A DNA stretch of 62,538 nucleotides, filler included, from Dugesia japonica (GCA_001938525.1; 5 parts of 5 records of this genome joined end to end with filler, not necessarily neighbours in it); one strand, 5' to 3'. Positions 1-62,538 are shown, counted from the first letter of the whole stretch. Notes: a model not told the origin generated them from the sequence alone. Program-made: numbers and translations.

Positions 1-519
1 TTTTTTTATTATAGTTATAGCTTTTATCATTATAGTGTTCAGATGTGCTACAACCCCTTCCAGCAAGAACAAAGCATTTTACGAATATAAGAAAATAATT
101 ATTAATTAATAATTTCAGCCAAATGAAAGCAATTAAAATGAAAAATAATGTTTTAATAATTCTATTATTATATAATAATGTAATTCAGATATCTGTTTTA
201 TTAGTGAAACAAATATTAGTTATGATTTGAAAAATGAATTATCGATTAAAGATCTACCTAACAAGGTGGCAGTGGTAAATACCGATTCTATTACAGATTC
301 GTTATTGCCGAAAGTGTTTTACAGAGCAGATGATATTGAGAAATTTATGAAGCGGCGTGAATTAGTTTTTTAGGATAAAAATATTAACCATATAAAACAA
401 CAGGAGAGATTAGTCTCTTATTTGTTAGATGATAATTTATTGGAAGAATATGCGAAAAAGATCAAATACTCATACGTTATTTAAATCGTTATTTAAAATT
501 TTTAAACAAATACTCATAT

Positions 520-601
520 TTCACTAAAATAAAGAAAAAACTTCGATCAAAATAAAATTTTATTTTATTTTGATCGAAGCTTTTTCTTTATTTTAATGAA
601 A
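520..601. repeat. Palindromic repeat (CTTCGATCAAAAT...ATTTTGATCGAAG), dispersed family
   Basis: Arms of ~40 nt are near-perfect reverse complements. The same core and downstream CGATCAATGGTTA.GTCCAACAATTATTCTC recur at 42315-42490. Confidence 0.7.
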
Positions 602-739
602 TCTCAAATGCGATCAATGGTTAAGTCCAACAATTATTCTCACCATAATTGCAATTATAAATACTCATGTTATTTAAATTTTCATCTAAAATGTAAATAT
701 TTTTAAATAAAAAGATTTTATAAAAAATGATTCTGAAGC

Positions 740-1340
740 AGTACATTAAATATCTAGTTCTTATAGCATTCCATAGACAAGACAAGGAAACAATAAGAAA
801 AAGCGTTTCTTGAGAAGTGTTTATTCTGATTTGGATGTCCAAGAGAGATAAGACTAGATTGTGGAAAAGTCTATGAATCCAGAGTGATGAGAGAGTTTGC
901 ACAGAAGCTATATATTAAACTTTGCTTTTCGAGTCCCGATTATCACAATACAAACGGACAAATTGATAGACAGTTCAAAACAATTTAATGTTTCATTAAT
1001 GCGACACTTCAGGAGAAGAAGACAATATATTGGACATATATTTTACCCGAAATAGAAGTAAAGATGAATGCAGCAAAGCAAAAGACGACTGGAAAGAGCC
1101 CGGCTTAAACCGTATTTGAAAAGAAAATAGCAGATATTAGTGGTACGAGTCAAAATTTTCAGAGAGAAGTAAGGAAAAAATTTCAGAAGTGACTATTAAT
1201 AATGAATTCAAAATAGGAGATCATGTCCTGATCAAGAAATAAAAGCTAAGACAGATTTCATGGTTCTTGACGAATAATTGAGAAAATTCAAGAAAAGCGG
1301 TATGCGGTACAAAGAGAAAATAGATGCCATTATAAAGAAA
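740..1340 (+). mobile_element. Degenerate Gypsy LTR-retrotransposon integrase remnant
   Basis: Manual translation gives FSSPDYHNTNGQIDRQFKTI, WTYI/LPEIEVKMNAAKQKTTGKSP and EFKIGDHVLIK, with stops and frameshifts. Confidence 0.65.
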
Positions 1341-2254
1341 TGAGGAAAAATTAGAAAGTTTCTTAAGGGATATAAGGAAATAAATATTAATTAATAATTT
1401 TAGCCAATAGAAATAAATAAATTTATATTTGATTATAATTATAACTATCCTCATTATAGTGTTTTGATGTACTACAACCAAGCGATAACAAAGCATTTTA
1501 CGACTTAAAGGAAATAATTATTAATTAATAATTTCAGTCAACAGAAATAGATTAAATTGAATACTAATATTTTATTAGTTCTATTATTATATAATAATTT
1601 AATTTAGATATCTGTTTTAATAGTGAAATAAATTATGTCTACAAACATTAGTTGTGATTTGGAAAATGAATTATCAATTGAAGATTTACTTAACAAAGAC
1701 AAATGTCCTTTAGATAATGTATAGATATTTTTTACCTTTGAGTCAAATAAATCAAAAACCAAGTTCATTGGTTTAAAATGGAGTCTAGGTGAGTTTTTAA
1801 ATTTAAATATTTACTCTTTTTTACTGTCTCACTTAACTGAACACGTAACTTGTTCATGATATCTGTTAAGTCATTCCAAATTAAACGATACCATGACGAT
1901 ACTTAACGTTGAAGTCTGGTCGAGAAAAGACTTCATCAAATATTCGTTCAATCATAATTAAGTATGCAAGAACATTTATAAATAGAAACAAAAATTTTGA
2001 CCAATCGCAATCGAGTATATGTAAACTCTAAATTCGTAAATACTTTGTTGGCGGGAGAACANNNNNNNNNNNNNNNNNNNNNNNNNNNNNNNNNNNNNNN
2101 NNNNNNNNNNNNNNNNNNNNNNNNNNNNNNNNNNNNNNNNNNNNNNNNNNNNNNNNNNNNNNNNNNNNNNNNNNNNNNNNNNNNNNNNNNNTCAAAAAAT
2201 AATCAGGAAAACAAATGTCTGATATTATAATTGGAGAACTTAATGACTTGTATT

Positions 2255-3800
2255 ATAATTTGCAGGATATCGAAGGGCAATAATACGATAACGGGTTCTC
2301 TGTGGGGTAGCGAAAAAACAGGGGTGCAATATAGAATTAAACAATATGATTAACGAGCATTATATGTTTCAAGCAATAGATATGTTCTCAATTTTGTTTT
2401 TTATGATATGGTAAAAGCATCCTTGGAAACCTTTAATTTCTTCAACATTTCTCAAAAACTANATTTAATTTTTAGGTATCTAATTTTCGAGGATTAACTT
2501 TGAAATCATTGAGTGACATTTGATAGTAGACTAGGATATATGCCCTAAAACCTTTGAAAATTTTTTTTGGAAAATGAATACAATGGCTTGCTAAGCTTTT
2601 ACGAAAACCAAAGAATTGATACTTTAATAAAAGGAGATCTTGGGTTTATTAAATTTTATTAAACAATTTAAGTTTTTGTGTTCAATAGTTATTTAGCATA
2701 AAATACTAGATTCCATTAATCCAATAAACAAGTTAATGCAGAAAAAATATGTAGCCTTTGCACTTGATATTTTTCAAAACTGCAAAAAGTTTTTCAAGAA
2801 TATTCGATCAGATTCGTCCTTTGATGAAGTTATTATCGATGTAAAAAAATGGTTACTGAAATTGAGGTGAAGACTAATTTTGGATCAACAATAACACCAC
2901 ACTGTATAAAGAGAAGTAAAAGGAAATTTTCATGCGGAGTACGAGATAAACCCATCGAAGATCCAAAAGAAAAATATAAAATAGATTTTTTTATTTTACA
3001 GTCGAACAAGCACTAAATACACTAGATATTAGATTTGAACAACTGGGTAATCATAGTAACTATTTTCAATTCTTATATAATTTTTAGGGTTATGTATGAT
3101 ATAGCTCGTAAAAATATCACTCCATAATCTGCTAACGAGGTTTTAATGCAATCGATATAGAGTTGATAGCAGCTACAATGACTTTTACCCAACGTTAAGA
3201 GTGCATGAGCGCATCTTATTCCTGTCCATTGTCGATCGGTTTATTTTACCAGCTAATTTACTTGTTTTTCCCGAATATACGTAGATCGATATTTGGTTAA
3301 TTTTTCCCGATAATTTAAATTACTTTCCTCAATAAATTTTTGATTTGCCGGGAAATTAATTTTATTTCCCCATTTTCTTTTATTTGTTGTTTACTTTCGT
3401 TTATGGCTGTTTTTATTAGAGATAAAGACTCAATCTAATATATACAATTTAAATGCCATGTCTAAAATAATACTACTAAAACACTGTAATCTAGAATATA
3501 TTTTAACTGATGGTGATTCTGTTGATATAAATGGGGTAAAACTAGCAGGGAAATTTCATACGTATCTGCGCTTTTGGACATAACAGAAAGCATAAGCTAT
3601 GTACTGAGCTTAATTACAAAGTTAAATAGTGCCCCAAACCTTACTATTGCTTAAGAATATTGCTAAAAATACCAATAACTGTAGCAAGGGACAAAATCAG
3701 TTTCTCTAAGTTAAAATTAATTAAGAATTTTTATCGTTCGACTACAACACGAAATCGTTTCAATGGTTTGGCCATTTTGGCAATTAAGTAAAAAGCTACT
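2255..3800 (+). mobile_element. Degenerate hAT (ZMYM1-like/Tip100-type) transposase
   Basis: Fragments DIEGQ*YDNG, DKPIEDPKEKYKIDFF and the hATC dimerisation motif IPITVARDKISFSKLKLIKNFYRST. Interrupted by stops and an insertion around 3085-3450. Confidence 0.75.
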
Positions 3801-3822
3801 GATCAAGTAAATTTAAAATATG

Positions 3823-5311
3823 AGTAGGTAAATAGTGGCGCATGAGCCCACCGCCCTCCGGCGTAAAAAGATTTCTACAAATTTTTTTATTTAAAATTAT
3901 TTCTAAAGCCTTATACAAAATATATAGGGATTTCAACTTTATNCATTTTATCTATTCATTGTCTTCCCTAAAAAGGCTTATTTTTCGAGATATTTGACAT
4001 TTTAAAAATTTAGACTCTAGGGAATGTCTTTAAATATTCCTACTTGAAACCAATATCATTGAATTTAAAATCAAAAACTGTTTATTCATTACTTAAAGGA
4101 CTATTTTCGTAAAATTCTTTCTTTACGGTGTAAAAAGAAGGTCAGTAGAGTAGGTAGATATTCGCTTCTCAGTCCAATTTTTTTATTTTATTAAAAAACA
4201 AAAGGTATGGTTGGATAGAAAATTAAAAAGCAAGATAGCTAAAGAACAAAAAGAAACACACATAATTCAAACCAAGTTCAACCAATAAAATAATTGCAGA
4301 TAAACTATATATTAAATGCTTATAGACATCTGGTATAATAGCAAAAGCTTTCAATAAATTTTCATTATTTTAAAATGCAATAAATAATAACTATAACTAA
4401 ATAAAATGTCTTGACCATAACTGTAGAATGTGGAAAGCCTACGGAATTTCATGGACTTAAATTAAAACTTTTCAAGAGACCCATAATACATTTATTTCAA
4501 GTAATATTATTAGTATTCAGTATTTTTATTTAGAGATCTGTTAAGATATAACGTTATACTTATAGTATGTTGATATTTGATATCAGTTTAAATGATAAGA
4601 ACATATTAAATTTGTTATTGACAAAAGAATGAAACCGTCAGTTTTAATAAAAGATATAATATTAAAAAAAGTTTTTCATCAATTACGATAATTCTAATGG
4701 AACTATATTTGACAAATCTAATAAATATAAATTAAATTCTTTATCTTTTGTGTATAAAGCTCTAAGCAATATCTTTAAAAATAGCGGCTTTAGATCTTTT
4801 TAAAATCTTCAAAAAGAAATATGAGTGCCGTGAACCGCTTAAACCAAAATTTGAACTCGATAAAAGTTAAATTAAATTCTACATATATGTCCAAAGTTGA
4901 TTTTCATACTATATTTCTTTCGACAGCTAGAGGGATGAAATGAGTCGTCACAACCAATATCTCGAAAACAAAGCATTTTTCGATGGTAGTCTTTTAGGTC
5001 ATGTAAGGTAATCCTTGATTTTCATAGAAATGGAATCGGTTTCGACTCAAAAAAATGAAAATACAAAATATTTAAAATTTTCAAATTTCAAATAACCTCT
5101 TACCATGACGTTCTACAAATTTTTAACGCAATAATAAAGTCCGTCATTACACATCCAACGATACCAATTTTATGTATTTAAAATAAAAATTTATCACTAA
5201 AATCAATTTTTAAAATAAAAAAAGTAAAGGGTAAAAACTAAAAAAAATCATCGACAAAATTTTTTTTCCGCCAAAGGGGAAGGTGAGCTTATGTATCACT
5301 ATTTATTTATT
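3823..5311. mobile_element. Non-autonomous TIR element with AGTAGG termini and 6-bp TSD (putative Polinton/Maverick derivative)
   Basis: Left end AGTAGGTAAATAGTGGCGCATGAGCCCACC matches the reverse complement of the degenerate right end GGTGAGCTTATGTATCACTATTTATTTATT. AATATG lies at 3817-3822 and 5312-5317. No ORF inside. Confidence 0.7.
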
Positions 5312-7377
5312 AATATGTAGCAATTAAGTTTGAAGAACTGAACAACAGTTTTTTTGTGATGTTATCGAAGTTAATGCCACTATGTTTTTTACAAGAAAAT
5401 TACTCGGTTTGAAAATGCAATATTTTCACAACGCACCAATAAGTTCTTAGGAATAAAGAATTGGTCAACCAAATATAACAATCGAATTCGTCAATTTGAA
5501 AGAACAATACATTATCATTTTTATTCCAAGTCTTTGTTACGAAAGGATAAGGATGTTACTGAATCTCTGTTATTGAGCATGGTTTACACTAAGTAAGCAT
5601 TAAATATTTAATGTAATATAGAAGGAATTTTGTTTACATGTAGAGGCGCTCAATTTTCTGTACAGATGTTATTTGAAACCAATTTCTTCCTGAAGCCATA
5701 TGTTTTGATAAACGTGACTTTGTCGACCCTTTTAAAAGCATTTGANNNNNNNNNNNNNNNNNNNNNNNNNNNNNNNNNNNNNNNNNNNNNNNNNNNNNNN
5801 NNNNNNNNNNNNNNNNNNNNNNNNNNNNNNNNNNNNNNNNNNNNNNNNNNNNNNNNNNNNNNNNNNNNNNNNNNNNNNNNNNNNNNAAAACGTTATTGGA
5901 TTAATACAAAAATTTAATCATTAATAACTTCAATTTCGGTTTCCGGGTCAGGTTTGTGCTACGTTGTCTAGTTAGATTGCTTTAAAAACCCGGGAAGTTT
6001 AAAAATCCGTTCATTATTAATGCAGTTTACATTAGTTATTCGTATAATGTCGTAATCCATAAATATTTAACCCTAATTACAATCTCAGTCAACTGAACTA
6101 AACCATATCAATAAATATCGTTGTGAAAACTATATATTTGTTTAAATACATCAAATTAATTTTAATATTCTAAGTTCACTACGAGGTTTTATTTGCCAAA
6201 TGATAAACATTGCTTACAAAAGATGAGGTAAAAGAAACGAGTGGGTAAACACGTTTAAGTTCAAACTCCGCTACATATAATATACTGCTATTTTATTCTC
6301 TGTAGAAACGCTCATAAGATAGAAAGTTGGTAGTGTCGATTAAAACCCTCGTGTTGTAATTGTGGGGTTCCACACAAACGGTATTCTTAGAATCCAGCGG
6401 TGTCCATCGTATATGATTGATTTGCAATCCATGAATTTTAAATAAAATACAGGTATAACTGTGCAGGGCATTAATTTATTTTTTAAAAAAACACAAGATA
6501 ATCACGGTGTTTTTTGTCTAGATTGATTGAAACTTTAGATTCTTTCTGTATCTCCGGCCGTTTTTCTAATGAGAGCATCTCGAAAAAAAAATAAAATTTT
6601 GTTTCGTCTGTATGTTTACTCAGCGTAGTGGCTATTAAGAGAGCCAAGTATTATTGTGCTTAGAAGAGTCCTTGTTACTTTTTCATGATCTGAAACATTA
6701 ATTTAACAAAATGCCGAGTAAAGCCAGATTTAGCTCTGTGGTCAAGATTTAATTGATGAGAAAGTGAGAATCCAAAACATCATCAGTATGCTATATTGTC
6801 TATCTCTATAATACATATACAACTGATATTATCAGTCCATTTGGTAGAGCATTAGTTTTTGAGAAACAAAGCCAAATTAATTTTATAATTAATAAATTAT
6901 TATTTTTGTTTCAAATTAATTTATTCAATTTCTATTTTAATTATTACTTAATTAGTGTTGCTTTAATGATATTCTCTCTTAATTTATCTTAGGTTAATTT
7001 AATTTAATTTTTTAATTTTCTTTATTTATTTTGTATTTATTCCTAAAAGTTATTTAATTTTACAATATTTTTAAAAATTAATATTTTTGTGCAGATTTTA
7101 CTGAATTGATGATTTGTGCTCTTTTGCCATACTTTGGCGCTTTCAGCTTATTTTAAGGTTTTTCACACCAATATTCTACAAATAACAATAATATTCATAA
7201 CAATTTTTATAATCCAAAATTAAAGTAAAAATTAAACTAACTACGAAAGAACACACATATCAAATGTAATAGTTTATGAAAATTATAGTTTATTAATCAC
7301 AAAACAGAGTAGCTTAGGAAAGGTATAGTTTAGTAAACACAAAAATAGCAATTTTTTTGAAATTAATAGTTTACTAC

Positions 7378-10047
7378 TCACAAAAAAGAGACTTTTCTTG
7401 CCTTGTGCAAAGCAAATTGTGAAATTAAGTCATGCATTTCTAAATTATCTAAGATTTCATGTTCAATTGAAATTATTGATATATTACCTAGACGTTCCTG
7501 GAGCATAGTAGATCTTAAATGATTTTTAATTATCTTTAATTTTGAAAACAATCTTTTACCTGTTGCAACTGAGATTGGTAATGTTAATAAAATTTTGGTC
7601 ACAATAAATATATTTGGGAATGTTGCCTGAAGATCATTTTGTAAAATATATAATAATATAGATTGAGGTTTAATATCTTCTTTTAAAAATACCTTTAAAG
7701 TTTTTATCTCTTCGAATAAATCATTTCCATTAATATCAGACTCATTTCTTTGTTCGTCAGTTAATTTCAAATGCACATCTTTGCAAAAGTATTTCTTCTG
7801 TTTCATCTTTAATATTATGCATAAATCCAAATATATCATTATACAATTTCAGCGTTTCGAATCTTGTTGTAATTGATACTAATACTTGGTCTATAATGCA
7901 GAAATAAAATTTAATTTTAAAATTTGCTTTTGGATCTAATATTGGTTCATCCTTGCCTTCATAATCAAAATTTGTTGGTTTTTTTCTTATTCTTAAACTT
8001 GTAACTTCTGGAAATTTANNNNNNNNNNNNNNNNNNNNNNNNNNNNNNNNNNNNNNNNNNNNNNNNNNNNNNNNNNNNNNNNNNNNNNNNNNNNNNNNNN
8101 NNNNNNNNNNNNNNNNATCTAACGCGGTAACGCTTCTCTTGATATCGGTGTTTGGGTTCTGTAATATTTGACTAACTACATTAATTTTCAGCAAAATTTC
8201 AATAACAATGGAACATAAATAAAGATAACTTGATATTTTTAGTGAAAGTGAATTTGCTACATGTCTGGTTTTAAAGTCAATCAGTTGATAATTTGATATT
8301 TCAAGAAGAGATTCATAAATTTTTTTAGTATGATACCTTAGTGGTTGGATGACATCAACTCTACTTGACCACCTTGTATCGCTCAGGGGTTTTAATTTTA
8401 AATTCGTTAAATATTTTACTATTCTCGCCCATCTTTTAGTTGACGCCGAAAAAATACATATATTTCTTTTACTAAATCAAAAAATGTTATTGTTTCATGT
8501 GAAAATGTGCCGCATCATTAACAACTAAATTTAAGCCATGAGCAGAATATGGTACAAAAAATGCTCGTGGATTTATATTTAAAATTCTTTTTTGTAAGCC
8601 ATTGTGCTTTCTACGCATAATGGTACAATTATCATATCACTGTCTACGCATATTATGAATATTTAAATTGAGATTTGAAAGTTCTTTTGAAACAAAATCG
8701 GTTAACTTCTCTCCAGTATTATTTGTTATTGGATAGAAACCCAAGAAATGTTTACTTAATTTAATTATTTTTGATTCCAAATTCACAATTCTTATTACAA
8801 TAGTTAATTGCTCGGTATGATTAACATCTGGTGTGCAATCCAATATAATTGAAAAATATTTTGTTNTTCTAATTAAATCTAATATAGCGTTTTTAATACT
8901 TGTGCTAATAATATTGATAATTTCGTTTTGTATTTTATCCCCCAAATAACGAGGCATATATTTCAAATTTTTTCGAGACTTTTCAATCCGTTGTACATGC
9001 TCTTGCATAATAGGGTCAAATCTAGCAACCATTTCTACTGCTTTCAAAAGGTTTCCATTATTATTTGCATATAATTGATTTGACTTTCCTCTTGTGGCAA
9101 GACATTGTCTAGAACGATATTGAATAATAGATATTATTCGTTGAATTACTTCATCCCAATACTTTCTTCCGGCTTGTAATAGTCTTTGGTTCGCAGCATC
9201 AACTGTAGTATTATTTTTTAATGATTTATTTAACAATATCCATTTTTTTATATTTTCATTATGAAACTGACTTTTTTCATGTCGAGACAAAGTTAACGAT
9301 AAATGTTGCCAATCAGAAAAACCAGATGAATCGGCTAGACTGCTTTTATTACCGAAATCAAATATCTTACAACAAAAACTATACACAGCATTTTTTGTAA
9401 TAGTTGATATTTGATTGCTTGACAACGCTGTTGGTGTATTTTGAAAATATTGTGAAAGTGAATTCTTCAAACTCTGTATAGATTTCACTTTATTTAAACG
9501 CTGCTGTTTATATTGCGCTCCAGATAAAAGTTTAGTTTTTCTTCCGGTCGTATCTAAGGGTGCAAATCATACAAATAATAAATATCTAACATACATAATA
9601 ACAATGTTGGTTAACAAAAATATAGAAAACATTGCATTATACTTACCAAATTCTATAATATAATCCTGCTTTCTAATCTAACAAATTGTAATGTATATCT
9701 CTATCTTTTTTCGTAATGTATATCTCTAATTTTTTTTAAATAAAAATCTCTTATTGATTTTTATATATTTTAAAACTAGCAATGTTGATTTGGTTCAAAA
9801 ATTAAAACACTAAATGACTATGACAAGATAATGACAGATATTTGAAAATTAAGCTGGAGTGCGCTCAATGACACCACACACACAATGGGTGCATTCAATG
9901 ACAAAATAGTCGTAATCTTTTTTTATTTTACAAAATGAACATTTTTTTTTTAGTTTTTGCAAATGGTTTTTATTTCAAATTTGTCGCTCTTTCAAACGGC
10001 CGCCTGAGTGCAACGCGTGCATTGCACACCCGCTTGGAGCATCCCTG
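7378..10047 (-). mobile_element. hAT DNA transposon, ZMYM1-like/Tip100-type transposase pseudogene
   Basis: ORFs 8637-9488 (GFSDWQHL..HEKS..H; NNGNLLKAV; YFSIILDCTPDVNHTEQL), 7757-8194 and 7378-7839 (FPNI..LTLPISVATGKRLFSKLKIIKNHLRSTM, hATC). TRWSSR motif near 8365. Putative TIR start CAGGGATGCTCC at 10047. Confidence 0.9.
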
Positions 10048-10464
10048 GTCCTACATACTATACTTCTTCTACTGGTAAATTAGGTCATTTTTAATTTACT
10101 GTTTACCGTGAATAGGTAGATAGTGGTGCACTATCACAAAGACATTTTTAAATTTTAAAAATTGAATTTAAAACGCATATATACACGCTATAGTGACATA
10201 CTTGGTATCGTTGGAATTGTAATTAGATGACAAACATTACTACTATCTCCGAATTTCAATCTGACGTATTAGTGAGAAGTTATTAAATATTTTAAATTTT
10301 AAATTTAAAAAACCATGTATAGGCACGAAATGATAAACTTTTTGAAAATATTTTGATAACAATCGATAGAGAAATATAAACTACCTATTTATTCTTAAAA
10401 GAACCCATATCGAAAAATGCATGCTTTACAAGGAAATTGAAAAACAAAGAACTTTTAAATTAAA

Positions 10465-10564
10465 NNNNNNNNNNNNNNNNNNNNNNNNNNNNNNNNNNNN
10501 NNNNNNNNTTAATTAATTAANNNNNNNNNNNNNNNNNNNNNNNNNNNNNNNNNNNNNNNNNNNN
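10465..10564. other. Artificial assembly linker N44-TTAATTAATTAA-N44 (also 23793-23892, 40192-40291, 53453-53552)
   Basis: An identical 12-mer with stops in all six frames, centred in 100-nt N blocks, four times. Confidence 0.9.
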
Positions 10565-10985
10565 AGAGGAGAAGTGTTGGGATGAAATCCTTCCAAAAGT
10601 TGAGTTTTCATTTAATTGCACAATATCAAAGGCGACAAGATTCTCTCCGATGGAAGGAAAATTAATACTAATTCAACGAAAGAATTCAAGAGTAACCGTA
10701 AAGAAGTTCTGGAAAAAGTCGAAAGTAACCTAAACGAAGCTTCGAAAAAAATAATGAATCAAGAAGGAAACCGAGTTAAAAGGGAATTTAAAGTTGGAGA
10801 TAAAGTTCTGGTAAAGAGAGATCCGACAAAACGAAAGAAAAATGATTATATATATGATGGGCCTTTCAAAATTATGGAATTCCGACCACCTCATCAAGTA
10901 AGATTGCAGAATTCAGAAGGTTCAAAATACAGACGTATAGAATGGCTGAAAAGGTGTTAACAATCTGGAAGAGACGGAGAAGTTG
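10565..10985 (+). mobile_element. Gypsy integrase C-terminus with polypurine tract
   Basis: WDEILPKVEFSFN; REFKVGDKVLVK..YDGPFKI (GPY/F motif)..RRIEWLKR; purine tract GGAAGAGACGGAGA after the stop. Confidence 0.85.
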
Positions 10986-11169
10986 GAAATAAATGTGATC
11001 TTGAAGTTTTGTTTGTATATTAAAATGTAAATAATACATATATTTTCGAAATTTAAGATGCCTGTTATTTCTGATTTGACTGTTTCAATATTTTTTCATC
11101 CTTAAAATTAAGGCGTTTATTCTTGTTAATAAATGTAGTAACAGAGGATTGAATTTATTGAATTAAGAT

Positions 11170-11400
11170 TGAACTTATTATTTAGCAAATCCTGTTTATT
11201 CGAATTTTCTGAAAGGAGCGATTTAGAAAATGCCTATTCAATTTGGGCTTTAAAATTAATTTCATCTTTTTATATTTAATACAATGTGATGGGCCAAGTT
11301 TTAGGAGATTAAATTCATCATCAGTTAAAGTATAGTTTGAATTATTTATTATTGTATTTTGAATATTAAAATCAGAAATATCAAACATTAATTTAAGTTT
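11170..11400 (-). mobile_element. Penelope-like element, N-terminal ORF fragment
   Basis: IINNSNYTLTDDEFNLLKLGPSHCI resembles the PLE pre-RT motif (V.NLS...LT..E..LL..G..F). Confidence 0.55.
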
Positions 11401-11941
11401 AGCAAGTTATATATGAGAATAATTATGGCAATTAAATTAAATTAGAATTGCAAACAGCATTCACATGTCGTAAAAGTGATTAAAAATACATTAACAAAGC
11501 AGAACTGAGTACTCAAGATAATAGAATTCCTAACTTAACTTTTTAACTTTTCTATCAATTAGCTTCACTTATACCAAGAGATAATTGTATTCTTCTAAGA
11601 GTTTGTTATTATATTTACTTTGATTATTTTTAAAAGAGGAATTCCTTACATTCACATTTCATTTTTATTCAAATCATTATGTGAATATAAAAATATGTAA
11701 CCATAACTTATCGGTAAGTGTAATATGAAGAACATTTACATAATCGTATGATTCACATGTTATATTCAAATGAATGATTGAACATTTAAAAAATATTCAT
11801 ATTGTATCTACTAGTAAATATTATCTTCAACAAATTACCGTTAATTATTCATATTAATCAAAATTATCTGATAATAATATTAATATTTAATTTACTTGAT
11901 TTTAATTTAATTTATTATATTTTAATATAGAATATTAATAC

Positions 11942-14606
11942 TTGAACAATATTATCCATTAAAACTTGTTCTTTTGATATTTTCTTCACTTTCCCAGATG
12001 ATAATTTTGAAGAAATAACCTTAAAAATTAATTTTATCTTTAAATTTCGGTAATTATCGCACTTTGACTATTTCCTCCAATGTGTTTTTCGAATCATCAA
12101 TAGCCAAAATATATTTATTTACTGGTTTCTTATCAGCGATATTTTGAATAATTCTAAATGAAATATGTTAAGAAGAATAAATTCATAAGTAACCACTAAA
12201 ATTCAAATTATAAACATAATAACAGAGCTGTCAATAGTTTTATCTGATACTCATAACACTAATTAATCGATTAATTAATGGACTTAAAAGTAATTCCCAT
12301 TTTAAATTACTTTCTTTTTAGTAGTTTGTGAGACTCAAATATTTTACAAATTTAACTATTAAAGAAGTAAAATTATCAAAAGTGAACCATTAAAATGCCC
12401 AATAAAATAAACAAAGAATCTAACTTTTCACTATAAGAATAATAATAGTATTTATTATCAAAATGACGAAGTTTTCTCATTTTTATATTTTTTTTTATTT
12501 ATCAATATTATCACTCTCAACTTTCTCTGTATTCATCAATACTTGATAAAATAAACTTTAACTAATCAATTAAAAAAATTAATTAATTTTATCAGTTTAA
12601 TCCAAGCCCCTAATTTTGTACCAATAGGCCACCCTAAACAACATAACGAATTAACCAATTGCCGATTTCAGTAAATGGAGTCGCATTCCGGATGAACACA
12701 ATATATGAAGAAATTTAATAGGGAAATTAATTGCATACAATCGAATAATAGGATATCATTTAATCTTGTTATTTAACTGTTTCACCTGCAGTTAGCTCCA
12801 TAATATCAACATTCTATTTTTGTAATNNNNNNNNNNNNNNNNNNNNNNNNNTAAAAATGGAATGTCCTATTGAAACTTTGGGTTTAGCGAAATAATTTAC
12901 TAATTCTATTTCTATTACTTCAAAAAAAAATTTTAAAGTTTAAACAAAAAATCATTTTCAATTCTCAAAATTTTTACATTAATAAAATTGCAATAATTGA
13001 TTATATTTATTCTTTACTTGTTAAAAACATCGTAATATTTAGAAAATATTTTTTAATATTTTGTCAATTTATGTTTCGTCAAATTACTATTATAAATATT
13101 AAGTTAATTATACAAACAAATAAACAAAAATTTATAATAATTTAAAAGATTGAATAAATATTTAAATAAACTTCAATTTTTAAATACTAAAATCTAATAA
13201 TTTAATAATCCTTTAAATTTCTGACACAATTTTAAGATTATCACATGAACTAAAATTTAATGTTTTTAATAGGTTAATCTGTGTTTTTAACCTAGTAAAT
13301 GGTCAAAGTGTTTTAAAACTTTCCTATATGTCCACGTAAATGTTTCGAAATCTGTTCAATTGGCTGTGAAATTACTGAGCAAATAAGTAACAATACAGAA
13401 AGAAATTAAACATTTATTTATTAAAAGTTTAAAAAGGACTTTTAATAAATACTTTTCAAAATGTAATTAAAAGTGAATGGAAATTGTAATTGTGCTAGTA
13501 ATAGATGTAAATGATATGTAAAATAATTTTATACGTCATAATAACATAATTTGACAATATTAAAATCCACATAATTCTGAGTTTTAATTTCGGACGTTTT
13601 AACTAAATATTTCGGACGTTTATTAACTAAATTAAAACTTTAAAAGATTACCCAGCCAAATCTTTGACATGTATTGTTGGAATAATATTCATTCCTTTGT
13701 CATATATAATTAATTCAAAAATATTGTTCCACGATTTCTATTAAAATTATTAATCATTTTTTTGTTTAAAATCTACCTTGAAAAACTCATGAAATATATT
13801 TTCCCCCTCTCCATAAAGAATACCAGCTGCTAAAACATACATTTTTATCTTCGATTTATGCTAATCAAAAATAATTCCACATAATTTAAGCACTTAAAGT
13901 ACTTTTTTACTTAATTTTAAGATTTCCTTTTCAGCATTAAAATGCTCTTTAAAATTTGGATGAGGTTTTCGGCGTCGATAGTCTTCTTCATTAAAACTAG
14001 CTTCGGTATCATCCTAATAAATAATTCATTAAAAACGAGTCGATCATGTTTATAGATAAACTAAATCAGTTGGTTTGGTTTTAGCCCATGTCATTATTGA
14101 GCTAAGAAGTATGAATACTTTTTCTTTTTCCAACCAATGAAAATTCTCATGTAAAGTGTTTGCTGCCCATAATGCCTCTTCTATTTGATTAATATCTTCC
14201 GTAATATCGTACACAATGACATCTGATTCGACCAAGTGTTCGAAAAATTCTTCCCGTGTATCATACTAAAATAAAATAAATATTATAAATCTAATCTTAA
14301 ACATTACCTTTAAAATGGCTTTAACTGAGCTAGGTATTTCTGAAAATTTATGCTTTAGAGTGCCATGAATTTCAAAAAAACTTTCAGAATTCTTCTTTGG
14401 AATAAATCCCTCAATTTCAGCTGCAGCTTCTTCTTCTTCAGGTTCATCATCATCCAGAGTGGAACCAACTACACAAGCACTTAAATACTAATACAAATAT
14501 AATTTAAACAATTATTATAATAATTTACATTCGCTAAATTTAAACCGGTATATCTATCAACATGGTTTATGAAAATTCTTTTATACTCAACTTTATCTTC
14601 AGTCAT
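11942..14606 (-). CDS. AK7: Adenylate kinase 7, exons 1-8 (5' part; remainder not found in this assembly piece)
   Basis: GT-AG exons 14529-14606, 14308-14487, 14062-14265, 13903-14013, 13777-13860, 13652-13737, 12063-12153 and 11942-12019 splice in frame. They give [102 protein letters not shown], matching the AK7 N-terminal domain. Confidence 0.95.
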
Positions 14607-17174
14607 AATGATATCAAATAACTATTTAATTATTTCCATAACACCAAAAACTAAAACAATTAATAGAAGATATTTTAATGAATATAATTGTTCTCTAATT
14701 CGTAATTCTTATTTTATCTTAAATTTCCAAGATTTAACATTTCAAAAATTTTTATGATGATAAAATTATTTTAAAAAAATAGTGCAATTACTTTAGAATA
14801 AAAATTTCAGACAAAATTTTACATTAAAAATAGTCCATAAATTAAAATGATCTCAAATTAAAGTTTAACTGTAGGAAATTATTAACAAAATGGATCTCAA
14901 AAGAAAAACAGAATACTAGAGAAACAAATACTGATATTAATATTGGACCAGATTTTTAAAGAGTTAATGTAGATTAAAGAAAGATCATAGACGAAATGCC
15001 TAGAAAATAATAAAATTCTAGATTTAAATATAAAAATAAATAAAAGATTCAAATATGTTAAAATTTAAATTGTTAAACTTTATCATTGGAGAAAAAGTGA
15101 ATTTTTTTAATAAATAGCTAATCTAAAATTACTGTTTATGAGAATAATGTAATATTAATTTAAAATTAAAATAAGATGGACATTTTGTAAAGAACTAACG
15201 ATTAAAAATGTCATCAATTTTTAATCCCCTTCTACAGTGTCAAAAACTGTCAAACTTATGGTGATTCTTTTATAAAATTTGTTATACTACTCTCTTTAAT
15301 GTTAAAAAACAATGGAAATTAAAACTAAATTTTAATACATATATTTACTTGTTTAACACATTTCAAAGAGAATATAAAGCTTTTCGTTCTAGTTTTTATC
15401 GTCTTTATATAGGGAAGCAAAATATTGCTTAATTTTTATAATGTACCAGACAAGTCAAATTCATTTTCATCTAAACATTCTACACTTAATATCTTTCCAT
15501 GCGCAAAAATTTTCATAAAATCTAAATCTTTCGGCAGGTATTTTCATCGGCTAAATTCTTTGCAGTTGAGGAGCAAATGATAATTACCTAGCGACAAGAT
15601 CGCCTTGTTTGTGTTTATGAACATGTTTTTTCAACATGATTTGTAAAGCAACATAAAGGTGAAAGATTTTACAAATCCAATTAAGCAACAAAAGATGAAT
15701 GTATGGACAATATAGGTCGTAAAGAAAAATTTTTGTATGCCTTTGCCAATCAAAATACCGAGTTATCCGCTTTTATAAACTGATTTAAGAATATATATGG
15801 AAATCTGGTGCTTTTCGGCCCTCACTAGTCTAGCAGACTGGAATTGGTGGTTGAAAAAGACATTTGGCAATTATCTCAAATGATGAACTGGAATTAGTTG
15901 GCCACAATTTATACTATGAGATTTATTGATTGACTTATTCTTGCATGGTGGCTGCATCAATCGTGATCTTTAGTTATTAAAGTTTTCGTAACAAGCTTAG
16001 ACACTTCAGGCATAATATACTCAACCATTGTTAGGAAATTATCTATGGTTACTTGCATTCATATTTCTGCTAATATTTCGGCAGTATATTTGAAATTTGA
16101 TTTTTCTAATTTTTCATCAAGTATTCGACCTTGTGACTTAAGATGAATTCCAAAATTTTGATGTTTTAAAACTAGAACTGGTAATTTCCATTTTATAGGG
16201 AGCTATTTGACTCTGAGCTCAATTGAAGGTACTCTTACACTGTATCAAAGTATTAAAGTTCTGATTCACAAATTGAGGAAGTGCTACATCAAATACTTTT
16301 TGATACCTCTGAATTTATCTTGTCATAGTCACAATAAAACCAGGTTTAATATACACTTCAATTCAAACTGCCTTTCACAGTACAGAGAATAGGCTGACAA
16401 TGAACCGGAATAAGCTACCGCTTTAGGTTAACCGAAACCATCTTTTTGAATTATAACACCAGTATTACCAGACAAAATGAGATTTTGTCTAGTAGCTACA
16501 ATCAAAATATGATGTGATAAAGTAACATGCAATAAAATTAGAACTTGCTTGTTAGCTGTCATAAATCACAGAGTTCCTTAACTAGATAAATTTAGCATCA
16601 AAAAACACAGGCGGTGACAAAACCACCACACAAAATACCATTAAAATTATTATTTCACCATGATGTGATATTCAAAACGATGCTCAAAGACTATCCAACA
16701 AGAAAACTTTTCCCGCACAAAATAGGAATTATATTTATGAACACCAATAAGTTCATTTATTAAATCATTGTCAATCATTCATGATAACTTTAAAAATATT
16801 TAAACTGAAAGTATTCCTGGAATTATCAATTATCAGTAATTAATTTTAAGTTAATAAAATAAAGTAAAAATTAGGTTAAAAATAATCATTGCTCATAACA
16901 ATCTATACTGAAAACCTTCCACTTTAGATAAACAAAGAAAAACAATACCAATTAATATGAACAGATGGATTTTATTATATTGCGACGATCAAGCTCCCTA
17001 TTGTACATCTTACTCACATCAGCTTAATTCTCGTGATATTTAATACTGGGATTTCCCCTCTCTCTCCCAAACAAATGTACATTTATTATTTTATTTTGAT
17101 GACAAGTAATGGTCATTAACCAAACTTTTTGTCTCAACATTTGGTGATAACTTATCATTGCTTCTCAAAATCTT

Positions 17175-17475
17175 TTATTCGATTTTCCGTGACAGATTCT
17201 CATCGTTTTACGACAATTTCTTTTCAATTCACGGTGTTAAAACATAACTGCGTTACGACACTTTTCATTCAACTTTCGGTGCTAAATTATACACGCTTTT
17301 GATTCAAGTCTCGGTGATAAATTATACGACATTTTTCTTTTCATTTTTTGTGATAAATTTTACGAAATTTTGCATTCAATTCTCTGTAATACATTGTACG
17401 ACATTTCTCCTTTTATTCTCTAAAATTAATTGTACGGCGTTTGTCTTTCAATTCTCTGTGACTAATTGTACGTTT
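17175..17475. repeat. Degenerate ~38-bp tandem repeat
   Basis: Recurring TTCAATTCTCxGTGATAAATTxTACGACATTT-like units. Confidence 0.6.
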
Positions 17476-19341
17476 TTTATCTGGAGTACAGTCGTTATTT
17501 TCGAAGGAGATCACTCGGATTAGCAGGTTATTAAAGGCGACTAAGTGTTTGATGATGTAAAAATTTCCATTTAGCTTTGCTGAAACTTCTCCTGCTGCAC
17601 TAATGGTTTTTAATAAATCGTGCTAATAAAATTTTTAATGATTAAAGTGGTTTCCTATAACGTGGTCATTATTTTTGTTTCATTTTGATGATATAATATA
17701 TAGTACAACAAGAAGTTAGCGTTATCTTTTAGCTAGCAAATCAGCTTCAAGAATTTAAAAATCCAGCGTTTTGATTGGGGGTCATAATATTCTTGTTAAG
17801 CGTGCCCTTTTCTAATCTGGACATCTTCGTTTCGTGTCTGTATGCAGCAATGATTGACAACGAATTTGGAATTTCAACTTTGCGTCGTCATGTTGTTTTT
17901 TTATGTTGGCTATTTTAAATTTCTAGCGCCTTGACTGATGAAATTTTGTTAATTAACGATTTTATTAACGTGGAAAACCACAATTATTTTTATTATAATA
18001 ATGAAAATAGGATCATGAAGACCCCTTTACTTTTATTATAATATACATATTGTGATTTTAATTATATCTTTCTCAATATTACCCATTTTAACAAAAAAAT
18101 ATTACTTTTGACATTCAAATATGGGTCTTCTGTATCCAATTTTCTTTGATAATAATTACATAAAAATACATGATAATAATTGATTTTCCGCCTCAAAATT
18201 GTTTATTTCCTTATCGTTGTCTTTCCTTTCTCGTACTTTTCTTNNNNNNNNNNNNNNNNNNNNNNNNNNNNNNNNNNNNNNNNCACTTGTGTTCTAGCCC
18301 AACATATTCAATAAATCGATTGTTGTAAGTATTCTCCACTACATTATAATTTATTGATATTTATTGCTTAGAAAAACACAGACAAGTATTCGAAAGTATT
18401 CGATTATTTATTATTTAAATTAGGTTTCACTTCATTCTTTAAGTTAGAAAAATAATAAAAAAGAGTAGAAAAAGATAAGTGTAAGAGAAAAAGTTAGAAA
18501 TGGAATGCAAATGATGACAATAAAGAGTGAGATAGTATTATTTATATTTCTTGAAGTTAAATAATTAAATCTGAAATTTACATGTACTTTTTTAAAGACA
18601 TTGAAAAATGTCATTAACTTTTAAAAAATTATTAAAACTTTATAAGAAATTTTTAAAAATCTTTGAAACTTAACTAGAACTTTTCTAAAGCTAGTTAACA
18701 TTTCCACACACTTTTATGAAATAATGAATCTAGTACTGTCAAGTTTCATGCCTTGATAATTCATTCATATAATTACTTAGTAAAAATTAATTTCTAATGT
18801 TATTATTCTCCATGGAAAACAACAANNNNNNNNNNNNNNNNNNNNNNNNNNNNNNNNNNNNNNNNNNNNNNNNNNNNNNNNNNNNNNNNNNNNNNNNNNN
18901 NNNNNNNNNNNNNNNNNNNNNNNNNNTTAATCTATACTATACAACTAATAAACCCAAATAACCAGTTAATTATATACATATTTTCACTTAATATAAAATT
19001 TCCTTTGAAATTAGACCCTCTAATCAATTAATTTACCCAATGATTATCTACTTGAAACATAAATTTATTCAATTAGTAAAATTCTAACCAATTAATCATA
19101 AACCTATTATTAACCTTTCAAATTAATTAATTAAATCATGAAATAGAAATTTTATTCAAATTAAAATAATTAATGCAAAATTTATGAAGTTTTAAAATTA
19201 ATCAAATAGTACGTTTACCATCAGTGAGGAGTGAAGATCAAGAAATAGTGAATTAAAATCATTGATGGCTGAAGACTAGTGTACAATGGACAGAGTATTG
19301 ATGATTGAAATTCAGTGTACAGTAAACAGTGTACAGAACAT

Positions 19342-19353
19342 TGGTGACCGACG
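19342..19353 (+). promoter_or_regulatory. Putative tRNA-Trp primer-binding site after an LTR end (..ACA)
   Basis: CA-T-TGGTGACCGACG resembles TGGTGACCCCGACG, the complement of the tRNA-Trp 3' end, with a 2-nt deletion. Confidence 0.35.
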
Positions 19354-20569
19354 AACAGCGTGAAAACAAATAATTGAGAGTAAAGATCAATAAAGAGTAA
19401 ATTATCACCTAAAGGGATCAAAACGTAGACCTTATTCAATATTAATTTTGATAAGAGCGTCTAATTTTAACATGAATACTGTTTGGAATCATTCATTATT
19501 GAATATTACTAGAAAACAACCTATATGAAATTCATGCTGTTTGATTTCTTTCATTAAGGATAACGTTTGGTGATTATAATATTAATGAATTTTATGTTTG
19601 TTTAATCACATCAAATTAATTGAAAAACATGTGTGTATCCATTTTATAGGAACACGTTTTATTTCGTCATAATTTTATAATACATAGACCTACTATATAT
19701 TTTAATTAATTTTAATTAAAATTAGTAATTAACTGTATTCAAATCTTAAATATGTCTTGTTTAAATTTATAGTTTGCATTAAATGTTATCTTTTCAAATT
19801 TCCAAAATTCGTTATTCGTATATGAGTGAGTTTTGAAGAGCGAGTTGAAATTTTTGTGTGACTAGTGATCATTTTTTTTGCAAAATCTTTTAATTATAGA
19901 TAAAAAATTTAATTAACTAATATTTGATTTTAAAATTTTTATTACAATTAGATTATAAATTAAAATTTTAACTGAACAAAAATACGGTCTAACAATAAAT
20001 TGAAATTTTTAAATGAGTGAATATTGATTTTAAAATTTTAATGACAATTAAGTAATAAATTCAAATTATAATTGAATAAAATTTGATTTAATAATAAATT
20101 AAAATAATTTAAAATAAGTTTTAATAATTTAAAAATATGATCACCAATTAAAACACTAAGCTGATTCTAATGTGTACTGAGTGTTAACATGATTGTATAA
20201 TTATAATTTATTATATCTTACAACTAATGATTATTAAATTATAAAAGAATGTCTTCGAGGTAAATACAGTAAATTAATCCATCAATCAATGAACACATCA
20301 AAGTCTATATGTTTATATATATGCAAAGCTAATGGATAGAGTAAACAAATAAGTACAGTAACCTAATATGTAACTGTGAAACCAATGGTTACAGTAAAGC
20401 CCACCTGTTTCTGTAAAATCAGTATAATATATGAATACAACAGTTAATGAATACCACACTTAGTACCTGATCGAATCAAATTGTTAANGTAAATTATTTG
20501 ACTTATTACCANTATATCAATTGAATATCATCAAGACTAATCATCTTTACTCTAATTTCATTGAGCCAT

Positions 20570-20750
20570 GAATAAATTGTAGTCACATACAAGCAAATTA
20601 TTACCACTTATGTACAAATTACAAACATTTATGTACGAATTAAGACCACTATGTACAAATTATTGGAAGTTATGAGAAAATTATAACCACCTATGAATAA
20701 ATAATAGTCATATAGGCAAATTGTAACCAACTATGTATAAATTCTCACCA
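20570..20750. repeat. Degenerate ~21-bp minisatellite
   Basis: Repeats of ACCACTTATGTACAAATTA-like units. Confidence 0.55.
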
Positions 20751-22491
20751 TCTATTGTATATTGAGACATCAGTTGGAAATTTTTCAAGCCAAAATTTTA
20801 TTTGATTGTAAAAAATATTTTAAAAAATAGTTAAAAATTTTTATAAAANNNNNNNNNNNNNNNNNNNNNNNNNNNNNNNNNNNNNNNNNNNNNNNNNNAA
20901 GTCCATAAGCAATTTTATTAAAATGCATAGAACCGTAATTAAAATATAGACTAATTTTATTAAGATTTTCTAAATTTCCATTAATTTTCTTAAGCTTCAT
21001 AAATTTTATTAATTTTTTATAAAGTTATATAAAATTAATTAATTGTATTAAAATTCATCGATTATAATAGGCTTAATAGATTTATCGTGCTAATCAGAGT
21101 TCAACAGTTGTATTTACACAGTAGGCTAATGATGCATATGGATAAGTAAAAACGAAAGTTTACTATATGGACATTATAGCACTTTATTCCTAGATGATCA
21201 TAATTTAAATTAAGAATAGCTGCAAGTAAGGATTTGACATTTCCTAATATTATAATTGTGGCATTTAAGTAATTTCAATGAAGATAGTAATAAATTGAGT
21301 CATTCATTCATCAGATTTTCTTTTAAATAAATTATTTTTATAAAAAATATCTTGATATCGTTATTTTGTTATTTACTTTGTTTTTATACTAATATTGACA
21401 TTGTTCAGTGAGTAACCCATAAAAAGTACTTGTTTTTCCCATTTATTTCATGAAGCATAAATATTGATGATTTTAACAATGTTATTCATTATTCATTATT
21501 TTTTATTCATTATTTTTTTCATTATTTCATTATTCAAAATTCATTATTTCCGCGGTAGAATTCATTATGTACTTGTTTTCAATATAAATTTTTATGTATA
21601 AGATTTGACGATATTTGGTGATGATATTGTTAATCACCGTAAAATTTTCTATCTAAAAGATAGTTCAATTATCTTATTTGAGATACTTTTTATTTTCAAT
21701 TAATTATTGAGTATTACAAAATTTAAACTTTTTTCAAAAATAATTTGACTTGACAAGTTTTCCCGTATATATTCTTGATCAACACAAAGTTCTCCTTCGA
21801 ATAGTACATGAATCAATAAATTTGGATGAAAATTAAAAAAAAATTTTTTTATTTGTGTCGGTTAAGCATCCTCGGGATTTTCGACCTGGTTTTTTCTAAT
21901 TTTCTCAGTCAAAATTAAGATGGACGATTTTAGGTGATGTTTTTCTTAATCAGTGAAACATTTTTAATTTATTTATGTTATTTCGTTACGATTAGAGAAG
22001 AGTAATTTTCAAAATTTCTCAAAAAATCAAGTTTTTAATCAATGTTTAAATAGGCCAGTCATGATCACTGGAAAGGTCTTTATCGAATAGACTAGTTTAT
22101 AATTAAATTCGAGAAAAAAATATTTTTCGCAAAAAGTATTTTTAGCTAGAAATAATCCAGCCTAATGTAAAAATCTCGATAAAAATGTTTTTTCAAAAAT
22201 TTTTCAAATTTGGTTGGTTTGCCCGGATTTTCATACGTATTTTAATTATTTTTAAAACTTTTGAATTATTTAAACTAATTCATCTATTTCCCACAAATTT
22301 CCGTAAAAAATTCCATTCAAACAGACCAACCCGAGGAAATTATTGCTCAAAATCATAAAACATTGACCCTCGTGAGTAAATAATCAACCAAGTTTGCCCT
22401 TACCGGATGGTCAATGTCGCACATTATAGAATATAAATTAGATCTTTCTAAAAAAAATCATTAGCAGGTGCGAGTTATTGTAATTTACAAT

Positions 22492-23792
22492 TTCAAAAAC
22501 TAGGAGTTGTTAATATAGAAAATAAAGATAATAAATGTTTTCTATATTCAATCTTAGCTCATAAATATGTAGTTGAAAATCCAACAAGAGTAGAAAATTA
22601 CATTTCACATTTATCAGATTTTAAATATAATAACTTTAAATTTCCAATGAATATTGATGATATAAGTAAATTTGAAAAAATAAATAATTATCAAATTAAT
22701 GTATTTGGTGTAGATGTTAAAAAGAAACTTGAGCCACTTCACATTTCACATTATACAAGAAATCCATCACCCCAAGAAAATAAATGTAACTTGTTAGTAT
22801 TTAATGATCATTACATTTTATGTCGAGATATAACTGTATTCTTTACTAAAAAAACAAATANNNNNNNNNNNNNNNNNNNNNNNNNNNNNNNNNNNNNAAG
22901 CGAAGCGGTATTAATTAAACATCAAGATGCATGTATTAGGCACAAACCAAATAACATTGTTTTTGAATCTAATGATTATTATTCTTTTAATAAATATTAT
23001 CAAAAAAATAAAATTCCATTTATNNNNNNNNNNNNNNNNNNNNNNNNNNNNNNNNNNNNNNNNNNNNNNNNNNTCAGATTTAAAATATAATAACTTTAAA
23101 TTTCCAATGAATATTGATGATATAAGTAAATTTGAGAAAGTAAATAATTATCAAATTAATGTGTTTGGTGTAGATGTTAAAAAGAAACTTGAACCACTTT
23201 ACATTTCTCATTATACAAGAAATCCATTACCTGAAGAAAATAAATGTTACTTATTAGTATTTAAAAATCATTACATTTTATGTCGAGATATAACTGTATT
23301 CTTTACTAAAACAACAAATACAAATTATCCATGCATTAGATGTATGAATTGTTACTCGAGCGAAGCGGTATTAATTAAACATCAAGATGCATGTATTAGG
23401 CACAAACCCAATAACATTATTTTTGAATTTAATGATTATTATTCTTTTAATAAATATTATCAAAAAAATAAAATTCCATTTATATTAATTGGTGATTTTG
23501 AAACATATACAAATTCTATTACTAAAAAACAAAAAGCTTTATCTTTAGGTGTTTATTTAAAATCTGATTATCCACAACTAATAAAAAGTAAATATTATGA
23601 ATTTACAGGTGAAAATATTTATGATGAAATTTTTAAATTTTTAGAAGTTAATGATGAATTAAATCAGATAAAATATAAAAGATTATTTAAAGAATATACA
23701 GGAACAAATCATCCAGATTATACATTTGACACATTATGCTATTATTGTAATAACTTAATAGAAAATCCAGTTAAAGACCATAATCATTTCAC
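22492..23792 (+). mobile_element. Polinton/adintovirus protein-primed DNA polymerase B, N-terminal part (partly duplicated across a gap)
   Basis: VVNIENKDNKCFLYSILAH, FPMNIDDISKFEK.N..INVF, C2H2 finger CIRCMNC..KHQDAC, ExoI GDFET, and the EndoVII-like start CYYC..VKDHNHF. Ends at an assembly linker. Confidence 0.85.
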
Positions 23793-24084
23793 NNNNNNNN
23801 NNNNNNNNNNNNNNNNNNNNNNNNNNNNNNNNNNNNTTAATTAATTAANNNNNNNNNNNNNNNNNNNNNNNNNNNNNNNNNNNNNNNNNNNNACTAGAAA
23901 TATTTCAATTGGTTGATGTTAAAATTGGTAGCAAATCATTGAAATCATACTACACACACACACACATACACAAAATTGTAAATTTTAAAAAGAGAATAAA
24001 AATAAATAGAAAATTTATTAATGTACAAATGTTGATAATAATATTTAGCTCTAATTTGTGTAACTTGAACAAATCTCGTTATTA

Positions 24085-27000
24085 TTAATCATCGAGATAC
24101 TCGGAAGGCCCAAAAGATTCAAGTTTGATTTCAACACATTTCATCAACAAACAATTCATAAAGGATCGAAAGTAATTGAACGACACTAAAGCACCAATCA
24201 ATTTCGTGCCATCTTGTATTTCTACTCGGATAACTTCCATCTTCAGATTCTGATGGGCTGCACTAATCAATTTCCAAGCGAAAAACACAGATCCGGTGAT
24301 TATGTAATTGTATTTCGTTCGTTTCCCGTAAAAACAATTCGGTCTGGGGCAGTCTCCTCGATCGATATGATGGAGACAGTTCTGCTCGCTCTCCCTATAA
24401 ATGTGAACCCACTCCTTCTTNGCCTCCTGGAAATCTATCCAATCGTACATGGTTCTCAANGAGTTCTCATCNATNGATTTCGCTGGAAACTGGATCGTTA
24501 TCAATCGATATTTTCCATTTTCCTGATATTCGGCGAGCGCCAGAATTTTAATAGCTCCTCTTTTCGACACGCAAAATTGATTTCTCTCTCTGTTCCTGTT
24601 GTATATCTGACAAGCAGTGGCCCAACTGACACCGAGATCGATATGTTTCAACTTATGCACGATTATATCATTGTGCGATGATACCGATTCGTTCTTGTTT
24701 TCATTCCCGACGACGACGAAATCTTTCCCTTTCCCTCGATATCGCAACACTCGTGTTTCTTCAATACAGAATAGGTAATCATTCTGTTTGTTGCTCACAT
24801 CTCTGATCCCATGATCGAACTCGTTGCGAGATTTGGCCTCTTGCATTCTCAATTCGAGCGCGTCCAGGAAATATTGAAATAAACAATTCTGGATATCGAG
24901 TTGGATTCCGAGGATTCGATTGAGGAATCTCGCAACTGTGACAGATTTCACTTCATCCAGCCCGACATTCCTCAATGAATCTCCAGCTAATTTACGGAAA
25001 ATATTCTTCTTCTTCTCGTCCGTCGCGTATTTCCCAGGAAACGGAACCGGTTGCGCTCGGAATCCGATTATCGATTCGATGATTTCTTTGACAGCTTTGG
25101 CTCCGAATGCGTTGTCGAGATTGAATTGGCTCAAATCTGCCGAATCAGCGCATCTACGATCCCCATGAGTGAGAGCGCCCAGTGATTCTAATCGCTTAGC
25201 AACGGTTGCTGCAAACCGTTTCTCTCCAGCCAAATCCGAAATAAGAAAGATATAATGAGGAGGAACAACTTGATTCGATCGATGAGTTCGTCCGAATTGC
25301 TGGACAGCTTTATCAGCTGACCACGGCAATTCCAGCGTGATATGAACTCGTTGGCGTTTATTGTCGAATCTCCGGTCGGAATGAAGAGAAATTCCAGTGC
25401 TAGCCGCATCGGAAATGATCGCAATTAATTTCTCTCCACTGTTGAACCGATTTTTCTCGAGAATGTTCATTTGGTCAAGAGAATAACCGATTTCCTTTCT
25501 TCCTTGATACGAAATATTCCCTCCTTCCATCTTGATCATTCTTCCTTTCCTCCCGGTCATTTCTGCTACTTTATCCGGTCCTCCGAGCCCATCAATCAGA
25601 TGATCGAGAACATTTACTGGCAACATTCTCTCGATCTCTCTGATTATTCCCAATAATCTACGCTTGATTGGAGAATCTGGTGATTTGCTGTTGTTATTGT
25701 TGTCGAAATAATCACAATCTTCTTCTTCCTCCTCCTCGTCTTCGTCCTTCTCCTCTTCATCTTCCTCGCTTGATTCCATCAGATCGATTTCCAATTCGAA
25801 ATTATCGTTTTTCTTGGATTTCTTCTTGGGTTTTCCAGCTGTCAGTTGAAATCTCACCAAATTTTCTGCACTCGGATAAAAATTTTTGATGAGATTCTTC
25901 ACGACTCCTTTTGCACTCGATACAAAACAATCCAACAAATCTCCTGCTTCCTCGAGTTCCCCAACTGTTCTCGCCTCCCCGGTCGATTGGAGCCCAATCA
26001 CAACGCATTTCCCAGTCGCAATTTGTTGATTAACGAGTCGGACACACTCGTCAACCTTGCTCGACATGCAGAGATATTTGAAAAACCGTTGATGAGCACC
26101 CCAAAACTGCGCCATGAAAATGTTCTCGATTTTCACCGGATATTTGTTCCGTTTGAAAGCATTATTGAATTCTTCGTAACATTTGGTCCAGACGAGCACA
26201 GATCTGTTGTAAACTTCCTCAAATCTGTACCCGTTGATATTGGCGGTCTCTACGCGCATCTCTCGAATCTCAAATACGACTCCTTGGAAACTGAGTTGTC
26301 GAGCTAGATAAATTCCTTTCATTTTCATTTCTATCGCAATCAACTCCATCGCTGCTACTCCGTGTCGTTTCAGAGCTTTGTTGAACTCGTCGAAATGTTC
26401 AAACGGTTTATTCGGGCCCCATAATCCCAGCCTCACCATGTACGCCATATGTTTCGGTTCCGTGGCTCCGGTAGCACTCGCATACACAACTCTCGCTTGT
26501 TTCAGAGTGTCTTGCAATTCCTTGACAACCGTTCCACATTTCGTTATGTTTCTTCCAATCAGATTCTTTGCTTTATGACTCTCATCGAAAATAATCACCC
26601 CATCGTACTCTTCGCCGAACCAATCGATTATTTGTTCCAATCTTCGATGAAACATGAAAATTTTCCCTTTTTTCTGACTACTTTTCTGACTGATTAAACT
26701 TGAATAAGTCGTAAACAAAACTCCCGATGTAAAGTTTCCATTCGAACTCGAATTGATTTTCTGATAACTCATTTTGTTCAGCGATTTTACTTCAATCTCC
26801 ACGTCTATTTCTCGTCCGATATCTCTCAGATCCCGCCTAGCATCCTCCACTAAGTCACTGCTCACAGATATCCAAATAGCTTTCGTTCTTCCTTGGAAAA
26901 AATTCTCATAAACTATTCCTGCAACTGTTCGACCTTTTCCAACCCCAGCGCCGTCCCCAATTAAAAATCCAGCCCTTCTTCCGTCTGATAAATATTCCTC

Positions 27001-27810
27001 GTGTTTTTGACAGGCATAACTCAATGCTTCCAATTGTACATTTGATAAAAGTCCTTTTTCAATTATAATAGAATTTATTTCTAATTTATAAGTAATATCA
27101 GGAGCTTCCATCGTGGTCAGCGATCTAGACTCCACCACAGCATACGGATGACGTTTTCCAATTTTCAATTTCGTCGGTTCATATTCTGAATACGCGCCGT
27201 TATAGATTAACTCACCAAATTCCCGATTTTCGAAACAATATTCTTGAGGAAGCGAGGAATCCACATAATTATTACTCAAAGACGATGTAATCGTTTCTCT
27301 ATTAAAAACTGATTCTCGAACTTCTGGAATTTCAAATGAGATTTTTCTCTTTTTTGATTTCATATGATTTGATTCCTCGTAATTATTACTACAATGGGAT
27401 CCTGTAGTTTCACTGTTTTCTGAAATATCAAATGGAATATTCCTCTTTTTTGATTGTAAATAGCTTGATGAGTTGTCTTTGGAAGAGCCATTAAATAAAT
27501 TCAGCAATTCATCCATTTCATCACTGTCGACATAATCATCTACAGTTATATGATTATTCATAACAGAATTTTGATTGTGAATCTTATCAAAATCTTTATA
27601 ATTTTCCCACTCACTATCAGAACTTAATGTATTGTCAGAACAGTTATCACTAAATTCGGTATTAACTAAATTATTTTCATGTAAATTATTAATATCCACA
27701 GGCTGGATATCATTCTTTTTAACATTTTTATTAAAAAATTCAAGAAACCACTGTTGAGGTTCAAAGATTTGTAATTCCTGAACATCTGATAAATCTTCTT
27801 TATTTTCCAT
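24085..27810 (-). CDS. SBNO1: Strawberry notch homolog (SF2 helicase-like nuclear regulator), 1241 aa, single uninterrupted ORF
   Basis: [125 protein letters not shown] and the C-terminal [16 protein letters not shown]. The family is certain; orthology to SBNO1 versus a paralog is not. Confidence 0.95.
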   Translation of the reverse strand: [1241 protein letters not shown]

Positions 27811-28639
27811 GAGTTTTATAGACTTAACCTATTTCTGGCTTATTTTAAGATTTTCCTAAAAATATATCTTTGTAAATCATTTAGTTACATAATATAACAG
27901 CATACAAGATTAAAAATATAATTTTAAAAATTACTTATTTATTAATAAATTGAAACTAATAAATAATAAAATTATGAATCAATAACTTAATATGACTTAA
28001 AATCATATCAGATCCTTATTAAAACAACTTTAACAAAAAGTAGAAAATATTTTAAAAATTCACAAATGACAGATATTTTGTAAGGTAATCTCATTATATA
28101 TTTTTCATTTTTCTTAAAAAATTTATTAATTTACGAATTTTAAAGTCAATAATTAAAAAAATTTTCTTTAAACATTTATTTTAATGCAGTAATTTATGCA
28201 AAGAATTTATAAATACAGAAATTTTAAAAGTTTGGTTTTTTAATATACTAAGAAATAAAAGAGAATGTAGTAGTAAATTGAACTAAAATTTGTGAGAAAA
28301 CCTAATACACGAGAATCAAAAAATAGTATATGGGTTTCTATGGGTTTGAGTATCCTGAAATGGTTTTCATTAATTATTCCTTATTCGTTGATTCGGTATA
28401 TTACTGATATTTCTTTTAAAGATCAAACTATTGCAGGTTTTAAGCTGAAGTAGAAAAATTTATTGGCTTATTTACAACTATTTTTATTTTCTCTTGAATA
28501 ATCATAATACTTAACGAGTATTATGGCACTTTGTAAAACAGTAATCCCTACATATACATGACTTGACTATGTTGCTATAAACGGCAATCTGACCTTTTGA
28601 CTTTCATAAGTTAAAATAATAATTTTTTAACTGTTTTTT

Positions 28640-29230
28640 TTCTATTCTTTCTTTTTTTCTGTTTCATAACATTATGGCCAGAATCATTCTTCCTTCATTT
28701 ACGAATGTCCCAGGTTTATCATTGGAGTCATCCTGGAGACGGCATCTCTCACACAATGTATGGATTGATTCTTTTCTTCGAGCTTTTCAAGCCAAAGTCT
28801 TAGCTCGTCTTATTATTACTTAAAGTGAGTAATCGACTTGCGCCATTACACTTTTATGGTTCTCTATCTTTTTAGCAAATTAAAGGCTACGACATTAATA
28901 TTTAATTATTTACATTACATGAAATACTAACAACTGAAAATATATAAGAGAAATTAAAAAAACTACATTTTGATCTAAGCTGTTAATTTAATAAAATTAC
29001 AATAATCGATTGTATTCGATTGTAAACATATCGATGAAGCTAACCTTGTACCTGGGAATATCTAAAGATTCAGATAAGACGAAAATTTCTTTAAATTGAC
29101 GGATCTCAGCAAAGAGTATTATGTAGCCCAGTATGTAGGAGTATAATTGGAGAAACACTCTTTGTAATTTAGGGCTATCATTTTGATAAGAATTTTCTTG
29201 TTTGGTTTTAGAGTCTTCATCTGCCATCAC
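28640..29230 (-). mobile_element. Possible very decayed LTR-retrotransposon pol remnant
   Basis: Weak motifs only: ILLHTG (protease-like), ENHK../NGASRL (RNase H end) and LGH...FWP (integrase Zn region), in mixed frames. Confidence 0.3.
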
Positions 29231-30109
29231 AATTGGAAGTAGATTTCACGCCTATATTGCAAATCATCACTTTCATAAGAAGATTAGTCCACAATAAGCA
29301 ATAAATGTTATAAATTACAAAATTTTGAGAAGTTTACTGAATTTATTTAAAGGTTTACAGAATTATTTAAATTTTCAAATTGAAATATGATTTGATAAAA
29401 AAATTCTTCAATAAGGTTGATTTTTGGGAGGATTTTAGGCAATTATTTCCTCGATTTGGTCTGTCTGGGTGGAATTTTTTACAGAAATTCGTAGGAAATA
29501 GACCAATTTGTTTAAAAATTTCAAATAATTAAAATTTTTATTGGAATCTGAGATAACATTTAAAATTTTAGGAAATTTTTGAAAAGATTTTTTGTTGAGA
29601 TTTTAACATCAATCGATGGAGAATTCGATGGATATTATTTTTTAAAAATAAAGATTTTTTGAAAAGCTTTTTTCTTCTCGACACTTGTATTCAACATGTC
29701 TATCAGATAGAAAATCTTTTGCTGATCATGATGGTTGTAAGCAAAAATCTCCAAAGTTTATCCGCGATGAAATAAATAGGGTTTTGTCGTAAAAAATCTC
29801 AAACTCAGAGTTTAGCGCTCAGAACTCTGTAAGCTGAAAACTGCTATGGATCAAGGTTTGGTATTATTTTACTCAGGAGAAAAAGGTGACTGTGTAACGT
29901 TAAAATATCGTCTTGGGAACAATGCTTCCTAAAGAATATATACAGCTGTCCTCTCGGATTTCGTAACATTTTTCGAAAATATCAATAATAACTCAAAATT
30001 TATCGAGATTGATACTATTCGATAGGAAATTTTAAGGTGAGTACAAATAACACGGTTTAAAATCAACAAACCAGATACATAAAAATTTATAAAGAAAAGA
30101 TAAGTACTT

Positions 30110-30815
30110 AATAATTAATAATAAAATAATAAAAATAATATCAGTTATAATACTAATAATATTAAAATTAATAATAAAATTAATAATAAAATAATTAATT
30201 AATAATAAAATTAATAATAAAATAATTAATTAATAATAAAATTAATAATAATAATAAAATTAATAATAATAAAATTAATAATAATATAATTAATAATAAT
30301 AAACAATAATCCTAATAATAAAAATAATAATTACAATAATTAATTATAATAGTAATAATAATTAAAATAATACTATTAATANNNNNNNNNNNNNNNNNNN
30401 NNNNNNNNNNNNNNNNNNNNNNNNNNNNNNNNNNNNNNNNNNNNNNNNNNNNNNNNNNNNNNNNNNNNNNNNNNNNNNNNNNNNNNNNNNNNNNNNNNNN
30501 NNNNNNNNNNNNNNNNNNNNNNNNNNNNNNNNNNNNNNNNNNNNNNNNNNNNNNNNNNNNNNNNNNNNNNNNNNNNNNNNNNNNNNNNNNNNNNNNNNNN
30601 NNNNNNNNNNNNNNNNNNNNNNNNNNNNNNNNNNNNNNNNNNNNNNNNNNNNNNNNNNNNNNNNNNNNNNNNNNNNNNNNNNNNNNNNNNNNNNNNNNNN
30701 NNNAAAAATGAAATTAATAATAAAACTAATAATAATAATGAAAATAATAATAATTAATAATACTAATAAATATTAATATACATAATAATAAATAATATTA
30801 ATAATAATATATAAT
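30110..30815. repeat. AAT-rich simple repeat spanning a gap
   Basis: (AAT)n/AATT low complexity. Confidence 0.85.
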
Positions 30816-31698
30816 TTACTGAGGAAGGTAGTTACATATTCATCTAAACTATATTGTCCTGCGCTGTGCTGGGTAATCTAAACGATATACTGTGCTGTGT
30901 TTAACACAGTTACATAATCATCTAAACTATACTGCGCTGTGCTCAGTAATCTAAACTATATACTGTGCTGTACACATAGCTATGATAACTGAAGACTGGT
31001 GAAGAGTAATATATAAACCAAATTCATCTACAACTCAGTTTAAAAAAAAGACCGAATCAAGTAAACTATAAGATAAGTAGTTTAATTATAATAATATTTA
31101 TTTAATAAATTTTCATTCAATCTTTTAAGTTGATTTAACTTTCCATATTGATTTTACTATTTCTTCCAATTTTTTGTATCCGATAATTTCAACTGTAATC
31201 TTTGATTTGCTTGCCTGAACATTACCTTCTTTAGATTAATAAATGTCGCATATTCAATTTTCATGTGTTCAGTGATTCTTACGAATAGTTCATTAAGAGT
31301 CTTTCGATGATTTTTTACTGATTTCATAAATGTATAAATCGTAAACACAAGGTTTCACTTTTACAGGATCCTAGAGAAAAAGTATTATTAAGTTATTAAC
31401 AAATCAAATATAACTTGAAAAGTATAATTCATTGTTCTCTTAAAGAAAACCATTTCATTCTGGAAGTAATTTCTGGGTTTTCACAATTGACTACTATAGT
31501 AAAAGAATTTTCGTTGGTAAGAGTTTTAATCATCTTCATTTTGAAATAATGAATAATGAATTAAAGAATCAGTTTATATATGTTTTTGAACAGATGTGAG
31601 TTACAATACCATCTTGACATATTAAATAATAATAAGCTTTTCCAATTTTTTAAAAACAATTTCTGAATATTTAAACAACAATATTATCTTATTGTTAC

Positions 31699-33849
31699 TC
31701 TCCCTTCCTTTAAAATTTGTAATACTCTTCCAGCCATTCAATTCTTCTGTATTTCCTTCCATCTGAATATTCCAGTTCGAATTGATGATCCGTCGGGAAA
31801 GCAATGATTTTTACCGGACCTTCATATACATTGCCATCCTTTTGTCTCCTTTGTAGATCTATTTTTACCAAAACTCCCTGTTCCATTTCAAAATCTCTGT
31901 GCACCTTCTTCTCAACATCTAGACTTTCCATTCTTTCAGCTGAAATCTAAAGATTACCCCGTACCTTTGACAATACTTGTTCTTGATCCAATATTACGTA
32001 TGGATCTTTGCCATGAATATTTATCTTCCTTCCAAATATTATTTCTATCGTAGAAAATCCTGTTGACTCTTGTATCGTTGAGTTAATGGAATATTCAATT
32101 TTTGGTATGAATTCTTCCCAGCACAATCCTGTTCGCCCATCATTTGAAAAATTGACAACCATATCTCGGACCGTCCTAATTGCTNNCTCTGCTAAACCGT
32201 TCGAATTATGATCATATGGTGAAGTAAAAATCCATTCAATATTAAATTTATCAACCAAACCCTTGATCTGACTCCCTTCGAAGATTTTACCTCTGTCCAA
32301 TACAATCCATTTTGGTTTTCCAAATATGTAAATCCATTGATGTAAAATAACACGGTGAATAGTATTTTTATCTTGTTTTTGTGTTGGTGTTAAACTAATC
32401 TTCTTACTAAATTGATCTATTATTACGACTATATAACGATTACGGCTCTGCTTTCCTTCATATGCGTAATATTTATCACAATTTGATTCAAAGGGTTCAT
32501 AGCTTTTCTTGGTATTAAATATTCGACTGTCTTTGATGTTAGTGTCTTTCTTCACATACACGACTCACATTTTTGTATAATCGACTTTATATATGTTACT
32601 ATGTTTATCCAAAAGAAATGACTGTCAATATAATTTATAGTTTTCTTAACACCTAAGTGACAAATTTCTTTATNNNNNNNNNNNNNNNNNNNNNNNNNNN
32701 NNNNNNNNNNNNNNNNNNNNNNNNNNNNNNNNNNNNNNNNNNNNNNNNNNNNNNNNNNNNNNNNNNNNNNNNNNNNNNNNNNNNNNNNNNNNNNNNNNNN
32801 NNNNNNNNNNNNNNNNNNNNATTATAAAACTTTAATCGCTTCCAAAACAGAATCCTCATCTTGAGTGGCACAATACGTTTCAATATTAAATTCGTCTGAC
32901 AAAATTGCATTTAAAAACCTTACTCTGCTCTTCTCTATTTCTCTTTCTTCGTATTCACATTGACATTGAGAGCAATAGCTCAATAATATTCTGGATAATC
33001 CGTCTGCATTGTTATGGTTTTCACCCTTCCGATATTCCAGATCAAAATCATATCTAGATAATTCACTTAACCATTTATGAAATTGTATATTTATTGGTTT
33101 TGTCGTGGACCTCAAAAATTTGAGAGCTTTGTGATCTGTACGTAAATGAAATTTCTTATTGTATAAGCAGGTCTTGAAGTAAAGCACATGCTCATATATA
33201 GCCAGCAACTCCTTCCGTGTCACATAATAACTATTCTCAGGAGCACTTAAAAGCCTTGATCCATATGCGATAACTTTTTCACATCCATCTTGTAACTGAC
33301 TAAGAACAGCACCAATACCGCTAAAACATGCACCCGTGTCTAAAATAAAAGGATGATATTTGTTTGGGAATGCCAATACTAGAGTAATTGATAAAGAATG
33401 TTTGAGTTTCTGGAAACCTTTTTGACACTCTTCATTCCATTGTATGTCTTTCACATTTCCCTTAGTAACCTCATATAATGGTTGGGCAATTTGAGCAAAG
33501 TTAAAAACAAATTTACGGTAGTAATTTGGCAAGCCAAGAAATGACCGTAATGGTTTGGTGCNCTTTGGAATTTCCGCTTCAGCAATTTTCTTAATCATAC
33601 CATTATTAGTACTTATTCCCTCTTTTGATATTTTTGACCTAAAAAACTAAGTTCAGTTTTATACAAACTACACTTCTTTGGATTGAGTCTTAATCCCGCT
33701 TTTTGTATTCGTTTAAAAAACCTCATCTAGGTTTCTATCGTGTTCTGCACTGTTGTGCCTTAAACCAAGACATCGTCTAAATACGCCGCGACTCCGTTAT
33801 AAAAGAAATCCTCGAATAATACATGTATGAGACTTTGAAAAGTCGCTGG
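31699..33849 (-). mobile_element. Gypsy LTR retrotransposon pol (RT-RNase H-integrase), frameshifted, 5' truncated by an insertion
   Basis: PATFQ..AYLDDVLV; LRSFLGLPNYYRKF; ILDTGACFSGIGAVLSQ; RKELLAI; RTDHKAL; NADGLSR; integrase IDQFSK..LDRG..SNGLAE; YEGPVKI; purine tract near 31700. Confidence 0.92.
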
Positions 33850-34750
33850 AGTAGGTAGATGTGAACGTAGAAATACAGTAGGTGTTATTGAGCCCTCTTT
33901 CCTCTCCCACGGGGGAAAGGGGGTATGTTTGAATTTGTGTTTGAATTTGTGTATAATTTTGTGTTTGATTTCATTGGTGGGTTTTCGATTGAATGCCGGA
34001 AGATGTAGTTTTGTTTAAATTTGTAAAATTTTTGGTGGGAAATTTAAAATTTATTTTTATTTTTGCGATTGATTAAAACAAAAAAATAATTTTTTTAGCA
34101 AGGATTACTGTGTTTGTGCGCTCACATCAACCGTAAAAGTTACTAGCCATTTTGGATTTAAGAATTTTTTGATCTGATTTCTGACCAGATCAAAATTTTG
34201 ATCAGATCAGATTTTTGATCGGACCAGATTTTTTTGATAGTTAATATTTCTTTTCCTTCTTTTTCTTCTTTTCATTCTTTTCATTCTTTTCCTTCTTTTC
34301 CTTCTTTTCCTTCTTTTCCTTCTTTTCCTTCTTTTCCTTCTTTTCCTTCTTTTCCTTCTTTTCCTTCTTTTCCTTCTTTTCCTTCTTTTCCTTGTTTTCC
34401 TTGTTTTCCTTGTTTTCCTTGTTTTCCTTGTTTTCCTTGTTTTACTTGTTTTCCTTGTTTTCCTTGTTTTCCTTGTTTTCCTTGTTTTCCTTGTTTTCCT
34501 TCTTTTCCNNNNNNNNNNNNNNNNNNNNNNNNNNNNNNNNNNNNNNNNNNNNNNNNNNNNNNNNNNNNNNNNNNNNNNNNNNNNNNNNNNNNNNNNNNNN
34601 NNNNNNNNNNNNNNNNNNNNNNNNNNNNNNNNNNNNNNNNNNNNNNNNNNNNNNNNNNCATGATCCACGATAACATATGGCACAAAATCAAACACAGGGT
34701 TATCAATTATCAAGACTCAAGAAGCGGGGCTCGATAACACATACTGTGTT
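33850..34750. mobile_element. AGTAGG-terminated TIR element inserted in Gypsy RT
   Basis: Starts AGTAGGTAGATG exactly where RT homology stops. Internal ACAGTAGGTGTTATTGAGCCC is mirrored at ~34728-34748 (GGGCTCGATAACACATACTGT). Confidence 0.5.
34250..34508. repeat. 9-bp tandem repeat (CCTTCTTTT/CCTTGTTTT)n
   Basis: Directly visible. It accounts for four low-complexity ORFs in the track. Confidence 0.95.
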
Positions 34751-34779
34751 TGATTTCATTGGTGAACACGTAGAAGGAC

Positions 34780-35365
34780 AATAGAGAAGAGCAGAGTAAG
34801 GTTTTTAAATGCAATTTTGTCAGGCGAATTTAATATTGAAACGTATTGTGCCACTCAAGATGAGGATTCTGTTTTGGAAGCGATTAAAGTTTTATAATGA
34901 ACCCTTCTTCGATAGTACTAAAGTTGATTCAAGATTCTGTGTATTTTCATGAATTAGATAGGATACTATTGAAAGGTAATTTATTATTAATAGAAAGTGA
35001 ACATAGACAGAAGATAATCATTCTGCATAAGATTGTTGAGAGATTTGTGGTACATATGGATAAAGAAATTTGTCACTTAGGTGTTAAGAAACATAGTAAC
35101 ATATACAAAGTTGATTATACAAAAATGTGAGTCGTGTATAAGACGGAAAACACTAACATCAAAGACAGTCAAATATTTAATACCAAGAAAAGCTATGAAC
35201 CCTACTGATCAAAGTGTGATAAATATTGCGCATATGAAGGAAATCAGAAGCCTTAATTGTTATATAGTCGTAATAATCGATCAATTTAGCAAGAAGATTA
35301 GTTTAACACCATCACAAAAACAAGATGAAAATACTATTCACCATGTTATAATACATCAATTAAAC
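34780..35365 (+). mobile_element. Inverted duplicate of the Gypsy RNase H-integrase junction
   Basis: Reverse complement of ~32340-32940 (EKSRVRFLNAILS..; IVVIIDQFSKKISLTP). Confidence 0.8.
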
Positions 35366-36009
35366 ATTTTTTTAACTCGTGATCAATTGTACTGAACTAA
35401 TCTGGTCAAAAAGAAGTTATTTGAATATAGTCATTTAGTTTCTTTGTTTAATTTCTTTCTATTAATAATAAATTACCTTTCAATAGTATCCTATCTAATT
35501 CATGAAAATACACAGAATCTTGAATCAACTTTAGTACTATCGAAGAAGGGTTCATAATAAAAACTTTAATCGCTTCCAAAACAGAGTCTTCGTCTTTAGT
35601 GGCACGACACGTTTCAATATTAAATTCGCCTGACAAAATTGCATTTAAAAACCTTACTCTGCTCTTCTCTATTGTCCTTCTACGTGTTCACCAATGAAAT
35701 CAAACACAGTATGTGTTATCGAGCCCCACTTCTTGAGTCTTGATAATTGATAACCTTGTGTTTGATTTTGTGCCATATGTTATCGTCGATCATGATTAAT
35801 AAATGACATTCCTGTAGAATTATATCACTTGGGAACAAAGAAATTAAATGACTATATTCAAATAACTTCTTTTTGACCAGATTAGTTCAGTACAATTAAA
35901 CGTGAGTTAAAAATACCCTTAATTTTTAATCAAAGAAAAACATATACATGCAAAATAAAAGAATCTTTATTATTTTGAACTAAATTTGGAGCATTTGAAC
36001 AGATTATTA

Positions 36010-36775
36010 TTGATATAACTTATTTTGATAAATCAAAGGTAAAGGAGAAGTAATTTTTAATCTTTAAAGAATGATACAACTAACTTGTTAGACTGTCAGC
36101 CATGGCAAAACAAGACGAAAAGACTGGAGTTGAATCAATAATAGAGAATTGGATATATAGATTTAGGAAACCAAAATCCATACTGACAGATAGAGGCAAG
36201 ATTTTTGATGGAAAATTACTGAAAGGAATGGCTTAGAAATTTGGAATTACCCACAAATTTTCGTCTCCATTCCAGCATCAATCAAACGGGTTGACAGAAA
36301 GAACTACCAGGACTCTACGTGTTATGATTGTTACCCCAATAAAAAGTTGATGTGAAGAAGTTAGTTGGGATAAGCTACTAGCTCATATTCAATTTTTAAT
36401 TAATACAACTTAACAAAAGGCAGCTGGAGTGTCACCGTTTGAAATAATTTATGGAAAAAGGTATGATTCATGGGACATTACTAAATAACTATAGAAGTAG
36501 TGGCGAAGTTAAAGAATTAGTTGATAACAATTTTAAAAATGCAAGTAAATATGAATTAGATAAAAGAGTACATTAGAATTTTGTTGAAAAGGAAGAAGTT
36601 CTGGTAAATGTAAAACTTCCCAATTTAAAGAAAAATGGATACAGATATGAAGGTCCTTTTGAAATGTTAAAATTTATAAGCCCACATCAAGTAATTTTAA
36701 ATTATTCTGAAATCCCTAAAGCACTAAAGATTGAGTGACTAAAAAAAACAGATGTTCAAAAAGATTAAGAAAAAT
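36010..36775 (+). mobile_element. Degenerate Gypsy integrase
   Basis: NWIYRFRKPKSILTDRGKIFDG; FSSPFQHQSNGLTERTTRTLR; RYEGPFEM. Confidence 0.85.
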
Positions 36776-37199
36776 GTTAGATATAATATTTGAACATATT
36801 TGTTTAAATATTATTGATTTATTTTATTTTAATAAACTTTGATAATGTTTACTTTCAAAATACAAAATCTAACTATATTAAAGATTTAAAATATATCTCA
36901 TTAAAAGGCTCATCATGCAGTTTTTAAAAAGTCAGAATTGCAATAGAATTTTGACTTATTTGGGTTTTGAATACCTATTATTTCACTCTCTAAATGAAGT
37001 ACTGATATGGAGATGAAATCAAAGTCGTTCTTCAAAGTGTCATGCAATAATGAAGACCAAAGATGAGGAAATAGTACAATATGCAATGGAGAATTGCCAA
37101 GATTTCTGCCCTTAAATAGTTGAATCAAATATTACAAGAAATAAAATGAACAAATATATTGGAGTAGTTTTGGTTACTACTCAAAATGTATTCGGAAAT

Positions 37200-37620
37200 A
37201 TTATTTCCCAATTAAATAACGATGTACTGATTTACATGCCCGAACAATAATCACTTTCCAGAAATCTTCTTTATCACAAGCATGGACAGCTGGTAGAGAT
37301 CCTCAATTTCCAATAAAAATATGGAATCAATAATTTGCAGCTCTTCAACAATTGCCTAAGATTAAACATTGCTGCGAAGGATTTCACAACGCACTTCATT
37401 CCTTATTTCACTGCAGTCATCCAAGCATTTGGATTCTATTCGTTGGACTTCAGAGGAATCTGGCTTGCCACAAGTTGACAAATACTAATGCAAAAGAAGG
37501 TCGATCAGAGGTGATAAAGAAACATATAATGATTTAGTAGAATTCTTGGTGCAGGAATATGCACAAATAGAAGACAAAATAAAATACTTGCAAAGACTGG
37601 CAAATTTGTACAAATAAAAA
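37200..37620 (+). mobile_element. MULE/Mutator transposase C-terminal remnant
   Basis: PQFPIKIWN..LPKIKHCCEGFHNALHSLFHCSHPSIW corresponds to the MULE P.FP...WN...RTNN..EGWHN......HP.IW motif. Confidence 0.75.
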
Positions 37621-39616
37621 TTTGTATGAGTTNTTTGTAATGTTTATTTAATATTATATTTGTATTTTTTGTTGTATCATTTCAAACTTTGAATCTATTA
37701 ATTATTTACATTATTCACATATGATGTTTTTCTGTATATCGAATTTGTGGATTATTTCTTTCATTTCGTAATCACGAAATTCCGTAAATTAAAGGATGGG
37801 TGTAATAGTGTTATTTTAAGATTTTTATAATCATTTGAGATTTTATTAAATTAAAAATTTCTACCAAAATGTTGTTTTGTGTCTTTTTAATTATTTTCTT
37901 GTAGTTATCCGAATTTTTTACTATTGTCTTCTTCAGGAATTTAATTTTTTGATTGATTTAACCAATATTAGAAAATTTTACAAAATTTTCGCATTTCATT
38001 AAATTTTGCATTCGAAGATAGATATTTAAATATAATTTTATTTGGATAGCCATTATTTAAGAATTTATTTTTTATCAACTTGAAGGAAGTTAATTTCATT
38101 TCTTTATTTTGTGGTAATTAAGAAATAATACANNNNNNNNNNNNNNNNNNNNNNNNNNNNNNNNNNNNNNNNNNNNNNNNNNNNNNNNNNNNNNNNNNNN
38201 NNNNNNNNNNNNNNNNNNNNNNNNNNNNNNNNNNNNNNNNNNNNNNNNNNNNNNNNNATGTATATATTATTGTAAATACGATTTTAGAAATACACTATTA
38301 TAAAAGTAAAAATCATTATGAAAATTAAAATAAATTATTTAAAATTGATTCGTGATAATAAGGCTGTATTGATAATAATGTGTGTGTTTCAAAGAGAAAC
38401 ATAAAAGGATAATAACATAAAAATTTAAAATAAAGTCTAAATACTACAAATCATCGTAAATAAAGGCGAAATTATTTTTGTAGATGAGAAGTTTTGTAGT
38501 TTAAATTAAAATAATTGAAATAATTTCACAGGGGACAGATGAAAAGGCGGTTAAAAACATCTTATGAAAAGTTTGAATAACTAAATTTAGATGAAATAAT
38601 TAATTTGAATATCAAATTTACAATTTTCAGAGAAAATTGAGTTATTTTAAAATTTTAAGGGGTTCGATCGTAAACCTTCTATCGAGAATTAAAAGTTGAC
38701 GTGTGACCAATAAGATTTCAATGAGGTCAAATCTTTTGATTAGAAAATTATTCTTGAATTTTATTTGATAAGTTATTTTATTGTTGAATATGGGTAAAAT
38801 TCAAATTAGGGGTGCGCTTGAAGCACCGTGCTTTGTTATAAATTTATTGAAAATTTTTGCAAAAGTCAAGTTGCATGTGTGTGTTTGAATAATATATAAG
38901 CGAGCTCAGTTTTTTGTAAAATTTGCAGAGTTGCCAAAAAGTGAAAATTTATGATTTTTGGAAAAAACTGAAATTTTCAATAAAATAATGTGTGATTATA
39001 TTCAAATATATTTTGGTTATTGAGAAGAGTTTTGATTCAATTCAAATAGCAGTAATATGTGGGTTTTTGTCCGTTTTGGGCTTTATTTGTGTAAACTTTT
39101 TTCGTCTGGGCATTTATGTATTTGGGCTTTTTTCATGTATGCATTTTTATGTGCACATATGTCTGGTCACCCATTTGGTGAATTTTGAACAGTACTATTT
39201 ATCATGAATTCAATGTTAGACAAACTTTATGTTCAATCTAATAATTGTTTTCCTCCCTTTTTATTAAAATATCATGTTATGTGGTTATAAACTGAAACTC
39301 CATGATACCTTTATCTAAATAATGATACGGAATAGAATTTTGCATTTCAATTACATATTAATTCGCATATTTTAATCAAACGTTCTATCTCGATTATAAT
39401 TTATAGTTTCAAGAGCGCCGAATTTTAAATTACATTGTTAAACAACTATTTTTGATATTTGTTAAAAAAGCGGATGTTAATTTTGTTTAAAACAAGTTTT
39501 AAAAATATACTGATCTAGTAAAAAGACTTGTCATTAATATTAAGTATTTATTTTAGAATATATATTTTTTATTATTCAAACAAAATTGACTGTTTAAATA
39601 ATCACTATTTTCTAAC

Positions 39617-54079: not shown

Positions 54080-54355
54080 CTAATTCCAAATTTTCATTTT
54101 CTTTTGATGCTTTATTTTGTGAGAATGATCTTCATCATTGTCAGTATTATTGAATTTTATGAAAAACTGAGTGCACACTTCAACAACAATGTTTTGCAAA
54201 GTTACATATGGAATATTGGTACCATTAGATGTGGAATTACAAATATCCGTGAGAACGTTGTTTCGGTAGATTTTATCTTCCCAATTCAACAAATCGGGCA
54301 TCATTTGAACCAAAGAAAATCCAAAAATGAAAATTAAAATTATGGTAAGTTTCAT
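54080..54355 (-). CDS. Candidate small secreted protein (91 aa)
   Basis: ATG-initiated. MKLTIILIFIFGFSLVQ looks like a signal peptide; there are two Cys, NxS/T sites and a His/Lys-rich tail. No recognised homolog. Confidence 0.4.
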   Translation of the reverse strand: MKLTIILIFIFGFSLVQMMPDLLNWEDKIYRNNVLTDICNSTSNGTNIPYVTLQNIVVEVCTQFFIKFNNTDNDEDHSHKIKHQKKMKIWN

Positions 54356-54961
54356 TTTAATTTATTTAATCGTTTAATATGATTATTTTTATCATTTATA
54401 TAACTATCCAGATTACTTATAAAATATTCAGTAGTATACATAATAAAAAGGAAAAATGCTAATTTCTTCCCTTATTTTATTCTACTGTTCAAATAGACAC
54501 AACATCGACGAAAGAATAATATAAATAATTAATTTTTCTTTTGTTTAAATACACATCATTGATTTATCTATTGTTTTAACTATTGGATTCAAAATCCAAA
54601 TTGTTTTGACTGAAAAATTTCTATTTACATCTCAATAAATTTTATCAAATGAATAAATTAAAATTTTTAATAATTTGCAAGTGAAATTGTAGGTTTACAT
54701 TTCTTTAATTTATAATAAACTTAAATTATCCACTCTTACTTAAATGGAATTTGAAGTAGGTGGTTAGGCAGGGACACGCGCGGAAGTGACGTAATCACCG
54801 TTCACGCCTCTTATGTAAACAACAATAGGTGTGAAATTTTCACATCTTAATGTAAAGAATGTAAAATAAAAATTCACACCTTTAGAATAAACAATGACCT
54901 TAGGTGTGAAATTTCACACTTCAGTTGACCTCAAATTAAATTTTTTTGTTTAAATTAACAT

Positions 54962-56950
54962 GAAAAAATTGTACACATAATTTGCTAAGATCCAGCACCA
55001 CCTGTCCAATGTAACTTGGTCTATCCAGACATATACAATCCTTCTCCAGCAAGAAAGCTTTTAATCCTTCTGCATCGTCTTTTTGAATGTCACTTTGCTC
55101 GTATACGTAACAAATTTCTTTTCATTATTGCAGAGTCGAAGATTCATACGCTTTTATAAATTCTCCACCGTCTTACCGTATAAAGCATTATTCAGCAACT
55201 TAAACAAATCCTTCTCGAATTTTGTCTTAGATGCAGCTCTTATTGCTGAATTTGCGTTATGTAATTCGCAAAGATTTCCGTCTGTTTAAATTTAATTATC
55301 TTGTGTACTGCCGTCACACGAGCACCTAGNTTTATATACAACTCCAACCATCGCCAATAGATAAAATAATGGCTTTTCGGCTCATGTGTTAGCAGCAATC
55401 TTTTCACCTTTGATTCTGGCGGGCATTTATGCTCTGGGGCCAAAGGTAATTGATCAAACCTATCATGATATTCGATAGGTATCTCCAGATCAATTTCCAA
55501 CAAGTATCCGATTTCATTATCACAGATTGATAATAATAACGTCTGATATTCTTCTCCCGACTGATCTTACGCTATAAACTCAAAGTCTCAATATGGTAAA
55601 AGCTGTGTTAAGGCGCAACCATATATTTTATTTATATTAATATATAGCAGTGAGGTATTCTTATCTGCCTGAAAGTATTGTGTATTTACCAATGTCATGC
55701 CACCCCAAATTCCTGATTCAATTAACCGATACGTTTCCGGGTCCTGTAGTAATTCAAACGCTCTATCCATTATTTTGAGAACACTTGACTAACTCAATCC
55801 CGGTAATGATAGAAATTGAAGCGGCTCCAATTTATGCTCCTCAAGTGCTTTTTTTCTGAATGCTTGGAATACTTCGCCAATAGATAAATATCCAGTTTTA
55901 TATAATATAACATGTTTTCCAAGAGATTTTTTCTCCGAGATTCCGACCATGCCGCAACTGCCAATTGATATTCTTCTTCGGTTATTTCCGGTCACCTATC
56001 TGTTAATGTTGTTCGATTGACGAGCATCTTATAAGATGTTTCGAACTTGTACGGAAATATTCCTTTACTTTGATGTCCTTGCTGCAGGAATTCTGACAAT
56101 GTAATCAGCCAGTTCTCAGGAGTTGCAGTCAACGATGATAGTGAACTGCTCAGGAACTGGTATGAATCAATAAATCGAATTGTGATTCCATTACTCACAT
56201 TTGCAAACATTGTAAGGAATCTTTCTGTGGTTTGTGTAATTGATTTCAGCTCCCAATGCTGAAATATTTGATTATATGATGTGAATCATAACCTTTAAAG
56301 TTATGAAATACAACAGACAATTCCATTCTGTTCTTTTTGGATAAATTGCATTGATTGTATGCAGCTCAAATATATTTTCCTGAGAAAAAATCGTGATCTC
56401 GAACTAGTTTCTTGCTATGGTCTCCACATAAATAGCAAAGTGTGGAGACATTCTGATCTTCTGTTGTTATTTTCATATCTGCACACATGTTTTTTTTATA
56501 CCATGGTGCCACTACATTTTTTGCTAATTTATCAATACAATTAAAAAATTCGACCATACAATTTTCGCCAGAAAATGAATAATATTCGCATTTCCTTGCT
56601 TCATTCAGTAATTAAATTATTAATAGACCACAGGTATTGATACGTGCTTCACTCGACCATCGTCTTCTGAGACTAGGACTGCTTCAATATCAGCATATAT
56701 TACAAATTCTGGAGTAATAGTTTTCCGAAATTCTTGAATTTCAACTCCTTTTCTTCCGGCATTCTGTACAGGGTTGCTTATTCTGTAATGTGGCTGCATA
56801 GAGCTACATGCTATTTGAATGTAGTTTGTGTCCTAAAACCATGAAGACACTTTTGATATCATTTTCTATGAATCTGTTGGTTTATTGATTAAATACCTAA
56901 ATTCAATAATCTATCCAGATTTACCACTCCGTGTAATGATGATCCTGATC
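54962..56950 (-). pseudogene. Protein-primed DNA polymerase B with inserted EndoVII-like domain
   Basis: C2H2 KCLHGF..HVALC; ExoI FVIYADIEA; CYLC..VRDHDFFSGKY..CN; FHNFKGYDSH; FIDSYQFLSSSL; KGIFPY; SLPGLS; GIWGG; KIYG; KLLNNALYGKTVEN; PSYIGQVVLDLSK. Many frameshifts, and the YxDTDS motif is absent. Confidence 0.9.
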
Positions 56951-57124
56951 GTTTTTCAACACCAGCAAATTCACGGGGCATCCATGTGGGTTTTTTGTTC
57001 AGAAAACCACGTCAACATTTGAATTCTTGTAAACAATTTCAGTGTCTTCTTCTTCATCAATTACTTCTTTATACTTAAAAACCGTTATTGATTTATCATT
57101 TTCCGCTCAGATTTCGTGATATTG

Positions 57125-58128
57125 ATGAGCTTCATCGGCATCTTCTGCTCATCGTTATCAGATGCTAACAATTTTGATTTCAATTTAATCAATACCAAAA
57201 ATAAGAAGCAATTAATTTCAGTTATTGAATCTGATGAGCAGTTGATTCTGGAAAATAATCCATAAATATCTTTAAAATGAAAGTTTAATACTATTGATGA
57301 AGGAAAGGCTAAAATAAAAGAAATTGAAGAAAATGTAAATGTTGAGATTAAAAATGGAAAACCTGTTGTTTCTGGATTGAAAAATAAAAAGAATTGCGAA
57401 ATCAGTATTAATGGTGGAAAAAAAATAATTATCAAGTCTGATTGCAATATGGAATCGGAGTTTAATTCATTGTTTGATGCTCGGTTACTAGCATTTAATT
57501 CGCAAAAGACGAAAAACAAACCAATGCACTCATTTATCGAATCAGATACTCAAAGGTTGGATAATATTTCCAAAACCGATGTTAAATTAAAATTTACTGA
57601 AAGCGAAACAGAAATAAATTATTTTGAATTTGAAAGTGATTTAATGGTTACGGATCTGGATAATCTGGTTACATCATTTATAAAATTATGCCGTAAAATA
57701 TTTAAAGAACTTTTTAGAGATTTGGACTGGTCATGTTTAAATTACTTGATAATAATGAATATGTATCATTTGATGAGAGTCTTTCTCTAATACTCGGTCT
57801 TCCTTCTGCAAAATTCTACAAGTATACAGAACAAGTAAAGAATTTGCATAAACCATTATTACATGATGGTACCAGGCAACTATATATTTACTCATCAATA
57901 GTCAATATAATTCTGATTAGTGATATACGAGTGCCACGTTTGTGGAGTATATATGTTGATAGTAATAAGCGTTCATTTGGTGATGTTGTACATGTAAGAC
58001 TTGAAAATCCAATTTATTTACCTGTATCATCATCAATCAACAAAATTGAAGTAAACATACATGATGATGCGGGAAGATTGATTGATTTTCCATATGGATC
58101 AAAAACAAGTTTAAGACTATATTTTTGA
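57125..58128 (+). pseudogene. Minor capsid protein (penton)
   Basis: The C-terminus LYIYSSIV..ISDIRVPRL..GDVVH..NPIYLPV..KIEVNIHDDAGRLIDF..LYF fits the Polinton penton. The upstream frame 57125-57790 has stops and a frameshift. Confidence 0.8.
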
Positions 58129-58376
58129 CAAGTATAAACAATTTGATAACAATTTGATTTATTATTGAAATGGTTGATTGAGCTATTATTACAATGTATA
58201 GTCGTCCACAAATGGATGGAGACTTGCCATACTTTATCGATAGTCAAAAACAGCAAGGTGATGGAAATTGACTGCATAGAATTGGAAGTTTGCAATTTCA
58301 ATTTTATAGAAATTTGGACTTTCAATNNNNNNNNNNNNNNNNNNNNNNNNNNNNNNNNNNNNNNNNNNNNNNNNNN

Positions 58377-58788
58377 TGATTAGTGATATACGAGTGCCAC
58401 GTTTGTGGAGTATATATGTTGATAGTAATAAGCGTTCATTTGGTGATGTTGTACATGTAAGACTTGAAAATCCAATTTATTTACCTGTATCATCATCAAT
58501 CAACAAAATTGAAGTAAACATACATGATGATGCGGGAAGATTGATTGATTTTCCATATGGATCAAAAACAAGTTTAAGACTATATTTTTGACAAGTATAA
58601 ACAATTTGATAACAATTTGATTTATTATTGAAATGGTTGATNGAGCTATTATTACAATGTATAGTCGTCCACAAATGGATGGAGACTTGCCATACTTTAT
58701 CGATAGTCAAAAACNGCAAGGTGATGGAAATTGACTGCATAGAATTGGAAGTTTGCAATTTCAATTTTATAGAAATTTGGACTTTCAA
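58377..58788 (+). repeat. Near-identical duplicate of 57914-58325 across a gap (probable assembly overlap)
   Basis: The sequences on the two sides of an N-run are essentially identical. Confidence 0.8.
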
Positions 58789-59036
58789 TTACAAAGTCGG
58801 TGAGACGAGAAGCACTAAAAACTGTTGATGATGTTATAAGCAAGAAGCAGTCATTTAAGGAATCAATCAAGAACAAAGCAATGAATATGTTGCCGGATGT
58901 TAAGGAAAATACACTTAATGCAATAAAGAAAGTTGTTGGTGGACAGCTTGGCAATAGAATACGTAAACTAAAAAATAAAATAACATTGACTATAAACAAA
59001 AGACGACAATTAGATGGAGCCATCTTTGCAAAATAA
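58633..59036 (+). pseudogene. Small Gly/Lys-rich virion core or membrane-active protein between penton and hexon
   Basis: PQMDGDLPYFIDSQK.QGDG..FAISIL..REALKTVDDV..SFKESIK..GGQLG..KRR resembles the Q.GG.LP.F....Q.G.G protein of adintoviruses. Frameshifted. Confidence 0.6.
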
Positions 59037-60262
59037 GCATGTATGCCGGAAAACTGAATCATCGCTTTTTGACCACAATATTCCACATATTGTTGTTAAA
59101 AGCTCAACGTTTGAAGAAATATACCCAAAGGATTCTATAACTGGGTATGCTGGACAACAAATTGAATTCAATATTATTGGTTCAGATAATGATTACTTGG
59201 ATTTGAATGATACGTTGCTCATTATTAAAATGAAGACAGTGAAACATAATGAAACGGATTTTGCATCAACTGATACTACCAACATAATTATTTACAATTA
59301 CTCGCTTCACACTCTATTCAAAGAAGCATCATTAACACTAAATAATGTAAAGATTGAAGATACAAATGATACGTATATGCAAAAGNCGGTAATTGAAGCC
59401 TCATTGAATTTCGGATCGGATACAAAAAACACTTCTTGAAGCAATTGGTTATCATAAAGAAGATGACAAGTGTAAAGGTTGGATTAAAGCGTCTGCAAAG
59501 CTAAAGCTCTGTGGTGCACTTAATTTGGATTTCTTTGACCCACCAAAGTATTTGTTGCCGGGAGTCAATGTGACAATCAAATTGACGAGAAATGTGGGTT
59601 TGGTAATTTAAAAATATACCAAGGGTACAGTTGAGAATAATCCACAACCGTACATTATAGAAACAAAATTAGTAATGCGATGTGTTTGTGTTGATCAGTT
59701 GGTTATGATTGGACATCGTCAAGGATTGGAACATCAAGATGCAATATACCCTTTCCAGAAAACAAAAATAGTACATTTTACAATTCAGAAAAACTCACAT
59801 GGGGAATATAAAGATAATCTCTTTTCTGATGAAAGGTTACCGAAATTTGTTTTGATTGCTTTCCAATCATCGAAACAAGCAAGTGCTGATTACGGCTCAT
59901 TTAGCTCAAAATTTTCAAATTTTGGTGTAAAATCAATATACTTGGTGAGAAACGTTGATTATCGAGAAACATATACTACTGACTTTGATACCGACTATAC
60001 TGAAGCATATGTTCAATCGATTATTCGTAATGTGGGTATGTTAAATGTTATTACAATGAAGGAATTTAAAGATTCGTATACGTTTTTCACCTTTGTATTG
60101 GCTCTGGACTTTGCAGTTCATCAACCTCATTTGCCAAAAACTGGAAATCTCAAGTTGGATGTGCGATTCTTTAAAGCCTTGACGAAATCAGTGACAATGT
60201 ATAAATATGGAGTATTTGATTCTGAAATTCAAATCACCAAGAATGGAGTAGTGGTTGTATAA
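59014..60262 (+). pseudogene. Major capsid protein (hexon, double jelly-roll)
   Basis: CRKTESSLF..IYP..QIEFNIIGS..YLDLNDTLL..K; SLHTLF; PKYLLPGVNVTIKLTRN; LPKFVLIAF; KTGNLKLDVRF..L...V....GVFDSEIQI. One frameshift near 59435 and internal stops. Confidence 0.9.
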
Positions 60263-60335
60263 ACAATACATACATGTATGTGTGTATTGCATAGCATGAA
60301 GTATGATTTGTTTATATAAAGAGAATTTATTGATT

Positions 60336-60684
60336 AATAATACTTTTCAAATTGAAACTATACTGAAACGTGATTTGGGCAGCAAGCGATTAAAAGGAGT
60401 GTATCCACTAGAACGATAATCAGACTTTTTACTAAACAGATGCTATGTAATCAATACACATACTTCAAATTTGGATGGTGACCATTGAATTGCAATTTAT
60501 GTCAAACCAAATATTATTCGTGTATTCGATCCAATGGGTATGTTTTATCCACCATTGCTGGTAACAAAATTGGAGCGTTTGCAACAACGTGTTGATACAA
60601 TCAAATAATGTTTCAGAATTCATTGACACTTCTATATGGACAATATTGTATTGAATGGCCCAAAAGCCAGTATAAACAATGTTG
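60336..60684 (+). pseudogene. Adenain-like cysteine maturation protease
   Basis: Not in the ORF track. Manual translation gives NTFQIETIL..KGVYP..YVINTHTSNLDGDH*IAIY..VFDPMG..(frameshift)..FQNSLTLLYGQYC. H-W has become H-stop, and the catalytic Cys position is Tyr. Confidence 0.85.
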
Positions 60685-60708
60685 ATGTGATTATCAATAA
60701 AACGTTTA

Positions 60709-60876
60709 ATGTTTGTGTTTTTTATTGATTATGAAGCCTTTCAGGATAATAATGGTGACTATTTAATTAAAGAACTATGTATAATGGATGCGAATAATAT
60801 TCTTCATTTATATGTCTCAGTTGCTGATCATTATTACCACTCATTGAATCATTTATTGGTTTTCAGGATAAATTAG
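60709..60876 (+). pseudogene. N-terminus of DEDD-type exonuclease-like Polinton accessory gene
   Basis: MFVFFIDYEAFQDNNGDYLIKELCI resembles the D.EGF....F..KELA motif. Truncated. Confidence 0.55.
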
Positions 60877-61169
60877 AATATTTGGAATTAGTTTTTTTGT
60901 GATGAAAATAATGTAGTCTCTAACAACTTCCAATTTGGTTATACTTCTCATACTTATGCTTAAAACATGATTTCTTAATTGCACTTGAATAAGTTTCATT
61001 GCCAACAAAATATATCAAGATTTGCTGTCAATTCTGGACGCATTTTGTCATTTAACTCGTCGTTTAATGTTTTGCTTCTTAAGCCATTCAGGATAAAAGC
61101 TCTTGATATTTTATCAGGTGATATCAAAAATATCGTATAAGAGTTATTTTACCCTTATTTCCGAATTCC

Positions 61170-61580
61170 GATATTTTTCATAAATATCTGTCACTTCAAG
61201 ATATATTTTTTCGTACTACATGTTTCCACAGAATATTTGTCATCTTCAGATACAATATTTAATTTTTTTTAAAAGTGCATATATAATAAAATTTCTGATT
61301 ATATAATCAATTATTTAATCTCCCCAATAAATAAAATTAAAAACAATCATTAAAAAATTAATGTTCAAACTGATATTTTCAAATCTTTATTGAATGTTTT
61401 CAATTAATTTGCTTTATTGGAGATATTGCATAATTGATTACATAATTAGATTTTTTTTTATATACTTAAGCACTTTTAAAATAGAATTAAATATTGTATG
61501 TGAAGATGACAAATATTCTGTTGAGACATGCAATAGAAAAATATATCTTGAAATGTCGTTTCAGAGATTTTATTAAAAAA
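61170..61580. repeat. ~400-nt foldback (imperfect inverted repeat)
   Basis: TTCAAGATATAT..ACAGAATATTTGTCATCTTCA..ACAATATTTAATT is mirrored by AATTAAATATTGT..TGAAGATGACAAATATTCTGT..ATATATCTTGAA. Confidence 0.75.
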
Positions 61581-62538
61581 TTGCAGTTTTTCTCTGATTA
61601 TTTTCATAAATCCTTTGCTTAATTCAAGATAGGTTGAAATATCATTTTATTGGCGACCTGGCATTAATAAATGTTGGTCGAAAACAACTTTAGTTCTTTT
61701 CATTTCATATGAATTTTTACTTGTGTTGACTTCTTGCCACAATTCCTTACCATTCATCATTATTACCTTTCACATATCGAGTGCGAAAGAAATGCCCAAT
61801 TAGTTAACTATGGCAAATTTATTGGTGGTTTGTATCCAATTTTCTGCAATATCTGAAAAACCGTAAAAAATGTTGGCTTAGAAATCAGTATTTCTTGAAT
61901 AGCTTATGAAAGATTTGTAAAAATCTTTTATCGTTCTTCTTCCTTTTGCCTAGTAATGACACTAACTTCCATATGATCGCCAGTTAGATTTTCTATTTCA
62001 CAATTAAGCATGACAATTAATAAAGTATGTTTAAAATTAAAAAAATCAGTAATATTTAAACAAATATATTTAAATATTATATCTAGCAGTTGTTATTTGA
62101 TAATTGATAAATAAGTTAATAAGAGAATCAGAAAAGAATCAGACTTAAATTTAAAATATCGACCTCTCTCCTTTGCTTTAAGAAATCAGACCGTATTCAC
62201 CATGAAATACAAATGAAAAGGCTAATATACAACAGATTAATAGACTAACAGACTAATTATAGAAACAAATTATAGAAAGATAATAATTTCATGAAATTAA
62301 TAATATAAATTTAATCGATTATTTTAAGTTATTTAATATATTCTAGTTTTCTTTGTATTGTTTGTATTACACAGTTTTATTTATTTTTATTTTCTTTAGT
62401 TCATCAATTCCTTCTAAATACATTCTGGTATTTGGATTGATTTCCTACAATTAAGCCAATTTCAACAGCAATTGTTAGATTAAACTCTTAAAATTTAGTA
62501 GCTTTGCGCGCTTATTAGAATAATTATTTAGATTTCTT

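What the first reader, a model, noticed from the sequence alone, without database searches (positions are those of the whole stretch)
54755..60876. Endogenous Polinton/adintovirus with a virion gene block in an invertebrate genome
Seen: an AGTAGG end, a divergently oriented pPolB, then tightly packed penton, core protein, hexon, adenain and DEDD-like ORFs; the hexon ATG overlaps the core gene. Known: this gene set defines virion-encoding Polintons/adintoviruses (Preplasmiviricota). Inference: a fossil of a possibly undescribed DNA virus lineage of this host. It is disabled: frameshifts, pPolB lacking YxDTDS, mutated protease catalytic residues, and no integrase or ATPase visible.
Basis: partly seen in the sequence, partly recalled or inferred. 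Interest (0 to 1): 0.8.

Follow-up and report, generated by a model that had tools for sequence, protein, structure and literature searches.

The report
Decayed Polinton virus relic, middle deleted
This stretch is the broken remnant of an integrating DNA virus of a known group (Polintons, also called adintoviruses) that once inserted into this animal-like genome and has since lost its middle and decayed, which is a common kind of genomic fossil.

Summary
Window 54755-~60830 holds remnants of a protein-primed DNA polymerase (minus strand) and of penton, core (PW/cupiennin-like), hexon, adenain and a Maelstrom/DEDD-like gene (plus strand). Intact relatives fold as a double jelly-roll capsid (P0001, 80-81% identical to the window's hexon) and a penton (P0069, 57-74%). 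An intact relative, L001, has the same gene order and the same divergent polymerase, with ATPase, PZ and integrase between polymerase and penton. In the window both of those genes lack their 5' parts and meet at ~57142-57152, so one internal deletion (~4.7 kb by L001) best explains the missing integrase and ATPase. The polymerase also lacks its last ~165-200 residues, including motif C. It is Alpha-type, the virion block Beta-type: a pairing already described for adintoviruses. Corrections: the hexon's true start lies just after the core gene; of the protease triad only the cysteine position is changed; 413 bp around an N gap is duplicated. The subclade has no named member in what I could read and the host is unassigned. 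Verdict: ordinary fossil, new member of a known kind.

The parts
54755..54935 (.). Probable left terminus (inverted-repeat arm) of the element: AGTAG start, GC/CpG-rich first 56 nt, three AGGTGTGAA-type repeats; partner arm not found
   Evidence: L001's right end also reads AGTAG inward and has subterminal repeats, but the two ends do not align significantly. Inferred.
54954..57145 (-). [quoted passage not shown]
   Evidence: 9 HSPs in changing frames to P0068 residues 211-973 of 1171; to L001 pPolB up to residue 909 of 1073, motif C at 925; PF03175 E 0.0023 on one piece
57142..57152 (.). Deletion junction where 5'-truncated pPolB and 5'-truncated penton meet
   Evidence: pPolB similarity ends and penton similarity begins here; the matching points in L001 are nt ~2865 and ~7622. 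Inferred.
57152..58134 (+). Penton (minor capsid protein) remnant; lacks about the first 119 residues; one frame change, stops
   Evidence: 57% and 74% identity to P0069; P0069 model matches PBCV-1, mavirus, Sputnik and adenovirus capsid-vertex chains, Z 14.1-10.7
57914..58789 (+). 413-bp direct duplicate (57914-58326 and 58377-58789) flanking a 50-N gap; most likely an assembly overlap
58636..59036 (+). Core protein gene remnant (PW / 'Cupiennin' class), broken by stops and a frame change
   Evidence: tblastn with L001 PW, E 3e-4, above 100 of 100 shuffles; position between penton and hexon; no Atlas hit
59039..60262 (+). Hexon (double jelly-roll major capsid protein) gene, full span, broken near 59050, near 59430 and at 59609-59611
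   Evidence: 80-81% identity to P0001; P0001 model pLDDT 87.9 matches iridovirus and PBCV-1 major capsid chains, E about 1e-18
60318..60660 (+). Adenain (maturation protease) remnant; two stops, a frame change, catalytic Cys position altered
   Evidence: 41-52% to L001 protease, E 2e-10, which hits PF00770; 43% to P0067
60709..60830 (+). 5' stub of a DEDD/Maelstrom-like accessory gene; last recognisable part of the element
   Evidence: 43% over 28 aa to L001's last ORF, E 0.003; that ORF resembles three unnamed clusters at 0.96-0.97 and Maelstrom at 0.86, a lead only

Best explanation
A dead, internally deleted germline copy of a virion-encoding Polinton (adintovirus type, Alpha polymerase with Beta virion block). 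The parent element, modelled by L001, would have replicated linear DNA with its protein-primed polymerase, integrated with an rve-chromodomain integrase, and packaged DNA with an A32-like ATPase into a hexon/penton capsid matured by adenain (known biology of the group, inferred here). After insertion this copy lost about 4.7 kb in one deletion (5' pPolB, a small ORF, ATPase, PZ, integrase, 5' penton), lost the polymerase 3' end and the right end, and gathered stops and frame changes. It now does nothing on its own. Shown: homologies, folds of relatives, gene order, truncation points, disablements. Inferred: the single deletion, the terminus, integration by integrase, neutral decay.
For: Colinearity with L001, including the divergent polymerase. 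Both genes next to the junction lack their 5' parts. Folds of P0001 and P0069. Decay: the window differs at 11 of 88 columns conserved in at least 90% of 54 intact hexons, against a median of 2 and a maximum of 9 among them and 0 for P0001; its terminal branch is 0.144 against 0.041 for its sister P0001 in a 56-sequence tree. GC 32.6% against 24.1% in the flanks. Polymerase motifs match proteins labelled PolBa and hexon/core match Beta-block proteins in the supplement of PMC11071296 (by eye).
Against: No right terminal repeat or target-site duplication, so integrase-made insertion is not shown. L001 is only 37-41% identical in the hexon, so the closest relatives' gene order is unknown. The folds are of relatives, not of the window's own pieces. 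The Alpha/Beta calls rest on motifs, not on a tree with the reference viruses. The assembly is gappy and has a duplicate inside the element.
Confidence: 0.85

Rival explanations
1. The parent was an integrase-free, adenovirus-like MELD virus that was captured by chance, so the lack of integrase and ATPase reflects the lineage.
For: No integrase or ATPase trace in the element; no right end or target-site duplication; integrase-free MELD viruses are described from Hydra and a spider (PMC8502044).
Against: Both genes flanking the gap are cut at their 5' ends with no room for starts or promoters; both fetched relatives carry an rve-chromodomain integrase directly upstream of the penton (2 of 2 loci).
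Confidence: 0.05
2. The arrangement is partly an assembly chimera of several decayed copies, and the junction is not real.
For: A 413-bp duplicate across an N gap inside the element and a similar one at 22614-23483; many N runs.
Against: The junction itself holds no N; order and orientation on both sides agree with L001. Even if true, the identity of the pieces stands.
Confidence: 0.08
3. The copy is a host-domesticated or still mobile non-autonomous element kept for a function.
For: One terminus-like end survives; two hexon pieces of 141 and 216 codons are open.
Against: Every gene is broken; conserved hexon positions have eroded; only one end is found.
Confidence: 0.02

Closest known systems
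Adintoviruses (NCBI family Eupolintoviridae) with Alpha PolB and Beta virion block, e.g. the Parasteatoda spider element of PMC8502044
   Same: Integrase-penton-Cupiennin-hexon-adenain block with a pX-tailed gene and ATPase (in L001); Alpha-type polymerase motifs; MAEL-labelled accessory genes occur on the published Alpha-PolB maps.
   Different: This copy lacks integrase, ATPase and PZ; its hexon subclade gave 0 matches for 5 of 6 subclade motifs and 5 of 6 in the readable part of the PMC11071296 protein files (the other matches were unrelated or a distant hexon).
Vertebrate Mavericks (PMC8097293)
   Same: Second module int-mcp-pw-Mcp-pro in the same order; AGT-type ends; modules pointing away from each other are known from the cane toad; most loci are degraded.
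   Different: There ATPase and PZ travel with pPolB on one strand; in L001 they lie on the virion strand. Polymerase class differs (by motif).
L001 (contig JANOGQ010000345.1, held in a bacterial MAG)
   Same: Same order and orientation of all shared genes; ACTACT end.
   Different: Intact; 27-45% protein identity; has a TBP-like gene between protease and the DEDD-like gene, absent from the window.
HNH-bearing pPolB2 of nematode and oomycete Polintons (10.1101/2023.08.22.554363)
   Same: An HNH/EndoVII-like insertion in the polymerase (PF02945 E 0.0019 for P0068, 0.0004 for L001, both under the curated cut-off).
   Different: Relationship not tested; the same motif is in PolBa proteins of PMC11071296, so it is no mark of novelty.

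Membership tests
Polinton / adintovirus (Eupolintoviridae) | Protein-primed family-B polymerase | tested here: met
   Remnant matching P0068 and L001 pPolB; motif C absent
Polinton / adintovirus (Eupolintoviridae) | N-terminal OTU-like domain on PolB (PMC11071296 section 16) | tested here: inconclusive
   The Cys motif (P0068 residue ~174) lies in the deleted part; the His-side stretch aligns at 56933-57100. Motif assignment from my knowledge.
Polinton / adintovirus (Eupolintoviridae) | rve integrase with C-terminal chromodomain | tested here: not met
   Absent from this copy; present in L001 and L002. This copy is therefore filed as a relic of the group, not as a complete member.
Polinton / adintovirus (Eupolintoviridae) | FtsK/A32-like packaging ATPase | tested here: not met
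   Absent from this copy; Pox_A32 E 7.8e-7 in L001
Polinton / adintovirus (Eupolintoviridae) | Double jelly-roll major capsid protein | tested here: met
   Through P0001, 80-81% identical
Polinton / adintovirus (Eupolintoviridae) | Single jelly-roll penton, one gene upstream of the hexon | tested here: met
   Through P0069; best match Z 14.1, rmsd 2.8, 136 aligned; mavirus penton Z 12.9, rmsd 7.2, 232 aligned
Polinton / adintovirus (Eupolintoviridae) | Adenovirus-like maturation protease | tested here: met
   Broken remnant homologous to PF00770-positive L001 protease and P0067; the window's own frames gave no Pfam hit
Polinton / adintovirus (Eupolintoviridae) | Terminal inverted repeats with 6-bp target-site duplication | tested here: inconclusive
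   One terminus-like end only; no partner in the window
Polinton / adintovirus (Eupolintoviridae) | Hexon recognised by BLASTp against the Mayetiola or Terrapene reference | not testable with these tools
   References not held by the sequence tools; by-eye likeness to Beta-block hexons
Alpha-PolB / Beta-virion hybrid class | Alpha-class polymerase | tested here: inconclusive
   Motifs agree by eye with PolBa entries and not with PolBb entries; no tree with references
Alpha-PolB / Beta-virion hybrid class | Cupiennin (PW) and GasderminX (PZ) genes | tested here: inconclusive
   PW remnant present, weak score; PZ absent here, present in L001 with a pX-like tail at E 0.05
Integrase-free MELD virus | Complete genome without integrase | tested here: not met
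   The copy is incomplete and cut at the place where relatives carry the integrase

The most novel reading that the evidence does not exclude
The relic marks an unnamed and probably still active adintovirus clade (P0001-P0008; intact sister hexon only 0.04 substitutions per site from the shared node) that infects a fast-evolving animal lineage not yet recorded as a host. The clade would have divergent polymerase layout, a 451-residue penton with a multiply repeated loop insert, and Maelstrom-like and TBP-like accessory genes in the wider group that could act on host piRNA defence and transcription.
Probability: 0.3. Interest if true: 0.4.

Novelty: new member of a known kind. Interest (0 to 1): 0.2.

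Why it matters
Little by itself: degraded Polintons are common in animal genomes. It is a pointer to an unnamed subclade with intact members in public data. If the host proves to be a poorly sampled lineage with intact, expressed copies, it would add a host and a model in which to look for Polinton particles, which have rarely been observed.

Tried and rejected
Pfam on the window's open frames: 24 proteins scanned, of the 16 from the element only one informative hit, PF03175 at E 0.0023; read-through frames of polymerase, protease and DEDD-like region gave 0 families for 5 of 5. NCBIfam and PHROGs on 10 proteins: no capsid family, only EndoVII matches for pPolB. PDB by sequence: 0 hits for the hexon profile, 0 for L001 pPolB, one chance hit for the DEDD-like protein. 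Phage records: no match to L001 pPolB. Rfam: 0 matches in the window. ESM Atlas: no usable hit for the core frame. Polymerase search found 1 relative among 525 candidates, a weak search. Right terminus: none. Rejected: hexon start at 59014; the duplicate as a real second penton/core gene (identical copies beside an N gap, though L002 does have two penton-like ORFs); PZ at 57088-57156; a link between the element and the second polymerase fragment at 22452-23793 (no DNA similarity); programmed frameshifting, proposed for some adintovirus pentons and hexons in PMC11071296, as the cause of the breaks (they are many, mid-gene and come with stops). Host assignment through strawberry notch failed: named top hits are animals of all groups at about 43-54% identity. 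Literature searches for this subclade or its accessory genes listed nothing specific to it; the library lacks most subscription papers, and Repbase could not be searched.

Full report
Observation. The window is AT-rich (27.2% GC) with many N gaps; 54755-60876 is 32.6% GC against 24.1% in the flanks. Six-frame translation shows polymerase-like pieces on the minus strand from about 57145 to 54954 and capsid-like pieces on the plus strand from 57152 to about 60830. Pfam sees almost nothing in the pieces, so identity had to come from intact relatives.

Hexon. The longest in-frame stretch (59438-60259, one stop read as X) found 67 proteins among 527 candidates, the best 82% identical (P0001, 415 aa). 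None carries an informative name. P0001 covers the window's gene from residue 5 to 415 at 80-81% in two frames. I aligned 54 of the 67 hits (13 partial or fused ones dropped) and folded P0001: pLDDT 87.9, pTM 0.87. Foldseek placed it with major capsid chains of Singapore grouper iridovirus, PBCV-1, Sputnik, faustovirus and mavirus (best E 1.3e-18, TM 0.62) and with NCLDV, adomavirus and MELD capsids in BFVD. The closest relatives start MYAGK and the window has these codons at 59039, so the gene starts two bases after the core gene's stop and is broken again a few codons later; the overlapping ATG at 59014 is fortuitous.

Penton. The piece 57718-58125 found 624 representatives at E up to 0.001. 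The best, P0069 (451 aa), matches the window from residue 120 to the end at 57% and 74%. From 97 of the 150 listed hits (those of about 330-460 aa) the P0069 model (pLDDT 80.5, low in residues 88-197) matched chains of the PBCV-1 capsid (Z 14.1, rmsd 2.8, 136 aligned), the mavirus penton (Z 12.9, 7.2, 232), Sputnik (12.6, 6.6, 234) and an aviadenovirus (10.7, 3.9, 232), above unrelated rows at Z under 6.5; BFVD gave minor capsid and adomavirus LO5 proteins. The long insert agrees with the repeated penton loop inserts described in PMC11071296 (section 16 read).

Polymerase. One relative was found among 525 candidates (P0068, 1171 aa). It aligns in nine pieces in changing frames from residue 211 to 973. 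Motif C lies at residue 1000 of P0068 and 925 of the L001 enzyme, beyond the window's last match; no such motif is in the element. The HNH-like zinc finger and motifs A and B agree by eye with proteins labelled PolBa, not PolBb, in the supplement of PMC11071296.

An intact model. A scan of bacterial and archaeal genomes matched 29 stretches, 2 confirmed: eukaryotic-type Polintons sitting in MAGs. L001 reads: pPolB (minus), then on plus a 128-aa ORF, A32-like ATPase, PZ with pX-like tail, rve-chromodomain integrase, penton, core, hexon, adenain, TBP-like gene, DEDD-like gene, subterminal repeats and an ACTACT end. L002 has integrase, penton, core, hexon. The window is colinear with L001. Polymerase similarity stops and penton similarity starts within about ten bases at 57142-57152; the matching points in L001 are about nt 2865 and 7622. 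One deletion of about 4.7 kb thus accounts for both truncations and for the missing ATPase, PZ and integrase. This is an inference from a relative only 37-41% identical in the hexon.

Decay. Every gene is broken. The window differs at 11 of 88 highly conserved hexon columns; the 54 intact proteins differ at a median of 2, at most 9. In a FastTree tree of 56 C-terminal halves the window is sister to P0001 (support 0.90) inside an eight-member clade (support 1.0), with a terminal branch of 0.144 against 0.041 (midpoint root, no reference viruses). Most of the distance is therefore on the window's side, as expected for decay after insertion from a parent close to a still intact lineage.

Ends and assembly. 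The left end looks like a terminus by composition and repeats, but AGTAGG alone is not rare and no partner end exists in the window. The 413-bp repeat around the gap at 58327-58376 is identical apart from two N and is most likely an unmerged overlap.

Host. hAT and Ty3/gypsy remnants and an intronless strawberry notch gene lie nearby. That gene is about equally distant from all named animal hits among the best 120 of 3207 (only 8000 candidates scored). The host is animal-like and long-branched; it was not identified.

Comparison with what is known. PMC8502044 (main text parts 1-4 of 6 read, supplement part 1 and one search; the sequence file lay beyond the cut) defines Alpha and Beta adintoviruses, describes Alpha-PolB elements with Beta virion blocks, and shows MAEL-labelled genes on its maps; its preprint 10.1101/697771 was seen as passages. 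PMC11071296 (passages, section 16, supplement searches; three files too large, two cut) gives the working definition and notes AB and BA pairings. PMC8097293 (passages, section 7) gives the int-mcp-pw-Mcp-pro module, divergent modules in the cane toad and 96% degraded loci. PMC4028283 (part 1 of 4) established the capsid genes. PMC11161782 and 10.1101/2023.08.22.554363 (passages; section 8 of the latter) cover polymerase domains and endonuclease insertions; PMC11131425, one passage. All other papers were seen only as search listings. Unseen supplements and Repbase may already hold this subclade. The equation of PW with Cupiennin and PZ with GasderminX is my reading from gene position and the sequences.

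Verdict. It works like, and descends from, a virion-encoding Polinton of the adintovirus type. This copy fails the integrase and ATPase criteria and is filed as a relic of that group. New member of a known kind; interest 0.2.

Noticed in passing
window 24085-27828 (-): Intronless 1247-codon strawberry notch gene, about 42% GC in its conserved part against about 25% around it, roughly 50% identical to animal SBNO proteins with no close relative among the best 120 hits.
   Followed up: partly
window 22452-23793 (+): A second, unrelated Alpha-type Polinton polymerase fragment (OTU to HNH part) ending at an N gap, with its own duplicate across a gap.
   Followed up: partly
window 7378-9566 (-): hAT transposase remnant.
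   Followed up: no
window 31947-33646 (-), 35081-35395, 39880-40239: Ty3/gypsy-like RNase H and integrase remnants with nested inverted copies.
   Followed up: no
window 61192-61555: A 360-bp near-palindrome (arms 77-85% complementary), MITE-like, just right of the element.
   Followed up: no
window 54080-54355 (-): Short ORF beginning with a signal-peptide-like stretch, 400 bp left of the element; no Pfam match.
   Followed up: partly
L001 10246-10698: The intact relative carries a TATA-binding-protein-like gene (PF00352, E 2.2e-10) next to a Maelstrom-like gene.
   Followed up: partly
L001 and L002, whole contigs: Eukaryotic-type Polintons held in bacterial MAGs, probably binning contamination; L002 has two penton-like ORFs in a row.
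   Followed up: no
protein P0067: A natural protein record joining the end of a hexon to adenain; hexon-adenain fusions by frameshift are proposed in PMC11071296, but a decayed copy would look the same.
   Followed up: no
window 34248-34508: 9-bp tandem array of 29 copies next to a 150-N gap.
   Followed up: no
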